Source: a bacterium (GTDB taxonomy: Bacteria; UBA8248). Taken from it: 64,000 nucleotides of DNA. Under the pieces are notes generated by a model. The model saw only the letters and a program-made list of their open reading frames with translations, ran no database searches and was not told the DNA's origin. Below are positions 1 to 64,000 of the stretch, in pieces; position 1 is the first letter of the stretch, and the number at the start of each line of letters is the position of its first letter. Both the position numbers and the translations under genes were made by a program. The DNA is taken from the NCBI GenBank assembly GCA_965213625.1, contig CBDBZU010000004.1, forward strand, positions 512,001 through 576,000, written 5' to 3'.

Positions 1-821
1 AGTCGCTTCGCGAGCAGGAGCGCTCGAGCCGCGCCTGGCTGTGGGCCTCGTTAAGCGCAGACGCCGTCTACTTCCACGTCGACCCCTCGCGGAGCGCCGA
101 TGTCGCGATGAAGCTGTTCAGCGCGGCCGGCCGCCATACGGTCCTCGTCTGCAACCGCTACAGCGCCTACAAGAAGCTGGCGCGCGAACTCGGGGGTCTG
201 GTCACTCTCGCATCATGTTGGGCACATCAAAGAAGAACCTTTATCGACTGCGCGGCCGGCGAGGCGCGCCTGACGCCGTGGTGCGAGAGGTGGATCGGGC
301 GGATCGCCTTGCTCTACCGTCTGAACGAGGCGCGCCTGGCCCGTTACGACTCAGGTCTCGAACACCAGGACGCGGCGTTCAACGCGGCGCACGACGAATT
401 GAAGAAGGCGCTCGAGGGCCTGTTCGCGCAAGCCCGACGCGAACTGGCCGCCCTGTCGGCGCAGGCGCGCGAGGGCAAGGCGCTTCGCTCGCTGCTGAAC
501 CACCGCGAGGGGCTGAGCGTCTTCCTCGAGCGCCCCTGGGTGCCGACAGATAATAACGCCATTGAGAGAGTGCTCAGGGGTCCCGTGATCGGCAGACGGC
601 TCTCGTTCGGCTCCGTGAGCGAGGCTGGCGCCCGGTTTACGGCGATGATGTACTCCGTCCTCGGAACGCTCTCCTCGAACGGCATCGACCCGCTCCGCTG
701 GCTCGAGGCATGGCTCACCGCCTGCGCTGAGAACGGCGGCCGCTCGCCCGGGGACCTCTCCGCGTGGCTGCCCTGGTCGATGGGCGCGGAGCGCAGACGC
801 GCCCTCATGGCGCCGGGATGA
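1..821 (+). CDS. IS66 family transposase (TnpC), 5'-truncated by window edge
   Basis: The frame is open from the window start (…RAWLWAS…VYFHVDPSRS…). It has IS66-type motifs CWAHQRRTF and PTDNNAIERVLRGPVIGRRLSFGS, and a C-terminal 'GIDPLRWL…LSAWLPW'. Confidence 0.9.
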   Translation, partial: SLREQERSSRAWLWASLSADAVYFHVDPSRSADVAMKLFSAAGRHTVLVCNRYSAYKKLARELGGLVTLASCWAHQRRTFIDCAAGEARLTPWCERWIGRIALLYRLNEARLARYDSGLEHQDAAFNAAHDELKKALEGLFAQARRELAALSAQAREGKALRSLLNHREGLSVFLERPWVPTDNNAIERVLRGPVIGRRLSFGSVSEAGARFTAMMYSVLGTLSSNGIDPLRWLEAWLTACAENGGRSPGDLSAWLPWSMGAERRRALMAPG

Positions 822-825
822 CGCC

Positions 826-1698
826 GTGACCGAGTGCCGCTACTACGGACGCGACTTCACGACGGAAGAGATGGCGCTGCTGCGCGCGCTGATCGCCGGT
901 CCTCCTGCGCTCAACCGCCATGCGCTCTCGAAGGAGTTCTGCCGCCGTATCGGCTGGTTCAAGCCCGACGGCGGACTCAAGGACATGATGGCCCGGGTGA
1001 CCATGCTCGCCATGCACAGGGACGGCCTGATCTCGCTCCCCCCGCCGAAGCACCCGCGAGCCCCGGCGCGGCCAATCGTCTTCGGACCAGATACCGAAGC
1101 ACCCCTCATCCCGGCGCCGGCGACTCTCGACGAGGTCCGCCCCATCGGGATGCGCATCGCCGTGCGCGGAACCCGCGAGGGCAGGCTCTGGAACGAGTTC
1201 GTCGCACGCTACCACTACCTCGGCTACAAGACCCTCGTCGGCGCCCAGATGCGCTACGCCGTACATGACCGCGACGGCAGGCCCCTCGCCATGCTCGGCT
1301 TCTCCACCGCCGCCTGGAAACTCGCCCCGCGCGATGCCTTCATCGGCTGGACGCCGCAGTTGCGCGAGAAGAACCTCCCCCTCGTGATCGACAACCCGAG
1401 GTTCCTCATCCTGCCATGGATCAAAATCCCCAACCTCGGCTCGCACCTCCTCGCCATCGTCCGCAGGCGCCTGCCCGGAGATTGGACCGAGCGCTATGGC
1501 ACGACCCCCGTCCTCGTCGAGACCTTCGTCGAGACGCCCCGCTACACCGGCGCCGTCTACAGGGCTTCGGGATGGATTCACGTCGGAACCACACAGGGAC
1601 GAGGACGTTATGACAGGTACAATCGTCATGACAAACCCAAAAAGGACATCTGGCTAAGGCCCCTCCGAAACAACTGGAAGCAAGTACTCAAGCGCTGA
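826..1698 (+). CDS. DUF4338 domain protein (Druantia DruA-like), passenger of the IS66 element
   Basis: Motifs RLWNEFVARYHYLGY…GAQMRY, NPRFLILPW…NLGSHLL and LVETFV…YTGAVYRASGWIHVGTTQGRGR; starts 4 bp after the transposase stop. Confidence 0.85.
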   Translation: MTECRYYGRDFTTEEMALLRALIAGPPALNRHALSKEFCRRIGWFKPDGGLKDMMARVTMLAMHRDGLISLPPPKHPRAPARPIVFGPDTEAPLIPAPATLDEVRPIGMRIAVRGTREGRLWNEFVARYHYLGYKTLVGAQMRYAVHDRDGRPLAMLGFSTAAWKLAPRDAFIGWTPQLREKNLPLVIDNPRFLILPWIKIPNLGSHLLAIVRRRLPGDWTERYGTTPVLVETFVETPRYTGAVYRASGWIHVGTTQGRGRYDRYNRHDKPKKDIWLRPLRNNWKQVLKR

Positions 1699-1732
1699 AA
1701 CAACCCCCATCACCCTGCCACCGAATGCTTAC

Positions 1733-1870
1733 CGAAGATGCTCCGACATTATCGCCCCGGGAACACAGAGGTTTGAATATCTCCGCTTTCGGTTTGATTA
1801 CATTTTGCGGAAAGCAAATGCCGATCGAAATCAGGAACCGCATATATTTCTCAATGATATCAATAGGATA
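1733..1870. repeat. Diverged intergenic module, copy A
   Basis: Shares CCGACA…ACACAG…GTTTGAAT…GCTT…TTTGATTAC with 7978-8114, and TGCGGAA…CCGA…GGAAC…TTTCT…AAT…ATCAAT.GGATA with 3865-3966. Confidence 0.55.
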
Positions 1871-2150
1871 GCGGAATTTGATAGCTGTTGGAAATCCTCT
1901 GCAGCCTGTAAACGGACGTGGAACATTATCAACGAGCTCGTTATCCTGCTGGCCCACTTCAGGCTATTGAACGTTATCTACCTGCCAAGAGCTGATCGCC
2001 TCTCCCCTGCGCGCCCACTGGCGAGTATTTTCTCATCGACGACGAAACATCCCCCGAACTCCAGTAGCGTTTCGCTCGGCACCTCCCGCTCGTGCTATGA
2101 ACAGCCCCAACCGGTCGGTACCGGACCCCGAGGCTTGCGAACTTGCGAAA

Positions 2151-2178
2151 TGTCAGAAACTATTATATATTTCTGACA
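2151..2178. promoter_or_regulatory. Inverted-repeat operator upstream of AbiEi (TGTCAGAAA-N10-TTTCTGACA)
   Basis: Perfect 9-bp inverted repeat with an AT-rich spacer, 15 bp before the ATG. AbiE antitoxins are known to autorepress via promoter inverted repeats. Confidence 0.7.
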
Positions 2179-2193
2179 ATGAGGGGATGTCTC

Positions 2194-2787
2194 ATGGAGA
2201 ATCTGAGCGAAGCGATCCTGTCTTATGCAAGAAACCGGCCCGAAGGTGTTCCGTTGAGCGCCAAGGGGTTGCTGCATCTCGGCAGCCGCGCTGCGGTAGA
2301 TCAGTCCTTGTCGCGTCTTGCCCGTCGCGGCGACCTGCTGCGCGTAGGACGGGGCCTCTACGTCCTTCCGGTGAAGAGCCGGTTCGGCAACCGGGCGCCC
2401 TCGCTCCACAAGACGGTCGAGGCGCTGGCGGCCCAGCGCGGGGAGCGAATCGCTTCCAGCGGGGCCATGGCGGCGAATGCGCTCGGCCTGACTACGCAGG
2501 TGCCGGTCAAGCCTGTCTTTCTGACCTCTGGCCGCGACCGCAAATTGAGACTCGGTCGCCAGGAGGTCGAGTTGCGGCACGCTCCGTCATGGCAGCTCGT
2601 GCTGAGTGGCCGCAAGGCGGGAGACGCCGTCCGGGCGCTCGCCTGGCTCGGGCCGGAGAGGGCCGGGGAGGCGCTCAATGTGATCGGGGGATCGCTGAGC
2701 CTCAAGGAGCGCGGGGAGCTGGCCGACGTCAGCGCACAGATGCCGGGGTGGCTGGCGGAACCTGTGAGTCGGTTGGCTCATGGCTGA
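2194..2787 (+). CDS. Type IV TA antitoxin, AbiEi/DUF6088 family
   Basis: N-terminal wHTH 'GSRAAVDQSLSRLARRGDLLRVGRGLY' and 'AANALGLTTQVP'; GAGGGG RBS before ATG 2194; overlaps the toxin gene. Confidence 0.88.
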   Translation: MENLSEAILSYARNRPEGVPLSAKGLLHLGSRAAVDQSLSRLARRGDLLRVGRGLYVLPVKSRFGNRAPSLHKTVEALAAQRGERIASSGAMAANALGLTTQVPVKPVFLTSGRDRKLRLGRQEVELRHAPSWQLVLSGRKAGDAVRALAWLGPERAGEALNVIGGSLSLKERGELADVSAQMPGWLAEPVSRLAHG

Positions 2788-3796
2788 GCGTTTTCTGGAT
2801 CTCTCTAATCGTGACCGTCGGGAAGTGCTCGAAGTCGCCGCCGGCGCGTCAGGAAGGCCGGTGTATCTGCTGGAAAAGGACATCTGGGTCGTCTGGGCCA
2901 TCCAGACGCTCTTTGAAGCGCCCATAGGCGCGCCGCTCGTCTTCAAGGGCGGCACATCCCTGTCCAAGGCGTATCGCGCCATTGGGCGTTTTTCCGAGGA
3001 TGTCGACCTGACCTATGACATCCGCGCGCTCGCGCCCGACCTCGTCGGCGACAGCCCGGGAGCTCTGCCGACAAGCCGGAGCCAGGAACAGCGATGGACT
3101 AAGGAGGTCCGCAGACGTCTGGCCGCCTGGATGCATGACGAGGCCGTCCCGTTCCTGGAGAAGAGGTTATATGCGGCAGAGGCGGACGGCGAGATCAGGG
3201 TCGAGGAAGACGAACTCTTCATCCGCTATGCGCCGCTGAGCGAGGGGACGGGCTATGTTCGACCTGAGGTGAAGCTGGAATTCGGCGCACGCGCCACGGG
3301 GGAGCCGAACACGCCGATGCCTATCCGTTGCGACGCGGCCGACCATGTGCCGGATGTCGAATTCCCGGCAGCAAGACCGCGAGTCATGCGGGTCGAACGT
3401 ACTTTTTGGGAGAAGGCGACGGCCGCGCATGTCTACTGTCTGCAGGGGCGATTACGGAGCGAGCGCTTCGCGCGGCACTGGTACGATCTGACGCGGCTCG
3501 AGGGCGCCGGCCTGGCGCAACGCGCCCTCGCGGACCGGGAAACCGCCAATTCCGTGGCGGCGCACAAGGCCGTGTTCTTTGGCGAAAAAGATGCGTCGGG
3601 AAACTGGATAGACTACGAAGTGGCCGTTACGGGCGGTCTGCAACTTGTCCCGACGGGAGACTCCCTGACCGCACTGGCGGACGACTACGCACGGATGGTT
3701 GAAGACCGGCTGCTGATCGAGGAGGCCGAGTCGTTCGATGTCCTGATGGATACCTGCCAGGCAATCGCGGAGGAGGCGAACCGGCTCGACTATTAG
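2780..3796 (+). CDS. AbiEii/AbiGii nucleotidyltransferase toxin
   Basis: Motifs LLEKDIWV, VFKGGTSLSKAY…RFSEDVDL, ERTFWEK, ARHWYDL. Confidence 0.92.
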   Translation: MAERFLDLSNRDRREVLEVAAGASGRPVYLLEKDIWVVWAIQTLFEAPIGAPLVFKGGTSLSKAYRAIGRFSEDVDLTYDIRALAPDLVGDSPGALPTSRSQEQRWTKEVRRRLAAWMHDEAVPFLEKRLYAAEADGEIRVEEDELFIRYAPLSEGTGYVRPEVKLEFGARATGEPNTPMPIRCDAADHVPDVEFPAARPRVMRVERTFWEKATAAHVYCLQGRLRSERFARHWYDLTRLEGAGLAQRALADRETANSVAAHKAVFFGEKDASGNWIDYEVAVTGGLQLVPTGDSLTALADDYARMVEDRLLIEEAESFDVLMDTCQAIAEEANRLDY

Positions 3797-3864
3797 ACGA
3801 CTCACACCTTCCTGGACAGCATATCCATGATTCCTGCTCATAAGTAATCCATAGATGCTTCGCT

Positions 3865-3966
3865 TTAGCCCGACAGGAGTGCTCTAGACTGCGCAGAAAT
3901 TCTGCGGAAGGCGGGTTCCGAACAGGAATGGGAACAATGATATTTTCTAATAACATCAATTGGATA
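3865..3966. repeat. Diverged intergenic module, copy C
   Basis: TTCTGCGGAAGGCGGGTTCCGAACAGGAATGGGAACAATGATATTTTCTAATAACATCAATTGGATA aligns with 1803-1870. Confidence 0.55.
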
Positions 3967-4036
3967 AGAATATCCCATAGTCAATGAAGGCGATTTTCTT
4001 TCTCTAAACGAGCGAATTATATAAGGGGTTGGTTCA

Positions 4037-5884
4037 ATGCAGGTCAGCCGACTATCACTAAAGAACTTTCGTGGGAGCAAGTCAGCCGAGCTAGATTTCT
4101 ATGGACATACCTTACTTGTCGGAGAAAACAATGTCGGCAAGTCCACGATTTGCGAAGCACTTGAGTTTGCGCTTAGCCCGGAAAGGCAAAACCGGTTTCC
4201 TGTTGTTGACGAGTTCGATTTCTACAATGCCGCCTATCTCGATGAAAACGAAGAGCCTATCGAGATCCGAATCGAGGTGCTGTTGACGGAAGTGACGCCA
4301 ACGATCGAGAAAGCTTGTGGCAACTATTTGGAACGCTGGGACCCAGCGAGTCGGCGTATTTTAGGCCAAGGTGAGGTCGACCAAGTCGACGGTGCGGGGC
4401 ATGTTTGGTGCCTGCGGCTTCTGACCATCGCGCGCTACAATAAAGAAGAAGACGAATTCGAGACTGCAACGCACTACGCAAAAGCTTATGACCCTGAGAA
4501 AGAGGATGACAGTCGCGTTCCCCGCGTGATAAAGCGTAATTTTGGTTTTCTCTACCTACGTGCCCTTCGCACCGGATCGAGAGCGCTCAGCCTAGAGCGC
4601 GGCTCACTTCTCGACGTGATTCTCCGTATCCAGAACCTCCAGACAGGCATCTGGGAGCATGTCCGCCGCCGGCTCGAAGCATTAGACCCGCCAATTGAAG
4701 AAGGCGCCACCAAGCTCACGCCCGTGCTTCAGACCATCGAATCCCGCCTCGCCGAGTACATTGCGATCGACAAGCCTGGTGATGCGACACGGTTGTTCGT
4801 TTCGCAACTCACACGCGAGCATCTTCGAAAGACCCTGAGTTTCTTTATCTCCGTTACCAAAGACCAGAATCCCGTCCCATTCCAAAAAGTCGGTACTGGC
4901 ACGCTCAATACTTTAGTGCTGGCGCTATTGAGCTTCATCGCTGAGCTTAAAGAAGAGAACGTCATCTTCGCTATGGAGGAGCCGGAAATCGCGCTTGCTC
5001 CCCATACACAGAGGCGTATTGCGACCTATCTGTTGAACAAGACGACACAGTGCTTTGTCACTTCCCACTCACCATACGTGATCGAGACCTTCGATCCCGA
5101 ACGCATTATCATCCTGCGGCGGGAGAATGATTCGACCGTGACATACAAACGGGTAAACCTCAGCTTGGAGGTGAAAGCCAAGACGTACCGCCGCTATATC
5201 CGTCGCGGGTTCGCCGAAGCGATGTTAGGTCGCGGCGTCATTGTCACTGAAGGTATCACGGAACAACTTGCCCTCCAGGCCGTAGCTGAGAAGCTGGAGG
5301 CTGCTGACGATGTTCGCTATCCGCTCGACGTGTCTGGTGTCACAATCATTACCGCCGAAGGCGATGGCGGTATTCCTGAATTCGGCCGTTTCTTCGTCTC
5401 TCTCGATTTGCCGACCTTTGCTTTCTTCGACAAGAAGGCACGTTCCCAGAGGGAACAGGATGCTCTGGAGCAGGCCGGTTTTGAAATCCTCAACGAGACT
5501 ACTTACGCCGGCATGGAGGAACTGCTAGCCGTTGAGGTGCCTTTGCATCATCAGTGGTCCTACCTTGAACAAATTAGAGACTCCGGCATTGCACCAAAGA
5601 TTTTTATACCCGCTACGTGTCCCACAGACGACAAAGTGCGCGACTTCACTCGTCAGATGCTGAAGGACGGCAAAGGGTGGGGTCGGGCAGCCGACTTAAT
5701 CGAACGCTGTGCTGTGGCTGAGCTGCCAGCCAGTATCGTCGACTTCCTCGAGCGGATATACAAGCTGTTCCCGCGTCCCAAGGTGCCAGACCTCGTAGAT
5801 TCTGATGAAGAGGCGGCAGGAGAATCGGAAGAAGGATCCGAGCCAGCTGAGGCTGTAAAGACACAGGCTACGGAGGGTGAATGA
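4037..5884 (+). CDS. OLD-family ATP-dependent endonuclease (ABC ATPase + TOPRIM), GajA-like
   Basis: LKNFRG, Walker A GENNVGKST, Walker B FAMEEPE, TSHSP, TOPRIM VTEGITE. Confidence 0.88.
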   Translation: MQVSRLSLKNFRGSKSAELDFYGHTLLVGENNVGKSTICEALEFALSPERQNRFPVVDEFDFYNAAYLDENEEPIEIRIEVLLTEVTPTIEKACGNYLERWDPASRRILGQGEVDQVDGAGHVWCLRLLTIARYNKEEDEFETATHYAKAYDPEKEDDSRVPRVIKRNFGFLYLRALRTGSRALSLERGSLLDVILRIQNLQTGIWEHVRRRLEALDPPIEEGATKLTPVLQTIESRLAEYIAIDKPGDATRLFVSQLTREHLRKTLSFFISVTKDQNPVPFQKVGTGTLNTLVLALLSFIAELKEENVIFAMEEPEIALAPHTQRRIATYLLNKTTQCFVTSHSPYVIETFDPERIIILRRENDSTVTYKRVNLSLEVKAKTYRRYIRRGFAEAMLGRGVIVTEGITEQLALQAVAEKLEAADDVRYPLDVSGVTIITAEGDGGIPEFGRFFVSLDLPTFAFFDKKARSQREQDALEQAGFEILNETTYAGMEELLAVEVPLHHQWSYLEQIRDSGIAPKIFIPATCPTDDKVRDFTRQMLKDGKGWGRAADLIERCAVAELPASIVDFLERIYKLFPRPKVPDLVDSDEEAAGESEEGSEPAEAVKTQATEGE

Positions 5885-7614
5885 CTTTCGTCTCCTGCTC
5901 TGATCGGGACCGCATTCTAGCAGCGGACGACCATGTGCTCGTTACCGGAGGACCTGGCTGCGGGAAAACGACCGTTGCGCTCCACAAAGCGTTGCAACGG
6001 ATTGGAGCCGGGTTGCTTCCTGGGCAGAAGGTGCTGTTTCTCAGTTTCTCTCGAGCGGCAGTCACCCGCATCGTCCAAGCCTCCCGCAAGGATTTGCCAA
6101 AAGAGTACCGCAGGCAACTCGACATTCAGACCTTCCATTCCTTCTGTTGGCGGCTAGTGCAGGGACACGGTTATCTCCTCGGTGCCACGTCGCCCATACA
6201 GCTCTTGCCACCGCACGATGAGCGAGCGATACGAAACGGTGCCAAGAGTGACGATCCGGCCTGGGATGCCGAACGGGAACGCCTCTTCCTCGAAGAGGGA
6301 CGCATCGTCTTCGACCTTTTTGCGCCGAAGGCACTCGAACTTTTTCAAAGGAGCGCTGCGCATCGACAACTGGTAGCAGACCGTTATCCGTTGATCATCG
6401 TGGACGAGGCACAGGACACGGGCACGGAACAATGGGCCTGCATGGAAGCGCTCGCTGGTCTTACGCAACTCATCTGCCTCGCCGATCTCGACCAGCAGAT
6501 TTACGATTTCCGGCGCGACGTGAGCCCTGAGCGCCTGAAACAGATAATGACGGCGCTTGCGCCGTTGGAAGTTGACCTCGGAGTCCAGAATAAACGTAGT
6601 CCTCGTGCCGAGATCGTCAAGTTTGGTAATGATATCCTTTTACAATCGCCGCAAGGTTCCTCTTATACTGGTGTCAGTCAGTTATCGTTCCGTCCGAACG
6701 CTGAGCGGCGCGACCGTGCCATTCGCAATGCTGTCGGGATACTTCGGAAGAAGATCACTGATACGACGGGGACACCACCGCTGAGTATCGGCTACCTGAC
6801 GAACTGGGGTAAGGGTGTAACAATTGTCGCCCGTGCACTTCAGGGCGGCGAAGGTATCAAGGAAATCCCTCACCGCGTCGTTATGGATGAGGCCGAGGTG
6901 CTTCTCGCCACACGCGTCGTTGCCCTCTGCCTGGAACCGGTTGAGGATGTTTGGGAAAATCTAGCAACAGGTCTTGACCTTATTGCGGAGCTATATCGGG
7001 CGCGGGGCAATGCCAAGAAAGTTGACCAGTTGAGAAGGAACGCCGCCGATGCCCGAGAGAAAAGGGTGCGTGGTAACGCAAAATGCCCACGTTCTCTGAA
7101 GGACATTCTGGAGCATCTGCAGGCCTATCCGCTCAGCGGAAGTCCGGGACAAGATTGGCTGACCATTCGGCGCAAGTTTGAGGCCAGTGACGTAGCAGAG
7201 CTCAAGTTGGTCGCCCGCCAAGTCATCTATCTAATGGGCTTCAACCGAGGACTGCGAATTTCTGATGCCCTTGCCGAAGTCTGGCAACAACGCGGCAGAT
7301 ATGAGAGGGCACGTGCCCTCATCGAGGCGGCAGTTACCGAGGACCAGATCATCGGCAGCAACGGCGATTTGAACGGCATCAACGTCATGACCATGCACAA
7401 ATCCAAGGGGAAGGAATTCGACGGGGTCATCATCCTGCATCTGGGCAATAACATGTCGCCTTTGTCACCGGACTATGAGTCCGCACCGCATATGAAGAGT
7501 CGACGTTTGCTCCGGGTTGGAATAACACGGGCGAAGCAGCACGTTCTAATGCTGACGGATGTATTCAGTCCTTCGCCACTTCTGAAGGGACACAATTTAA
7601 ACTATCAACTATGA
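5881..7614 (+). CDS. UvrD/Rep-like SF1 helicase, GajB-like
   Basis: GGPGCGKTT, TFHSF, DEAQD, TMHKSKGKEFD, VGITRAK; ATGA overlap with the OLD nuclease gene. Confidence 0.88.
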   Translation: MTFVSCSDRDRILAADDHVLVTGGPGCGKTTVALHKALQRIGAGLLPGQKVLFLSFSRAAVTRIVQASRKDLPKEYRRQLDIQTFHSFCWRLVQGHGYLLGATSPIQLLPPHDERAIRNGAKSDDPAWDAERERLFLEEGRIVFDLFAPKALELFQRSAAHRQLVADRYPLIIVDEAQDTGTEQWACMEALAGLTQLICLADLDQQIYDFRRDVSPERLKQIMTALAPLEVDLGVQNKRSPRAEIVKFGNDILLQSPQGSSYTGVSQLSFRPNAERRDRAIRNAVGILRKKITDTTGTPPLSIGYLTNWGKGVTIVARALQGGEGIKEIPHRVVMDEAEVLLATRVVALCLEPVEDVWENLATGLDLIAELYRARGNAKKVDQLRRNAADAREKRVRGNAKCPRSLKDILEHLQAYPLSGSPGQDWLTIRRKFEASDVAELKLVARQVIYLMGFNRGLRISDALAEVWQQRGRYERARALIEAAVTEDQIIGSNGDLNGINVMTMHKSKGKEFDGVIILHLGNNMSPLSPDYESAPHMKSRRLLRVGITRAKQHVLMLTDVFSPSPLLKGHNLNYQL

Positions 7615-7709
7615 TGGAGCAGGTGTGATAGAGGACTGGTTTAGTCATGGCAAATCCCAGAGTGGATAGAGAAGGTTTACGCCAATACGGACCCATGCTT
7701 TGCTTACCT

Positions 7710-7735
7710 CCATCACCCTGCCACCGAATGGTTAC
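7710..7735 (+). repeat. Solo IS66 right inverted repeat
   Basis: CCATCACCCTGCCACCGAATGGTTAC, 25/26 identical to 1707-1732 and in the same orientation. Confidence 0.85.
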
Positions 7736-7741
7736 TCGTTC

Positions 7742-7977
7742 GTAAGGATTCGGTCGTGGGGTGATAGAGCGTACCACAGACTCTCCTGAGTGGGTGTTAA
7801 CGACGCGGGCCAATGTCTCCCACGTTCAGTGTGAATGCTGCTGATTCACCAAGACCACCTGAATATCCTACCACTGCCGAAGTGGTGAGGGTACTGCTCT
7901 GGTCTGACTCTTTTCGGACAATGCTTCATGTAGGCACCGGTTTCAGCACGGCCATCACCCTGCCACCGAATGCTTAC
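7742..7977. mobile_element. IS66-derived MITE (236 bp, non-coding)
   Basis: Left end GTAAGGATTCGGTCGTGGGGTGATAG. Right end 7952-7977 is identical to 1707-1732. The two ends are imperfect inverted repeats; no 8-bp TSD is visible. Confidence 0.75.
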
Positions 7978-8114
7978 GAATGATTACCGACAGGGATACT
8001 TCGAAATACACAGGAGTTTGAATTCGCCTGCTTCCGTTTTGATTACTTTCAGTATAAGGGCAGTATTAGCGAGACCGGAAAGAATGAAACTTTCTTAATA
8101 ATTTCAACAGACTA
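7978..8114. repeat. Diverged intergenic module, copy B
   Basis: GAATGATTACCGACA…ACACAGGAGTTTGAAT…GCTTCCGTTTTGATTAC aligns with 1733-1801. Confidence 0.55.
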
Positions 8115-8147
8115 CAAGGATCTCACCGCCGCCGGAAACCCCCCACC

Positions 8148-8207
8148 GTCTGAAAACGGGCGATAAATATCGATAAATTCACGGGGTATATCGATAAATT
8201 TCAGACA
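8148..8207. repeat. Transposon-end-like repeat cluster
   Basis: ATATCGATAAATT at 8167 and 8188 (21-bp period), a third CGATAAAT at 8161, a GTCTGAAA/TTTCAGAC inverted pair, ending …ACA (TGT on the minus strand). Confidence 0.45.
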
Positions 8208-8208
8208 A

Positions 8209-8956
8209 TTAAATTCTTTGGGAAATGACGCCGCGGAAGTGCGACGCAGGGGAATTCTGCCATGGACAGCGCATCTCAAGATAACGGCAAATGCGGGAAA
8301 ATGCGAGTGAGCAGCAAGCGCTAGCCGACTGACCGGGAAGGGAGGAACTGCTTCGCCACTTCTCTGTCGTGACTTCTACGATCTCCTTCTCGCCAACGGA
8401 GACGCTGCATATCACGACGTCGACTTCGAGTTCCCTCATCGACGCGAGACTGCGCGCCAGTTCCGCCTTATCGTCCCCGTTGTCTGCGACGACGATGGTC
8501 TTCCACTCTCCTTCGTCTCGATAGATCGCGTCGCCCGTGAAGAGATACGTCTTGCCGTGAGGCGAGCGGTAGCGGTAGCACACGCTGTTATTCGTGTGGC
8601 CCGGCGTATGGGATTACCTCGATGTCGCCTGAAAGAAACTCGCGCGGGGGAGAATCGAAAAGAACGTCGGCGGAAACCGCCTCTGGCAGATAGGGCGCGA
8701 CGAGCGCGTGGCAGCACAGTTTCGAGCCGAATCGCCCGGCCGCATCTACGAGCGACTCGTCCACCTCGTGGCAATGGCTCAGGCAGTGATGCGCAACACC
8801 GCCCCGCTCGCTCATCTCCTCGAAATCCCCTGAACTTCTCGGGTTGCAGAAGAGGACGTTGCCTCCCGGGCGCTCCAGCAGGTAGGCGTGAACGGTGAGG
8901 ACGCTGAACTGCTTCTCCTCGGCTGTCTGCCACAAATCGGGGTAGAGGCGCTTCAC
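8209..8956 (-). pseudogene. MBL-fold metallo-hydrolase, frameshifted
   Basis: SHCHEVD in ORF 8588-8956 and LFTGD in ORF 8209-8583. Removing one C at ~8611 restores …IEVIHTPGHTNNSVCYRY…. Confidence 0.75.
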
Positions 8957-9084
8957 TCTTTCCGCCCTCCGCTCATGAAGCCGTGCCTATCGGTCCTCCG
9001 GCACAAGGGATGAGCATTCCCGGTGGTTACATGAGTGGAGCGGACAACGGCGCGCCGGACCGCACCCGCTCCCCCGGTGAAAGC

Positions 9085-9378
9085 CTACTCTTCCGGCTCG
9101 TCGTAGGAGATGAAGGTGATGTCCACCGCCTCGTTGCGGCCGGGGATCAAGGCCTGGTAGCCGTCCGAGTAATACCATTTCTCCACCGCCTCCTGGTCGG
9201 GGAATTTCAGGAGAACGAACATCTGCCTGTCGTGCTCGCCGGTGAGCACCTTCACGAGCTGTCCGCTCGCCGCCACCTCGCCCCCGACGGAGGCGACGAT
9301 AGCGAGGCCCTGCTCGGCATAGTTGTTGAATCCCTCTTCGTCCTTGACGGTGATGTGTCCGACCACGTATGCGCCCAT
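9085..9378 (-). CDS. DUF1330 domain protein
   Basis: MGAYVVGHITVKD…GG…LLKFPDQEAVEKWYYSDGYQALIPGR; AAGGAG RBS. Confidence 0.85.
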   Translation of the reverse strand: MGAYVVGHITVKDEEGFNNYAEQGLAIVASVGGEVAASGQLVKVLTGEHDRQMFVLLKFPDQEAVEKWYYSDGYQALIPGRNEAVDITFISYDEPEE

Positions 9379-9645
9379 GTCCGCTCCTTTCACAAATGGG
9401 GCCGCCCGCCCGGCGGCAAATGAATTGAGGATTTCAAGCCGCATGCATCGCGGCGTCTCTCACCTCTCCTCGTCAACCGGCCTTCGCCGGACTTGAAACC
9501 AGGACTCCATGAATCCCTCGGGAGATTCCAAGGTTTCATAAATGGCCTTCGGGATCAATGCCGCTCAGACGACGCGGGATGAGGGCATGCGCGTTCATCC
9601 GTCTTGTTCGGAATGAATGTATGGGATCGGTCCGCAATTCCCCTT

Positions 9646-9679
9646 GCAGGGTCAGACATATATGTCTGACATACATGCG
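9646..9679. repeat. REP-like palindrome, left part of the repeat interrupted by IS110
   Basis: GTCAGACATATATGTCTGAC is a perfect palindrome; the homologous intact copy is at 42767-42840. Confidence 0.8.
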
Positions 9680-9719
9680 TACATGGACGCCCCCCTGGAA
9701 TGCAAGCGGTTTTTTGGGA

Positions 9720-9905
9720 GGGTTCGGCGCAAAGCGGTTCGACTCAGTCGTACATTCGGCCTCTTCGTTGCGGCGCTTCGTAACGGCCGCGGGCCCGTAT
9801 GGAGATGCGCGGGTCGGGTCCGAATCGGCCCGGCGAGCTCGATGGTTCGCTCGTCGCATGTAACTGGTTGCCCCGACCCCGTCTCGATGACCGTTTGCCC
9901 TTACT
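9720..9905 (-). ncRNA. Putative bridge RNA (seekRNA) of the IS1111 element
   Basis: Non-coding region downstream of the recombinase. It has guide-like segments TACATGCG and GCCGGGCCG (target) and CTCCATACG and ATGTACGA (donor). Boundaries are approximate. Confidence 0.8.
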
Positions 9906-9956
9906 CCTCCTGTGGCCTGCCCACATTCCTCCCGGCTCTATCCGCGCGCCCGCCGC

Positions 9957-10982
9957 TCAGGCGAGGGGCGCCGGTTCCCTGTAGTCGTCCTTGTTCCGCA
10001 TCAGCGCCCACGCGATGCGCGCCATTTTGTTGGCCAGCGCCACCGCGACGAGCATCCTCGGCTTGCGCGCCAGCATCCGGGCCAGCCACGAACCCGGCGG
10101 CGCGCCGCGCCGGAGCGCCTGGCGAATCACCGACATCGCGCCCGTGACCAACAGCCGCCTCACGTCGCGCTGGCCCATCTTCGATACCCGGCCCAGGCGG
10201 GGCTTGCCCCCCGTCGAGTGTTGCCGGGGCACCAGTCCCAGCCAGGCCGAGAAGTCCCGGCCCCGCCGGAAGTTCTCCATCGGCGGCGCGAAGGCACGGA
10301 TCGCAGACGCCGTAACCGGACCCACCCCCGGGATACGCATCAGACGCCGCGCCTCCTCGTCCGCGTGGACGCTCGCGTGAAGCCGACTCTCCAACTCCCC
10401 GATCTTCCGGCTCAGACCCGCGATTTGCTCCAGAAACACCTCGCCCAACTCCCGAACCGCCACCGGCAGACCCGATTCCGCTCCCCGAACCGCCGCCGCC
10501 AGACGCGTGAGGCCCACCGGACCCTGCCGCGCGACCACCCCGAACTCCGCCAGGTGTCCCCGCAACGCGTTGATCGTCTGCGTCTTCTGGCGCTTCAGCA
10601 AATCCCGCGCCCGGAACAGCATCCCCTCGGTCTGCTGCTCCTCGCTCTTCACCGCCACGAGATGCATCGTCGGTCGTGAGGCCGCCTCGCAAATCGCCTC
10701 CGCGTCCGCCGCGTCGTTCTTGTGGCGCTTCACGTACGGCTTCACGTAGGCCGGCGGCGCGAGCCGAACCTCGTGGCCGAGCTTCGCAATCTCACGGCCC
10801 CAGCGGTGCGCCCCCGCGCACGCCTCCATCGCCACCACGCAGCGCGGCTGTTTGGCCAGGAAGTTCAGCAGACCCGCCCGACCGAGCTTCTTGCGGAACG
10901 CTACCGAACCGTCCGCGCGCGCCCCGTGGAGTTGAAAACTGTTTTTCGCCAAGTCGATGCCGATGATGTAGACTCCTTCCAT
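9957..10982 (-). CDS. IS110 family recombinase/transposase (DEDD)
   Basis: GIDLAK, AMEAC, KNDAADA, IPGVG, GLVPRQHSTGGK, VALANKMARIAW; GGAGG RBS before ATG 10982. Confidence 0.95.
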   Translation of the reverse strand: MEGVYIIGIDLAKNSFQLHGARADGSVAFRKKLGRAGLLNFLAKQPRCVVAMEACAGAHRWGREIAKLGHEVRLAPPAYVKPYVKRHKNDAADAEAICEAASRPTMHLVAVKSEEQQTEGMLFRARDLLKRQKTQTINALRGHLAEFGVVARQGPVGLTRLAAAVRGAESGLPVAVRELGEVFLEQIAGLSRKIGELESRLHASVHADEEARRLMRIPGVGPVTASAIRAFAPPMENFRRGRDFSAWLGLVPRQHSTGGKPRLGRVSKMGQRDVRRLLVTGAMSVIRQALRRGAPPGSWLARMLARKPRMLVAVALANKMARIAWALMRNKDDYREPAPLA

Positions 10983-11224
10983 GGATGCCTCCTTCCGGGC
11001 GGTGTGTGACGTTGCCTCGCCACATTCTAAACTGCCGGAAGGGGGCGTCCACCCCATCGGCCCTGCCCTTCGCCTTCACAACGCGGGTCACATGTATGTG
11101 CGGGGCGGTCCCGAGGAGTCGGTTCCGACCGAAGAGGGAGGAACCACCACCTGCACCCCATCGCAGCGTCGAGACCAGAACATGACGCTGGAATGACGAC
11201 CGGAATGCGGAATCATTTTTTCTC

Positions 11225-11282
11225 GCAGGGACAGGCCTCCGTGCCTGTCCTGCAAGGGACAACCACGGAGGGTAGTCCCTGC
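11225..11282. repeat. REP doublet (GCAG/GTAG-type hairpins)
   Basis: GCAGGGACAGGCCTCCGTGCCTGTCC followed by inverted GGGACAACCACGGAGGGTAGTCCCTGC. Confidence 0.7.
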
Positions 11283-11483
11283 GCCCCTCTCATGCCCGCT
11301 CCCTCCCTCCCCCTTTCCGGGGCTGGCCGAGGGATTTCTTTTCAGCTAATATGAGGCCATACGCAGTAAAGTGGATTAAACAACCGCCCAAACTTGGTTA
11401 TCAGGCGCACCGGCGCAGAGGGTTCCATTCAGGTTCGCCCGAGTGTTCTTTTTCGTTTTTGATTCTGTGGGGGAAATCCGGTC

Positions 11484-12065
11484 ATGAAAAAACAAAACGT
11501 ATGGATAAGCCTGGCCGTCCTGGCGGTGGCGGGCGCGCTCGTCGCGGGCTGCGCGGACGACCAGACGATGGGCATGATGAAGAAAACGGTAGCGGGCATG
11601 AAAAAGAAGGAAATGGCCAAAGACAAGAAGATGGCGATGAAGGACAAGAAGATGGGCAAGAAAAAGATGATGAAGGGCGATGAGGCCGCCGTGAAGGCGC
11701 GCCGGAAGCTCATGCGCGGCATCGGCGCGGACATGAAGCGACTGAAAGCCGCGATGAAACAAGGCAGCGGCTGGGTGGTCGAAGAGCAGGTGCGCCAGGC
11801 CGCAGGCGACATGTACAAGAAGGCGAGCAAGATCAAAAAAGCGTTCAAGAAGAACACCCTGGCGGGCAAGACGACATCGACCGCCGCCATCTGGAGGGAC
11901 AAGGCGAAATTCGGCCTCATCGCGGATGGTCTGGCCGCGAACGCCGCCGTCCTGGCGCAAATCCACTACAAGGGCGGCCCTGCGGCCATCAAGAAGGCGG
12001 TGGGCCTCATCGGCAGGCAATGCGGCGCATGCCACAAGTCGTTCCGTAAGAAGAAGAAAAGATAA
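11484..12065 (+). CDS. Cytochrome c' (class II) lipoprotein with Met/Lys-rich N-terminal region
   Basis: Lipobox LVAGC, 'AVKARRKLM', 'AIWRDKAKF', C-terminal CGACHKSFR haem motif. Confidence 0.85.
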   Translation: MKKQNVWISLAVLAVAGALVAGCADDQTMGMMKKTVAGMKKKEMAKDKKMAMKDKKMGKKKMMKGDEAAVKARRKLMRGIGADMKRLKAAMKQGSGWVVEEQVRQAAGDMYKKASKIKKAFKKNTLAGKTTSTAAIWRDKAKFGLIADGLAANAAVLAQIHYKGGPAAIKKAVGLIGRQCGACHKSFRKKKKR

Positions 12066-12086
12066 CAACGCATAAGAGATACAGGG

Positions 12087-12119
12087 AAACCCCGGCGGAA
12101 TAAGCCGGGGTTTTCTTTT
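12087..12119 (+). terminator. Rho-independent terminator
   Basis: AAACCCCGGC-loop-GCCGGGGTTT stem followed by TCTTTT, just after the cytochrome c' stop. Confidence 0.8.
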
Positions 12120-12145
12120 GGGTGGGAGTCGATAGTTTCTCATCC

Positions 12146-12192
12146 GTAGAGACAGGCCCCTGCGCCTGTCTGAGGTCGCGACCTGTCCCTAC
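12146..12192. repeat. REP doublet
   Basis: GTAGAGACAGGCCCCTGCGCCTGTCT … AGGTCGCGACCTGTCCCTAC. Confidence 0.7.
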
Positions 12193-12254
12193 GATGAAGT
12201 CCTCCCGGCATTAAGACCCGCCCTTTGGGAATCACTATTTCATCAGTCGCTCCC

Positions 12255-15200
12255 CTACACCCCGCCCGTCAGCGATTCGTTCCGCATCCGGCTCCGCACC
12301 TCGCCGAGCGGGCCGCTGTCGGCCACCAGGCCGTCGCGGTAGAGGATGACGTCGCGCGACCTGGCCGAAATCTTGGGTCCCGGCGCGATGACGCCCGTCA
12401 AATTCATCGGGTCGCTCGCATGGACGATGGTGGGCTTGCCCCGCGCGGGTATCTTGCGGACGGCGCGAAGCGCTTCCACCGATTCGGGCAGGGCGAACTG
12501 CTCGCCCATGAAGCCCGATACGAAACGCCCACCCCGAATCTCGCCCTTCGCTTCCAGGCGTCTGAACACGCGCACCAGTTCGCGCCAGCGTGGAGCGGCT
12601 GCCTCGCGGGCGGCCAGCTCGCGGAGCACGACACCATATCTTTTGAGCAACTGGCGCGCATGGGCTTCGCGGTGCACCTCCTCATCGAGCGGCGCGTCGG
12701 CGCTCCCCCACAGCGACCAGCGGCCCACGGGCATGAACCGGTTTTTCGCCTCGCGCGATATGGCCCTTCCCCCCGGCAGGGCGCGCAGTCTGCGCTCGCC
12801 CTTTTTCTTCTCTTTGGCACCCGCTATCAGCGCCCTTAATCCCGCCACTCCGTCGCCCGTCACCAGACCACGCGCGACGAGTTCCCAGAGCGCCTCTTCG
12901 GCCTCGGTCCTGAGCCTGCCCGTCGCCCCCGTGATGTCGGCGAGGAATGACGCTCCCCTACTTTTAAGGAAATCGAGTATCTCGAGCGCGGGTCTCGACA
13001 GATTCCCCCGCCAGGCGTCTTCGGTTTCGCGTGGTTTCAGGAACAGCCCCACCTCCTCTCGCATCAGGAAGGCCAGGAGCGCCCGGCGCGAAGGCTGCGC
13101 CTTCTGGGCCGCCCGGGATCGGCTCCCGTTCACAGGCTCTTCAAGCGGCTCGGGCGGAGCGCCCGGTCGCAGGCGTCCCCACGCGACGAGGCCCGAGAGG
13201 CAAAGCGCCTCAAGATCAGCCGCGTCGTAGTTCTTGATTCGCGCAGGCAGAATCTGCTCCTCCCAGGCGGGCGCGGGCAACTCCAGCCCCTGAAGCTGGC
13301 GAACCACTTCCAAGACCCCGTCGCGCCCGTACAGCATGGCGTCCTCGTGCACGTGCTGCCACCTGAGCAGATAGCGGATAAAATCCGCCGCCGTCACGGG
13401 CTCTATCTCGCGCCTGAGCTTGCCCAGCGTCATGCGGTGAATGCGGGCGAGCAACACGCGGTCGCACCATTCGGTTACCGCCTCTGGCGCAAAGCGAGCG
13501 AAACGGCCCCGCAGAACCGCTCCCTCTCCCTCCAGAGCGGCCAGGGCGATCTCGACGTCAGGCTGCGCGAGACCCACGCGCGTGGCGAGTTCACCCGCCG
13601 TCACGGGGCCTGTCGCCTCCATCCATCCCCGCACGATGGCGAGCGCCGCCTCATCCTGAGTGGGCGGTTCCACCTCATCCCCCTGGAAGGGAATTTTATC
13701 CGGCGTGAGCCTGATTCCCGGAATCGCTGCGCTCATCAGCGCCATTCTCTCCGCAGGAACCCAGCCTTCCCGCTCGACCCCGCCCGCTTCCCACTCCGCT
13801 TTCGCCACGCGGCTCGCGGCCAAGAGTTCATCCACCCAGGCGGCCCATTCACCCGCTTCTTCCACCGGCAGCACGCACAGGGAGAGCAGCGCGTCGTGCA
13901 CCTCATCCGCGTCACGCGGGACCGGCCAGACCTGCTCGCACACCTCTTCGATAACGTCTGCGTCGAGCCGGGCGCTTTCCGCGTCATCGGGCAGGGCGCG
14001 TCTCAGCGGCACCGCGCGCGAGCGGCGCTCCTCCAGTGGCGCGTCGTCGATGAAGGCGTAGGGGTTCGCGTTCAGTATCTCGTGCGACATGGGAGAAGGC
14101 GCGGGCGTCTCCACGCCAAAGGTCTTGATTTTCCCGCTCTCTACGTCGGCGATGAGCGCTCTCAGGCTCTCGATGTCCATCGCTTCGGTCAGGCAGTTTT
14201 CCACCGTCTCGTTCACGAGGGGATGGTCGGGCGGCTCGATGGGGCCGTGGTGGTTGTCCTGGCAGGCGAGCTGGGCCGGGAAGACGGCGGCGAGCAGATC
14301 CTCGGCCCGCATGCGCTGGATCGCGACGGGCACCTTCTTACCCCCGCTGCGCCTGGGGAGTGCCAGTGCGCGCGTGGCGTTCCAACGCCAGCGGTTGGCG
14401 AACATGGGCGACTGGAGCGCGGACTGGAGCATATCCTTTTTGAGCGACGCCAGGCGCGCGAAGCCGAAAATCGATTCCAGCGGAAAGCTGTGCTGCGATG
14501 AGAGTGATAACACGATGCCGTCGTCCGTGGCTGCGGCCTGGAGTTCGAAATCGAACGTGAGGCAAAACCGTTTTCTCAGCGTGTGGCCCCAAGCGCGGTT
14601 GATGCGACCCCCGAAGGGCGAGTGGATGACGAGCTGCATCCCGCCCGCCTCGTCGAAAAACCGCTCCGCTATTATCTCTTCCTGCGTGGGTACGCGCCCC
14701 AGCACCCGCACCGTCTCGCGCACGTAGTCGAGTATCTGCGATGCGCCGCCAGGACAAATCCCGCATTCGGCGCGCATCCAGCGAATCGCCTCGGCAGGCT
14801 CGGTGAGACGCTCCGCCAGCTCACTCCTGAGCGAGGAGACGGATTCCGAGAGTTCCGCCGTCCGCGAAGGCGCCTCGCCCAGCCAGAAGGGGATGTTCGG
14901 CGGGAGCCCCTCGGCGTCTTCCACGCGCACTTTGTCGCGCTCCACGCGCTTGACGCGCCAGGAGTGGTTGCCGAGCAGGAAGATGTCGCCCGCGTTCGAC
15001 TCGATGGCGAAATCCTCGTTCACCTTGCCCACGAAGGTCTCCGCCGCCCCCTCGACCACGTCGTAATCCGCCGTGTCGGGAATCGCGCCGCCCGAAGTGA
15101 TGGCGCAAAGCCGCGCCCCGCGCCTCGGCCTCAGCAGAGCGTTCACGCGGTCCCTGTGCAGGTAGGCGGTGCGCCTGCCCCGGCTGGTGGAGATGCCTTC

Positions 15201-16580
15201 GGTGAGCATCTCGAGCACGTCCTCGAAAACACTTCTTTCAAGTTCCCCGTAAGGCTGCGCCCGCCTGACGAGTGACCAGAGCGCCTCTTCCTCCACCTCT
15301 TCCTGCGCGGCGGCCTCGGCCACCATCTGCTGGGCGAGTATGTCGAGCGGCGCTTCGGGGAAGATGACCCGGTCGAGCGCGCCTGCCCGCACCGAGCGGA
15401 TGGCGGCGGCGCTTTGCAGGAGTTCGTCCCGCGTCATGGGGAAAACGATTCCTTTGGGGATAGCGCCCTTCCAGTGGCCCGAGCGCCCCACGCGCTGAAG
15501 GAGCGAGGCGAGCGTTCTCGGCGCGCCCAGGTGGCAGACGAGGTCGACGTGGCCGATGTCGATGCCGAGTTCGAGCGATGCCGTGGCGACGATGGCCGAC
15601 AGCGCGCCCGATTTGAGCCGCTCCTCGGCGTCCAGCCTGATCTTGCGCGACAAAGACCCGTGGTGCGCGGCCACGCGGCCCTCGCCCAGCCTCTCCGTGA
15701 GCCTGTGGGAGACGCGCTCCGCCAGCCGCCGCGTGTGGACGAACACGATGGTCGTGCGGTGGCTCTCGATGTGGGCGGCAATGCGGTCAAACACCTCGGC
15801 CCAGTATTCGTGCGAGGCGATGGGTCCGATATCCTGATCGGCCACCTCGACCGTGAGCGCCATCTCGCGCTTGTGGCCCACGTCCACGATAGCGCAATCG
15901 GGAGCGCCGTCCTCCCCTCGCCTTTCCGCACCGACGAGCAGGCGCGCTATCACCTCAATCGGCTTCTGCGTGGCGCTCAGGCCGATGCGCTGGAGCCGCT
16001 CCTCGCAAAGCGCGTCCAGCCGCTCGAGAGAAAGTGCCAAGTGCGCGCCGCGCTTATCGCCCGCGACCGCGTGTATCTCGTCCACGATGACGGCGCGCGC
16101 GGTCTCCAGCACCTTGCGGCTGCGCTCGGCCGTCAGGAGAATGTAGAGCGACTCCGGCGTGGTGATGAGGATGTGGGGGCGTTTTTTGAGCATGAGCCTG
16201 CGCTCGCGAGCGGGCGTATCGCCGGAGCGCACCGCCACGCGAATCTCGGGCAGTTCCACGCCCTCTTTTTTGGCGAGCGCGCGGATTTCGCTCAAAGGTT
16301 CCTGCAAATTCTTCTGGATGTCGTTGCCGAGCGCCTTGAGCGGAGAGATGTAGACGAGGCGGCAGGTGTCTTCCAGCTCACCCGCCAGCGCGTCCCGAAT
16401 GAGGCCGTCGAGCGACCACAGGAAGGCGGCCAGCGTCTTTCCCGTTCCGGTGGGGGCTGCGATGAGCGTGTCGCGCCCGGTGGCTATCTCGGGCCAGCCC
16501 GCATCCTGCGGGGCGCTCGGCTCCCCGAATTTCTCAAGAAACCAGCGCGCGATCAGCGGATGAAACGAGTGTCTGTCCAT
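12255..16580 (-). CDS. lhr: Lhr-family ATP-dependent helicase (long form with C-terminal extension)
   Basis: APTGTGKT, SPLKAL, TTPESL, DEIH, GLSAT, HHGSLS, SLELGIDIG, QRVGRSGH; C-terminal RGGRFVSGFMGEQFA. Start chosen at MDRHSFHP. Confidence 0.92.
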   Translation of the reverse strand: MDRHSFHPLIARWFLEKFGEPSAPQDAGWPEIATGRDTLIAAPTGTGKTLAAFLWSLDGLIRDALAGELEDTCRLVYISPLKALGNDIQKNLQEPLSEIRALAKKEGVELPEIRVAVRSGDTPARERRLMLKKRPHILITTPESLYILLTAERSRKVLETARAVIVDEIHAVAGDKRGAHLALSLERLDALCEERLQRIGLSATQKPIEVIARLLVGAERRGEDGAPDCAIVDVGHKREMALTVEVADQDIGPIASHEYWAEVFDRIAAHIESHRTTIVFVHTRRLAERVSHRLTERLGEGRVAAHHGSLSRKIRLDAEERLKSGALSAIVATASLELGIDIGHVDLVCHLGAPRTLASLLQRVGRSGHWKGAIPKGIVFPMTRDELLQSAAAIRSVRAGALDRVIFPEAPLDILAQQMVAEAAAQEEVEEEALWSLVRRAQPYGELERSVFEDVLEMLTEGISTSRGRRTAYLHRDRVNALLRPRRGARLCAITSGGAIPDTADYDVVEGAAETFVGKVNEDFAIESNAGDIFLLGNHSWRVKRVERDKVRVEDAEGLPPNIPFWLGEAPSRTAELSESVSSLRSELAERLTEPAEAIRWMRAECGICPGGASQILDYVRETVRVLGRVPTQEEIIAERFFDEAGGMQLVIHSPFGGRINRAWGHTLRKRFCLTFDFELQAAATDDGIVLSLSSQHSFPLESIFGFARLASLKKDMLQSALQSPMFANRWRWNATRALALPRRSGGKKVPVAIQRMRAEDLLAAVFPAQLACQDNHHGPIEPPDHPLVNETVENCLTEAMDIESLRALIADVESGKIKTFGVETPAPSPMSHEILNANPYAFIDDAPLEERRSRAVPLRRALPDDAESARLDADVIEEVCEQVWPVPRDADEVHDALLSLCVLPVEEAGEWAAWVDELLAASRVAKAEWEAGGVEREGWVPAERMALMSAAIPGIRLTPDKIPFQGDEVEPPTQDEAALAIVRGWMEATGPVTAGELATRVGLAQPDVEIALAALEGEGAVLRGRFARFAPEAVTEWCDRVLLARIHRMTLGKLRREIEPVTAADFIRYLLRWQHVHEDAMLYGRDGVLEVVRQLQGLELPAPAWEEQILPARIKNYDAADLEALCLSGLVAWGRLRPGAPPEPLEEPVNGSRSRAAQKAQPSRRALLAFLMREEVGLFLKPRETEDAWRGNLSRPALEILDFLKSRGASFLADITGATGRLRTEAEEALWELVARGLVTGDGVAGLRALIAGAKEKKKGERRLRALPGGRAISREAKNRFMPVGRWSLWGSADAPLDEEVHREAHARQLLKRYGVVLRELAAREAAAPRWRELVRVFRRLEAKGEIRGGRFVSGFMGEQFALPESVEALRAVRKIPARGKPTIVHASDPMNLTGVIAPGPKISARSRDVILYRDGLVADSGPLGEVRSRMRNESLTGGV

Positions 16581-16666
16581 AGCGGGGCATTCTACCCCAA
16601 ACGGGAATTGAGTGAACCCATGCTCCAAAGGTGTGTTATCTCTTCTATCGGTCGAGGATGGTTACT

Positions 16667-16714
16667 GTAGGGACAGGCCCCTGTGCCTGTCCTCCCACAG
16701 GGGGTTGTCCCTAT
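16667..16714. repeat. REP doublet
   Basis: GTAGGGACAGGCCCCTGTGCCTGTCC … CCCACAGGGGGTTGTCCCTAT. Confidence 0.7.
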
Positions 16715-16726
16715 ACCTCACCACAC

Positions 16727-17656
16727 TCACCCACGCACATCCTCAAAAAAATCCCGCACCTCGGCCTCGGCGCGCTCGAAGGATTTCCGCCCGAGCTGGT
16801 ATATGGCCCTGAGCTTGCGCGGATCGTGCTCCATGAAGTCCGTCTCATAGGCGCGCTCTGTGAACGAGTCGTTGATGCGTAGGGTTCGGACGTCCGGGAA
16901 GAACAACTCGCGCAGCGTATCGACGGTGTTCGAACTCGTTCGCGAGAGCGTCATGTAGGTCTTGAGCGGCCGAATGCCCGCGATCATCCGCCGCGTCCAT
17001 TTGCGCGACTCGGGGTAACTCCCCGTCCCGACACTCAATATGCGGATATCCTCCCGGGCGACGCCCAGCGGCCCGGTGGCGTCCGCGATGGCGAAAAGGG
17101 TGGGGTTGTTCGCTGTGAACCCGCCGTCGAGTGCTGTGCGTTCTTCGAGTCGGGGCGTGGCGATGCGCTTTTGCTTCAGGAACGGATGCGCTGCGCAAGA
17201 CGCCAGGATCGCATCCGATATCTTGAGACCCTCGCCCGGCAAGAAACTTTCAGGGCCATTATGCGGTTGATTCAACGTCCTCTTGAACACCATGGGGCAG
17301 TCGTGTTCTTCGTGGGTGACGAGGATTCCGACGTCCAGCTTGAAATCCTCAAATGTCATATCGCCATAGATTCTTTGGGAGTGCCGCTCGAGCGCGTTCG
17401 TCTTGTTGCGCGCGAGCAGAGGCCCCAGCACGTCGGGTGCAAGCTCGAAATAGCGATCCGCAATCGTCGGGTCCACCGGGTCGCCTAGGGCCACCATCGT
17501 GGCGATGATGGAGCCCGTGCTGACGCCGTAGGCGAGATCGAATACCTCGTGCAGGGGGCGTTCCAGAGTGCGCTCAATCCCTGCCAGGACCCCCAGGGTA
17601 TAGACGCCGAGCGAACCACCGCCGTCGAGCGAGAGGATGTAGAAGGGTCTGCTCAT
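16727..17656 (-). CDS. Patatin-like phospholipase
   Basis: ILSLDGGG, GVSTG nucleophile elbow, DGGFTANNP, ILSVGTG. Confidence 0.9.
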   Translation of the reverse strand: MSRPFYILSLDGGGSLGVYTLGVLAGIERTLERPLHEVFDLAYGVSTGSIIATMVALGDPVDPTIADRYFELAPDVLGPLLARNKTNALERHSQRIYGDMTFEDFKLDVGILVTHEEHDCPMVFKRTLNQPHNGPESFLPGEGLKISDAILASCAAHPFLKQKRIATPRLEERTALDGGFTANNPTLFAIADATGPLGVAREDIRILSVGTGSYPESRKWTRRMIAGIRPLKTYMTLSRTSSNTVDTLRELFFPDVRTLRINDSFTERAYETDFMEHDPRKLRAIYQLGRKSFERAEAEVRDFFEDVRG

Positions 17657-17803
17657 TGCCGGGCGTTCCAAAGGATGATGCACGGATTCGGCTGAAATGT
17701 CCTCGCAAATTTTGCCGGGGTATATTGCTTATTCATGGGGCTATTCTAGCGCAAATGGGGTTAAGTTGTTCAGTGAGACGCATAGACGACTCATAAGTCT
17801 CCT

Positions 17804-17984
17804 GTAGGGACAAGGTCGCGACCTGTCCTCCCTACCTCTAAAAAACGACCGACCAGTCTGAGGGCGAGACTTCGTCTTAGAAGGAATACGGAAAAACCAG
17901 AAATCTCAGAGAAGCGGTGACGAGCCACCAGTAGGGGCGGACACATGGGTCTGTGGGACAGCCCCGAGAAGGGGCTGTCACTAC
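17804..17984. repeat. Two REP-like units (17804-17835, 17931-17984)
   Basis: GTAGGGACAAGGTCGCGACCTGTCC…CTAC and GTAGGGGCGGAC…GACAGCCCCGAGAAGGGGCTGTCACTAC. Confidence 0.6.
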
Positions 17985-18009
17985 GGAATCGAAGATTGTC
18001 GGGGCTGAC

Positions 18010-19740
18010 CTAATCCATCCTTACATATTCATGCGCGCGGAAGGGAACGCCCAGCTCCTCGGTCGCCACCTTCTCGCAGGCTTCGATGTCGATGAGGCCG
18101 TTCATTTGCACGGCCGTCACCTCCACCTCGGGGATGTAGTTCTTGGACCAGCGGACGAATTCCTTGACCAGCGGGTAGGGCTCTTCGATGTCCTTGGTCT
18201 TGCAGATTTTCGCATAAGCCTCCGGGCTTTCCGCCTGCATGCTGATGGAAATCGCGTCCACCAAGCCGCCCAGTTCGGGTAGAATGTTTCGCTCGTGCGT
18301 CTTGTTCGCGAGCCCGTTCGTCACCAGGCGGATCCGCTTGGCGCCGCGGCGCTTGAGTTCGCTCGCCACCTCCTTCACCACGTCGAGGCGGAGCGTCGGC
18401 TCGCCGAATCCGCTGAACACGACTTCCTCGAAGCGCGACGGGTCGCCGGCAGCGGCGAGCACCTCGCCTGCGTCGGGTTCCGCCTGAAGCGTCAGGTTGT
18501 GCCCCTTGTAGACGCAATCGCTCAGCAGGCCGCAGAAAAAACACGAATTCTGGCAATCGTTCGTGATGTTGAGGTAGAGCGTATCGCCGACCGGGTAGGC
18601 GACACCACCCTCCGCGCGCGGCGGTCCCACGCCGAACAGGCGGCGCACGTTCTCCGTGGTGAGGCGCGTTACTGCTTCCGTCGACATCCCGTGGAGTTCG
18701 CCCAAAGTCTCCGCCACGCGCGCGACGTAGGCCGGCTCGTTCCGCTTGCCCCGGTGCGGCGGCGGGGCGAGATAGGGGCTGTCCGTCTCGAGCAGCACGC
18801 GCTCGATGGGGATGCGCTCAAAAACTTCGCGGAGTTCTTCCGAGCGCGAAAAGGTGATGGCCCCGCCCGCGCCCAGGTGAAAATCGATGTCCAGGAATTT
18901 CCGTGCCTGCTCGTCATCGCCCGTGAAGCAGTGGATGACGCCGCCCGCGCGCCACGCCCTTTCTTTTTCCAATATCTCATAGACGTCATCCGCCGAGTCC
19001 CTGCAATGGACGACGATGGGCTTTTTCACCTCGACGGCCAGCCGGATTTGCTCCCGAAACCACTTGCGCTGGGCCTTGCGCGGGGCGCCTTCGCGGTAGT
19101 AGTCCAGCCCGATCTCGCCGATGGCGACCGCTTTGGGATCTTCCGCGAGTTTTGCGATATCCCTGATGATTCGCTCGTTCACGTCCTTTACGTCGCTCGG
19201 ATGCACGCCAACCGCCGCGTAGACGCCCGCGTAGGATGCCGCGAGGTCGAGGGTCAGACGGCTCGACTCCAGGCAGGTGCCCATCGATATGATGTAGTGC
19301 ACCCCCTCCTCGATGGCGCGCTCCACCGCCCCCTGACGGTCCGGGTCGAACGCCTTGTCGATGAGATGCGCGTGGGTGTCCACCAAAACAGGCAGGCCGT
19401 CCGTTTCGGGCAGATCGGCGATGATGACCTGGGGTTTCGGCCTTTGCCTCCGCTCCCCGCGCGAGCGGTTCCTTCCCTTGCGCCCGCCTCGCCTGCGGCG
19501 AGACTCGTTTTCGCGCGAGCTGCCGCTTTCAGGGCGCTGGGCGGCTTTCTCCCCGTTTTGCTTCTGCGCGGCCGGTTCGGTTTTCGCGGATGTAGTCTGC
19601 CGATCTTTGTTTTCCGGGCGTTTCCCTCCCCTTCGACCGCGTCTCCTTCTGCGGCGATTGGGGCGTCCCTTTCTTTCCTGACCTGAGGAAGAGTCCTTAT
19701 CGCCGGATGAATCCGGCGCGGATTCGGATGATTCGTTCAC
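18010..19740 (-). CDS. tatD: TatD DNase fused to TatD-associated radical SAM domain, with Arg-rich N-terminal extension
   Basis: DTHAHL, GVHP, GEIGLDY, HCR, HCF, ETDSPYL; then LYLNITNDCQNSCFFC (CxxxCxxC) and VFSGFGEP. Confidence 0.9.
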   Translation of the reverse strand: MNESSESAPDSSGDKDSSSGQERKGRPNRRRRRRGRRGGKRPENKDRQTTSAKTEPAAQKQNGEKAAQRPESGSSRENESRRRRGGRKGRNRSRGERRQRPKPQVIIADLPETDGLPVLVDTHAHLIDKAFDPDRQGAVERAIEEGVHYIISMGTCLESSRLTLDLAASYAGVYAAVGVHPSDVKDVNERIIRDIAKLAEDPKAVAIGEIGLDYYREGAPRKAQRKWFREQIRLAVEVKKPIVVHCRDSADDVYEILEKERAWRAGGVIHCFTGDDEQARKFLDIDFHLGAGGAITFSRSEELREVFERIPIERVLLETDSPYLAPPPHRGKRNEPAYVARVAETLGELHGMSTEAVTRLTTENVRRLFGVGPPRAEGGVAYPVGDTLYLNITNDCQNSCFFCGLLSDCVYKGHNLTLQAEPDAGEVLAAAGDPSRFEEVVFSGFGEPTLRLDVVKEVASELKRRGAKRIRLVTNGLANKTHERNILPELGGLVDAISISMQAESPEAYAKICKTKDIEEPYPLVKEFVRWSKNYIPEVEVTAVQMNGLIDIEACEKVATEELGVPFRAHEYVRMD

Positions 19741-19779
19741 TCCACAAACTCCAATTCTTCCGGGCGGGGCAACTTGTCG

Positions 19780-21729
19780 CTATCGGACCGGCGCGCCCGG
19801 GGTCACAGTCTCGTCCAAGCCCACGAGCACGAGCTCCTTGCCATCTTCGGCGGCGAGCACCATGCCCTGGGATTCCACGCCCATGAGCTTGGCGGGCGCG
19901 AGGTTGGCCACCAGTATCACCTTGCGGTTCACCAAATCCTCGGGCGCGTAGTGTTTCGCCAGACCCGCCACGACGGTCCGGGTTTCCTCGCCTAAGGAAA
20001 CGGTGAGCTTGAGCAGGTTTTTCGACTTGGGAATGCGCTCGGCCTCCAGCACATGCGCGGCGCGCAAATCCATTTTTTGGAATTCTTCGAAAGATATCTG
20101 TTCCTTCTCATCCTCTGCGGGCGCGGCCTCTTCACCGCTCGCGATTCGCTTGGCCACCTTCTCTTGTATGGCCTCTTTCGCCTCATCCTCGATGCGCGGG
20201 AAAAGAGGGTCGCCCAGATTGGTGACCAGTTCCTCCGGCAAACCGCGCATATCCATCAATTCCGCATAAGGCGCGCTCGTCCAGTCCTCGGCCAGCCCGA
20301 TCTGCGCCCCTATATTCAGCGCGGAAGCGGGCATGACGGGCGAAATCATGGCCGCGACGACGCGAATCGAAGCCACGGCGTGCCAGAGCACCGAACACAG
20401 GCGGGCCTCGTCGCCCTCTTTGGCGAGCGTCCAGGGGGCGTTCGTGTCGATGTATTTGTTCGCGCAGGAAATCACCTCCCAGGCGGCCCTCAGGCCGTGC
20501 TGGAAGTGGGTGGCCGACATGCCGCGCTCGTATTTCTCGGCCGCCTCGGCGACGAATTCGCAAAACGCGCTCTCCGCCTCGGTATCGCCCGCTTCGGAGT
20601 GTTCGAGACGGCCCTCCCTGTAGAGCTTCACCATGTTCAGGGTCCGGTGGAGCAGGTTGCCGAGATCGTTCGCCAAATCGCTGTTGATGCGGTCGATCAG
20701 CGCGCCATGGGAGAAATCGCCGTCCAGCCCGAAGGGTATCTCCTTGAGCAGGAAATAGCGGATGGCGTCGACGCCGTATTCCTCGATCAGCCAGTGCGGG
20801 TCGACCGCATTGCCCAGGCTCTTGGACATCTTCTGGCCCTCGATCGTCCACCACCCGTGGCTGAAGACCTGGCCCGGCAGGGGAACGCCTGCGGAGAGCA
20901 GGAAGGCGGGCCAGTAGACCGCGTGAAACCTCAGGATGTCCTTGCCGATGAAGTGCTGGTCCGTCGGCCAGGGGCTTCCCTCGCGAACCCCCTCCTCATC
21001 GAAGCCCGGCGCGGTCAGGTAGTTGCTCAGCGCGTCGAACCACACGTAGATCACATGGCTTTCATCCCCCGGTACGGGGATTCCCCACTGGAAGCTCGTG
21101 CGCGAGAGGGAGAGGTCCTTGAGACCGCCGCGCACGAAGCTCATCACTTCGTTTCTGCGGCTCTCGGGCTGAACGAACTGGGGGTATTTTTCATAGTGCT
21201 CGAGGAGCGGCTCGGCGTACTTGCTCAGGCGGAAGAAATAGCTCGGCTCCTCCACCCATTCGACCTCGGCGCCCGTGGGCCCGAGCTTTTTGCCGTCCGG
21301 AGTCTCGGTGAGCTCGCTCTCGGTGTAGAATGCCTCGTCGCGGACGGCATACCAACCGGCGTATGCGCCCAGGTAGATGTCGCCCGCCGCCTCCACGCGC
21401 CGCCAGAGCTCCTGCACGCCGCGAATGTGGCGCTCCTCCGTCGTGCGGATGTAGTCGTCATAGGAGATGTCGAGCTTCTCCCAGAGCTCGCGGAACTTCG
21501 CGCTGTTCATGTCGCAGAACGCCAGGGGGTCCATGCCAGCCTCGCGGGCCGCGCGCTCCAGCTTCTGTCCGTGCTCGTCGGTTCCCGTGAGAAACTGCGT
21601 CGGCTCACCGCGCAGCCTGTGGAAGCGCGCCTTGGCGTCGCACGCCACCGTCGTGTAGGCGTGTCCGAGGTGCGGCTTGTCGTTGACGTAATATATCGGC
21701 GTGGAGACGTAAAAAGGTTTCTTGCTCAT
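19780..21729 (-). CDS. metG: Methionine--tRNA ligase
   Basis: PIYYVN…HLGH, GTDEHG, YVWFDAL, KMSKS, C-terminal tRNA-binding domain. Confidence 0.97.
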   Translation of the reverse strand: MSKKPFYVSTPIYYVNDKPHLGHAYTTVACDAKARFHRLRGEPTQFLTGTDEHGQKLERAAREAGMDPLAFCDMNSAKFRELWEKLDISYDDYIRTTEERHIRGVQELWRRVEAAGDIYLGAYAGWYAVRDEAFYTESELTETPDGKKLGPTGAEVEWVEEPSYFFRLSKYAEPLLEHYEKYPQFVQPESRRNEVMSFVRGGLKDLSLSRTSFQWGIPVPGDESHVIYVWFDALSNYLTAPGFDEEGVREGSPWPTDQHFIGKDILRFHAVYWPAFLLSAGVPLPGQVFSHGWWTIEGQKMSKSLGNAVDPHWLIEEYGVDAIRYFLLKEIPFGLDGDFSHGALIDRINSDLANDLGNLLHRTLNMVKLYREGRLEHSEAGDTEAESAFCEFVAEAAEKYERGMSATHFQHGLRAAWEVISCANKYIDTNAPWTLAKEGDEARLCSVLWHAVASIRVVAAMISPVMPASALNIGAQIGLAEDWTSAPYAELMDMRGLPEELVTNLGDPLFPRIEDEAKEAIQEKVAKRIASGEEAAPAEDEKEQISFEEFQKMDLRAAHVLEAERIPKSKNLLKLTVSLGEETRTVVAGLAKHYAPEDLVNRKVILVANLAPAKLMGVESQGMVLAAEDGKELVLVGLDETVTPGAPVR

Positions 21730-22664
21730 CGCTTCGGGCCATTTCCCTTGGGTAAGACGTCGAGGGACGTATCGTTCTCGACGGCGGTTTTAAGAGAAAA
21801 CTGGCCCGTGGGCAAGCGCATCAAGTCCTCCGCGTGAACCGTCATGAAATCTCCGGTCTCGAGGGCGAGGGTCACCTCTTCCTTGAGCAGGTCCTGGCGC
21901 ACGACGGTCGCGCCGCAGTCGCAGCCGCCGACCTTCTTCTTACACGCGGGCAACTTCTTCTTCACCGACACGTAGTGAGAATGCTCGAATCGGAGGCAGC
22001 ACTTGAGCCGCCCGCAGCCGCCGGAGAGCTTGACGGGGTTCAGGCTCAGGTTCTGATCCTTCGCCATACGGACGGAAATGGGGTCGAACGACTTGAGAAA
22101 GGAGCTGCAGCAATAGGTGCGGCCGCAATCCCCGCAACCGCCCTTCATGCCCGCCTCGTCGCGCACGCCGATCTGGCGCATCTCCACGCGGACGGACAGG
22201 CGCTCGGCGAGCACCCGCACCAGCTTGCGGAAGTCCACGCGTCCGTCGGAGGAGAAGTAAAACGTCGCCTTCTTGTTCGAGTGAATGTAGCGGACCTCGA
22301 CGAGGCGCATCGGCAGCTTGAGTTCGGATATCTTCATCCGGCAAAAATCATAGGCGTTCTTCTCGTTCGCCTCGGTACGGACCACCTTTTTCTCGTCATC
22401 CTCGGTGGCTACCCGCAGCACCTCGGGGAGGGATTCGGGATAATAGCGCGAATCCATGACCCGGGGGTTTTCGGATATCTCGCCGAACTCCGTATCCCCG
22501 TCATTGCTCCTGACCATGACCTTCGTGCCGACCCGAAGGCGCAATTCCCCGTAGGTGTGGTGCACCGGCCGCGCGCCGAAGCGCGTCTTGACCCCGACAA
22601 CGCCGATTTTGCGCGTCTCGGGCGGCGCCTCGACGGCGATGCCGCCATTCGATGTATCACTCAT
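21726..22664 (-). CDS. PSP1/YaaT (RicT) family protein
   Basis: RVDFRKLV, EMRQIGVRDEA…GGCGDCGR..CC, LSLNPVKLSGGCGRLKCCLRFE; holB-PSP1-metG synteny. Confidence 0.9.
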   Translation of the reverse strand: MSDTSNGGIAVEAPPETRKIGVVGVKTRFGARPVHHTYGELRLRVGTKVMVRSNDGDTEFGEISENPRVMDSRYYPESLPEVLRVATEDDEKKVVRTEANEKNAYDFCRMKISELKLPMRLVEVRYIHSNKKATFYFSSDGRVDFRKLVRVLAERLSVRVEMRQIGVRDEAGMKGGCGDCGRTYCCSSFLKSFDPISVRMAKDQNLSLNPVKLSGGCGRLKCCLRFEHSHYVSVKKKLPACKKKVGGCDCGATVVRQDLLKEEVTLALETGDFMTVHAEDLMRLPTGQFSLKTAVENDTSLDVLPKGNGPKR

Positions 22665-22673
22665 TCTTTCACC

Positions 22674-23699
22674 TCAAACCCCGGCGGGGACCGTCTCCCG
22701 CAGGGAATATACCAGAGTCTCGAGCGTCAGGGACGGGTTGGTATTCCCGCCGTCCACGTCGCGCATGGCCTCCCCCACCCTTTCCAGTGCCTTGGTGAGG
22801 CCTGCGCTTCCCCAGCGCTCTCCCATGGCGGCCAACGCCGCCCGTATGTCCGTGTGCCACAATTCTATCGCCTCGGGCGCTTCCTGGGTGATGAGTATAT
22901 CGCGAAGCAGCCCGCGAAGCATTTCCAAAAAGAGAATTGTTTCGTTTCTGCCCGAAGCCCCGCTGCCCGCCCGCTCGGAAGCGAGCGTGATGAGGGTCAC
23001 CTCGTCCGCCCGGCCCGCCGGCGCGCTCAACTCCTCCAGGAACCGCATCGCCTCGTCCCGGCGCTCAGCGAGGTCCTCGACGTCGGCAGACATGGCGACA
23101 CCCAGCCTGCCCATGCTGAGGGAGACGAGCTTTTCCACGTCCGCGCCCTCCTCCCCGATACGCTCATCGAGGATGGCGGCAATATCCGCGCGCGCCAGGG
23201 CCTGGAACCTGAGCCTCCTGCAGCGCGAGATGATCGTCGGCAGCAGGGTGTGGAGGTTCGGCGTCACGAGCATCAAAATCGTGTCTGCGCTCGGCTCTTC
23301 CAGCGTCTTGAGCAGGGTGTTCTGGCTCACCCGCGTCAGCATGTGCGCGTCATCGATGATGAAGACCTGCCGCATCCCCTCGTTCGGACGCTGATGCGTG
23401 CGCCGGATCACTTCCTCTCGAACGGACTCCACCTTGATGGAGCGCGACCCCGCTACCGGACCGATGGAGACGACGTCGGGGTGTACGTTCGTGAGCACCT
23501 TCTCACACGCCGCGCACTTCCCGCACGGCGGCGCATCGCCTGCGCACTGCAATGCCTGGGCGAAAAGGCGCGCCGCGCTCGCCTTGCCGACCCCGTCGGG
23601 GCCATAAAACAGATAAGCGCCCGCCACCTGTCCCGAAGTCAAGTCCCTTCGCAGCAGGTCTAGGGCCGCGTCCTGGCCGCGGATGGATTCCCAGCCCAT
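22674..23699 (-). CDS. holB: DNA polymerase III delta' subunit
   Basis: AYLFYGPDGVGK, zinc finger C..PCGKCAAC, HPD, LLKTLEEP, TIISRC. Confidence 0.95.
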   Translation of the reverse strand: MGWESIRGQDAALDLLRRDLTSGQVAGAYLFYGPDGVGKASAARLFAQALQCAGDAPPCGKCAACEKVLTNVHPDVVSIGPVAGSRSIKVESVREEVIRRTHQRPNEGMRQVFIIDDAHMLTRVSQNTLLKTLEEPSADTILMLVTPNLHTLLPTIISRCRRLRFQALARADIAAILDERIGEEGADVEKLVSLSMGRLGVAMSADVEDLAERRDEAMRFLEELSAPAGRADEVTLITLASERAGSGASGRNETILFLEMLRGLLRDILITQEAPEAIELWHTDIRAALAAMGERWGSAGLTKALERVGEAMRDVDGGNTNPSLTLETLVYSLRETVPAGV

Positions 23700-24313
23700 T
23701 CGAATCTTTCCTTCACGATGGCTACTACTTTCTCGTGCACCGGCTCAATCGCGCCCTCGCCCAGCACGCGGAAACGACCGGGCTCTCGCTTCGCCAGCGC
23801 CTCGAAACCCGCCTGCACCTTGCGGTGAAACGCCAGGCTCTCGCCCTCGAGCCTATCGCCCGCGCTTTCTCCGCGCGCGCGACCAAGACCTTCCTCAAGC
23901 GGTACGGAGAACAACAACGTCAGGTCGGGAACGAGCCCCCCGCTCGCCATGCGGTTCAGCTCCAGCACCATCTCTTCGTCCAGACCCCGTCCGAACGCCT
24001 GGTACGCCGTGGTGGAATCGTAGAACCGATCGCAGAGAACGTTGGCGCCTGCCTCTAGCGCCGGTCGAATCGCCTCGCTCACGTGCTGCGCCCTGTCAGC
24101 CTCGTAGAGCAGGAGCTCCGTCGCGGTGTCGAGACCTTCATCACGCGGCGTGAGAAGCAACTCGCGAATTCCCTCACCGACCTTTGTGCCGCCGGGCTCA
24201 CGCGTCGCGACGACGGGGAGGCCCGCTTCTTCCATCCATGTCCGCAGGCGCGCCAACTGAGTCGACTTACCGCAACCTTCCACACCCTCGAACGTGATGA
24301 AACGACCCCGCAT
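23660..24313 (-). CDS. tmk: Thymidylate kinase
   Basis: FITFEGVEGCGKST, TREPGG, CDRFYDSTTAYQ. Confidence 0.96.
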   Translation of the reverse strand: MRGRFITFEGVEGCGKSTQLARLRTWMEEAGLPVVATREPGGTKVGEGIRELLLTPRDEGLDTATELLLYEADRAQHVSEAIRPALEAGANVLCDRFYDSTTAYQAFGRGLDEEMVLELNRMASGGLVPDLTLLFSVPLEEGLGRARGESAGDRLEGESLAFHRKVQAGFEALAKREPGRFRVLGEGAIEPVHEKVVAIVKERFEWAGNPSAARTRP

Positions 24314-24387
24314 CGGCAAATTCTCCCGCAGATTCTCGCGCAACACCTTACCACAACCCGCTCATGGAGCGGACGATGCGCGCGCGA

Positions 24388-25767
24388 TCAACTCCCGTCC
24401 AGTTTCCGGTAAATGGTGCGCGTGGCTATTCCCAGGATGCGTGCGGCGGCGCTCTTGTCGCCGCCCGTATGACGGAGAGTTTCCAGAATGACCCGCCGCT
24501 CGACTTCCGCGAGCGGGGTGCCGACTTCGAGGTTGATGAGCGGGGAGTCCGAAGCCACGGACTGTTCACCGTTCGTGGACTCGCCCCGGGCGATTTGCGC
24601 AGGCAGATCGTCCACCGAGAGAATCTCCCCCCGGCTCAGCACCACGGCGCGCTCCACCATATTTTCGAGTTCGCGCACGTTTCCTGGCCAATGGTAGTTC
24701 GACATCGCATCGAGCGCCTCGCGAGAAAACGCGAGAATGGACCGGTTGTTCTTCGCGGCGAAGCGCTGGAGGAAGTGCTCGGCGAGCAGCGGAATGTCAC
24801 TGCGCCTATCCCTCAGGGCGGGCATCTGGATGGTGATCACGTTCAGGCGGTAGTAGAGATCCTCGCGAAACCTCTTATCGGTCACGGCGGATTGCAAGTC
24901 CACGTTCGTGGAGGCCACGATTCGCGCGTCCACCTTCAAAGTCTGCGTCCCGCCGACGCGCTCGAATTCTCCCTCTTGCAGGACGCGGAGAATCTTCGGC
25001 TGCAAAACGAGGGGCATGTCCCCGATTTCATCGAGAAACAACGTGCCCTCGTGCGCGAGCCTGAAGCGCCCCTCCTTGCGGCTCACCGCGCCCGTGAACG
25101 CCCCGCGCTCGTAGCCGAACAGTTCGCTCTCGAGGAGCGTATCGGGAAGAGCAGCGCAGTTCACCTTCACCATCGCCTTGCCCGCCCGCTCGCTACCTTC
25201 GTGCAGGGCGCTCGCCACCAGTTCCTTGCCCGTTCCGCTCTCACCCAGAATCAGGACCGATGCGGAGGTGGGCGCGACCTGGCGAACCATGTCCTTCACC
25301 CGGCGAATCGAGGGGTGGTCCCCCATCATGCCCGATGTGTCTCTCAGGCTCTGGAGCTGCGCCCGCAAATCCGCGTTCTCGCGCATGAGGGCCTGTTTTT
25401 CCAGGGCCTTGTCTATCGCCTTGAGTACGACCACGCGCTCCAGGGGCTTGGTCAGAAAGTCATACGCCCCCTCTCGCATCGCCTCCACGGCCGACTCGAT
25501 GCTCCCTGCGCCGGAAATCAGGATCACTTCCGTATCCGGGCTTACGCGCTTCACCTCCTTCAGCAAACCGATGCCGTCCATCCCGGGCATTCTGAGATCG
25601 GTGATCACCAGATTTACGGGTTCGGCGCCGAACATTTCGGCGGCGGTTTCCGCATCGTGCGCCATGTCGACGTCGAATCCCTCCTTGGCGATCATCTTCT
25701 GGAGAGCTTCGCGGCTGCCGCGCTTGTCGTCCACTACCATCACGCGCGCTCCGGCGTGGTCACTCAT
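24388..25767 (-). CDS. Sigma54-dependent response regulator (NtrC/AtoC family)
   Basis: REC domain (VDD, TDLRMP, KP), GESGTGKE, GAFTGA, C-terminal Fis HTH. Confidence 0.95.
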   Translation of the reverse strand: MSDHAGARVMVVDDKRGSREALQKMIAKEGFDVDMAHDAETAAEMFGAEPVNLVITDLRMPGMDGIGLLKEVKRVSPDTEVILISGAGSIESAVEAMREGAYDFLTKPLERVVVLKAIDKALEKQALMRENADLRAQLQSLRDTSGMMGDHPSIRRVKDMVRQVAPTSASVLILGESGTGKELVASALHEGSERAGKAMVKVNCAALPDTLLESELFGYERGAFTGAVSRKEGRFRLAHEGTLFLDEIGDMPLVLQPKILRVLQEGEFERVGGTQTLKVDARIVASTNVDLQSAVTDKRFREDLYYRLNVITIQMPALRDRRSDIPLLAEHFLQRFAAKNNRSILAFSREALDAMSNYHWPGNVRELENMVERAVVLSRGEILSVDDLPAQIARGESTNGEQSVASDSPLINLEVGTPLAEVERRVILETLRHTGGDKSAAARILGIATRTIYRKLDGS

Positions 25768-27992
25768 GATTTCGCCTCCTGCGCAACCGGGAGCGGGAGT
25801 TCGACGACGAAGGTAGCGCCTGCCCCCTCCTCGCTTTCGAAATCTATGCTCCCGTTATGGTCGGTGATGATTTGGCGGCTCAACACGAGGCCGAGGCCGG
25901 TTCCGTCCGCCTTCGTCGTGAAAAACGGCGTGAACAAAGAGGCCTGCTCCTCGAGGCTGATGCCCTTGCCGCTGTCTGATATACGGATGGCGAGGTGCTG
26001 GTTTTCGAGTTCCGTCTTTACCATGAGTCGCCCGCCGTCAGGCATCGCGTCGAAGCCGTTCAGGATGAGATTCTGAATTGCGACGCGCATTTGCGTTTCG
26101 TCCAGGACCACTTCGGGGATGTCCCTTTCAAACTCTTTATCGATTTGAATTTTTCTACTCACCGCCACTTCCGAATGCAGGTCCAATAAATCCTCGAGCA
26201 ACTCGTTGCAGTCTACCGCGGTTCTTTCCAGGCTGGGCATCCGCACGAATTTGAGATAATCGGCCGTCACCTGCCTGAGGATATCCACCTCCGCCCTCAC
26301 GGATTTAAGCAGCGTCCATGCCTCGGAGGTATCCGCCTCCTTGAATTGAGACAACTCATCGCCGAGCAACTCCGCGCTCAGGTTGATGGTCGAGAGCGGA
26401 TTGCGTATGGAATGCGCCACCTGCTCGCTCATTTTGCCGACGATCGAGAGCCTCTCGCTCTGGAGAACCTCATTTTCGAGCGCCTTGCGCTCGGTCACGT
26501 CCTTCAAATACAAAATCACTTGGAGCGTCGCTCCCGAGGCGTCGAGAATCGGATAGGTATAGTATTCCATCTCCATCCGGCGCCCATCTTCCCACGAAAT
26601 CGATTTTTCGAAAAAGCCCGGCTCGCCGGTCGCGAACGTGTCGACCACAATGGATCGCTCGACAAAAGACTCCGGCACAGCGGTAAGCGGCGATTCTTCC
26701 CATTTCTGGTCCAGCAAATCGGACGTCTCGCGACCGAAAAGCCTGCCCATCGAGCGGTTGAGCATTCGGATGCGGAAATCCTTGTCCAGAATGCCGATGG
26801 CGTCCGTGATCCCGTCGAAAAGCGCCTGGAGGCGCCTGTTGCTCTCCAGCACCTGCTCGGACCAGTGGATTCTGTCCTCGGCCCTTATGCGCCTGCGCTC
26901 GCGGTCGAGTATCAAAAGAGCGGCCAGAATCAAGGCGACGAACCCGAAAGCCGTCAGCAGCAACCCTTTTCGGAACAAGCCTCCGATCAACCCGACGAAC
27001 TCGGTGGAGGGCGCCGTTAGGGTGAAAGTCCATTTCTCCTCCCCGACCGGGAAGTTGCTGAAAGCCGTCAGGTATCGCATGCGTTTTTCTTGTTTCGCAG
27101 GCCTGAGGTCGAGGTGCCAGTCGAAACCATTCACTTCTTTCTTCATGCGCTCGGCGAGTTTTTCGAGTCTCCCATCACCCAGTTCATGCGCGAGGGTGGA
27201 CAATTTCACGCCCTCCAGCCGGGGAATCCCCGGAGGGAGGATAATTCTGCCCTCCGCGTCCACGAGCCAAGCCCGCTCCCGGCCTCCCGATTGAACGGGC
27301 TCGACGAAGGCGCGCACCAGATCCGCCATGGAAATTCGCGCGTAGAGCCAGTCGCGTATCCGCTGCGCCTCGGATACTTCGGTTCCGTCCCTTTTGGACT
27401 CCACCGGCGCCGCCACGAACAGGGAGGATACCCTTTGGGCTTCTTCGCGAATCACGAGGATACAGGCGCCTTGCGACAAGGGGCAGCTCGCCAGTTTTTC
27501 GAGGTATTCCTTGGGAATCGCGTCGCCTGGCGCGTGGCCGCCCTGCAGATAGCCCAGCTCGCTCACGCGAAACCTCCCGCCCAGCCTCTCGTACAGACCC
27601 ATCATCACCGCCATACGTCCTGGATGATCGGGTTCGATGGTGCGCAGAAACCCTGCGCTGTAGCGCAAAGTCGCCGTGAGTGCCTCCAGGAACGAGGCGA
27701 TCCTGTCGCCGGCCTGCTCCACGAGAAGGAGTTGACGGCGGTTGGATCTTTCCTCTATCTCGACCTTGGTGTCTACGTAGATCCGGTAAGAGAGAAAACT
27801 CAATATCACTATCAGAACGAACGTGGCGCCTATCGTGCAGTACTGGAACTTCTGGTTCGCCCGGCGCGACTGGGCGATGCGCGAGCGCGCCGAATCCCCG
27901 GTTTCATAGACTGTCCCGGCGTTCGGCGGTGTGCGCCGTACGAGCAATCGTCTCGCAACAGACCGAAAGGCTCTCGTCCATGCGTTCGGCAT
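25764..27992 (-). CDS. Membrane sensor histidine kinase (periplasmic sensor + PAS + HisKA + HATPase)
   Basis: Two TM segments, VAHSIRNPL, NLILNGFDA, DSGKGI, FTPFFTTK, GTGLGL. Start codon uncertain. Confidence 0.9.
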   Translation of the reverse strand: MPNAWTRAFRSVARRLLVRRTPPNAGTVYETGDSARSRIAQSRRANQKFQYCTIGATFVLIVILSFLSYRIYVDTKVEIEERSNRRQLLLVEQAGDRIASFLEALTATLRYSAGFLRTIEPDHPGRMAVMMGLYERLGGRFRVSELGYLQGGHAPGDAIPKEYLEKLASCPLSQGACILVIREEAQRVSSLFVAAPVESKRDGTEVSEAQRIRDWLYARISMADLVRAFVEPVQSGGRERAWLVDAEGRIILPPGIPRLEGVKLSTLAHELGDGRLEKLAERMKKEVNGFDWHLDLRPAKQEKRMRYLTAFSNFPVGEEKWTFTLTAPSTEFVGLIGGLFRKGLLLTAFGFVALILAALLILDRERRRIRAEDRIHWSEQVLESNRRLQALFDGITDAIGILDKDFRIRMLNRSMGRLFGRETSDLLDQKWEESPLTAVPESFVERSIVVDTFATGEPGFFEKSISWEDGRRMEMEYYTYPILDASGATLQVILYLKDVTERKALENEVLQSERLSIVGKMSEQVAHSIRNPLSTINLSAELLGDELSQFKEADTSEAWTLLKSVRAEVDILRQVTADYLKFVRMPSLERTAVDCNELLEDLLDLHSEVAVSRKIQIDKEFERDIPEVVLDETQMRVAIQNLILNGFDAMPDGGRLMVKTELENQHLAIRISDSGKGISLEEQASLFTPFFTTKADGTGLGLVLSRQIITDHNGSIDFESEEGAGATFVVELPLPVAQEAKS

Positions 27993-28098
27993 CGGATTTC
28001 CTCGGAAAATTGGCGGCTTTCGCTCCACCCCGGCAGCGGACTCCATGATTTTGCGTAGCGGGGTCCGAAAACCCTTTCCCCGCCCCGGCGCGGTCCGC

Positions 28099-28127
28099 TT
28101 GACACGGGAAAAATCCCCCCATATCTT
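28099..28127 (+). promoter_or_regulatory. Sigma70 promoter of hrcA
   Basis: TTGACA-N17-TATCTT. Confidence 0.75.
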
Positions 28128-28134
28128 GCATAAA

Positions 28135-28161
28135 TTAGCACTCCGTACGCCGGAGTGCCAC
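28135..28161. promoter_or_regulatory. CIRCE operator
   Basis: TTAGCACTC-N9-GAGTGCCAC (consensus TTAGCACTC-N9-GAGTGCTAA) directly upstream of hrcA. Confidence 0.93.
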
Positions 28162-28205
28162 ACCAAAATTCAGCGCAGAAGACGCCGCGCCGGGAGACTC
28201 GCGAT

Positions 28206-29258
28206 ATGGACGCCCTGGAACTTGCCCAGAGAAATCGCGAAATCCTGCGCGCCATCATCAATATTTTCGTGGATACTGGCGAACCCGTGGGGAGCCGCAC
28301 GCTCTCGAAGCATTCGGACCTCGCCCTGAGCCCCGCCACCATCCGCAACATCATGAGCGATCTGGCCGACGCGGGCTTCCTCACCAAGCCCCACATCTCC
28401 TCCGGCAGGCTCCCCACCGACTTGGGCTACCGCATCTTCGTCGACGACCTGATGGGCTCGCATACCCTCACAAGCGAGGAGCAGGAATCCATGCGCCTGG
28501 GCGCTTCGGCGCAGGCCGCTCAAATCGAACAGGTGCTTGCGCAGGCCACGCGCGTGCTCTCGGAACTCACCAACACGGCGGGGCTCGTGCTCCTGCCGGC
28601 GGGGGAGCAGCTCCACTTCAAGCACATCAACTTCGTGAAGATGTCGGAAGAAAAAACACTGGCCGTCATCGTCTCGATGAGCGGGGTGGTGCAAAACCGC
28701 GTCATCCCGACCGAGGCCCCCGTCAGCCAAGACGAGTTGAACAGGATATCCAATCTGCTGAACGATGAGTTCAGCGGCCTCGCTCTTAAAGAAGTGCGCG
28801 AGAAGATCATCCAGAAGATGGCCCTTGCGCGGGACAACCTCGACACCCTCTATCAGCAGGCCCTCAAGCTCAGCAACGATGCGCTCTCGGAGAACGAAGC
28901 CGTGCAGGAATCCCTCTTCGTGGAAGGGGCCTCGCGCGTGTTCTCACAGCCGGACTTCGCCACCAACGCCGAGAAACTCCAGACCCTCTACCGCACGTTC
29001 GAGGAGCGGGAAAAACTCGTGCGCCTGCTGGACAAGTGCCTCGGCTCCGAAGACATCACCATTCTCATCGGTTCGGAGAACGATTTCGAGGAGATGAAGG
29101 ATTGCAGCGTCGTCGCCCAGCGATACTATATGGACGACCGTCCGCTGGGCAGCATCGGCATCATCGGCCCCAAGCGAATGCGCTACGATCGCGCCGTCTC
29201 ACTCGTGGAATGGACGGCGGATTCGGTATCGAAATTCCTCTCCTCTGGAAAGCAATAG
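28206..29258 (+). CDS. hrcA: Heat-inducible transcription repressor
   Basis: [47 protein letters not shown]. Confidence 0.96.
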
Positions 29259-29307
29259 GCGAAACTGCGCTTTCATCCCCAGTTTCCCCGGCGGAGGTCA
29301 TGATTCC

Positions 29308-30393
29308 TTGAACATCGCCGACGCCCTCAAGATTCTGGGATTAGAGAAAAACGCCTCATCCTCCCAACTCAAAAGCGCCTACAAGAAACTGGCCTTGCAA
29401 TTCCATCCGGACAGAAACCCGGGCGACCCGGAGGCGGAAAATCGCTTCAAGCAGGTCGTCATCGCCCACGAAACCCTCCAGAACCCGAAACGCCCGGACT
29501 CCCGAGGGGCGCCTCGCGCGCGGAGTTCCACTCGTAAAAGAGGCGAGTACGAGGAAAAATGGGAAGACATCTTCTCTCATATCTTCAAGAACGCGCGCGG
29601 ACCAGCGGATGAGAAAAAAGTCGCGTCTCGGGACTTGCATGCCCACGTCGAGGTGACGCTCGAGGAATTGACGCGAGACACCGATAAAGAAATCGCCTTA
29701 TCACGCCGCGCTCGCTGCGCCTCATGCGAGGGGCGCGGAGCCGAGGCGGGCGCGCGGATGAGCGCCTGCCCGGCGTGCAAGGGCGCGGGCGAGGTGCGCT
29801 ACAAACAGGGCCTCGCCGAGTTGCGCATTCCCTGCTCCGCTTGTGACGGCAGCGGAGAGCACACGGGTCTTGCGTGTCGGGATTGCGGGGGAGAGGGCGT
29901 CACGAGCAGGCGGGAGAGCTTGAGTGTGGCGATTCCTGCAGCGACCAAAGAGGGCGCTCAGATCAAGATCAGGGGCAAGGGCGATGAGAACGCGCGCACC
30001 GGCGAGGCGGGAGACCTCATCGTCACGGTGCGCGCGAAACCCCATCCCATATTCCGAAGGGAGGGCAACGACATTCTCTTCGACCTGCCTGTGAGCATCT
30101 CCCAGGCCGCCCTCGGCCACGAAGCCCCCGTACCCAAGCTGAAGGGCGCGCGGCGGATCAAGATTCCCGCGGGAACCCAGTCGGGCCGGGTCTTTCGCCT
30201 GAGGGGAGAGGGCCTCTCACCCGCGGGGGGACGGGGGGCGGGCGATCTCCAGATCCGCGTGATCATCGAAACGCCCACCAAGCTGAGCGATCGCCAGCGC
30301 GAAATTCTCGATGAGTTGCAGCGTATCTCCTCGCCGTCCACGCACCCGCGAACCCGGACGTTTCTCGATAAAATGAAATCTCTTCTCGAATGA
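29308..30393 (+). CDS. dnaJ: DnaJ-class chaperone
   Basis: J domain with HPD, four CxxCxGxG repeats, C-terminal IPAGTQSG. Confidence 0.9.
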
Positions 30394-30501
30394 GGTGGCT
30401 CTGGACGCCTTGTTGCGCCCGGAATTTCCTGCTACATAACTTTTCCGAAAACAAACACCAGCCGATACTTCCACGTACAACAGACACAGGAGCATCCAAC
30501 A

Positions 30502-31587
30502 TTGTCCAATCAAGCGCACATCGATGAGTTCATCGAAAAAACACAAGCACTGAACGGCCGGCCCGTGCGCGAGCGCGAGGCATGGAACAACGAGGCTAGC
30601 GCCGACGCCATCCGCCATTTCGCATACGGCATCGACGACGATAACCCGCTTTGGCTGGACGCCGGATACGCATCCGGAACGTCGCACGGAAACATCATGG
30701 CGCCGCCCGCGTTTCTGGTGTCGGTCCTCTACCCGATCCTCCACGGAGCGCCCATGGAGGCGCCACTCTCCTCCTTGATCGGCGGTGTGGAATTCGAGTG
30801 GGAAAAACCCATCCCCCAAGGAACCAGACTGCGCGCCGAGTCCATCCAGAAGGATTCCTTCGTCAAGACGAACAAGGCGGGCCGCCAGCTCATCTTCATC
30901 ATTTCGGAGTGCACCTACTGGAACGAGGATGATGAGGTCGTCGCCAGGGGCATCGGCACGATGATCCGCACCTTGCAGGAGGGAAACGCGCTCCTCTACG
31001 AGCGACCCGTCAAGAAGTACGACGAGGCGGAATTTTCGGAAATCGAAAACGCCTATCAAGCGGAAGAAAGACAGGGCGGCGAGAAGCGCCGTTTCGCGGA
31101 CGTATCCGTCGGGGATGAACTCCCGTCCATGCTCCGCGGCCCCCTCACCATCGGTGACATGGTCGCCTGGAACGCGGGCAACGGCCCATCCTACAAGGCG
31201 GGCAGGCGCGGATATCTCGACCTCAAGAAAGCGCCCCACAACGCCGTCCTGATCCCCCAGATCGGGATCAAGGTCAAAAACTCCCAGCAGCACGAGGACT
31301 TCAACCTCGCCTCGGGGCGCGGGATGCCCGGACCGTTCGACAACGGCGTCATGCGCTTCGCCTGGGTGAGCCCGTTCATCACGAACTGGATGGGGGACGA
31401 CGCGTTCTTGAAGAACCTCTACGTCCAGGTGCGCCGCCCCATGATCTACGGCGACACCATCTGGCACAAGGGCAAGGTGGTCGAGAAGAACGACGCCGAG
31501 CGCACCGTGAAGATCGAGATCACCGGAACGAACCAGGAAGGCGAGCTGGCGACGGCGGGCTCGGCCGTGGTTCGGCTGCCGGAGTAA
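30502..31587 (+). CDS. MaoC/FAS1-like double hot-dog acyl dehydratase
   Basis: AIRHFAYGIDDDNPLW, APPAF, GGVEFEW; second half FADVSVGDEL…SQQHED…GMPGPFDNG. Confidence 0.8.
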   Translation: MSNQAHIDEFIEKTQALNGRPVREREAWNNEASADAIRHFAYGIDDDNPLWLDAGYASGTSHGNIMAPPAFLVSVLYPILHGAPMEAPLSSLIGGVEFEWEKPIPQGTRLRAESIQKDSFVKTNKAGRQLIFIISECTYWNEDDEVVARGIGTMIRTLQEGNALLYERPVKKYDEAEFSEIENAYQAEERQGGEKRRFADVSVGDELPSMLRGPLTIGDMVAWNAGNGPSYKAGRRGYLDLKKAPHNAVLIPQIGIKVKNSQQHEDFNLASGRGMPGPFDNGVMRFAWVSPFITNWMGDDAFLKNLYVQVRRPMIYGDTIWHKGKVVEKNDAERTVKIEITGTNQEGELATAGSAVVRLPE

Positions 31588-31600
31588 AACGCGAGAGCCT

Positions 31601-32479
31601 GTGACGAAAAAATGGCTCGAACTCATCATCGAGATTCGTGAGGCTCTGGCCGAAGATGCCGCCGCCCGCATGTTCGAGGCGGGCGCATCCGCTGTGGAGC
31701 AGCGAGAAGGTGCTGTGGGCGCATCGCTGCTCATCACACACATCGCGTTTGAGGACGGCGCGACCAGAAAACTCCGCGCGATAGAGGCGCTCCTCTCCAC
31801 CATGGGCGTCGAGAAGAGCGCCATCACCCTCAGGAACATCGAGGATCAGGACTGGATCGCCCAGTCGCGCGGTCACTTCAAGGGCGAAGCCTACGGCGAG
31901 AAACTCTGGGTGAGGCCCCCCTGGGACGAAGACGAGACGCCCGAGGGGCGCGTCGCTTTGACGCTCGAACCCGGCCTCGCCTTCGGCACCGGCAGACATC
32001 CCTCCACCCGCCTGGTACTGCTCGCGATTGAGAGCCAATGCGGCGGAAAACCTCCCGGGCGCATGGTGGACTTAGGCTGCGGCACCGGGATTCTGGGCGT
32101 CGCAGCCTTACTCTATGGCGCAGAGCACGTCGTCGCGCTCGACCTGGACCCCAAGGCCGTAGAGGAGACCAAAACGCTTGCGGAGCGAAACGGGGTGGGT
32201 GACCGCATGACGACGCGCAACACGACGCTTGCGGCTGGCGTGCTCAAAGACTGGTGGGGCCGGGTCGACTTCATCGCGGCGAACATTTTTCTGGACGCTC
32301 TCAGGGAACTCACGCCGCTCATTCACGGGGCGCTCGCGCCGGGGGGCCGGGCCGTTCTCTCCGGCATCGGCTACGAGCAGGTTGAGACTCTCGCTCGTAT
32401 CTATAAAGAGGCCGGTTTCACCCTCGAGAGAGCGAACCGAATCGAGGAATGGTCCAGCGTCGAGGTGGCGAAGCCATGA
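31601..32479 (+). CDS. prmA: Ribosomal protein L11 methyltransferase
   Basis: EPGLAFGTGRHPST, DLGCGTGIL, ANI, LSGI. Confidence 0.93.
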   Translation: MTKKWLELIIEIREALAEDAAARMFEAGASAVEQREGAVGASLLITHIAFEDGATRKLRAIEALLSTMGVEKSAITLRNIEDQDWIAQSRGHFKGEAYGEKLWVRPPWDEDETPEGRVALTLEPGLAFGTGRHPSTRLVLLAIESQCGGKPPGRMVDLGCGTGILGVAALLYGAEHVVALDLDPKAVEETKTLAERNGVGDRMTTRNTTLAAGVLKDWWGRVDFIAANIFLDALRELTPLIHGALAPGGRAVLSGIGYEQVETLARIYKEAGFTLERANRIEEWSSVEVAKP

Positions 32480-33240
32480 CGCGCGACGGACTGCGGCTTT
32501 TCTACGTTCCGCCTGCGGCGGTTCAGGGCGAGCAGGTCGTCCTGGGGGCGGAGGAATCTGCGCACATCCGCCGCGTCTTGAAGATGCAGGCGGGCGCGAT
32601 CTGCCGCGCCGCGACGGAGGATGGACGCGAATACAAGGTGGAGCTAACGGAAATAACCGCCGGTGAGAGCACCGCTCGAATCATCGAGCGCCTGCCGAAA
32701 AGGCCGCCCTCTCCCACATCAATCGCCTTGGGCGTCCCCCTGCTCAAAGGGGAGCGTTTCGAGTGGGTCCTCCAGAAAGGCTGCGAACTGGGCGCCGATG
32801 CGTTCCATCCACTTGCGCTCGAACGGTGCGAAGTGAGGATTCAGGAAAAAAGAAGCGCCGATCGTCACAACCGCTGGCGTCGCATCGTCCTGGAAGCCGC
32901 CAAGCAGTGCGACCGCGTACCTCCTCCCGTGACGCATCCGCCCGGCGGGCTGGCGGAATATCTTGCAGAGACGGATAGTTTCGACCTCAAGTTGATGGGC
33001 TATCTGGGCGAAGACGCAATCCCCGCCAAAGAGGCGTTATCACGGGTGAGCAGTGCAGCTTCCCCGCTTCGCGTCGCCATCCTCACGGGACCCGAGGGCG
33101 ACCTCACGGAGGAAGAGGCGCAACGAGCGATGGACAGCGGCTTCCTGCCGGTGTCCCTGGGTCCCAGAATCCTGCGCGCAGGCACCGCGCCCGTCTCGCT
33201 CATCACCATCGTGCAGCACGCCCTCGGCGATATGGGCTGA
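32476..33240 (+). CDS. rsmE: 16S rRNA m3U1498 methyltransferase
   Basis: HIRRVLK, QKGCELG, EAAKQC, GPEGDL, LGPRILRAGTA. Confidence 0.93.
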   Translation: MTRDGLRLFYVPPAAVQGEQVVLGAEESAHIRRVLKMQAGAICRAATEDGREYKVELTEITAGESTARIIERLPKRPPSPTSIALGVPLLKGERFEWVLQKGCELGADAFHPLALERCEVRIQEKRSADRHNRWRRIVLEAAKQCDRVPPPVTHPPGGLAEYLAETDSFDLKLMGYLGEDAIPAKEALSRVSSAASPLRVAILTGPEGDLTEEEAQRAMDSGFLPVSLGPRILRAGTAPVSLITIVQHALGDMG

Positions 33241-33316
33241 TGCGCCCTGCTCGATTGACACCTTTTTCACACCGCCTTAGGTTGTGGGCATCACCACTCA
33301 CTAACGGGAACATCCG

Positions 33317-34597
33317 ATGAAGGTCATCATTGTCGGCGGGGGCGGGCGCGAGCATGCCCTCGCCTGGAAACTCAGCCAAAGCCCGGACGTGGAGGAAGTC
33401 GTCTGCGCGCCCGGTAACGCGGGCACGGCCCGTTTCGGGCGAAACGTCGCTGTCGGCGCCGAGGACATCGCGGGCCTCCTCTCGCTGGCGAATGAGGAAA
33501 AGCCGGGCCTGGTCGTCGTCGGTCCCGAAGCCCCCCTGGCCCTGGGGCTTGTGGATGAACTCGAAGCGCTCGGAATCCCGGCGTTCGGGCCATCCGCAGA
33601 GGCCGCCCGCATCGAGGCGAGCAAGGCGTTCTCAAAAGCCCTGATGGATGATGCGGGAATCCCGACCGCCGCCTACGGCGTTTTCGATGACGCCGGAGCG
33701 GCAAAGGATTTCGTGTCGCAGCGCGGCGGCGCATGGGCGGTGAAGGCCGACGGCTTGGCCGCGGGAAAGGGCGTGCTCCTGTGCCCCGATACGGCGAGCG
33801 CGCATGCGGCCATCTCCGAGATCATGGAACACAGAGCGTTCGGCGAGGCGGGCGCCACGTGCGTGGTGGAGGAGTTCCTGGAAGGTGAGGAGGCGAGCTT
33901 TCTCGCGTTTGCGGACGGGGAAACTGCGCTCCCTATGGCATCGGCGCAGGATCACAAGGCCATCGGCGAGGGCGATACCGGCCCCAACACGGGCGGCATG
34001 GGCGCGTATTCGCCTGCGCCCGTGCTCCCGGGCGATTTAGAGGAACACGCGCTCGAAACCGTCATCAAACCCGCCATCCGCGCCATGGCGAGGCGGGGAA
34101 CGCCCTATAAGGGGATTCTCTACGCCGGCCTGATGGTGCAGGGCGATGAGCTGAAAGTCCTGGAATTCAACTGCCGCTTCGGCGACCCCGAATGCCAGCC
34201 GCTGCTCACCCGCATGGAGGGGGATTTGCTGCCCGTCCTGATGGCGTGCATCGAGGGGCGGCTCCATGAGACGGCGATTCGCTATTCGCAAGACGCCGCG
34301 GTCTGCGTCGTCATGGCGGCGGGCGGCTACCCGGACGCCTACCGCAAGGGCGACGCTATCCAGGGAATCGAGGACGCCGACGCCATGCCCGGCGTTCACG
34401 TCTTTCACGCGGGAACAGCCCTGAACGACGAAGGAGAAGTCGTAACCGCCGGTGGCCGCGTGCTCGGCGTCACCGCGAGGGGTATGGACATCCGCACCGC
34501 CATCGCGCGCGCGTACGAGGCGAGCGACCTGATTTACTGGGAAGACGCGTATTTGAGAAAAGACATCGGCGCCAAGGCTTTAAGGCGTTTGGGCTGA
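33317..34597 (+). CDS. purD: Phosphoribosylamine--glycine ligase
   Basis: GGGGREHA, KADGLAAGKGV, QDHK…GPNTGGMGAYSP, EFNCRFGDPE. Confidence 0.97.
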   Translation: MKVIIVGGGGREHALAWKLSQSPDVEEVVCAPGNAGTARFGRNVAVGAEDIAGLLSLANEEKPGLVVVGPEAPLALGLVDELEALGIPAFGPSAEAARIEASKAFSKALMDDAGIPTAAYGVFDDAGAAKDFVSQRGGAWAVKADGLAAGKGVLLCPDTASAHAAISEIMEHRAFGEAGATCVVEEFLEGEEASFLAFADGETALPMASAQDHKAIGEGDTGPNTGGMGAYSPAPVLPGDLEEHALETVIKPAIRAMARRGTPYKGILYAGLMVQGDELKVLEFNCRFGDPECQPLLTRMEGDLLPVLMACIEGRLHETAIRYSQDAAVCVVMAAGGYPDAYRKGDAIQGIEDADAMPGVHVFHAGTALNDEGEVVTAGGRVLGVTARGMDIRTAIARAYEASDLIYWEDAYLRKDIGAKALRRLG

Positions 34598-34618
34598 ATT
34601 CCCGGCTGCCAATCCAGA

Positions 34619-35740
34619 ATGCGCGCCCTCATCATCCTTATAGACGGCGGCGACCCCGCCTATTTCGAGGCCTCCCACACGCCGAACTTGGACAGCATCA
34701 CGAGTGAGGGCGCGCACTTCACCGTGTCGGGACAGATGCCCTCGGTCACCAACGTGAACAACGTCTCGATGATCTGCGGCGCGCCTCCCGCCGCGCACGG
34801 CATCACGGCCAACTATTTCCTGAACGCAGACACGGGCGAAGAAGTCTACATGGAATCGGGAGATTTCGTCCTCTCGCCCACCCTCATGGAAATGGGCCGT
34901 GGTGCGGGGCTTAAGACCGCCGTCCTGGCCTCCAAACAAAAACTCTGCGACATGATCGGCAAGGGGGCGGGCACGGTCGTCACCGCGGAAGACCCGCCCG
35001 GATGGCTCACCCGAAAGGCGGGCGCCAAAGAGGATATCTACAGCGGGGAGGTGAATCTCTGGCTCCTGCGGGCGGCGCGCGCGGTGCTGGAAGCGCAAAA
35101 GCCGGACCTCCTCTACGTCACCACCACGGACTACCTGCAGCACAAATACGGCCCCGGGCACGCGGAAGCGCAGGCACACCACGCCGCGCTCGATGCGGAA
35201 GTCGGACGCCTGGTCGATAGCTGGATACGCACACATGAAGACGGCGCGGTATTCGTGACCGCCGACCACGGTATGCTCGACAAGACGAAGGCACTCGACC
35301 CGGGCGTCATATTGAGAGCACAAGGCGTCGGCGCGGAAGCGGTGCCCATCATCAAAGACCGCTACGTCGTCCACCACGGGAACCAGGGCGGCGCCGCCTA
35401 CGTTCACCTGCAAAACGAGGATTCTCTCGCCGAGGCTGTCGATATCCTCAAAGCCCGCCCTGGCATCGAGGATGCGCTTACGCGGCAAGAGGCCGCCGTG
35501 CGCTTTCAGCTAATGGCCGAGCGGGTGGGCGACATCATGGTGCTGGCGGATTCCGAAACCGTTTTCGGCGTGATGGATGAGGCCGAGCGCGAGGTTCACT
35601 TGAGAAGCCACGGCTCGCTGCACGAGAGCGTCGTGCCGTTATGGGCCTTGAATGCGCCAGATTTCACACCAAGCGATGCGCCCCGCCATTTCGAGTGCGT
35701 TCGCTACGTGATGGGTTTGTTTAAAAAGCTCCGTATATGA
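34619..35740 (+). CDS. Alkaline-phosphatase superfamily, phosphonoacetate hydrolase (PhnA)-like
   Basis: IDGGDP, MPSVTNVNN, YVTTTDYLQHK, TADHGM, LRSHGSLHE. Confidence 0.85.
   Translation: MRALIILIDGGDPAYFEASHTPNLDSITSEGAHFTVSGQMPSVTNVNNVSMICGAPPAAHGITANYFLNADTGEEVYMESGDFVLSPTLMEMGRGAGLKTAVLASKQKLCDMIGKGAGTVVTAEDPPGWLTRKAGAKEDIYSGEVNLWLLRAARAVLEAQKPDLLYVTTTDYLQHKYGPGHAEAQAHHAALDAEVGRLVDSWIRTHEDGAVFVTADHGMLDKTKALDPGVILRAQGVGAEAVPIIKDRYVVHHGNQGGAAYVHLQNEDSLAEAVDILKARPGIEDALTRQEAAVRFQLMAERVGDIMVLADSETVFGVMDEAEREVHLRSHGSLHESVVPLWALNAPDFTPSDAPRHFECVRYVMGLFKKLRI
35546..35714 (+). repeat. 169-bp direct repeat, copy 1 (3' end of the phnA-like gene)
   Basis: Near-identical to 37202-37370. Confidence 0.92.
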
Positions 35741-35806
35741 TCCCTATGGGTTGATTCCAAGCAATGCTGGAGCGATTGCCAACCGAAGAGGGAGGAATTG
35801 ACATCT

Positions 35807-35832
35807 GTAGGGACAGGCTTCCGTGCCTGTCC
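35807..35832 (+). repeat. REP hairpin
   Basis: GTAGGGACAGGCTTCCGTGCCTGTCC. Confidence 0.7.
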
Positions 35833-35876
35833 GACACCCGGGCGGGAATTTAGTCGTAGATTGAGAAATATCAGAA

Positions 35877-36965
35877 TCAAAATTCATTAAAAGCTTTTAG
35901 CAATTTCATCGTTGCGTCGTGATCCAAGGAATCTCCTACATACCGGCATTCGTATAAACCTTGTAAATTCGAAGGCAACTCTATGCCCTTTTCAACTAAT
36001 AAAATCAGATTGCGTCCATACAATGCCATGGCAGCGCCAATTTCAATCAAAACATTCCCATTAAGTCTTGGAACCAAATTTCCTTCCTTGTCATATAAGT
36101 TTTCTTCACGTGCCACATGGATTATCCCTGCTCCACATGTTCTCATATCTTCTAACACTTTTTCTGGTACAGGTATTGATGTTGTTTCATGCTCCTGAGC
36201 AACGATGGGTTCCCTTTGGCCATAGCTGACAATTTCTTTTATTTCCTCTAAGATTTTTGTGTTTGATCCGTGAGTAATGAAAACACGCTTGTTCTTTCCC
36301 TTTTCTTCAATTTCATTTTGTTTTTCTGATTCAGGCTCATTTTGGCTGTTCATAGTGCCTGAAACATCAAGAGTTTCATCATTTTCTTGATCTTCCATAA
36401 AATCAGCATTGTTTTCTGATTGAACTGAACCAAAATTTTCGTTAGAACCCATATTGTTGCCAACAAAATCCTTTATCGCCTCCTCATTGAATTCTATTCT
36501 TGTCTGCGTACCTTTTCGGCCAATTACCATTGAACCTAATTCAGCACCTTGAACAATATGGAAAAAGCAAACTACTTGATCTTTAAGTATCTTATCTTTA
36601 TCGGAAACCTGATCTTTGAAGTGTTCATGCCAATGAGCAGCAATATCCGTAGTATTCATTACATAATTTGCTCTATGGACGGCTCTTTCGATTGTTGAAT
36701 TATACGGTGTTATCCCTCTTATAACTTTTTTCAACACATTTGTAGGGTTGTTGATAAATTCACGCCCCTCTTCCATCAACTTCATTTTACCGTTTTCATC
36801 ATTTATCAAACCCCAAATCTTGTATGCGGAAATTTTGCGACCATCAAGTGTTTTAGAATCTATAACCGACTTAGCTTCTGATAAAGAAGCACCAGTAGGT
36901 TTGGTTGCCAAGTATTGTGTAATTCCATGAACATCCTCAATCGTAGTCCTAATCGGTAGTGCCAT
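35877..36965 (-). CDS. TIR-domain protein (CAP12/Pycsar-effector-type TIR) with uncharacterised N-terminal domain
   Basis: C-terminal RVFITHG…KVLEDMRTC…NGNVLIEIGAAMALYG…LVEKGIELPSNLQGL; markedly AT-rich relative to its flanks. Confidence 0.85.
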   Translation of the reverse strand: MALPIRTTIEDVHGITQYLATKPTGASLSEAKSVIDSKTLDGRKISAYKIWGLINDENGKMKLMEEGREFINNPTNVLKKVIRGITPYNSTIERAVHRANYVMNTTDIAAHWHEHFKDQVSDKDKILKDQVVCFFHIVQGAELGSMVIGRKGTQTRIEFNEEAIKDFVGNNMGSNENFGSVQSENNADFMEDQENDETLDVSGTMNSQNEPESEKQNEIEEKGKNKRVFITHGSNTKILEEIKEIVSYGQREPIVAQEHETTSIPVPEKVLEDMRTCGAGIIHVAREENLYDKEGNLVPRLNGNVLIEIGAAMALYGRNLILLVEKGIELPSNLQGLYECRYVGDSLDHDATMKLLKAFNEF

Positions 36966-37201
36966 TTCATTTTCTCCTAATCACTAAGAAAAATGCCTCG
37001 AAATATGAACCACCATCACGGCGGAAAAATACAATCCTTGAATTGATTTGTCAATACCTCTATATATATATGAGGGTATTTATAAATAATGAATCCATAA
37101 CTAACTATTATTCAATATGTTATATAGTATAAAATGGACATATAAATACTCTTTACAATATCAAGATGTCTGCATTGAGCGCACGGTCGGTATCATGCGC
37201 T

Positions 37202-37381
37202 GCCGATTCGAAAACCGTTTTCGGCGTGATGGACGAGGCCGAGCGCGAGGTTCACTTGAGAAGTCACGGCTCAGTCCACGAAAGCGTCGTGCCGTTATGG
37301 GCCTTGAATGCACCAGATTTCACACCAAGCAATGCGCCCCGCCATTTCGAGTGCGTTCGCTACGTGATGGACAGATTGTAA
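37202..37381 (+). pseudogene. Duplicated 3' end of the phnA-like gene (direct repeat copy 2)
   Basis: Encodes …VFGVMDEAEREVHLRSHGSVHESVVPLWALNAPDF…RYVMDRL*. Confidence 0.88.
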
Positions 37382-37406
37382 TAGGGGATGGAATCGCGGT
37401 CGCTCT

Positions 37407-37790
37407 TCAGGGATTACGCTTCACCCACGGAAATTTCTCGTCGATTCCCGGCCAGATTTCCCGGATGGAGAAAAAACATATCGCTATCCAGATGGCGAGG
37501 CCCATGTCGAAACCCTCGAGCACCCGCACCATCCAGATAAAATCGAACACGCCCAGCACCAGGGCAGCGAGATAACAGCACCACGTAAGCCCCCGCAGAG
37601 TCGCCAGTCCGAAAAGACCCAGGGCCACCCCTCCGGCCAGCGTCGCCCAGCCGTAACCCACCCTGCCCGGCTGGTTCGTGTACATCGCCGACACGGTGAA
37701 GATGACGAGCAGCACGCCTACCAGCAGCGTGGTCTTCGCCGCGCGATTCGCGCTGAACGTTCTTTCCTCGGGAACGGGAGGTTCATTCAT
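37407..37790 (-). CDS. Hypothetical 4-TM membrane protein
   Basis: 127-aa hydrophobic ORF with host-like codon usage. Confidence 0.65.
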   Translation of the reverse strand: MNEPPVPEERTFSANRAAKTTLLVGVLLVIFTVSAMYTNQPGRVGYGWATLAGGVALGLFGLATLRGLTWCCYLAALVLGVFDFIWMVRVLEGFDMGLAIWIAICFFSIREIWPGIDEKFPWVKRNP

Positions 37791-37923
37791 CTTGCTTTCG
37801 CTTCCTGTTGTTTGATGCCGACCGACCGAGGGTACGTCATCCGCCCCTCGTTGCCTAGCCGCTCGCCTATGTGCTGTAATCGAGCCTTCGAAATTTCATT
37901 CTATATTACGAGGAGGACGCCCC

Positions 37924-38964
37924 TTGAAGGCGATGGTGCTGAGAGAACCGGGAAAACCCTTTGTCGAGGAAGAATACCCAGACCCCGTGCCGGGTCCGGG
38001 GGAAGCGGTCGCGAAGGTTCTGGCCTGCGGCGCCGGGCTGACTATCCACCACGCCCGCATGGGCCGGGTGCCCGGGGTGGATTATCCCCTCATCATCGGG
38101 CACGAGATTACCGCCGTCATCACCGCCTTAGGCGAAGGCGTGGAAGGCCTGCAGGAGGGTGACGCGGTGACCGCTCATTTCTACGTCACTTGCGGGAGGT
38201 GCAAGTGGTGCCTCATCAACCGCGAGACGCTGTGCGAGAATTTCACGGGCTACATCGGCCGCCAGGTGCAGGGCGCCTATGCCGAATACATCAAGCTGCC
38301 CGCAAGGAATTACATCAAAATCCCCGCCGGTCTCGATTATGAGAACACCGCGGCGGAAGTCTCCGTCATCTGCGACGCGATAGCTACCCCCTACAAAGTG
38401 ACGAAGCGCGCGCGCATCGCGCCGCTCGAGAACGTGGCCGTCATCGGCGCGGGCGGCGGCGTGGGCATCCACATGGTGATGATGGCGAAGTGGGCGCACG
38501 CCAGGGTCATCGCCGTGGACGTCGCGGCGAACAAGCTCGGCAAGTGCCGGGACGTGGGCGCGGACGAGGCCGTCGACGCATCCCAGGGAGACGTGGCGGG
38601 CGCGCTCATGGACTTGACGAACGGCAAGGGCGTGGACGTGGTGGTCGATTTCGTCTCCTCCGCCTCCACGATGGAAGCGGGTTTTCAGGCCTTAGGCATC
38701 GGCGGACGCCTCGTGACGCTGGGCGGCACGGGCCAGCCGTTTCAGGCCGCGTCGCGCAATATGGTGAACAAAGAACTCGAACTCATGGGCAGCCGCTACT
38801 GTTCGAAACAGGAACTCAAGGAATCGCTCGACCTGGTGGCGCGGGGCGACGTCTGGCCCGTGGTGACGGAAACCTACTCATTCAACGTCGATGAGGTGGA
38901 AAAAGTCCACGAGCGGCTGGAAGTGGCTGCCGTCACGGGCCGCGCGGTCATCATGATGGATTAG
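37924..38964 (+). CDS. Zinc-binding alcohol dehydrogenase (MDR family)
   Basis: GHE, CGRCKWC…C, GAGGGVG. Confidence 0.92.
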   Translation: MKAMVLREPGKPFVEEEYPDPVPGPGEAVAKVLACGAGLTIHHARMGRVPGVDYPLIIGHEITAVITALGEGVEGLQEGDAVTAHFYVTCGRCKWCLINRETLCENFTGYIGRQVQGAYAEYIKLPARNYIKIPAGLDYENTAAEVSVICDAIATPYKVTKRARIAPLENVAVIGAGGGVGIHMVMMAKWAHARVIAVDVAANKLGKCRDVGADEAVDASQGDVAGALMDLTNGKGVDVVVDFVSSASTMEAGFQALGIGGRLVTLGGTGQPFQAASRNMVNKELELMGSRYCSKQELKESLDLVARGDVWPVVTETYSFNVDEVEKVHERLEVAAVTGRAVIMMD

Positions 38965-38988
38965 GATTTGTAAAACGTCATCAGCGGG

Positions 38989-39741
38989 CTAGTTGGCGAT
39001 CTTCCACTGCCCGTCGGGCTGCCTGCAGGCGGTGCCGTAGGCGTTCTGCTCTTTGCCGTCGATGACAATCGTCTGCTGGAACTCCCGGCAATACTGGTTG
39101 AGTTCGTTCTTGAAGGCCGGTTTAGGAACCACGACGCCGCACACCCGCCTGTCGGGGTTGTCCCACACGGTGCGTGTGCCGGAGCGCTGGTTCTCGAGCG
39201 CGTATTGCGTGGCGCTCGCGAACCTGAGCCGCTCAGCATCGTCCAGGTCTCGTCCAATCTGCCCACCCACGACGCTGCCGAGAAGCACGCCTGCGAAAGT
39301 GGCGAGCGCCTGCCCGCTTCCCTTGCCGACCTGATGGCCGATGACGCCGCCTCCGATCGCGCCTATTACCGAGCCGAGAACCTCGTTGTCGTTACTCGAT
39401 TCATAAGCAGCGCAGCGATAATCCGGGGAGCGATAGACGTAACGCTCACGCGGGTATGGCCTATAGATGACGCGCGGGCCGGTCCAGACCGGATAGCCAT
39501 ACCAGACCGGAGAGACGTAGCTGGGGCCGATCCAGAAGTTATGACGAACGATAGTGCGGGGACGACGGTGATGACGACGCCATTTGCGGTGCTGGCGCAC
39601 CCTGTGGTGTCGATGTGATTTATATTTATGATGCCGCTGGATTCCGTGGCGCCTGCCTTGACGCTTATCCGCCGCCGCGTCGTTCACCAGAAAAACGACC
39701 GCCAGAGCACTCAACACGATGGAGAGTCCAATGCGCCTCAT
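38989..39741 (-). CDS. Glycine-zipper surface protein (17-kDa surface antigen / RT0821-like) with His/Arg-rich N-terminal region
   Basis: Signal peptide, GSVIGAIGGGVIGHQVGKGSG, YCREFQQTIVIDG…YGTACRQPDGQW. Confidence 0.85.
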   Translation of the reverse strand: MRRIGLSIVLSALAVVFLVNDAAADKRQGRRHGIQRHHKYKSHRHHRVRQHRKWRRHHRRPRTIVRHNFWIGPSYVSPVWYGYPVWTGPRVIYRPYPRERYVYRSPDYRCAAYESSNDNEVLGSVIGAIGGGVIGHQVGKGSGQALATFAGVLLGSVVGGQIGRDLDDAERLRFASATQYALENQRSGTRTVWDNPDRRVCGVVVPKPAFKNELNQYCREFQQTIVIDGKEQNAYGTACRQPDGQWKIAN

Positions 39742-39842
39742 CTGTCCATCCCCCCTGGAATCTTTCTCATCTTCCGAATAAAAGATGTAAAGCGACGACT
39801 TGCTTATTATACAGTCTGACGACGACGGGTTCCATGCCTATT

Positions 39843-39855
39843 TAAATTATTGATA
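39843..39855 (-). promoter_or_regulatory. IHF consensus site
   Basis: Minus-strand TATCAATAATTTA matches WATCAANNNNTTR, in an AT-rich divergent intergenic region. Confidence 0.5.
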
Positions 39856-40062
39856 TTATATAACTTACTTGATTTGCCCTTAAAATAGACTCCACTTTAT
39901 CCGAAGTCCGTCCTCCACACACTTACATTCGACTATGCGCCTTGCGCCGTTTCTATTCCCGTCCCGACGGCAAAACCCCCGCGAACTTTGAAGATTCCCG
40001 CCCCCGCCTGTAGAATCGCTCACCTGCGCAATCACACTATCATTCAGGAGGTTTCAGGTTTC

Positions 40063-40518
40063 ATGAGCGAAGGCGTTGCGTTTGAAAAATGGGAAGTCGG
40101 GAACAAATTCACCACCCGGGGCAGGACCATCACAGAGACCGACGTGGTGAATTACGTCAACTTGGTGGGCTATACGGAAAGCCTGTTCCTCGACATGGAG
40201 TTTTTGCGGGAAAAAGGCCATGAAAGGCGCATGGCGCCCGCCCTTTTCACCTGCGGAATCGCGGATACCTTAATCGTCCAGACGGGCGTTCTGCACGATT
40301 ACGCCGTCGCGCTTCTGGGCGTGGACGGCCTCGTGGCGCGCGCGCCCGTGTACGTGGGCGATACGCTGACGGTCGAGGTCGAGACGACGGACGTCCGCCC
40401 CTCCAAAAGCAGACCCGACCGCGGCGTCGTCTCCACGCACCAGAGGGTGCTCAACCAAAAAGGCGAGGTGGTGCTCGAATACGACGTGAAGCGCATGCTG
40501 CTCAGAAGCGATTCGTGA
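40063..40518 (+). CDS. MaoC family dehydratase
   Basis: GRTITETDV, PVYVGDTL, SKSRPDRGVV, NQKGEVV; CAGGAGG upstream. Confidence 0.88.
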   Translation: MSEGVAFEKWEVGNKFTTRGRTITETDVVNYVNLVGYTESLFLDMEFLREKGHERRMAPALFTCGIADTLIVQTGVLHDYAVALLGVDGLVARAPVYVGDTLTVEVETTDVRPSKSRPDRGVVSTHQRVLNQKGEVVLEYDVKRMLLRSDS

Positions 40519-40528
40519 GGCGGACGCT

Positions 40529-41506
40529 CTACAGCCCGAAAAACACTCTCGCCGTGCCGCTCCATATTTTCTCCGCATCCTCCGGTGAAATATCCAGCGC
40601 GTTCATCATATCGGCGTGGCGCTTCACGGGCACCCAGGGGGCGTCGCTCGCGAACATCATGCGCGATGCGCCCATCTCCTGTAAGGAAAACTCGAGCGCC
40701 GTCTGCGAGTGAACCACCGAGTCCGTATAGAAGCGCTCGAAGTATTCGCTCGGGTCGCGCGTGATCAATTCTTGCTCGTCGCGGTAGCGCGAACTCAGGT
40801 TGTCCACCCGCCCGATGAACAGCGGAAGAGAGGCGCCCCCGTGAGGCAACAACACCTTGAGGTTCGGGTGACGCTCCAGCACGCCGCTCAAAATGAGCCT
40901 GAGCGCCGCCAGGCACTCATCGAACATGAAGCCTATCATCGGCCCCAGCCAGTGATCTTCATAATGCGGCCCCGAGGGAGAAGGCCCCGGATGCAGCACG
41001 AGCGGAATGCCGCGCTCGGCCAGAAGCCCCCACAAGGGCTCATGGGCAGCGTCGTCGATGTAGCGTTCGCCGCCGATGTAGGCGAAAACCTGAAGGCCCA
41101 CGAAACCGAGATCGTCCACGCAGCGCTCGAGTTCGCGGCAGGTCGCATTCATATCGCCGAAACCGAGCGAAGCCACCCCCCGGATGCGCCCCGGGTGGCG
41201 CGCCGCCGCCTCGGCCAGCCCGTCGTTCCCGATTCTCGCGAGTTCGTCCGCGTCTTCGGGGCTTTTGGCGAGGTCCGGGCCTGGAATGTTGATGCTGATT
41301 AGGGCAAGATCGATTTCCTGCTCATCCATTTCGGCGAGCTTGATGTCGATGTCCAGGGCGGGGTGCCGCATCGGAAGTTTTTGTTCCGGGCTCGCCCACG
41401 CCCACCAGAAATCCTCCGCCTTCTCGTAGCGCGGAAAATCGGAGCGGGCGGCGAGCGCCCGGACGTAGGCTTGTGGTACATGATGGGTCTGAACATCGAT
41501 GCGCAT
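40529..41506 (-). CDS. Amidohydrolase_2 family protein (ACMSD-like)
   Basis: IDVQTH, VLHP, PHGGASLP, FASDAP. Confidence 0.88.
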   Translation of the reverse strand: MRIDVQTHHVPQAYVRALAARSDFPRYEKAEDFWWAWASPEQKLPMRHPALDIDIKLAEMDEQEIDLALISINIPGPDLAKSPEDADELARIGNDGLAEAAARHPGRIRGVASLGFGDMNATCRELERCVDDLGFVGLQVFAYIGGERYIDDAAHEPLWGLLAERGIPLVLHPGPSPSGPHYEDHWLGPMIGFMFDECLAALRLILSGVLERHPNLKVLLPHGGASLPLFIGRVDNLSSRYRDEQELITRDPSEYFERFYTDSVVHSQTALEFSLQEMGASRMMFASDAPWVPVKRHADMMNALDISPEDAEKIWSGTARVFFGL

Positions 41507-41595
41507 GGAATTCTCCAGACTATGATGGGAACCTTGATATTAGACAGAGGGGATTATTCCCCCAGAATGAACCGGATGCAAATTAAAGTGAGGAG

Positions 41596-42660
41596 ATGAT
41601 TGTGAAAACGACAGGAGTAGCCGTCATCGGCGCAGGCGGCATCGGAACGCTCAGGGCGCATTCTTGCGCGCAGATCCCCCAGGTGGACTACCTCGCCGTG
41701 TGCGACATCGTGCCCGAGAAGCTCGACCGCCTCGCGGAGTCGGTGCGGGCCGACGTGGCGACGGAGAAATACGAGGTGGCGATACGGGACGAGCGCGTGG
41801 GCGCCGTCATCGTTTCCTCGGACGAGGAGTTTCATCACGGCCCGGCGGCCCTGGCGGCCGAACTCGGAAAGCCCGTGCTCATCGAAAAGCCCTTCGTCCT
41901 GGACCTGGACGAGGCGGACGACATCCTGAAGAAAGCCGATGCGTCGGGTGCGGAGATTTTCGTGGGCTACACCCAGCGCTACAGAAGGCGCTTTCTGCTC
42001 GCGAAACAGGCGGCATTCGCCGGACAGCTCGGCGACATCGTGATGGCGCTCGGCAAGATTTACGTGACGCGCGCCGTGGGCGAGGCGGTGGCGAAGCGCT
42101 CGCCCAACACCACGCCCTCCATCAACACCCTCACCTACATGGTCGACCTCATCCTCTGGTACATGGAGGGAAAAAAACCCGTCGAAGTCTACGCCCGCGC
42201 GGCGAGCTTCGTGTTCAAGAAATACAACCGCGACGATTTCCAGTGGATGATCGTCACCTTCGACGACGGGAGCGTGGCCACGCTCGGCACGAGTTGGCTC
42301 CCTCCCCACCACTGGCCTGCCTATACGGCGACGATGGAGATCGACTTACAAGGCACCAAAGGTTCGTTGAACGTGGACGACGCGCACCGCGACGTAATTC
42401 TCGCGCCCGAGGATCCGATTCCCTGCCCCTACACGCCGGAGCACCAGGTGAACGTCGCCTTCCTGGGCTCCGCCATGCCGGGAGATTTCGTGATGGGTGA
42501 GTTCTTCGGCCCCATGAAGGAAGAGACAGACGCCTTCGTGCGCCACATCCTGGGAATCGGCGGGGTGGGACTCGCCACGGGCGCACACGCGAGAGACGTA
42601 CTCGCCCTCACCATGGCGGCGGACCGCTCCTGCAAGGAGGGCCAACCCGTCTCGCTTTAG
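41596..42660 (+). CDS. Gfo/Idh/MocA family oxidoreductase
   Basis: GAGGIG, VLIEKP, VGYTQRY. Confidence 0.9.
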   Translation: MIVKTTGVAVIGAGGIGTLRAHSCAQIPQVDYLAVCDIVPEKLDRLAESVRADVATEKYEVAIRDERVGAVIVSSDEEFHHGPAALAAELGKPVLIEKPFVLDLDEADDILKKADASGAEIFVGYTQRYRRRFLLAKQAAFAGQLGDIVMALGKIYVTRAVGEAVAKRSPNTTPSINTLTYMVDLILWYMEGKKPVEVYARAASFVFKKYNRDDFQWMIVTFDDGSVATLGTSWLPPHHWPAYTATMEIDLQGTKGSLNVDDAHRDVILAPEDPIPCPYTPEHQVNVAFLGSAMPGDFVMGEFFGPMKEETDAFVRHILGIGGVGLATGAHARDVLALTMAADRSCKEGQPVSL

Positions 42661-42691
42661 GGTCCGGGTGGATATGGCGCGATCGTTGCTT

Positions 42692-43019
42692 CAGGGGTTG
42701 TTGAAAAACTCCTCCTCGATCGGAATTGACAACTACCGTCTTTCCGGCGTCATTGCCGCTTCTGTTGTATGTCGGACATATATGTCCGACATACATGCGG
42801 CCCTGCCTCTTCGCCTTCACAATGCGGGTCGCATAATATGTGGCGCTCCCAAGTAGGGAGCGCCACCTACACGTGTATCTACATCTCGACCAAGGGGGTG
42901 TGGATCGGCCCGGTCCACTAGGGGTTTTTCAACAACCCCCTCATGGGTGGAGTGTTTCCTACATTTGCGTCAGTGGGGGGAAGAATTCCGACCGAGTATG
43001 ACTTTTTCAACAGCCCCTG
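42692..43019. mobile_element. MITE-like element with CAGGGG(T/C)TGTTGAAAAA termini containing REP-like palindromes
   Basis: Left CAGGGGTTGTTGAAAAACT (42692). Inverted copies at 42921-42939 and 43001-43019. No ORF. Confidence 0.65.
42767..42870. repeat. Perfect 28-bp palindrome, intact IS110 target repeat, and GTAG hairpin
   Basis: GTATGTCGGACATATATGTCCGACATAC-ATGCGGCCCTGCCTCTTCGCCTTCACAA…; GTGGCGCTCCC-AAGTA-GGGAGCGCCAC. Confidence 0.85.
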
Positions 43020-43040
43020 CAGATGTAGCCCGCATTCCCG

Positions 43041-44534
43041 CTAGCGCGGCATGAGATTCCTGATCTGTGCCTCGAGCGGCTCCGTGGTGAGCCGCTGGAA
43101 ACCCAAGTGGCGGGAGAGGGAATCGCCGTCGTGGCGCTGGCCGTCGCGCCAGATTTCCATCAGGAATCCGCCGCTCTCGCGATTGGCCCACCACCTCTTA
43201 CCGAATTTCGTCTTCAACACTTCGGCCATCTGGGCCTGGAGCATCCACGCCCTCAGATAGTTCGCACAGTAAAAAAACGGGTCCACATCGTCGAGATAGG
43301 ATATTCGTGGGTATTCCACCCTCGTCGCCGAACTGAGTTTTTTCTGATAGGCAGTGTCCTTATCCTCTAGATCAGCACCCTGGTGAAGAGTGAGCTCATA
43401 ATCAATTTTCGCCGCATAGCGCCTCAGCATATAGAGTTCGAAAAGCGCATTGTGCGCCAGAAACGCCGCGTAGTCTGACGCCTCACCGCCCAGTGCGTCC
43501 ACGAGCCAGAGCGGCTCGAGCAGCAGGTGATCGAAGAGCATGGCGAACCCTTCCGTCACGGAGTTGTCCCCCAGGCGCTTCCACTCGAAAGGCGCATCCG
43601 CCGCCACGCCTGCGAAATGAAGCGCGTGACCGAGTTCGTGCCAGAATGCGCTGTAATCGTCATAGCCGCCCCGAGGCCTGATGACGAGATAGACCTCCTC
43701 CGGCACGCGAATCGAGGCGCAAAACGCGCGGGGGCTCTTGAGCGGGCGATCCTCGATGTCGAGGCGCACCCGGCCCTCCGCTGAGAGATCGAGGCCCATC
43801 GAGGAACAAACCTCTCGCGCCGAGGCTTCGATCTTCTCCGCCGGGAAAAGAGCGTCGTACGCCGTACCCCGGAAACAGTACTGCGCATCGTGGCGCTGCG
43901 CGGAAGAAGGCGGAACACCCATCCGGCTCAACGCCTCTTCCATCGCCTCGGCGTAAAGTGCGCCGGTGCATTCCAGAAAACGCTTCATCTCGTCCCTGAC
44001 CGGCTCAAGCTCATAGCGCTTCAGCGCCGCCATCATCCCCAGGTAGCCCTCGAACTCCAGGTCATCGGCCATCCCGTGGGTCGCGCGGTGAATCTGCTCC
44101 AGAAATACGTTCTTCTCCGCCAGGGCCTCACAGCGGGCGTTTTCCAGAAAAGTCCGCCTCCCGCGGTCCGACTCGTTCAGGAGCGCGACGGCGCTTTGCC
44201 GGTAGGGGATGGACTCACCCTCAGTCGTTTTCACCATGGTTCTGGTCTCGAACAAAAGCGCCTTCTCGCTCAAATCCCTGGTCTCGTTGCGTATATGGGC
44301 CAGAGTCAGGAAGCCGCGCAGTTCGGCCAATCTCAGGGACTCGGCTGCATCGTCCGCCGAGTCGGCGAGAGAAGTAAGTGTATCGATGTTTTCGCGGGTG
44401 AAGAGGTCGGCGTATTCGGAGAAAATCTCGCTCAGGCGCACATCTTCCTTGAGGCCTGCGCCGACCTCGTACCATTCCTTGCGTGATTCGCCGAGGAACG
44501 CTTCGGCGCGGGTGCGGAGGTCAGCCAGGCGCAT
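43041..44534 (-). CDS. M3/M32-like zinc metallopeptidase
   Basis: KSPRAFC, HELGHALH (HExxH), downstream TEGFAMLF. Confidence 0.75.
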   Translation of the reverse strand: MRLADLRTRAEAFLGESRKEWYEVGAGLKEDVRLSEIFSEYADLFTRENIDTLTSLADSADDAAESLRLAELRGFLTLAHIRNETRDLSEKALLFETRTMVKTTEGESIPYRQSAVALLNESDRGRRTFLENARCEALAEKNVFLEQIHRATHGMADDLEFEGYLGMMAALKRYELEPVRDEMKRFLECTGALYAEAMEEALSRMGVPPSSAQRHDAQYCFRGTAYDALFPAEKIEASAREVCSSMGLDLSAEGRVRLDIEDRPLKSPRAFCASIRVPEEVYLVIRPRGGYDDYSAFWHELGHALHFAGVAADAPFEWKRLGDNSVTEGFAMLFDHLLLEPLWLVDALGGEASDYAAFLAHNALFELYMLRRYAAKIDYELTLHQGADLEDKDTAYQKKLSSATRVEYPRISYLDDVDPFFYCANYLRAWMLQAQMAEVLKTKFGKRWWANRESGGFLMEIWRDGQRHDGDSLSRHLGFQRLTTEPLEAQIRNLMPR

Positions 44535-44539
44535 GGGAA

Positions 44540-45769
44540 TTATATGACCGGCCGGGTGAATCCGCGCGGCAAGACGATGATGCCGGAAGTGTCGGAAACG
44601 GCGCCTGGGTAGGAATCGGCCTCTTCAATCACCACCGATGCGCCCGCTCCGATCTGGTTGAACCTGTCGACAATCGCTTTATCAAGCTTCGCCCCGGCTC
44701 CGATGCGAGTGTGATCCATGACGATGGAATCGACGACCTCCGCTCCCTTTTCTATGATCACGCCGCGGCCGATGACGGAGCGCTCGATGCGCGCGCCCGC
44801 AATCTGGCATCCTTCTCCGATCAAGGCGTTATCCACCCGGGTGGATACGATGCGGCTGCCCGGCCCCGGATAGGCGCTGGTGTGAATCGGCCAGTCGGGG
44901 TTGCTCAAATCGAGGCGCGGCGCTTCTCCCAGGAGATCCATCTGCGTCTCCCAGTAGCTCTTGATGGTCCCCACGTCGCGCCAGTAGCCCCTCTCCTCGG
45001 TGGACCTGACGCCCGGAATCTCGTTTTTCATGAAATCATAGGCAAAGAGTTTTTTGCGCTCGCCAAGCAATGCGGGGATGATGGTGCGTCCGAAGTCGTG
45101 TTCCCCTTCGCGAGCCGCGTCGCTGATGAGCGCATCCATCAGCACCTGGGAGGAAAACACATAGTTTCCCATGGAGCATAGCGCACGAGTGGGGTCGCCG
45201 GGCATGGGCCGGGGATGAGCGGGCTTTTCGTCGAAACTCTCCACCTGGCCCGTTTCGTTCACGGCCAGCACGCCGAATTCCCGGGCGTCTCCGATGGGCG
45301 CGGGCAGGGCCGAAATCGTCGCGTCCGCTCCGCTTTCGAGATGGAAGCGAACCATCTGGCTCACGTCCATGCGGTAGATGTGGTCCGCCCCGAACACCAG
45401 GACGATGTCGGGCGCATTGTCGGTCACCAGGTTCCTGTTCTGATGGATGGAATCGGCCGTTCCCTTGAACCAGAATTCGCCTGCGCGCTGCTGCGGCGGG
45501 ACGGCCGTTACGAAATTTTTCCCGAGCGTTCCGCTGATATTCCACGAGCGCCTCAAATGCTCGATCAGCGACTGCGCAAAGTACTGCACAAGTACATAGA
45601 TTGACTGATATCCCGAGTTCACCAGATTGCTCAGCACGAAGTCGATAATGCGGTATTTCGAGCCGAACGGCACGGCCGGCTTGCCGCGCGCGACCGTCAG
45701 GGGGCGAAGCCTGTTTCCGGCGCCGCCCGCCATGACGAAGGAGATGACTCTGGGATCACGCGAATCCAA
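44540..45769 (-). CDS. glgC: Glucose-1-phosphate adenylyltransferase
   Basis: MAGGAGNRLRPLT..RGKPAVPFG, GTAD, GADHIY, SMGNY, DFG, YWRDVGT; TTG start with AGGAG RBS. Confidence 0.95.
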   Translation of the reverse strand: MDSRDPRVISFVMAGGAGNRLRPLTVARGKPAVPFGSKYRIIDFVLSNLVNSGYQSIYVLVQYFAQSLIEHLRRSWNISGTLGKNFVTAVPPQQRAGEFWFKGTADSIHQNRNLVTDNAPDIVLVFGADHIYRMDVSQMVRFHLESGADATISALPAPIGDAREFGVLAVNETGQVESFDEKPAHPRPMPGDPTRALCSMGNYVFSSQVLMDALISDAAREGEHDFGRTIIPALLGERKKLFAYDFMKNEIPGVRSTEERGYWRDVGTIKSYWETQMDLLGEAPRLDLSNPDWPIHTSAYPGPGSRIVSTRVDNALIGEGCQIAGARIERSVIGRGVIIEKGAEVVDSIVMDHTRIGAGAKLDKAIVDRFNQIGAGASVVIEEADSYPGAVSDTSGIIVLPRGFTRPVI

Positions 45770-45801
45770 CCTTTGGCTCCTTTTTTCGATTCGTCTCAAC
45801 G

Positions 45802-47256
45802 CTACTGCGGGCGCATCGCCTTTTCGTACAAATCGACATAGCGTGGCGCGACGCCGTTCCAACCGGAATCCTTCTCCATCGCGTTGCGCATCATCATACG
45901 CCAAAGCCCCTGATCCAAAAACACCCGGCATATTCCCTGAATCCCGGCGAGAAAATCGGCCGAATCGAACGCATCGAAGTGAAAGCCTGTATCCGCTTGC
46001 GGATCGGGTATCGCAGTTGAGGCAACGGAATCCGCGAGTCCGCCGACCCGACGCACGTAAGGCAGCGCGCCATAGCGCATGGCGTACAGCTGGTTCAGGC
46101 CCGAAGGCTCATAGCGCGAGGGCATGAGCAGGACGTCGCCGCCTGCGTACAAGCGGTGGGAGAGCGCCTCGTCGTAGGCGGGCGCGAACGCCATCCGGCC
46201 CCGGTGGGCTGCAGCGGCCATTGCCAGGGCTTCTTCCAACTCTTCCTCGCCGGTTCCGAGGATAGCCAGGCTGGCGCCTGAATCCATCAGCTCATCCATC
46301 GTTTCGAGAATCAGGTCGATTCCCTTCTGATGCGCCAGCCGCGAGACAACGACGCACAAAGGCCCCTCCGCGTCCGGGTCCAGTCCCAACTCCGCCTGAA
46401 GCGCGGCCTTGCACTTCGCCTTACCCTCCAGGTGCGCACTCGAAAACGGAGCCGGAATGTGGGGATCGCTTTCGGGGTTCCAGACCGCATCGTCGATGCC
46501 GTTCATGATGCCGAACAGAGAGTCTTTTCTGAGAACGACCGCTCCTTCGAGCCCCTCTCCCTGTTCTTCCGTCAGCATCTCCTGCGCGTACCGCTCGCTC
46601 ACGGTGGAGAAAACGTCGCTGAACAGGATGCCGCCCTTCATGAAGTTCACGTCGCCGTAAAACTCCAGTCCATCCAGACCCATCGCCTCATCGGGCAGGC
46701 AGGTGTGCGCGAAATCGTCCGAGTGGAAGCGGCCCTGATACGCCAGGTTATGGATGGTAAAAACGATGGAGACACCGCGCCATTTCTCATGGTCAGCCAG
46801 ACGGCATTTCAACAGGGGTGGTATCAAGGCGCTTTGCCAGTCATGGCAATGGATGACGGACGGATACGCTCTTTCGCACTCCATGTGGGAGAGCGCGCCC
46901 CTTACGAAACGGGCGAAACGCTCCGCGTTGTCGGGAAACACCCCGCGCGCGTCCCCGTAGAATCCGTCTCTATCGAACAAATCATCCGCTGCGATGAGTC
47001 GAACCGAAACGCCCTCGTGTTCGAGCGAGAACACATCGTAGTGAGCATCCGAGAAAACATCCGCGACTTTCGCGGGGGGGCCGGGCTCATATTCCCGGAG
47101 AATGGAGCGATACGCCGGCAGGTAGACGGAGACCTTGTGGCCCATTCGCCCCAGGGCCAAAGGCAGCGCGCCGATGACATCGCCCAGCCCGCCCGATTTG
47201 GCGAAGGGGAACATCTCGCTCGCCACCATGGTGATTTCGATTGGTTTGTCCGTCAT
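45802..47256 (-). CDS. glgA: Glycogen synthase
   Basis: KSGGLGDV, HCHDWQ, TIHNLAYQG, MPSRYEPSGLNQ. Confidence 0.95.
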   Translation of the reverse strand: MTDKPIEITMVASEMFPFAKSGGLGDVIGALPLALGRMGHKVSVYLPAYRSILREYEPGPPAKVADVFSDAHYDVFSLEHEGVSVRLIAADDLFDRDGFYGDARGVFPDNAERFARFVRGALSHMECERAYPSVIHCHDWQSALIPPLLKCRLADHEKWRGVSIVFTIHNLAYQGRFHSDDFAHTCLPDEAMGLDGLEFYGDVNFMKGGILFSDVFSTVSERYAQEMLTEEQGEGLEGAVVLRKDSLFGIMNGIDDAVWNPESDPHIPAPFSSAHLEGKAKCKAALQAELGLDPDAEGPLCVVVSRLAHQKGIDLILETMDELMDSGASLAILGTGEEELEEALAMAAAAHRGRMAFAPAYDEALSHRLYAGGDVLLMPSRYEPSGLNQLYAMRYGALPYVRRVGGLADSVASTAIPDPQADTGFHFDAFDSADFLAGIQGICRVFLDQGLWRMMMRNAMEKDSGWNGVAPRYVDLYEKAMRPQ

Positions 47257-47397
47257 TCCGCCTGCCCCTATGTTCATCCGTTCCTCGCTTTGGCGTTGTA
47301 CGCCGTCGATACTCGATGCCTTCGCCAATCTATACATGAATCATAACGCCTATGTTACAATCGAATGAATGGTTGATGAAAAAGGCGTGGAGGTTCC

Positions 47398-47805
47398 ATG
47401 CGATATCTGGTGCGCGGAAAAGTCATCAAGGGCAAAAGCGCCGCTCTTCTCGAAGCCATCGAATCGGGCGAACTCGGGCGCGGCTCCATCGCGCACAGAA
47501 CTTTCTTGAAATGCATGAAAGAGGCGCGGCTTACCGAGCGGGGCCAGGTTCGCTGGCTCGAGGTCTGCTACTGCCGCGAGGCGTTCGGGCCGGGCTATGA
47601 GCTGTGTGAGGAACTGCCTTACTGGGAGGCGTACTTCGAGGAAATCGACGTGCGCTTCGCCCGGAAACCGGAGGATTGCGAGGGCTATCCGGTCTGCGGC
47701 GATTGCGACTGCACGGATAAGCTCGAGGCGAAACTCGAAAAACTGGGCATCCCTTTTTTCAAGCACTTGAAAGAAACCGCTTCTCCCGCTCCATCCTCAA
47801 CTTGA
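47398..47805 (+). CDS. Hypothetical Cys-rich protein
   Basis: GGAGG RBS; motifs EVCYC…EELPYWEAYF and CEGYPVCGDCDCT. Confidence 0.7.
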   Translation: MRYLVRGKVIKGKSAALLEAIESGELGRGSIAHRTFLKCMKEARLTERGQVRWLEVCYCREAFGPGYELCEELPYWEAYFEEIDVRFARKPEDCEGYPVCGDCDCTDKLEAKLEKLGIPFFKHLKETASPAPSST

Positions 47806-48783
47806 ATCGACCCACCGCGCGGGTCCCACTTTTTTCGTGAGTTTCCACCTGTCGTGAATCCATAGATATTGCTCCGGCCTCTTTCGAATGAAATTTTCCG
47901 TCTCCACATTCACAGTTTTCGTGAGCCTTTCGATTTCTTTCTTTGCGCTCCCGGCGTTCATGTCGGGCGTTATCGGCTCACTCAGCATTATTTCGTAACG
48001 TCGGTCATCGCCTTTTCTCAGGCAGGAGATCAGGACGAGGGGCCGGTTGTACAAAACTGCGAGCGCGGCGGGGGCGGGCGTCGTCCTGGCGGGCTTACCG
48101 AAGAACGGCGCGTCGATTCCATCGCCGCCCGCATTCTGATCCGCGAGAATCGCCACCGAGCGGCCCTTGCGTAGCGCCTCGCGCAGATGGAAGAAAGCAT
48201 TTTTCTTCGAGAGTATCTCCTGGCCAGAGGATGCGCGCATTTCATACAGCGAGGCTTCGAGCTTTCGGTTATCCAGGGGACGTACAGGGACGGTAAGCGG
48301 AATACCCGCCAGCGCGCCGGCGTGAGCGAGGAATTCCCAGTTCCCCAGATGCGGCACGACGAACACGCAGCCGCCCGCTTCCTCGTGAATCGCGCGAACC
48401 TTATCTATCGTCACCTCTGCACTTTCCACGATATCGCGCACCGTCTTCTCTGCGCGCCGCAAATCGAAGTGGGTGAGAAACTTCGCTCCCTCCAGACAGG
48501 TGAGTATGAACGAACGGCAACTGCGCCTCGCCAAAACCAGGCGCTGCGCCTCGTCGAGTTCGGGGAACGCGATGCGCAGGTTGGCGCGCGCGATGCGCCT
48601 TCTCCTCGGAGCAAACCTGAAAATCGCCTCCCCGACAATGATGGAGAACGCACGGCAAACCCCGTAGGGCAGCATGCGAATCAGCCTCAAAACCGAGGTG
48701 ATCAGGGCGTATTCCACCCATTGGTGAAACGCGCCCTTGTCTTTGCTGCGCTTTCTCCTGGTGGACCCTGCGGGTTTGCTCAC
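47797..48783 (-). CDS. Lipid A biosynthesis acyltransferase (LpxL/HtrB-like)
   Basis: ARANLRIAFPE, PHLGNWE, LADQ, PFFG, PEQYLWIHDRWK. Confidence 0.9.
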   Translation of the reverse strand: MSKPAGSTRRKRSKDKGAFHQWVEYALITSVLRLIRMLPYGVCRAFSIIVGEAIFRFAPRRRRIARANLRIAFPELDEAQRLVLARRSCRSFILTCLEGAKFLTHFDLRRAEKTVRDIVESAEVTIDKVRAIHEEAGGCVFVVPHLGNWEFLAHAGALAGIPLTVPVRPLDNRKLEASLYEMRASSGQEILSKKNAFFHLREALRKGRSVAILADQNAGGDGIDAPFFGKPARTTPAPAALAVLYNRPLVLISCLRKGDDRRYEIMLSEPITPDMNAGSAKKEIERLTKTVNVETENFIRKRPEQYLWIHDRWKLTKKVGPARWVDSS

Positions 48784-50078
48784 GGCGCGGCGACGATGGT
48801 CGCGGAGGATTGCCCGCCGATGCCGTGGCTCAGGGACAAGAACGCGGCCCCCGCGACGGCGCATTCTTCGGTAGGGATGTGGAGGGCCTCGAACACATCT
48901 TCTTTCATCGAGAATCCCGGCGTGGGCGGAAGACGGCCGTCTTTCAAGGCGCTAAGACCCAGCACGATCTCTACCAAATCGCTGGCCGAGCCCATGTGTC
49001 CCGTATAGGGTTTCCAGCCGGCAAGTGGAGCCAGTTCCTTCACCTGATCGCTGAATTCCTGCAAGGCGGACAGTTCGCCCGCGTCTCCCTGAGGCGTCGC
49101 GCTTCCGTGGGGAAGGATAAAGGCCAGATCATCAGGCGCTAATTCCGCCTCGGCCACCGCCGTTTCCACCGAATGGCGCACCGCTTCACCGGGAACGGGG
49201 ATATAGCGTTCGGAAGAAAATTCCTGGCAATTCGCCGTTCCCATCACACGGCCCAGTGGCTTGGCGCCCCGCGCACGGGCGGACCCGGCGCTTTCCAGCA
49301 CCAGGGCGGCGGCGCCTTCTCCGGGGAAGAATCCATCGCGCCTCCTGTCGAAGGGCCGGAACGAGGATGCGCCCTCTTTCGCCTGGGATAGAATGCCCAG
49401 GCCGTCTAGTTCCAGGAGCACCATGGGGTTCGCCCAGCTCCCGCAGCCCACGACCAGGCCGACGTCGGCTTCGCCGAAGCGAAGCACGCGATCGCAGTTC
49501 TCGAGCGCCTGCGCACCGCACGAAGAAAGGCTGGAAAAACTGCCGTTCGGCCCCATGAATTCGTACATGGCCGATAGATAGCTGAAGAGATTGTTGGGCA
49601 GGCCTTCGAGCAGAAAAAAAGGGCTCACCCTGTGGAGCGCCGCCTCGTTGAGGGAGGCGGGCTCGGGCGACTCCCACGCATCGCCTGCCGTCTGCTTGAG
49701 CGCCGCGTAGAAATCAACATAACCCACCCTCGTGAAATCGCCCGAACCCACATAGAGGGATTTTCTCTCAGGCGACACCTCGCCCATATCGAGGCCGGCG
49801 CAGGCCACCGCCTCGGCGGCGGCGTGAAGTCCCAGGATGGAACTTCTGTTCAGGAATTTTCGCTGGCTCGCGAGTTTGGGCGGCACCTCGGGCGGGTCTT
49901 CATAGCCGGGAACAACGCCGTGGTAGGCGAAATTATCCGGAAGAGACGCATTCTCCTCGCTCGGGTGGTGGTCGACCCCGCATTTTCCGGCGCGAAGCGA
50001 CTCCCAGTTCTCCCCGGCGCTCCCGCCTATGGAGGTCAGCAGTCCCACACCCGTTATCCATACATCCACGCCCCGCAT
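48780..50078 (-). CDS. Ketosynthase-like protein with Cys->Ser at the catalytic position
   Basis: ITGVG, RPFDRRRDGF..GEGA, PHGSAT, KPYTGH; SLSSCG where active KS has xACAAG. Confidence 0.8.
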   Translation of the reverse strand: MRGVDVWITGVGLLTSIGGSAGENWESLRAGKCGVDHHPSEENASLPDNFAYHGVVPGYEDPPEVPPKLASQRKFLNRSSILGLHAAAEAVACAGLDMGEVSPERKSLYVGSGDFTRVGYVDFYAALKQTAGDAWESPEPASLNEAALHRVSPFFLLEGLPNNLFSYLSAMYEFMGPNGSFSSLSSCGAQALENCDRVLRFGEADVGLVVGCGSWANPMVLLELDGLGILSQAKEGASSFRPFDRRRDGFFPGEGAAALVLESAGSARARGAKPLGRVMGTANCQEFSSERYIPVPGEAVRHSVETAVAEAELAPDDLAFILPHGSATPQGDAGELSALQEFSDQVKELAPLAGWKPYTGHMGSASDLVEIVLGLSALKDGRLPPTPGFSMKEDVFEALHIPTEECAVAGAAFLSLSHGIGGQSSATIVAAP

Positions 50079-50090
50079 CGCTCATCCCGC

Positions 50091-50543
50091 CTAGCTCAAT
50101 CGAATCTCGCGTCTTAAAACGCGAAAATGATGACGCTGCTCCTCGGGATCCTCATAATCCGCGAGCGGCGCCACCTTCCCACCAAAATCGGCGACCACCC
50201 GTCGCTCCCCCTCCACGGTGGCCACTCCCCTGAAAATTCCAAGTCCTTCTTCCTCTCCGCGCGACTCCACGCTTAAGAGAACCTGATCCCCCGGAAAGGC
50301 GAAGCCATAGTACCTGACACTTCGAACCTTTTCCAAAAGAATCCACCGGTTGAAATCAGAACCCGCCGCTTCCAGCCAACCGGCGAGCTGCACCAGCGCC
50401 TCGAATATCAGCGCGCCCGGCATAACGGGGAACCGGGGGAAGTGATACTCCAGAAAATCCTCGCTCATCGTAATGTTCTTCACCCCCTGGATGGAGACCC
50501 CCGCCTCCCACGCCGTCACCCTGTCCACAAGCATGTATCTCAA
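50091..50543 (-). CDS. FabZ/FabA-like 3-hydroxyacyl-ACP dehydratase
   Basis: LVDRV, KNIT, HFPRFPVMPGALIFEALVQ. Confidence 0.9.
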   Translation of the reverse strand: MRYMLVDRVTAWEAGVSIQGVKNITMSEDFLEYHFPRFPVMPGALIFEALVQLAGWLEAAGSDFNRWILLEKVRSVRYYGFAFPGDQVLLSVESRGEEEGLGIFRGVATVEGERRVVADFGGKVAPLADYEDPEEQRHHFRVLRREIRLS

Positions 50544-50554
50544 ATCACCACTCC

Positions 50555-50971
50555 CTAATTTGCCTCTTCCGGCGCGTCGTCTCCCAGGAGAATCACCTGG
50601 GCCACCGCCAACTCCAGCGTATGGCTCATCGAAATGGTGAACTGGGTGATCTTCTTTCGCACACTCATGCGCTCCATCGAACCGTTCAGTTTAAGCGTGG
50701 GCTTGCCCGAAGCCGCCGATTCCACCTCGATCTCGCGCAGACGGCGCCTGCCGCCCAACCCGCCTGGTTCGGAAATACCGAGGCCGAAGGCCTTGAGACA
50801 GGCTTCTTTCGCCGCGAAGCGGGCCGCGAAATGAGGATAGGGGTTGCGGCGCTTCAGGCAATACGCCCGCTCGGCATCGGTGAACACGTCCTCGCCGAAC
50901 GCCTCGTGGCGCTCGTAGACCTCCTTCAGGCGCGCCACCTCCACCAAATCCACCCCCTGGTACAACTGCAT
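50555..50971 (-). CDS. acpS: Holo-ACP synthase (phosphopantetheinyl transferase)
   Basis: GVDLVEV, ARFAAKEACLKA, GKP, ISMSH. Confidence 0.93.
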   Translation of the reverse strand: MQLYQGVDLVEVARLKEVYERHEAFGEDVFTDAERAYCLKRRNPYPHFAARFAAKEACLKAFGLGISEPGGLGGRRRLREIEVESAASGKPTLKLNGSMERMSVRKKITQFTISMSHTLELAVAQVILLGDDAPEEAN

Positions 50972-50988
50972 CCCGAATATCCCCCGCT

Positions 50989-51741
50989 CTAGCCGGTGAG
51001 CAGGCCGCCGTCCACGGCTATCGCCTGTCCGTTGATGTAATCCGATTCCGCAGACGCCAGGAACACTACGAGCTTGGCCACGTCCTCGGGCTCGCCGAAG
51101 CGGCCCGCCGGTATGCGCCCCATAATCACGTCGCCGCCCTTCTCGCGCACGCGCTCGCTCATATCGGTAACGATCATGCCCGGCAAAATGGTGTTGAACT
51201 GGATGCCGCGTTTACCCATCTCGGCGGCGCAGGCGCGCATGAAGGCGATGATGCCCGCCTTGGCGGAGGCGTAGTTCGTCTGACCGGCCCCGCCAGAGAC
51301 CCCCATGACGGAGGAAATGCTGATCACCTTGCCGGAGCGCTTTCTGAGCATGATCTCGCCTGCCGCCTTCGTGCAGTGGTAGGCGCCGTCCAGGCTCACG
51401 CCGAGCACCTTGCGCCAGCCCGCGGGCTTCATCGTGAGCAGCAAGCCGTCCTGAATCACGCCCGCGTTGTTCACCAGGATGTCGAGCGTGCCGAAATCCT
51501 CCTTCACTTTCTCGAACATCGTCGTTACGTCCTCGAAAGAGGAAACGTCGGCCTGGTAGGTGCGCGCCTGGCCCCCAGCCACCTCGATTTCCTGCTTCAC
51601 TTCCTCGGCGGCCTCCGCCGAGCGGCTGAAGTTGATCGCCACCGAAGCGCCCGCCTCGGCCAGAGCCGTGCAGCAGGCGCGTCCGATGCCCCGACCGCCC
51701 CCGGTCACCAGCGCAATTTTTCCGCTCAAATCGATATTCAT
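50989..51741 (-). CDS. fabG: 3-oxoacyl-ACP reductase
   Basis: TGGGRGIG, VNNAG, NYASAK. Confidence 0.88.
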   Translation of the reverse strand: MNIDLSGKIALVTGGGRGIGRACCTALAEAGASVAINFSRSAEAAEEVKQEIEVAGGQARTYQADVSSFEDVTTMFEKVKEDFGTLDILVNNAGVIQDGLLLTMKPAGWRKVLGVSLDGAYHCTKAAGEIMLRKRSGKVISISSVMGVSGGAGQTNYASAKAGIIAFMRACAAEMGKRGIQFNTILPGMIVTDMSERVREKGGDVIMGRIPAGRFGEPEDVAKLVVFLASAESDYINGQAIAVDGGLLTG

Positions 51742-51766
51742 TCTGAATCACCTTTCTTCTGGGTTG

Positions 51767-53032
51767 CTAAGCCGCCTTGCTCACGAGGAGTGTGGCGTTT
51801 TGTCCGCCGAAACCAAAGGAATTCGTGATGGCGGCGGGCACGGGCATCTTCCTCGCCCCCTCGGCCACGTAATCGAGATCGCACTTCGGGTCCGGGTTCT
51901 CCAGGTTCGCCGTAGGATGCACGATGTCGCGCGCCACGCTCAAGGCCGTGAAGATAAACTCGGGCGCGCCGCAGGCGGCGATAAGATGCCCGATCATGGA
52001 TTTGGACGAACTCACCGCCAGCGCATCCGCTTGCGAACCAAACACCTCGCGAATGGCCCTGGACTCGACCGGATCGTTAAGTTTTGTGCCCGTGCCGTGC
52101 GCATTGACGTAGGCGACGTCGCCGGGTGCGAGACCCGCATCCTCCAACGCCTCGCTCATCGAGCGAACGGCGCCCCGGCCCTCCGGGTGCGGGGCCGTCA
52201 CCTGGTGGGCGTCCATGCTCGTGCCATAGCCCGATAGCGCTGCGTAGGGCGCTGCGCCCCGCTCACGCGCGTGGGCTTCTGATTCGAGAACCACCACGCC
52301 CGCCCCTTCGCCCACGGCGAGGCCGGAGCGTTTTCTGTCGAACGGACGGCAGATGGGTGCTTTCGATTTGGACGCCGCGCCGAGTAAGAGGAATATGGCC
52401 ATCCCGACGGGGTGGATCATTGAATCGGCCCCGCCGCAAAGAACCACGTCCGCCTCGCCCCTGCGGATCATGCGCATTCCGAGGCCTATCGCCTGTCCTG
52501 CCGCCGCGCAGGCGGAGGTGATGGTGCCGGTGGGACCTGCGAGTTCGAACCACTCCGCCATCTTCGACGTCGCCCGCTCGGGCGGGTTGTTGAAGTAACC
52601 CGATTCTTGCGTCATCTCGAGTTCTCTGGCGAAACGCACGGCGTCGAAAACGTTTTCAGGGTCCGCCCAGGCCGCGAAATCCTCCAGCCGGTAGCTGCTC
52701 AGCCCGGTCCCCATCACCACGCCGGCGCGTTCGGGCGCATAATTTCCGAGGCGCATCCCGGCGTCCGTCATCGCGTTCTGCGCTGCGTCGAGTGCGAACA
52801 ACACCCGGCGCTCCCCTTCGCCCGCATATTCCTCGGGCAACCTCTCTCTGATGGCCGAGAGCGTCTCTTCTGAAACCTCTCCCGCTCCGGCGATGGGCAA
52901 CGCCTTCGCGTCGAAAGACGCAATCGGTGCGAGTCCCGATTCACCGGCAAGCGCACGTTGCCAGCATGTCTCCACGTCGGCGCCCAAGGAACTCACCATG
53001 CCGAGTCCGGTGATGAAAACCCGTGCGCTCAT
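51767..53032 (-). CDS. Beta-ketoacyl-ACP synthase II-like (catalytic C-H-H)
   Basis: TSACAAA, NAHGTGT, KSMIGH, NSFGFGG. Confidence 0.92.
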   Translation of the reverse strand: MSARVFITGLGMVSSLGADVETCWQRALAGESGLAPIASFDAKALPIAGAGEVSEETLSAIRERLPEEYAGEGERRVLFALDAAQNAMTDAGMRLGNYAPERAGVVMGTGLSSYRLEDFAAWADPENVFDAVRFARELEMTQESGYFNNPPERATSKMAEWFELAGPTGTITSACAAAGQAIGLGMRMIRRGEADVVLCGGADSMIHPVGMAIFLLLGAASKSKAPICRPFDRKRSGLAVGEGAGVVVLESEAHARERGAAPYAALSGYGTSMDAHQVTAPHPEGRGAVRSMSEALEDAGLAPGDVAYVNAHGTGTKLNDPVESRAIREVFGSQADALAVSSSKSMIGHLIAACGAPEFIFTALSVARDIVHPTANLENPDPKCDLDYVAEGARKMPVPAAITNSFGFGGQNATLLVSKAA

Positions 53033-53499
53033 ACCGTCTCCTCGAACTCCAACCAGCCGTAGCTTCTGAAGCGCTCCTTCAAACCTTCAGGATTATCCAT
53101 ACCCTCAGAATCGTCGTTGGATAAATGGGGATAGATGAACCGCTCGGCCCTCGCCACGGAAACGCCGTCTTTTTCAATTCGCGCGCGGCACAGGCTCGCC
53201 CGCTCGTTCGTATCGATTATCTCGCCATGAATCTCCACGGATGCGCCCGGGCACAGGTCGCTCGCGACCTCCACGTCGTCGATGAGCGAGATGACGCACG
53301 GGATCTTGAATTCATGGGTATAGACCACGAGCCACCCCGTAATCTGCGCCATTGCCTCGATGAGTATCGAGCCGGGCACGCGGGGGGCGCGGCTGAAATG
53401 GCCGTTCAGGTAGGCTTCCGAGAGGGGAAACGTCTTGACGCCCACGATGCGCTTGCCTCGCACCACCTCCTTGATCCGATCGAAATAGAGAAACCGCAA
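53029..53499 (-). CDS. FabZ/FabA-like dehydratase (second copy)
   Basis: MRFLYFDRI, HFSRAPRVPGSILIEAMAQ. Confidence 0.87.
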   Translation of the reverse strand: MRFLYFDRIKEVVRGKRIVGVKTFPLSEAYLNGHFSRAPRVPGSILIEAMAQITGWLVVYTHEFKIPCVISLIDDVEVASDLCPGASVEIHGEIIDTNERASLCRARIEKDGVSVARAERFIYPHLSNDDSEGMDNPEGLKERFRSYGWLEFEETV

Positions 53500-53514
53500 T
53501 ATCCCGTTCTCCCG

Positions 53515-54705
53515 TCAAGCGTTCTTACCCACCAAGAAAGCCGCGCATACGCCGTCGAAGCCCTGCAGAAGCACGAGCGCGTTTTTGAGTTTATCCCGCC
53601 CGGGGCCACCTGCTGCATTCCGAAACAATCCGCCCTCCGCTACGGGAGGTGGGGGTGGCGCGCCTTCGGCCAACGCTTTTAACGCTATAATCAAGTCCAG
53701 CGCAGGGCTTCCTCCCCAAAGGTGGCCGAATACGCTCTTTGTCGCAAGCCCCCAAGGCTTGTGGTCACCCAAAAGAGCACGAATCGCTTCCGTCTCGGCA
53801 TCATCCGCCAGAGGCACCCCCTCCCCATGAATCACGATGATGTCCACTTCTTCAGGCTCGAGGCCAGCACATGCGAGCGCACCCTGGGCCGATTTTTGAA
53901 CCGCCCGGACGAGGCCGCCTTGTTTGTTGAGCGCGCGCGCAGAAGAATATCCCTTGAGCCAACCGAGTACATTGGACTGGTCGGCATCCCCAGATTGATT
54001 GAGGCGAATCACGCCCGCGCCCTCGCCCAGCCCTCCAGCTTGGGGCCAGACGCCGCGCCGCTGCGCGCGGGCCAACATGCGGGCGGAAATCACCCCACTC
54101 ACGCCGGCGCAAAGAGCGAGCTTCGCCTTGCCTGATCCGGCGGAATCCACCGCTTCGCAGACGGCGCGCGCCGTCGCCTCCGCCCCTGCGCTGAAAACGG
54201 CGTTCTCGCCCCGCCAACGATGCTGAATCGCCGTCTGGCTGAAGCCAATCGCGTTCAAAAGGGCTAATGGCCACAAGGGGGGGATGCTGTCCGTCCCCTC
54301 GCGGAAAAAATGCTCCAGATCCACGCGACCTTCCGATTCCTTCACCGCGCCGAGCAAATCATCCCTTCCCGGATCGACGGAGTCCATGCCTGCGAAAAAG
54401 GCGATTTCTTCCTCTTCCATATCCGAATCGGCATGGGTGTCGGCCAGCAAATCGTGTACCGCGGCCAGGAGCATATGGGTATGATGGCCCATGATTCTCG
54501 CCGCACGGCGATCCGCCCCGACCGATTCAGGGTCGATTCGCGCGCAGCGCGCTGTTTCTACAGGAGGAAAGCCCGCGAGTTCGGGATCAGCATCCGGAGC
54601 GAGAAGGGAGCGGCCCGCGCAAAGCGCCTCCCAGGCGGGTTCGACACCCCATCCCGCCGCCGTTACCAGGCCGACGCCGGTGATCGGAACGGGAGTGAAC
54701 TTCAC
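53515..54705 (-). CDS. Ketosynthase-like, non-catalytic (chain-length-factor-like)
   Basis: ITGVG, GEGAG, IHGEG, KSVFGH; no active-site Cys (SAGAEA); GTG start overlapping the upstream KS stop. Confidence 0.8.
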   Translation of the reverse strand: MKFTPVPITGVGLVTAAGWGVEPAWEALCAGRSLLAPDADPELAGFPPVETARCARIDPESVGADRRAARIMGHHTHMLLAAVHDLLADTHADSDMEEEEIAFFAGMDSVDPGRDDLLGAVKESEGRVDLEHFFREGTDSIPPLWPLALLNAIGFSQTAIQHRWRGENAVFSAGAEATARAVCEAVDSAGSGKAKLALCAGVSGVISARMLARAQRRGVWPQAGGLGEGAGVIRLNQSGDADQSNVLGWLKGYSSARALNKQGGLVRAVQKSAQGALACAGLEPEEVDIIVIHGEGVPLADDAETEAIRALLGDHKPWGLATKSVFGHLWGGSPALDLIIALKALAEGAPPPPPVAEGGLFRNAAGGPGRDKLKNALVLLQGFDGVCAAFLVGKNA

Positions 54706-56012
54706 GCGATTTCGGGGCCGCCCAGACAGAGGCACGCATTCTGCCCTCCGAAACCGAAACTGTTGGAGAGAGCCACGCGGTGAGTCTGCACCCTCGTCTC
54801 GTTGGGCACGTAGTCGAGGTCGCACTTGGGGTCGCGATTCTGGTAGTTGATTGTCGGCAGTATTTCCGAGCGGCGCATTCCCTCCACGGCCAGAATCGCC
54901 TCGACGGCCCCGGCCGCGCCGATGGTGTGGCCGATCATGGATTTGTTGGAGCTGATCGGTATCTTCTCCGCGTGAGCGCCGAAGACTTCCTTAATGGCCC
55001 TGGTTTCGGTGGAATCGTTCTTGGGCGTCGATGTGCCGTGCGCGTTGATGTATTCGACCGCATCGGACGTGAGGCGTGCGTCCTCGATCGCCTTTTTCAT
55101 GGCGAACACCGCGCCCAGGCCCCTCGGGTGCATGTCGGTGATGCGAAACGCATCCGAGGAATCGCCGTAGCCGAGCACTTCGCCCAGAATTTCGGCGCCA
55201 CGGGCGCGCGCGTGCTCGTAGCTCTCGAGAATCATCGCGCCCGCGCCTTCGGACATCACGAAGCCGTTTCGCCTCCTGTCGAAGGGACGGGACGCGCTCT
55301 GCGGGGTATCGTATCTCTCCACCAGTGCGGTGAGCAGGACGAAGCCGAGAAACCCCACATACGTGATGGGCGCCTCGCAGCCTCCCGCCACCATGACGTC
55401 GGCCTTCGCGTCGCGGATGAGGCGCACAGACTCGCCGATCGCCTGCGCTCCCGCCGCGCAGGCCGAGCAGATGGAGACCATGGGACCCCGGCAGTCGAAA
55501 TCGAGAGCGACGACCGAGGTCGCCACGTCGGACTTTCTTCTGAAGAACGTCATCAGATCATAGGCGCCGCGGCTTTTGAGTCCCTCGATGTCCCACCCGC
55601 CCTGCAAGGGATCGCCGCTTTCGGGCTTCCAATAGGGAAAGATACGGAGCAATTCTTCGACTTGGGGGTGATCGCCGTGGGAGCCGAGCGCGACGCCGAT
55701 TCGCTTACGCTCTGAAACTTCACCCAAACGCGCCGTCTTCGCCGCCTGGGATACTGCGACGCGCATCATCCGCACGCCCCGGGTGGAGAATTTATCGAGT
55801 CTGCGGCCCGAGCCGTTCTCCTGCGAGGCAACCCATTCATCGTCCACCTCGCCGGCGATGCGGCAGGGCAGTTTTTCGGGGTCGAAGCGCCGTACCACGT
55901 CGATGCCCGAGCGCCCCTCGCGCATGGCGTCGAACGTGGAAGCGACGTCCCCGCCCAGAGGCGTCATCGCTCCGTATCCGGTGATTACGACCCGTCTGCC
56001 GCTACCGGCCAT
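54702..56012 (-). CDS. Beta-ketoacyl-ACP synthase II-like (catalytic C-H-H)
   Basis: CSACAAG, NAHGTST, KSMIGH, NSFGFGG. Confidence 0.93.
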   Translation of the reverse strand: MAGSGRRVVITGYGAMTPLGGDVASTFDAMREGRSGIDVVRRFDPEKLPCRIAGEVDDEWVASQENGSGRRLDKFSTRGVRMMRVAVSQAAKTARLGEVSERKRIGVALGSHGDHPQVEELLRIFPYWKPESGDPLQGGWDIEGLKSRGAYDLMTFFRRKSDVATSVVALDFDCRGPMVSICSACAAGAQAIGESVRLIRDAKADVMVAGGCEAPITYVGFLGFVLLTALVERYDTPQSASRPFDRRRNGFVMSEGAGAMILESYEHARARGAEILGEVLGYGDSSDAFRITDMHPRGLGAVFAMKKAIEDARLTSDAVEYINAHGTSTPKNDSTETRAIKEVFGAHAEKIPISSNKSMIGHTIGAAGAVEAILAVEGMRRSEILPTINYQNRDPKCDLDYVPNETRVQTHRVALSNSFGFGGQNACLCLGGPEIA

Positions 56013-56056
56013 TCACATGTTCTCCCGCTAAAATGGCTTGGATGAGGCAGGCGGCC

Positions 56057-56620
56057 TCAGGAGGAGAAGAGGCCCCTTTCCTCTTGCACCCGGTTCAGCC
56101 AGTTCTGGACCACTTCATCACCGCTGGGCAAAGAGGCGGGCTCGTTCGACTGAGCGCATACGATGCGCGTTCCATCCTCGGCCTTCCAATCCGCCCCCGC
56201 CGGACTCTTCTCGGGCAGGCAGTTCAGCACGTCGCGCACCGCGCCCGCCAGCGTCTTCGGCGTAACGAGAGCCGGAAGCTCATCCACGGGGATGCCCGTC
56301 TCCAGGTCCGACGCCGCTTCGTTCAGGCGCAGCTTCAAGACTTCGACTCCTGTGTCCGTCACCTCGCTCTCCTCGTTGATGGCCACGCCCTCGCCGAACA
56401 TCTCCTCCACGTGCTCCAGGACGAAATTGCGCGCCATCTTGATGCCAAACACCTGCTCGAGGCGAAAGTTCACGTCCAGAAAATCGAGCGACAAAACGCC
56501 CAGGTCGTCCACGAGGGAACTGTCCGGCTCGATGGTCTCCTCGTCGATTCCCGTCGTGTGGGCAATCGCCTTTTTCACTTCCTCTAAAATCGTATCGTCT
56601 GATACCAGGTTTTGCGACAT
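56057..56620 (-). CDS. Extended acyl carrier protein (187 aa)
   Basis: DDLGVLSLDFLDVNFRLEQVFGIK Ppant-Ser motif, an internal insertion and a ~50-aa C-terminal tail. Confidence 0.85.
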   Translation of the reverse strand: MSQNLVSDDTILEEVKKAIAHTTGIDEETIEPDSSLVDDLGVLSLDFLDVNFRLEQVFGIKMARNFVLEHVEEMFGEGVAINEESEVTDTGVEVLKLRLNEAASDLETGIPVDELPALVTPKTLAGAVRDVLNCLPEKSPAGADWKAEDGTRIVCAQSNEPASLPSGDEVVQNWLNRVQEERGLFSS

Positions 56621-56757
56621 AGCAACCCTCTGTAACGAGCGAGCGCGCTACTCAACCTCGCGTGTGAGCGCGCACTGAAACTCCACAACCCATGCAAGCG
56701 TATACAACCAAGGAGGGAAGCGAAAATCAACCTTCCCCCGAGCAATCATACCTCAAA

Positions 56758-57543
56758 TCATCTTCCCGGCGGGCGGTTGATCTGGTTGCTGAGTCCCTTG
56801 TCTACCACCAGGGTCTGCCCCCGTATGGAAGCCGCGCCCGCACCGGCGAGAAAATAGACGGATTCGGCCACTTCATCCGGCGTCACGAAATAACGCTCCG
56901 GTAGTTCTACCAGTTCGGGTTGAATCATGCGCAGCGTCTTGAACGAATCTGTCTTCACCAGTCCCGCGCAGACCGCGTTGACCGACACGCCTCTCTCCTC
57001 GAAACTTTCCGCCCAATGCCTGACCGCCGCCTCCATCGCCGCCTTCATGGGCCCAAGCGGATATTCGGGATGATAGAAACGACTGCCCAGGCTCGAGATG
57101 AACACGACGGCTCCGCCACGGCGCGAGAGCATCGGAAGCGCCCCCTGCAGGCAGAAGACGTTGCCCAGAAAATTCGTCTCCACCAGGAGTTTGAGGTCGC
57201 GCTCCAATAGTTTATCCCACGGCTTGAAGGGCGCGCGCGCCGCGTTCAGGACAAGCACGTCCAGCCGGCCGAACTCCGCTTCCACCTGCGCGAACATTCC
57301 CTTGACGGCGTCTTTTTTCGAAATGTCCGCAGGGATGGCGACCGCCCGCCCCCCGGCGGCTTCTGCCTCGCGACAAAGCTCGTCCGCCATCCGGGCGGAG
57401 CGGCCTTTGCCGTCCCTGTGATTCAGGGCCAGATGCGCACCGGCGCTTGCGAAGCGCCTCGCAATGGCCGCGCCGATGCCGCGCGATCCGCCCGTCACCA
57501 GGACCACCTTATCCTTCATGCCCTTTGACTCGGGGGCGTTCAT
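56758..57543 (-). CDS. SDR oxidoreductase, FabL-like enoyl-ACP reductase
   Basis: TGGSRGIG, VLNAA, ISSLGS, widened Y..K spacing (YPLGPMKAAMEA). Confidence 0.75.
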   Translation of the reverse strand: MNAPESKGMKDKVVLVTGGSRGIGAAIARRFASAGAHLALNHRDGKGRSARMADELCREAEAAGGRAVAIPADISKKDAVKGMFAQVEAEFGRLDVLVLNAARAPFKPWDKLLERDLKLLVETNFLGNVFCLQGALPMLSRRGGAVVFISSLGSRFYHPEYPLGPMKAAMEAAVRHWAESFEERGVSVNAVCAGLVKTDSFKTLRMIQPELVELPERYFVTPDEVAESVYFLAGAGAASIRGQTLVVDKGLSNQINRPPGR

Positions 57544-57760
57544 GGTTCATCCCTCACGTATAACCCGCCAACGGCCCGCCCTCTGCGCCTACACTCCGAA
57601 TATTTTGGAAATCGACTTCCCCTCCAGGAATGCGCCGCAGCCTCATGGGCTGAAAATTTATATCCCACGAAAGCCCCTCCATCAAACGCCGCAAGGGATT
57701 GCCCGAAATAAACGATTGAATCCCCACCCGAGACCTCATACAATGGTCATCTTTCTTTCA

Positions 57761-57796
57761 ACTTGGATTCATACAGTCAACATACTTGGATTCATA
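57761..57796. promoter_or_regulatory. 13-bp direct repeat (ACTTGGATTCATA x2), candidate regulator site
   Basis: Exact copies at 57761-57773 and 57784-57796, between the divergent FAS cluster and PAC2 gene. Confidence 0.5.
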
Positions 57797-57819
57797 TGCG
57801 GCACAGGGGGGGCAAACAA

Positions 57820-58707
57820 ATGGAACACCTCGATATCAAGGAAACGCCGAAGCTAAGAGACCCCGCACTCCTCATGGCCTTCGCAGGCTGGAACGACGCC
57901 AGCAGCTCCGCCACGACCGCCGCGAGCTTCATTACCGAGAAGATGGGAGGTTCGGAATTCGCCCAAATCGATTCCGACCCCTTCTATAATTTTCAGGACA
58001 TGCGGCCCCACGTGAGCCTCGATGATGGCAGCCGCCGGAAAATCACATGGCCCTCGAACACGTTCTACGCATGTGAGACGCCGAACCTCGAACACGACGT
58101 GGTGGTGTTCCTGGGTGTGGAGCCTCATCTGCAATGGGGGCGCTTTTCAAAAATCATCCTGTCCATGGTGCGCGAATGCCGGGTGCGGATGGCCGTGACG
58201 GTGGGGGCCCTGCTCGCCGACGTCTATCACCGAAGCCGCGTCCGGATCACAGGCACTTCCACGAACCCGGAGCTGGCCTCGGAACTGGGCCTCAGACCCT
58301 CACGCTATGAGGGACCCACCGGTATCGTCGGCGTGCTGAACAATCTGTTCCGCGACGAAAATCTGCCCGCCGTCAGCGTCTGGGCGAATGTGCCCCACTA
58401 CGTGAACGTGACCCCCAACCCGAAAGCGGCGCTCGCCCTGGTTGAGCGGCTCAGCGAATTTCTCTCTTACCCGCTCAATCTCTCCGAACTCGAGGCGGGC
58501 GCGCATGAATTCGAGGAGAAAGTGGACGAGGCGCTCGAGAAAAACAAGTCGGTGAGAGACTACGTGGAACAACTCAAGCTCAGAGACGATGGATTCGATG
58601 AAGAACCCCAGCCGGGCGAACTTCCCTCAGGCGATGAACTAGCCAGGGAGTTGGAGCGTTTTCTGAGAAACCGGGGCGCCGATGAAGATGCGCCCGAGGA
58701 AAAATAG
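57820..58707 (+). CDS. PAC2 family protein (proteasome assembly chaperone-like)
   Basis: AFAGWNDA, GVEPHLQW, YEGPTGIVGVL, WANVPHYV…PNPKAALAL, ELARELERFLR. Confidence 0.9.
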   Translation: MEHLDIKETPKLRDPALLMAFAGWNDASSSATTAASFITEKMGGSEFAQIDSDPFYNFQDMRPHVSLDDGSRRKITWPSNTFYACETPNLEHDVVVFLGVEPHLQWGRFSKIILSMVRECRVRMAVTVGALLADVYHRSRVRITGTSTNPELASELGLRPSRYEGPTGIVGVLNNLFRDENLPAVSVWANVPHYVNVTPNPKAALALVERLSEFLSYPLNLSELEAGAHEFEEKVDEALEKNKSVRDYVEQLKLRDDGFDEEPQPGELPSGDELARELERFLRNRGADEDAPEEK

Positions 58708-58804
58708 GGAAATTTGTTTTGCCCTGCATGGGCGATTCCGCAAGCAACCCAGGTAAATTTTGGCGGCGCGCCGTTTCGCTTTCAGCCGGAGGCTCAGAGC
58801 GCGC

Positions 58805-59407
58805 CTAAGCGGACCTCCAGCTTTTGAGGACGGCCTCTTTCACCAGATTCCTCAGGCCCGCGGCATCCACCGGCTTGGGGAGGCAATACGCCGCGCCCAT
58901 GTCCAGGATACGCTTTCGTTCGTCCCCATCGACGCCGCCGAGCGCCACGACGCACGTATCGCCGCCGGTCTCGCCCTGTTTGATCTGGAGGCACACCTCG
59001 TAACCATTCACACTTGAATGATTCAGGTCGAGAATCACGATGTCCGGTTGTGAGGTTGAATAGAGCACGCCAGCCCGGAACCCGTCGTGAGCCACCTGAA
59101 TTTCATAGCCCGGCTCATCGAACGAGAGCGCTTCTTTGAGTGAATCGGCAAGGCCCTGGTCGCCGTTCACAATCAACACCCGGGGAATGCCTCCCTTCTC
59201 CCGGAAAGGATGGGGAATGTCGCGTGATTCCAGAAAGGCGAGAAGCGCCTCTTTTCTCACCCTCCGGTGCCCACCGGGCGTCCGGTGTGCTTGCAGCCAA
59301 CCCTTGTCTATCCAGTTTTGAATCGTGACCGGCGTGACGTCGCAAATTTCCGCGACCTCGAACGTGGTGAACACTTTTTTCCTGGACAACTTTTCCGCGC
59401 TGGACAA
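58805..59407 (-). CDS. MerR/excisionase-like HTH + receiver-domain regulator
   Basis: FTTFEVAEICDV…WIDKG.LQAHRTPGGHRR, then a REC domain (PDIVILDL…LPKP). Confidence 0.87.
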   Translation of the reverse strand: MSSAEKLSRKKVFTTFEVAEICDVTPVTIQNWIDKGWLQAHRTPGGHRRVRKEALLAFLESRDIPHPFREKGGIPRVLIVNGDQGLADSLKEALSFDEPGYEIQVAHDGFRAGVLYSTSQPDIVILDLNHSSVNGYEVCLQIKQGETGGDTCVVALGGVDGDERKRILDMGAAYCLPKPVDAAGLRNLVKEAVLKSWRSA

Positions 59408-59687
59408 TGGCCGCCCCCATTGTGGCTAATGAAATGATGCCGTATTCGCGTTGACTTGATTGCGTAACTCGAAAATTTTTGCAAGAGACTTCTCGCACAT
59501 TGCCACCCGCATTTCAACCGAGGCCAGCGAAACAAGGGGTTCAAAAACGCGGCTCCGGCAGGAGGGGGTGCGAGAGCGTTGTATTTCAAGAGACTCGCCG
59601 TATATTCTGGAGCCATCGAGGACATCGAGTGGATACGCGATAGTCGCGGCCCGGAGAAAATGAAATGACTCCACAGGACAAACGAAA

Positions 59688-60137
59688 ATGAGAGCCGTCG
59701 TTCAACGCGTGAGTGAGGCCAGCGTCCGGGTGGACTCCGTGGTGGTTGGAGAAATCCGGGGCGGACTTCTCGTCTTTGTGGGAGTAGGACGTGAGGATAC
59801 TGAAAAAGACGTCGATTTCCTCGCCGAAAAAATCGTGCATTTAAGGATATTCCCGGACGAGGCGCAGAAGATGAACCTCTCGCTTCTCGACGCAGGAGGC
59901 GCCATGCTCGTCGTCAGCCAGTTCACCCTGCACGGCGATTGCCGAAAGGGGAGGCGTCCCGCCTTCATCTCCGCGGCCCCGCCCGAGCAGGCGGAGCCTC
60001 TTTATGAGCGATTCATCGCGCAAGTCGAAAAACGAGGGGTTCGCGTCGCGGGGGGCCAATTCGGCGCGATGATGGATGTGGCGCTCGTAAACGACGGGCC
60101 CGTCACCTTGCTGCTGGATTCGAAGGGCGCGTTTTAA
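59688..60137 (+). CDS. dtd: D-aminoacyl-tRNA deacylase
   Basis: [25 protein letters not shown]. Confidence 0.96.
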
Positions 60138-61054
60138 TGGCTCTCAAGGCGGGAGACGTTCCGCTACTCAAGGAAAAGCTCGACGCGCTCGCCCGGACCT
60201 ATCACGACGAGTATCTCGCCACCGATCCACTCGGCCTTGCACACGCCTACCAGGGTGCGCGGGATCGCGAGGTCGCGGCGTTTCTAAGCGCATCGCTGGC
60301 CTTCGGCAACGCCTCCGCCATACGGATGAGCGTAAAGCGCGTCATGGAGCGTCTGGGTCCTCGGCCCGCCGCCGCGCTGCGCCGTCTCCGTCCAGAGGAA
60401 AGCACCCGCCTCTTCGAAGGCCTCTACCACCGGTGGGTGGGGCCCGAGGCCATCGGGGCTCTCGCCCAGGCGATCGGCTCCGCGCTCAGGAGCGAGGGCT
60501 CGCTCGAAGCCTTGTTTCTCAAAGGCTACCGCGCAGATGAGGAAACCCTCCAGGGGGCGCTCGTCAGTTTCAGGGAGCACCTGCTCCGCTCCCTCCCTTC
60601 CACTCGTTCAAACACGAGAATCGAGCGCGGGGTCCGCTATCTCCTGCCCGATCCCGAGAGTGGCAGCGCGTGCAAGCGGCTCCACCTGTATCTACGGTGG
60701 ATGGTGCGGCCCGATGACGGGCTGGACCTGGGTCTCTGGAAACGGCCCAAAACACACCAGCTCATCATCCCGCTCGACACCCACATCGCGCGCATCGGGC
60801 GCCTGCTGGGACTCACCGACAGGAAGACGCCCGACCTCAAGATGGCGCTCGAGATCACCAGAAACTTAAAGCGCATCGATCCGGACGATCCGGTACGCTA
60901 CGATTTCGCCATCTCGCGGATGGGAATCCTCAAACATTGCCCGAGCAAGCGAAACGTAACACTCTGCGCGGGCTGCCCTCTGCAGGATTCCTGCCGCTAC
61001 TGGCGCCGTCTGCCCCGGCGAAGAAAAGACGCCGCGCTGCAGGCGCGCGGGTGA
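60137..61054 (+). CDS. TIGR02757/DUF2400 family protein (HhH-GPD-like)
   Basis: SACKRLHLYLRWMVR…DLGLW…IPLDTH…DPDDPVRYDFA; C-terminal Cys cluster. Confidence 0.9.
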   Translation: MALKAGDVPLLKEKLDALARTYHDEYLATDPLGLAHAYQGARDREVAAFLSASLAFGNASAIRMSVKRVMERLGPRPAAALRRLRPEESTRLFEGLYHRWVGPEAIGALAQAIGSALRSEGSLEALFLKGYRADEETLQGALVSFREHLLRSLPSTRSNTRIERGVRYLLPDPESGSACKRLHLYLRWMVRPDDGLDLGLWKRPKTHQLIIPLDTHIARIGRLLGLTDRKTPDLKMALEITRNLKRIDPDDPVRYDFAISRMGILKHCPSKRNVTLCAGCPLQDSCRYWRRLPRRRKDAALQARG

Positions 61055-61127
61055 ACAACGGGGGCGGTTGCCGCCGTGCAGACCCTGGGATACCTTGCCA
61101 CCGACACTGATTCGGGAGATTCAACAC

Positions 61128-62033
61128 GTGGCGACGAACATAGAACGCATCGCATTGACGGCATGGGCGGAGGCGCAAAAAAGCCCGCTTGACTTCACCA
61201 GCCTCACCGCCTGGCTGAAAGAAAGGGGTTTCGAAGTCCACCTCGATCTGGATACGGCCCGGATGGCGGGAGAGGAAACGGGCGCTGCGCGCGAGGAAGT
61301 CGTCAAGCGCGCCGATCTGGTTATCGTCTTCGGCGGCGACGGCTCCATGCTGCGCACCGCGCACAACATCGGGGAGGAATCCCCCCTCCTTCTGGGCATC
61401 AACACCGGACATCTGGGCTTTCTGGCCGACATTCCCCAGGCCGAACTCTACCCGGCACTCGAGCGAATCCTGATCAAAAAGGAATTTTCCATCGAATCGC
61501 GCATGCGGCTCGGCGCCAAGGTGCTTAAGAATGGAGGCGCGCCTCCTTTGCTGGCCGATTCGCTGAACGACATCGTGCTCACCACCGGGCCACTGGCACG
61601 CATGGTCGAATATGAGATTCAGATGGAAGGAAGGCAGCTTGGCTATTTCCGCGCCGACGGCCTCATCGTCGCCACACCCACAGGCTCCACTGCCTATTCG
61701 CTCTCCGCGGGCGGGCCGCTCGTGCTGCCCGACCTGAACGTGATGCTCATCAACCCGATATGCCCGCACACGCTCAGCAACCGGCCCATCGTCGTCCCCG
61801 CCGAGACGGCACTGGAAATCACCATCTTCCCGGATACAGAAGCCGAGGGACGAGAGGTTTTACTCACGCTCGACGGCTTTCCCGGTTGCGAGCTCGAGGC
61901 CGGTGATTCAGTGAAAATTAGGAAAAGCCGCACCCCCGTGCGCATCATCAGGCCCAAGGGGGCGGATTTCTTTCAGACTCTCCGAGAAAAACTCTTGTGG
62001 GAGACCCACCCGCGCGGCGGGCGGAAAACGTAA
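61128..62033 (+). CDS. nadK: NAD(+) kinase
   Basis: GGDGS, GHLGFL, LND, DGLIVATPTGSTAYSLSAGGP. Confidence 0.95.
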   Translation: MATNIERIALTAWAEAQKSPLDFTSLTAWLKERGFEVHLDLDTARMAGEETGAAREEVVKRADLVIVFGGDGSMLRTAHNIGEESPLLLGINTGHLGFLADIPQAELYPALERILIKKEFSIESRMRLGAKVLKNGGAPPLLADSLNDIVLTTGPLARMVEYEIQMEGRQLGYFRADGLIVATPTGSTAYSLSAGGPLVLPDLNVMLINPICPHTLSNRPIVVPAETALEITIFPDTEAEGREVLLTLDGFPGCELEAGDSVKIRKSRTPVRIIRPKGADFFQTLREKLLWETHPRGGRKT

Positions 62034-62039
62034 TCCCCG

Positions 62040-63752
62040 ATGCTCCGCCTCCTCAAGATCACGAATTTCGCCATCATCGACGACCTGGAAATCGCCTTCG
62101 GTTCCGGCCTGAACGTCCTGACGGGCGAGACGGGTGCGGGGAAATCCATCATTTTTGGCGCCTTGAACCTCACGCTGGGCGCGCGCGCAGGAGGCGACCT
62201 CGTCCGCGGGGGTGCGAAAGAGGCCGTCGTCGAATCGCTCTTCGATATACCGGACACTGCGGGCGGCCTCGCGGCGCGTTCCCTGCTCGAAGATGCGGGC
62301 GTGGAAATCGAGGGCGGCGAACTCATCGTGCGGCGCCGTGTGGCGCAGGCGGGCAGAAGCCGCATCTATCTGAACGGCGTACTTGGCACCGCTTCGCTGC
62401 TCTCCCGGGTGGGCGAGCGCCTCGTGAACATCCACGGCCAACACGCGCACCAAAGCCTCCTGCGCCCCGCATCCCACCTGGGGCTTCTGGATGATTTCGC
62501 ACAAACGAGCAGAGAAAGAAACGCCTTAGGCGAGATGGTACGCGAACTCAATTCCGCCGAGGAAGAACTAGGCGCGCACCGCGAGGGTGTTCGCGAGCGC
62601 GCCCAGAGGGCGGACCTCCTGCGCTTCCAGGTGGAGGAACTCGAAAAAGCCGCGCTGCGCGCAGGTGAACTTGCTGAGATCGAAGCCGAACTGCCGAGAC
62701 TCAGAAACGCGGGCCGCCTGATAGAAGGCGCCGCCTCTGTCTATGAGCGGCTATACGAGGCGGAAGGGTCGATTGTCGAGAAAACGGGTGAAATCCAGCG
62801 CGAACTCGATGGCATGTGTGAGCTGGATGAATCGCTGGGTACTCTTTCCGGGGAAGCCGCATCCGCCCAGGCGCAACTGGAAAGCCTCGCCGATTCGCTC
62901 CGCGATTATGCGGAAGGAATCGAGCACGACCCCGAACGCCTGGAAGCCCTGGAAGCCAGGCGCGCGCTGGTACGCGAGATGATCAGGAAATACGGGAGCG
63001 ATGAGGCCGAATGCCTCGCGTATCTTGAGGAATGCAGGAACCAACTCGCCATCGTCTCGGATGAAGAAGGAACCGAGGCGCGCCTCGTGGATGCGCGTGA
63101 CGCACTAAAGAGTGACCTCACGAAAACCGCCCTCGCCCTGTCCGAGAAAAGGGCGCGCGCCGCGATAAGTCTGGATGCGCGCATGGAAGAGGCCCTGGCC
63201 GAACTGGGCCTTGCGGGCGCGAAGTTCCAGACGATCATCACGCACTCAGAAGACCCCGAGGGCTTCATCAAAATGGACGGACGCACTGTGGCCGTTCGCG
63301 CCGACGGCGTCGACCGCGCGCAATTTCATTTCTCGCCCAATCCCGGCGAGCCGCCGAGGTCTCTGAGCCGCGTCGCCTCGGGCGGTGAACTCTCGCGGTT
63401 GATGCTGGCCCTGGAATCCGTCCTGAGGCGCGCCGACCTGATACCCACCCTCATCTTCGATGAAGTGGATGCAGGCATCGGCGGAGCCGTGGCCGAGGTT
63501 GTGGGCAGAAAACTGAAAGGTGTATCGGCGAGCCATCAGGTGCTCGTCGTAACCCACCTGCCGCAGGTCGCGAGTCTGGGCAATCGGCACTTCCGGGTGG
63601 AAAAGCACGTAGCTGGAGAGCGCACGCAGACGCGCGTCGAAGTATTGGATGACGAAGAGCGCGTGGAGGAGATCGCCCGCATGGGAACGGGGCTGGAGAT
63701 CACCGACGCGGCACGAGAACACGCGAGAGAGATGCTGGGAAAGGCGGAATGA
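62040..63752 (+). CDS. recN: DNA repair protein RecN
   Basis: TGETGAGKS, IHGQH, ASGGELSR, FDEVDAGIGG, THLPQVA. Confidence 0.97.
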   Translation: MLRLLKITNFAIIDDLEIAFGSGLNVLTGETGAGKSIIFGALNLTLGARAGGDLVRGGAKEAVVESLFDIPDTAGGLAARSLLEDAGVEIEGGELIVRRRVAQAGRSRIYLNGVLGTASLLSRVGERLVNIHGQHAHQSLLRPASHLGLLDDFAQTSRERNALGEMVRELNSAEEELGAHREGVRERAQRADLLRFQVEELEKAALRAGELAEIEAELPRLRNAGRLIEGAASVYERLYEAEGSIVEKTGEIQRELDGMCELDESLGTLSGEAASAQAQLESLADSLRDYAEGIEHDPERLEALEARRALVREMIRKYGSDEAECLAYLEECRNQLAIVSDEEGTEARLVDARDALKSDLTKTALALSEKRARAAISLDARMEEALAELGLAGAKFQTIITHSEDPEGFIKMDGRTVAVRADGVDRAQFHFSPNPGEPPRSLSRVASGGELSRLMLALESVLRRADLIPTLIFDEVDAGIGGAVAEVVGRKLKGVSASHQVLVVTHLPQVASLGNRHFRVEKHVAGERTQTRVEVLDDEERVEEIARMGTGLEITDAAREHAREMLGKAE

Positions 63753-63864
63753 GGGAGAACGCCGAAGGCTGTGCGACCGCCACTGCGCCGGACATTCGCC
63801 TCTTAGGGCAGGTGTGCTAAAATGATAATCGCGACTCCTTGCAAACCAACAGGAGAACGCTGAA

Positions 63865-64000
63865 ATGAACGACATCCGGTTCGACACGCTGAAAGCCGCC
63901 CGCGATCTGAAAGCCGCCGGTATGGATGAAGCCCACGCCGAAGCCATCGTTGCGACGATGGGCCGCGCCATGGGCGAGAACCTGGCCACCAAGAACGACA
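63865..64000 (+). CDS. DUF1640/CCDC90-like coiled-coil protein, 3'-truncated by window edge
   Basis: AGGAG RBS; MNDIRFDTLKAARDLKAAGMDEAHAEAIV…LATKND. Confidence 0.75.
   Translation, partial: MNDIRFDTLKAARDLKAAGMDEAHAEAIVATMGRAMGENLATKND

Follow-up and report, generated by a model that had tools for sequence, protein, structure and literature searches.

The segment spanning positions 9680 to 11059 (minus strand) of the window, i.e., the 64,000-nucleotide stretch of DNA which was analyzed here, represents a complete insertion sequence of the IS110 family, IS1111 group, with a length of 1,380 bp (a figure which includes one of the two flanking CG dinucleotides). Based on sequence comparison, it is in all likelihood an intact and probably recently active IS1111 member which carries RNA guides both for its target and for its own ends (Table 1). 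The bridge or seek RNAs of IS1111 elements have already been published (PMC11187229, PMC11208160), and this kind of RNA-guided recombinase is thus known; the element adds a new member to it and leaves the knowledge of its mechanism unchanged, while close relatives may already stand in the supplementary lists of the same two papers. Where the element is termed "programmable" and "intact," as it was in an earlier note on this DNA, both qualities are inferred from its sequence.

The left boundary of the element (9679/9680) reads ...ATACATGCG / TACATGG... and the right boundary (11059/11060) reads ...CCCCATCG / GCCCTGC..., thus placing CG on both sides of the element, as the earlier note had stated. 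An exact search of the genome using the first 40 nucleotides of the element matched five places, as did a search using the last 40 nucleotides, and every copy is bordered by ..CATACATGCG and GCCC... The five copies are identical with the exception of a single 345-bp internal deletion shared by two of them: three are full length, with 100% identity across 1,380 bp and an open 341-aa frame, while two loci carry the same 1,035-bp copy, in which the transposase frame lacks approximately 115 codons and both ends and the entire RNA region are retained. All five copies are inserted at CATACATG-CG / GCCC within REP-like palindromes, and insertion is strictly site specific (one site of 13 to 14 bp, 5/5 copies, with no duplication beyond the CG), a finding which runs counter to the possibility, raised in the earlier note, that other copies would occupy unrelated sites. 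A further nine TACATGCGGCCC sites are unoccupied in the genome, all of which are located within REP-like palindromes; within this palindrome family, it is the 3' arm that harbors the natural target, and the palindrome GTCAGACATATATGTCTGAC with the target after it is likewise found at other copies and at unoccupied sites.

Three of the five copies (both 1,035-bp copies and one full copy) possess an identical 47-bp right flank, comprising a linker and an inverted REP, which has no other exact occurrence in the genome and which points to copying by descent rather than to independent insertions. Such a pattern would fit a dead relic, the copies of which arose through duplication or gene conversion, RNA-guided transposition having ceased. 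Each of the five places, however, has a left flank of its own, and two copies carry right flanks which bear no relation to those of the others; coupled with the identity of the three full copies, their open frame, which matches the whole of the NF033542 model, and the fit of the guides to the occupied sites, these observations render a relic very unlikely.

Table 1. Coordinates of the insertion sequence, its target sites and its predicted RNA features within the window
Feature	Position	Strand	Basis or remark
Whole insertion sequence	9680..11059	-	Ends common to five copies; empty sites join flanks
Left flank: REP-like palindrome GTCAGACATATATGTCTGAC, then target half ATACATG-CG	9652..9679	+	Recurrence
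Right target half GCCCT	11060..11064	+	GCCCG at the other four copies
Unoccupied paralogous target TACATGCGGCCC	42792..42803	+	Flanks near those of the window copy
Left-end subterminal inverted repeat TGGACGCCCCC	11041..11051	-	Reverse complement of 9684-9694
Right-end subterminal inverted repeat GGGGGCGTCCA	9684..9694	-	Conserved in family alignment
Transposase gene, 341 aa	9960..10982	-	PF01548 and PF02371; NF033542
Predicted bridge/seek RNA scaffold	9735..9893	-	Closing strands CGGU (9890-9893) and ACCG (9735-9738); 66-sequence alignment
Target-loop outer stem, 5' strand GGGUCGGG	9872..9879	-	Pairs with 9811-9818
5' target guide UACAUGCG	9855..9862	-	Complementary to CG-CATGTA, transposase-sense top strand
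Inner hairpin of target loop (CGAGC...GCUCG)	9834..9854	-	Columns 45-47/61-63, 97.5% paired
3' target guide CGGGCCG	9826..9832	-	Same sense as left target plus core of the top strand
Target-loop outer stem, 3' strand CCCGACCC	9811..9818	-	Pairs with 9872-9879
Putative 5' donor guide CUCCAU	9799..9804	-	Complementary to left-end start ATGGGG, one G-U
Donor-arm hairpin, GGCC/GGCC enclosing GCGGC...GCCGC	9758..9795	-	Covariation
3' donor guide AUGUACGA	9748..9755	-	Last 5 nt of right end, core CG and first left-end nt

The transposase gene initiates with an ATG at 10982, five nucleotides ahead of which an AGGAGG is present, and terminates with TGA (9957-9959). Its product was found to match PF01548 (E = 2.7e-12) and PF02371 (E = 6.3e-23), as well as the NCBIfam model NF033542, "IS110 family RNA-guided transposase," with 316.5 bits (cutoff, 140 bits) across model positions 1 to 341 of 343. 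Residues D10, E53, D90, and D93 align with the D/E/D/D of the ISCro4 transposase, columns which we take, following the literature, to be the catalytic residues, and T257-G258 aligns with the S-G of the same protein. The motif GLVPRQHSTG at residues 249 to 258 corresponds to the G(L)-P----(S/T)G motif described for IS1111 transposases, and 341 aa falls within the range of 330 to 350 aa given for these proteins (PMC11187229). The IS621 recombinase is only distantly similar, with a match limited to the C-terminal domain (phmmer E = 2.3e-8), and a sequence search of the PDB returned no solved structure for the IS1111 group, the only matches being IS621 and ISCro4 of the IS110 group. The noncoding ends of the element are of unequal length, with 277 nucleotides downstream of the transposase gene (9680-9956) versus 77 nucleotides upstream (10983-11059), and its 11-bp subterminal inverted repeats, which are inset from the element ends and fall within the 7 to 17 bp typical of the IS1111 group, are conserved by homologues. 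The two Pfam domains, the NF033542 match, the long downstream end, the subterminal repeat, and the order of the guides bear out the IS1111-type assignment which had originally been made from the letters and open reading frames.

Two target guides had been proposed within the downstream end, and both were recovered. The 5' target guide, UACAUGCG, matches the left target plus core at 8/8 positions at all five copies, while GCCGGGCCG (9826-9834) matches the reverse complement of the core plus the right flank of the window copy at 8/9. Across the family, the latter guide comprises seven nucleotides (CGGGCCG; 9826-9832), which match at 7/7 positions at four copies and at 6/7 at the window copy, the right flank of which disagrees with the guide at its outermost position. 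Each guide reads a different strand, the two overlapping on the CG core, and the top-strand-complementary UACAUGCG is located 5' of CGGGCCG, which is the IS1111 order. Upon dinucleotide shuffling of the 277-nucleotide end, the 8-mer arose by chance in 32 of 20,000 shuffles, and both target guides arose jointly in 7 of 20,000.

Covariation of the guides with homologous targets, which the earlier note had put forward as a check, was evident among approximately 70 homologous elements, in which natural guide changes accompany changed flanks and changed element ends. The 5' target guide (50 unique loops from 64 loci) agreed with its cognate sequence at 6.80/9 positions, versus 4.31/9 for noncognate sequences, and the 3' target guide (39 unique from 45 loci) agreed at 6.56/9 versus 4.23/9, with 0/10,000 permutations in either case. 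Unique loci scoring below 7/9 numbered 17/50 and 13/39, respectively, and include some misaligned or rearranged ends which were kept in the tests. A sister insertion sequence in the same genome, which shares 76% nucleotide identity with the element, possesses guides which differ together with its flanks and its right end.

Both target guides sit between the outer stem (9872-9879/9811-9818) and the inner hairpin (9834-9854), i.e., within an internal loop, as had been anticipated. The scaffold was assessed in an alignment (A1) of 66 homologous noncoding ends, in which 30 pairs were defined: 93.3% of cells are paired, versus 26.8 to 41.6% when the partners are slid, 17/30 pairs display compensatory changes on both sides, and 0/500 shuffles reached any of the five measures applied. 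The 8-bp outer stem (columns 16-23/83-90) is paired in 94.3% of cells, with changes on both sides in 6/8 pairs, and pair 46/62 of the inner hairpin is represented by UA (25), AU (22), CG (12), and GC (3). Within the donor arm, columns 106-109/144-147 are 100% paired and invariant, while columns 112-116/128-132 are 98.5% paired, with three pairs changed on both sides. The closing helix (columns 3-5/167-169) is 96.5% paired, one of its pairs occurring as GC (25), AU (19), or GU (18), and its outer two pairs (1-2/178-179) are weaker, with 55.7% of cells paired. A local 5' hairpin (columns 3-5/12-14) was considered and rejected, being 70.2% paired and reached by 92/500 shuffles. The guide segments are hypervariable and lie in unpaired loops of this covariation-supported structure, rather than in its stems, against a scaffold which is conserved across the 66 ends; the near-invariant fourth segment, CUCCAU, is the exception. 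G-U pairs are frequent (pair 16/90, GU in 20; pair 3/169, GU in 18), and these are compatible with the transposase-sense strand only.

Single-sequence folds were not stabler than shuffles (z = +0.72 for 281 nucleotides and +0.90 for 161 nucleotides), for which reason the structure rests on comparison and not on energy, and an Rfam scan of positions 9400 to 11400 at E <= 1 matched no family. Both results would accommodate a downstream region which acts as DNA, through protein-binding repeats or end-like sequences, the guide matches being remnants of nested ends. Such a role is, however, extremely improbable in light of the compensatory changes which keep the 30 pairs, including strand-specific G-U pairs, the free variation of the guides within a scaffold that is kept, and the reading of opposite strands by two target guides which overlap on the core; for homologues, moreover, the use of such RNAs has been demonstrated by experiment (PMC11187229, PMC11208160).

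Two additional segments had been claimed to match the circle junction of the element. For the 3' donor guide (9748-9755), this claim was upheld, as the segment covers the last five nucleotides of the right end, the CG, and the first nucleotide of the left end. In the family test (32 unique guides from 70 loci), it matched cognate ends at 6.31/7 positions versus 4.40/7 for noncognate ends (0/10,000 permutations); perfect guides (25/32 unique) span CG, TG, and AG cores, and in the sister insertion sequence, AUGUA is replaced by AUACA and the right end is changed too. For the second segment, CTCCATACG (9796-9804), the match is only partial: the complementarity of CUCCAU to ATGGGG was retained, whereas the trailing ACG proved to be a family-wide constant motif which does not follow the core. 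Positions 1 to 4 of CUCCAU are complementary in 17 to 18 of 18 unique combinations and are nearly invariant, while positions 5 and 6 are paired in 26/36 cells, with marginal covariation (permutation, 492/10,000), and the hexamer as a whole lies within a near-invariant motif. Two variants were dismissed by eye, namely, pairing of the letter after CCAUAC with the first core base, which does not track CG or TG cores, and a 5' donor segment which would be a same-sense copy of the right end, given that CCAUAC is constant and the right ends vary.

The near-invariance and marginal covariation of the 5' donor segment, together with the weakness of the donor-loop closing helix as first drawn (columns 91-94/181-184, 75.3% paired, in place of which the closing helix at columns 3-5/167-169 was used), would be consistent with an RNA of which only the first arm is functional. 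This would represent an approximately 80-nucleotide "seekRNA" that reads the target, the "donor guides" not being guides and the ends being recognized via the flanking target halves and the subterminal repeats. Siddiquee et al. report predominant transposase-bound RNAs of 82 to 96 nucleotides with target matches only, and a requirement for target flanks on the donor for circle formation (PMC11187229). Positions 9749 to 9755 nevertheless follow the right-end tip and core in 25/32 unique guides, at 0/10,000 permutations, and lie in the covariation-supported junction, and donor-binding nucleotides in IS1111 bridge RNAs are predicted by Durrant et al. (PMC11208160). We consequently regard an RNA confined to target reading as unlikely and favor one which reads both the target and the element ends.

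It is proposed that the 341-aa DEDD (RuvC-like) transposase works with such an RNA, which would derive from the 277-nucleotide downstream region in the sense of the gene. Comparison with homologues predicts that the RNA folds into two arms which emanate from a short closing helix. The first of these comprises the 8-bp stem and a CCAG/UYGG helix, which enclose an internal loop surrounding a small hairpin; the 8-nucleotide guide UACAUGCG lies 5' and the 7-nucleotide guide CGGGCCG 3' within this loop, each directed at a different strand of the 13-bp site TACATG-CG-GCCCG. The multibranch junction around the second arm (the GGCC/GCGGC hairpin) holds AUGUACG(A), which would read the core together with the right-end tip, as well as CUCCAU, the putative guide complementary to the left-end start. 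As suggested by published IS621 and IS1111 work, the RNA would bridge the RE-CG-LE junction of the circularized element and the target, upon which the recombinase would exchange strands at the CG, thus leaving the inserted element bordered by CG at either end, with nothing further duplicated.

IS4321 and IS5075 (IS1111 family) resemble the element in possessing subterminal inverted repeats and in being strictly specific for a target site within a repeated sequence; many plasmid matches were obtained at <60% identity, and these may include IS4321/IS5075. The core of IS621, a further point of comparison, is CT. With ISEc11, ISPa11, ISKpn4, and ISPst6, for which a seekRNA has been shown (PMC11187229), the element has in common a DEDD transposase of 330 to 350 aa with the GL-P----(S/T)G motif. 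The IS1111 seekRNA elements described in that paper also resemble it in their long downstream noncoding region, their subterminal inverted repeats, and their short RNA, two segments of which match opposite target strands with an overlap that falls on the insertion point, the segment complementary to the top strand being the 5' one. Judged by their description, the element differs in possessing its own target, the REP-like palindrome TACATG-CG-GCCCG, and in that covariation supports a further segment, located 3' of the seekRNA portion, which reads the donor; donor nucleotides have been placed in a multiloop for many IS1111 orthologues (PMC11208160).

IS621 (PMC11208160; PDB 8wt6) similarly has an RNA divided into target and donor portions, each of which reads both DNA strands around a 2-nucleotide core; it likewise inserts into REP sequences and encodes the same two protein domains. 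It is, in contrast, a member of the IS110 group, in which the RNA lies upstream of the gene with a guide order reversed relative to that of the element, and it has a donor loop of the simple internal type, whereas the donor nucleotides of the element are in a multibranch junction (PMC11208160). ISPpu9 and ISPpu10 of Pseudomonas putida KT2440 (PMC12288879) are, judged by their description, similar to the element in being IS110-family sequences with several copies inside REP sequences. Their copies are modular, with partial modules elsewhere in the genome (Pares-Guillen et al. 2025, PMC12288879), and as a point of difference, the downstream Ssr9 RNA is reported in the same source to be dispensable for transposition.

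The element constitutes a well-delimited natural bridge/seek-RNA system with a 13-bp target, a CG core, and five occupied and nine empty sites, accompanied in the same genome by a sister element which is naturally re-aimed. Approximately 70 relatives spell out the programmable positions of the RNA (8 + 7 for the target and 7 for the donor), which makes the data set useful for comparing bridge RNAs of the IS1111 type, and the element is, in addition, a candidate for recombinase engineering. Conceivably, though with a rather low likelihood, the element may also move other DNA, in that an RNA-carrying nonautonomous derivative would be mobilized in trans and the adjacent REP sometimes carried along; if true, this would represent an RNA-guided route for the spread of REP doublets.

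Contigs from RNA libraries (four coded runs) cover positions 9670 to 10042 at approximately 92 to 99% identity, as relatives of the element, and one contig of 152 nucleotides spans 9788 to 9939 with two differences; their start, end, and strand are not readable and DNA content is possible, so that they are no proof of transcription. Runs X1 and X3 gave the same values and may represent a single data set deposited under two codes, and in runs X9 and X10, the transposase body was left uncovered, to which no weight is attached. A scan revealed neither a terminator-like site nor, immediately ahead of the RNA, a promoter-like one. A single promoter-like sequence, TGGACG-16-TAGAAT, was found at 11051-11024 inside the left end (versus 0.1 matches expected), its -35-like hexamer TGGACG falling within the left-end repeat TGGACGCCCCC. 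As a lead toward a junction promoter, the right end contains a family-conserved TTGCAT, which scores only 3/6 against TTGACA, and joining of the two ends would place TACGAT 18 nucleotides later.

The insertion sequence (IS) at 9680-11059 is supported, on sequence grounds, as an IS1111-group element with a CG core, a putative bridge/seek RNA and a natural target lying in REP sequences. It is predicted to work like the published IS1111 bridge/seek RNA systems and represents a known kind of system. What the earlier note had observed was confirmed, and its interpretation of the element was likewise supported, the testable family features all being found, with partial support for one of the four guides. 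The likely start codon of the transposase gene is preceded, five nucleotides upstream, by AGGAGG, giving a product of 341 aa which matches Pfam PF01548 (DEDD_Tnp_IS110) and PF02371 (Transposase_20). The product also matches NCBIfam NF033542 ("IS110 family RNA-guided transposase") along the full model, scoring 316.5 bits where the cutoff is 140. A phmmer alignment places D10, E53, D90 and D93 on the D/E/D/D of the solved ISCro4 transposase and T257-G258 opposite its S-G; a PDB sequence search matched, remotely, only IS110-group structures (ISCro4 and IS621). The sequence GLVPRQHSTG agrees with GL-P----(S/T)G, a motif described for IS1111 transposases (PMC11187229). Downstream of the gene the non-coding end is 277 nt long, and on the upstream side 77 nt; a longer downstream end and subterminal repeats are among the features which separate the IS1111 from the IS110 group (PMC11187229 and PMC11208160).

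The 4.15-Mb genome (four contigs) was found to harbor five copies at 100% identity, three of them full and two internally gapped, besides diverged relatives. Exact searches with the outermost 40 nt of each end returned five left and five right ends. Every copy lies between ..CATACATGCG and GCCC.., so that CG is present on both sides of the IS, whose length is 1,380 bp with one CG counted. Nine unoccupied sites (TACATGCGGCCC) occur in the genome, all within palindromes of a REP-like family (..GGGGCCGCATACATGCGGCCC.. or ..GTCCGACATACATGCGGCCC..), and the one within the window has flanks close to those of the window copy. This family takes the form TGTAG-GGGCCGCAT-AC-ATGCGGCCC, with GTCGGACATATATGTCCGAC variants, frequent inverted doublets and varying linkers; every IS insertion site comes from it, and the left-flank palindrome gave 26 short matches in a genome search. 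Short fragments that share 72 to 83% identity with stretches of the IS are probably what is left of related elements.

Coordinates of the features (window positions unless a contig of the window's genome, C3 or C4, or a relative's locus, L, is named; columns are those of the structure alignment)
Feature	Position	Detail
Transposase open frame	9957-11057	minus strand
Likely start (ATG)	10982
TGA stop	9957-9959
Subterminal inverted repeat, 11-bp	11041-11051 and 9684-9694	IS ends
Left target + core guide	9855-9862	UACAUGCG, minus-strand sense
Core + right flank guide	9826-9834	GCCGGGCCG, minus-strand sense
Circle-junction guide	9748-9755	AUGUACGA, minus-strand sense
Fourth segment	9796-9804	CTCCATACG
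REP-like palindromes	9652-9671, 42760-42803	genome-wide, C4
Empty site	42792
Closing helix	columns 3-5/167-169	96.5% paired
Closing helix, weaker part	columns 1-2/178-179	55.7% paired
Target arm		8-bp stem 94.3% paired; CCAG/UYGG helix 89.8%; inner hairpin 97.5%
Donor arm		GGCC/GGCC 100% paired but invariant; GCGGC hairpin 98.5%
Shorter copies	C4:2342102-2343136, C4:592776-593810	1,035 bp
Shared right flank	C4:1823692-1823738, 2343137-2343183, 592729-592775	47 bp
IS-free relative of flank	C4:~3787835
Sister IS	L006 (C4:927666-928960), L009/L010 (C4:4129761-4132490)	74-77% nt identity
Tandem repeats	L046:2800-4002	Alphaproteobacteria MAG
Duplicated right end	L030:2794-2868
Second non-coding end	L043:3631-3890
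IS-like fragments	C3:2926-3120; C4:907472-907574; C4:4124823-4124978
RNA-library contigs	9670-10042	four runs
152-nt RNA-library contig	9788-9939
Neighboring open frame	12255-16628	minus strand

Two target guides had been proposed, and at the window copy the first agrees with the left target plus core at 8/8 positions, while the second, as reverse complement, agrees with the core plus right flank at 8/9. The segment assigned to the circle junction indeed consists of the five terminal nucleotides of the right end, followed by CG and then by the opening nucleotide of the left end. In dinucleotide shuffles of the 277-nt end, the 8-mer arose by chance in 32 of 20,000 and both target guides jointly in 7 of 20,000.

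A protein scan of genome contigs yielded 544 confirmed relatives, of which the best 80 (57 to 80% aa identity) were used; most of these come from Alphaproteobacteria and some from Vicinamibacterales, Acidobacteria and Binatia MAGs. Conservation of the downstream end extends to the DNA, its core segment being matched in 72 of the 80 loci, and the alignment shows a conserved scaffold with hypervariable segments at the proposed guide positions. Each guide was compared with the flank or end of its own element and with those of other elements; every locus with sufficient flank entered the comparison, even if misaligned, and rows were de-duplicated by loop sequence. The 5′ target guide (64 loci, 50 unique) scored 6.80/9 against its own flank versus 4.31/9 against others, the 3′ target guide (45 loci, 39 unique) 6.56/9 versus 4.23/9, and the 3′ donor guide (70 loci, 32 unique) 6.31/7, with 25 perfect, versus 4.40/7; in each case, 0 of 10,000 permutations reached the observed value. 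Unique loci under 7/9 numbered 17 of 50 and 13 of 39 for the 5′ and 3′ target guides, several representing rearranged or misaligned ends. The core varies among relatives (CG, TG and AG), and the guides change along with it. Per-position match rates drop beyond eight positions for the 5′ guide and seven for the 3′ guide, so that the site read measures 6 + 2 + 5 = 13 bp. As they were calculated only from loci at ≥6/9 (45 of the 53 unique loci for the 5′ guide, 32 of the 40 for the 3′ guide), the rates within those positions come out too high, and the information lies in the fall-off alone.

The fourth segment was imperfect, as the earlier note had said; its ACG, there counted as a core match, belongs to a constant motif. 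Its CCAU can pair with ATGG, with which nearly all left ends begin (17 to 18 of 18 unique combinations), but both sides are nearly invariant. Its positions 5 and 6 show pairing in 26 of 36 cells, a value matched by 492 of 10,000 permutations; the sequences only partly support its role as a guide.

The genome also carries a sister IS (76% nucleotide identity), of which one copy is intact and the second (L009/L010) interrupted by an insertion of about 1.35 kb. It follows the same guide logic: the flank next to its 3′ target guide, GUAUGCG, is GTATG-CG, and its donor guide, AUACACGA, corresponds to a right end finishing in CATACA. Its guides and flanks differ from those of the window IS, with a target of about GTATS-CG-TTYRT. 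Among other relatives, one (L046) carries at least nine tandem repeats of 131-nt period in its non-coding end, the unit comprising the donor arm and right end (positions 148 to 273 of the non-coding end of the window IS). In another (L030) the right end is partly tandem-duplicated, and a third (L043) repeats its full non-coding end some 1.1 kb further downstream; the latter two resemble the modular copies described for ISPpu9.

The structure alignment (n = 66) took in the window IS, both copies of the sister IS and, from the 72 loci, 63, with L057, L062, L066, L079 and L086 (judged misaligned or truncated) and exact duplicates left out. RNAalifold predicted 23 pairs, 13 with compensatory changes. 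The final structure of 30 pairs in eight helices, 17 pairs of which show changes on both sides, had 93.3% of cells paired versus 26.8 to 41.6% with slid partners, and none of its five measures was reached in shuffles (0/500). The internal loop of the first arm holds both target guides, and the two donor segments are unpaired, located where the closing helix and the two arms meet. G-U pairs are frequent and compatible only with the transposase-sense strand. The target guide complementary to the top strand lies 5′, which is the order reported for IS1111 seekRNAs and the reverse of that in IS110-type RNAs (PMC11187229). The single-sequence folding energy of the region was unremarkable, and an Rfam search returned no matching family.

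Identity of the three full copies along all 1,380 bp, together with their open frame, argues for recent movement. The two shorter copies, mutually identical, have lost 345 bp in frame (about residues 95 to 209), with 7-nt microhomology at the joint, and retain both ends and the whole RNA region. Their location at different places suggests mobilization in trans, and they may represent a non-autonomous derivative. However, one full and both deleted copies share an identical right flank of 47 bp, which could have arisen through gene conversion copying via REP homology or, alternatively, through carry-over of flanking DNA. This flank stops exactly where an inverted REP ends, the left flanks of the three copies differ, and its exact sequence was found nowhere else in the genome, where one IS-free relative has four mismatches in the probed 22-nt linker part.

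The sole promoter-like site, TGGACG-16-TAGAAT, sits ahead of the gene in the left end, and no terminator-like site was found. The predicted RNA may have a promoter of its own or may be processed from the 3′ part of the gene. Contigs from four RNA-library runs, two of which look like one data set, cover 9670-10042 at about 92 to 99% identity, among them a 152-nt contig over 9788-9939 with two differences, though such contigs cannot show transcription, ends or strand; one extends into REP-type flank. Just past the IS lies an open frame of 1,457 aa with helicase-like motifs (GTGKT and DEIH).

Follow-up and report, generated by a model that had tools for sequence, protein, structure and literature searches.

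The intergenic DNA around position 42798 of the window (the whole stretch of 64,000 nucleotides analysed) raises the question of whether a short repeat found there is a vacant landing site for an insertion sequence (IS) located 31 kb away at 9680-11059, and if so, by what means the site would be recognized. The initial annotation regarded the repeat as an empty target of this IS and as one copy of a REP-like family into which the element inserts. On the evidence presented below, it is very probable that 42792-42803 is vacant and fully competent as a site of integration for the IS1111-type element at 9680-11059, and that this element is guided by RNA into one variant of the REP repeats.

The Empty Site

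The site lies within a 380-bp gap between two convergent open reading frames (ORFs), 41596-42660 on the plus strand, which encodes a GFO_IDH_MocA oxidoreductase, and 43041-44534 on the minus strand. Its parts are as follows:

42766-42795 (no strand): 30-bp perfect palindrome, a type-B REP hairpin (TGTATGTCGGACATA/TATGTCCGACATACA) with 15 perfect pairs centred at 42780/42781
42767-42870 (no strand): REPIN-like composite of type-B hairpin, target, spacer, degenerate type-A half and GC hairpin
42792-42803 (plus strand): unoccupied IS target TACATG-CG-GCCC, the same as the split target at 5/5 filled sites and matching both guide patches of the IS
42826-42840: degenerate type-A half GGGTCGCATAATATG, part of the REPIN-like composite
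42840-42870: GC hairpin with a CTAC tag, part of the REPIN-like composite

Global alignment of the joined IS flanks (25 nt before 9680 and 25 nt after 11059) with 42775-42825 gave 3 differences in 51 columns. The earlier statement that 42788-42830 equals the joined flanks apart from a few differences proved accurate; those within this interval amount to one indel (an extra T in CCTCTTC) and one substitution (AAT for AAC), and the similarity extends to approximately 42840. The match is not a matter of chance, as the genome contains the 14-mer CATACATGCGGCCC nine times, whereas base composition would predict 0.05 occurrences. With a BLAST search of the empty site against the genome, the two hits to the IS flanks overlapped by exactly 2 nt, the CG at 42798-42799, which agrees with the core position proposed initially; strand exchange is predicted to occur at or within this CG. 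The palindrome had been described as perfect and 28 bp long with the CG 3 bp beyond it. It is perfect, but its full length is 30 bp (42766-42795, containing the 28 bp), and hence the CG lies 2 bp beyond it, the distance of 3 bp being true of the 28-bp core.

At the locus orthologous to 42798, no 1.4-kb insertion was found in any of the 22 congeners searched. The genes flanking the orthologous gap are 86-92% identical among congeners, and the gap itself (window 42661-43040) ranges from ~31 to ~770 bp among the 22, a variation in length that is consistent with the gain and loss of REPIN units there.

The Insertion Sequence and Its Ends

The element and the two halves of the target that it interrupts are composed of the following features:

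9651-9679 (no strand): left half of the filled target, with a type-B hairpin core (9651-9670) followed by ...CATACATGCG
9680-11059 (minus strand): IS1111-type insertion sequence, 1380 bp counting one copy of the CG core
9684-9695 (no strand): subterminal inverted repeat at the transposase-downstream end, GGGGGGCGTCCA on the minus strand
9957-10982 (minus strand): transposase gene, 341 aa
11041-11051 (no strand): 11-bp subterminal inverted repeat at the transposase-upstream end, TGGACGCCCCC on the minus strand
11060-11089 (no strand): right half of the filled target, GCCCTGCCCTTCGCCTTCACAACGCGGGTC

The transposase was matched by the Pfam families PF01548 (DEDD_Tnp_IS110; 2.3e-12, 47.4 bits with a cut-off of 29) and PF02371 (Transposase_20; 5.5e-23, 81.6 bits with a cut-off of 21.3), and by NF033542, "IS110 family RNA-guided transposase" (316.5 bits, cut-off 140). 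Its nearest solved structures are those of the ISCro4 and IS621 transposases, for the C-terminal domain only; the match to PDB 8wt6 (E = 2.3e-08) is confined to the C-terminal 120 residues. Site-specific insertion, a short shared core as the only duplication and scarless empty sites also fit the IS110 family.

Members of the IS1111 group are described as encoding transposases of 330-350 aa with a GL-P----(S/T)G motif, and as having subterminal inverted repeats of 11-13 bp, outside which the element extends unequally, by 7 bp on the left and 3 bp on the right (PMC11187229). Judged by these features, the IS at 9680-11059 is assigned to the IS1111 group. The one feature examined that departs from the description is the length of the extensions, which are 6 nt (ATGGGG) and 4 nt (TGTA) outside the inverted repeats and, with the 2-nt CG, which can be assigned to either end, total 12 nt instead of 10. 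The inverted repeats, which are conserved in relatives, the non-coding DNA downstream of the transposase gene (277 nt versus 77 nt upstream), the motif GLVPRQHSTG read in the translation and the length of the protein bear out the original naming of the element as IS1111.

A sigma-70-like pair, recognized by consensus match only, is present at 11027-11054 on the minus strand (TGGACG, 16 nt, TAGAAT); its -35 hexamer lies inside the inverted repeat, and it would be a resident promoter. A promoter formed by the joining of the IS ends was also considered. The computed end-to-end junction gave a single site of at least 9/12 matches, and as this was the same pair, wholly inside the transposase-upstream end, a junction-formed promoter finds no support.

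Filled and Empty Sites in the Genome

The genome searched comprises 4.15 Mb in four contigs with 59% GC. It contains five copies of the IS, of which three are full-length (1380 bp) and 100% identical, suggesting recent activity, and two are 1035 bp long, identical to each other, with an in-frame deletion of 345 bp inside the transposase gene. All five occupy the same spot, ...CATACATGCG before the IS and GCCC... after it, inside a superfamily of palindromic repeats; no copy was found away from the 12-mer TACATG-CG-GCCC in the 4.15 Mb, and the possibility raised at the outset that other copies lie outside the repeat family is not borne out. At each copy the dinucleotide CG is found at both junctions, and the IS itself ends in CG; it follows that a 2-nt core, of which the empty site has a single copy, delimits the element. 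The left flanks of the five filled sites represent three different hairpin types, and the part that stays constant is the 12-mer.

A genome-wide count of filled and empty copies, which had been suggested as a check, returned nine exact, uninterrupted copies of the 12-mer, all inside palindromic REP units, next to the five filled (5/14). The commoner variant TATATGCGGCCC is present in 21 copies, none of them filled. Among all TA[C/T]ATGCGGCCC sites, 14 are TACATG and 21 are TATATG, and 5/5 filled sites belong to the former (one-sided p = 0.006). The view that the IS targets a REP-like repeat is supported, all its copies lying in REPs; what is recognized is the 12-nt TACATG-CG-GCCC and not the palindrome as such, and targeting is limited to a minority REP variant, given that 0/21 TATATGCGGCCC sites are filled.

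Joined flanks of the window's own IS copy were encountered in a 244-nt contig (depth 2.8) from X13, one of four public runs compared and the only one to provide such evidence. This contig aligns to 9519-9677 and then to 11058-11140; exactly 1380 nt are absent from it, the joint being ambiguous by 2 nt. It differs from the window by 13 letters in the one part and 3 in the other and stems from a related organism.

The two 1035-bp derivatives (G000:C4:592776-593810 and 2342102-2343136, outside the window) occupy different REP sites. Each retains the two IS ends together with the guide region, and the 345-bp deletion lies between short direct repeats; the derivative has the appearance of a non-autonomous element mobilized with the aid of full copies.

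A further observation concerns the flank on the transposase-upstream side, of which 47 bp (spacer and REP half) are 100% identical in three of the five IS copies (G000:C4:592729-592775, 1823692-1823738 and 2343137-2343183, outside the window). On the opposite side, each of these three copies has a hairpin of a different type. Elsewhere in the genome the 47-mer is absent, the next best match being 89.6%, and a stretch of 40 nt or more is common to just one other pair of the 49 type-A cores. The identical flank may have arisen by gene conversion, with IS copies as the source, or by co-transfer of some form. Co-mobilization of the 47 bp by means of an alternative IS end was rejected, as the sequences outside the 47-mer have no common core and the reconstituted sites would be devoid of the GCCC read by the 3' guide.

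The Target as a REP Variant

The genome holds 91 distinct palindromic units of four related types:

Type A, strict core GGGNCGCATNNATGCGNCCC: 49 units
Type B, GTCGGACATATATGTCCGAC (20-nt core, up to 3 mismatches): 26 units
Type C: 5 units
Second family, GGGCGGAC-N6-GTCCGCCC: 11 units

A GTAG(G)/(C)CTAC tag accompanies 45/49 of the strict type-A cores (on both sides in two of them), and 48/91 units have a partner within 60 bp. Of the genomes surveyed, 10/12 from the same genus have the type-A pattern (21-131 per strand), as opposed to 0/8 from other genera; the reversed pattern, used as a control, gave 0. The second family is multi-copy in 5/5 genomes checked (11-45 per strand; control, 0). The GTAG tag is an established criterion for REP sequences (PMC3733652), and together with the inverted pairs and the restriction to one genus it provides the hallmarks by which these repeats qualify as REP/REPIN. 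Their copy number is modest compared to that of classical REP hosts.

A candidate RAYT is also encoded. The 177-aa ORF at L001:1453-1986 (minus strand; G000:C4:1978566-1979099) has HUH-like and Y motifs and matches Pfam Y1_Tnp with 25.1 bits (cut-off 23) and NF047646 (REP_Tyr_transpos) with 64.6 bits, which is under the cut-off of 80. REP units are present on both sides of this RAYT-like ORF, and one is inside its frame (translated ...ERDAYMRPL...). One of the nine empty IS target sites (C4:1979335-1979346) is located ~240 bp from it.

With a REP variant as target, insertions of the IS fall in extragenic repeats, and vacant copies of these provide it with a reserve of sites. Such landing may be of advantage to the element, and the repeats could in this sense act as a "safe harbour".

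Guide Patches and the Predicted RNA

The non-coding DNA downstream of the transposase gene contains a series of short patches that correspond to the target and to the IS ends:

9700-9904 (minus strand): predicted seekRNA/bridge RNA region with a scaffold conserved in 19 elements, within the 277-bp downstream non-coding region; RNA ends approximate
9855-9863 (minus strand): 5' target guide TTACATGCG, complementary to CG + CATGTA on the transposase-sense strand of the target
9834-9854 (minus strand): hairpin between the two target guides; pair columns 64:79 are changed on both sides in 11/19 sequences
9826-9834 (minus strand): 3' target guide GCCGGGCCG, of the same sense as GGGC + CG, to pair with the other strand
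9797-9805 (minus strand): conserved TCTCCATAC, candidate guide for the transposase-upstream IS end
9749-9757 (minus strand): donor guide GAATGTACG, with a match to the terminal 5 nt of the IS + CG

Read in the orientation of the transposase, the target is GGGC-CG-CATGTA, and the patches follow each other in the order UUACAUGCG (the complement of CG + CATGTA), hairpin and GCCGGGCCG. The two guides match the target over 8 and 6 contiguous nt (TACATGCG and GGGCCG), both matches ending on the CG; they correspond to opposite strands and overlap at the crossover dinucleotide. The same arrangement, with the complement of the top strand 5' of the match to the bottom strand, is reported for IS1111-type seekRNAs (PMC11187229), and the bridge RNA of IS1111 elements is placed in the right end (Durrant et al., 2024; PMC11208160).

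The mechanism that would account for these matches is one in which an RNA made from the downstream non-coding region, and presumably bound by the transposase, selects the target. Its patch UUACAUGCG would pair with one strand of the target, over the core and the bases to its right, and after the short hairpin, the patch GCCGGGCCG would pair with the opposite strand, over the core and the bases to its left, while a second loop of the RNA would read the IS ends in the same way. The IS is envisaged to excise and integrate by conservative recombination at the 2-nt CG core of the target and of the joined IS ends, the 12-nt target being, on this proposal, a variant of the genus-specific GTAG-tagged REP/REPIN repeats.

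No Rfam 15 family was matched at E <= 1 in a scan of 9400-11300, and when folded as a single sequence the non-coding region was no more stable than shuffled versions of it (z = +0.72). Support for a structure comes from the alignment fold: RNAalifold on 19 sequences assigned both target patches to a single internal loop flanked by covarying stems and the donor patches to the surroundings of a second stem-loop, with compensatory changes in 12/40 predicted pairs and a small covariation energy term (-2.22). The conserved AU that follows the 3' patch is identical to the first two bases of the IS and resembles the "handshake" pairing of IS621.

Regarding the recognition of the IS ends, the donor patch GAAUGUACG and the IS terminus vary together among relatives (ATATACG, ATAGACG, ACAGATG and ACACACG). 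For the transposase-upstream end, CCATCG in the hairpin loop was considered as a guide; it fits the element's own sequence but mismatches in L004 and others, and was consequently dropped in favour of the conserved TCTCCATAC, a candidate that is invariant in relatives, as is the IS end that it would read.

Covariation of Guides and Flanks in Relatives

The correspondence between guides and target was followed in 80 loci encoding transposases that are 57-80% identical. For 57 of these, many of them on short contigs, the anchor(s) or a flank were not found, leaving 23 usable loci in which the IS ends were located by motif. These 23 were obtained with fuzzy anchors; a stricter regular expression gave only 11 loci and shifted the register. 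The two target patches emerged as variable islands in an otherwise conserved region. The mean longest common substring between a guide and its own flank was 5.4 (5') and 5.6 (3') over the 23 loci, compared to 3.3 and 3.2, respectively, over 478 non-self pairs. Matches of at least 6 nt were observed in 10/23 (5') and 12/23 (3') self pairs and in 7/478 and 3/478 non-self pairs, figures that overstate the independence of the sample as sister copies from the same genomes are included. The core covaries as well, with TG at both junctions in L008, L009, L011, L027 and L029.

A single-copy relative in the same genome (C4:927666-928960, outside the window) is 77% identical and shares both the ends and the CG core with the IS. 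It lies in GGGGTATC-CG-TTCATC, a sequence that is not REP-like and that matches the guides of this relative on the right side only. In several other relatives, namely L002 and L086 (G011), L018 and L087, the transposase-downstream end has a tail of ~70 bp in duplicate, beginning directly after the donor-guide DNA. That DNA has the sequence of the IS terminus, and this suggests that the recombinase sometimes uses guide-coding DNA as a pseudo-end.

A Natural Guide Series in Congeners

Elements that are 83-89% identical to the IS over its full length were identified in four congeners, G002 (two copies), G004, G008 and G011 (eight copies). In G002, both copies (2/2) have the guides GTACATGCG/GGGACG (RNA GTACAUGCG) and reside in GGGA-CG-CATATATGCGTCCCCTAC. 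The guides of G008 are GTATATGCG/GGGTCG (RNA GUAUAUGCG and GGGUCG) and its element is in GGGT-CG-CATATATGCG; those of G004 are UUACAUGCG and GGGUCG, with the element in GGGC-CG-CATGTATG, one mismatch. Instances of mismatch are thus the 3' guide GGGTCG of G004 at GGGC-CG and also the 5' guide TACATG of G002 at CATATA, and since guides tolerate mismatches, the discrimination between C and T (TACATG versus TATATG) may not be strict.

With G011, two sub-variants that are three bases apart in the 5' patch occupy two different REP families. The sub-variant AUGCGUGUCC is found in the second REP family, at GGGT/G-CG-GACACGCAGGTCCGCCCCTAC (three concordant copies), and the sub-variant AUAUAUGUCC in the type-B hairpin, at GTAGGT-CG-GACATATATGTCCGAC (three concordant copies). 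Six of the eight copies are thereby concordant with their own guide, and L090 and L093 are not. The right flanks of these two copies (G011:C1:1959172-1960946 and 693859-695633) fit the guide of the other sub-variant, as would follow from homologous recombination between copies of the IS, with rearrangement of the chromosome or conversion of the guide region as the outcome.

Altogether, at least five guide programs are present in five genomes, all directed at GTAG-tagged repeats of three types, and because the second REP family is multi-copy in all five genomes checked, the lineage stays on REP-type repeats while its guides change. It is conceivable, though rather unlikely, that the IS lineage is a dedicated parasite of the REP/REPINs of its host genus, following their diversification by edits of a few guide nucleotides. 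The IS may also carry repeat halves along, as the 47-bp REPIN half common to 3/5 copies would indicate; if true, the element would also reshuffle or seed REPINs and hence constitute a second mobile layer on the RAYT-REPIN system.

Alternative Explanations

A resemblance between two copies of one REPIN is to be expected in a genome with ~91 related palindromic units, and on this ground the IS might be thought to have inserted at random, with the repeat not a preferred target at all. This is already contradicted and barely credible, as the insertion point of 5/5 copies is one and the same dinucleotide of the 12-mer, with no copy elsewhere in 4.15 Mb, and as 2/2 copies in G002 and 6/8 in G011 occupy sites matched by their own guides. 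It is also very improbable that the transposase protein reads the structure or sequence of the REP hairpin directly, with the matches in the non-coding region being incidental. All targets lie beside or inside palindromes, and the guide RNA, for which Rfam offers no match, is a prediction from sequence, both of which would suit direct reading by the protein. However, the patches change with the flanks in relatives that have non-REP targets (L005, L008 and L012), the near-identical sub-variants of G011 differ in 5' guide and in the repeats they occupy, and three left-flank hairpin types are present at the element's own five sites with the 12-mer constant; moreover, RNA guidance has been demonstrated experimentally for four IS1111 members (PMC11187229).

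The history of position 42798 is a separate issue, insofar as the site may not be virgin and instead may have been vacated by precise excision of the IS. Excision within the IS110 family is described as scarless (PMC11208160), in the X13 contig, which comes from a related organism, the sequences bordering the window's filled copy are contiguous with no scar, and the 100% identity of the full copies suggests recent activity. The two histories are, on the other hand, indistinguishable in sequence, and the IS is present at the orthologous locus in 0/22 of the congeners searched, such that a former occupation of 42798 is considered improbable. Were it true, it would refine rather than replace the reading of 42792-42803 as an unoccupied site for the RNA-guided element, because the site is a competent target either way.

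Relation to Known Systems

The principle that IS110-family elements reach REP sequences by means of a guide RNA is already established. IS621, ISPpu9 and ISPpu10 each target REPs, REP targeting by IS110-family elements has been treated generally (Tobes and Pareja, 2006), and RNA guidance was published in 2024. An earlier comparison of the element with IS621 was apt with respect to REP targeting and not with respect to group, as IS621 belongs to the IS110 group and the element to the IS1111 group, and the two proteins are only distantly related. The core is CG in the element and CT in IS621. The element has long subterminal inverted repeats, unlike IS621, in which the RNA is at the other end and the order of the guides is reversed. 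Common to both are a DEDD recombinase with a C-terminal PF02371 domain, a 2-nt core, scarless excision, a REP target and, as predicted for the element, an RNA with separate loops for target and donor (Durrant et al., 2024; PMC11208160); the REP target of IS621 in Escherichia coli was reported by Choi et al. (2003).

With ISPpu9 and ISPpu10 of Pseudomonas putida KT2440, as with the element, multiple copies are found at one REP/REPIN position with an invariant dinucleotide (Ramos-Gonzalez et al., 2006; PMC12288879). ISPpu9 is described as a member of the IS110 group with an AG core and without inverted repeats (PMC12288879), and it resides in another host with another REP family. On the side of the target, the closest parallel is with the REP/REPIN-RAYT systems, described as GTAG-tagged palindromes of 20-30 bp that often form inverted pairs, are restricted to a genus and flank a Y1 transposase gene (PMC3733652, PMC3337134). 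This likeness concerns the target and not the IS, and the RAYT-like ORF found here is under the NCBI cut-off with a REP unit in its frame.

Among known elements, ISEc11, ISPa11, ISKpn4 and ISPst6 of the IS1111 group, for which seekRNAs are described (Siddiquee et al., 2024; PMC11187229), can be likened to the element by their published features. These include the inverted repeat (11 bp here, 11-13 bp reported), the long downstream non-coding region, a transposase of 341 aa within the 330-350 aa range with GL-P----(S/T)G present as GLVPRQHSTG, the two overlapping target matches and natural reprogramming between relatives. The differences are in the extensions (6 + 4 nt plus the 2-nt core, versus the reported 7 + 3), in the target, which is a GTAG-tagged REP, and in the host, with its 4.15-Mb genome of 59% GC. 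A close relative may already be listed among published seekRNA/bridge RNA predictions. What is new is the precise anatomy of the element together with the natural series of reprogrammed guides. For annotation, the exact ends, core and target of the IS are fixed, and nine further landing sites are predicted in the genome. In the congener series (83-89% identity), guides 1-3 nt apart go with sites that differ accordingly, including those of two sub-variants in one genome, and the series thus provides material from which rules of specificity and mismatch tolerance may be derived for the IS1111-type seekRNAs, which have been less studied than IS621.
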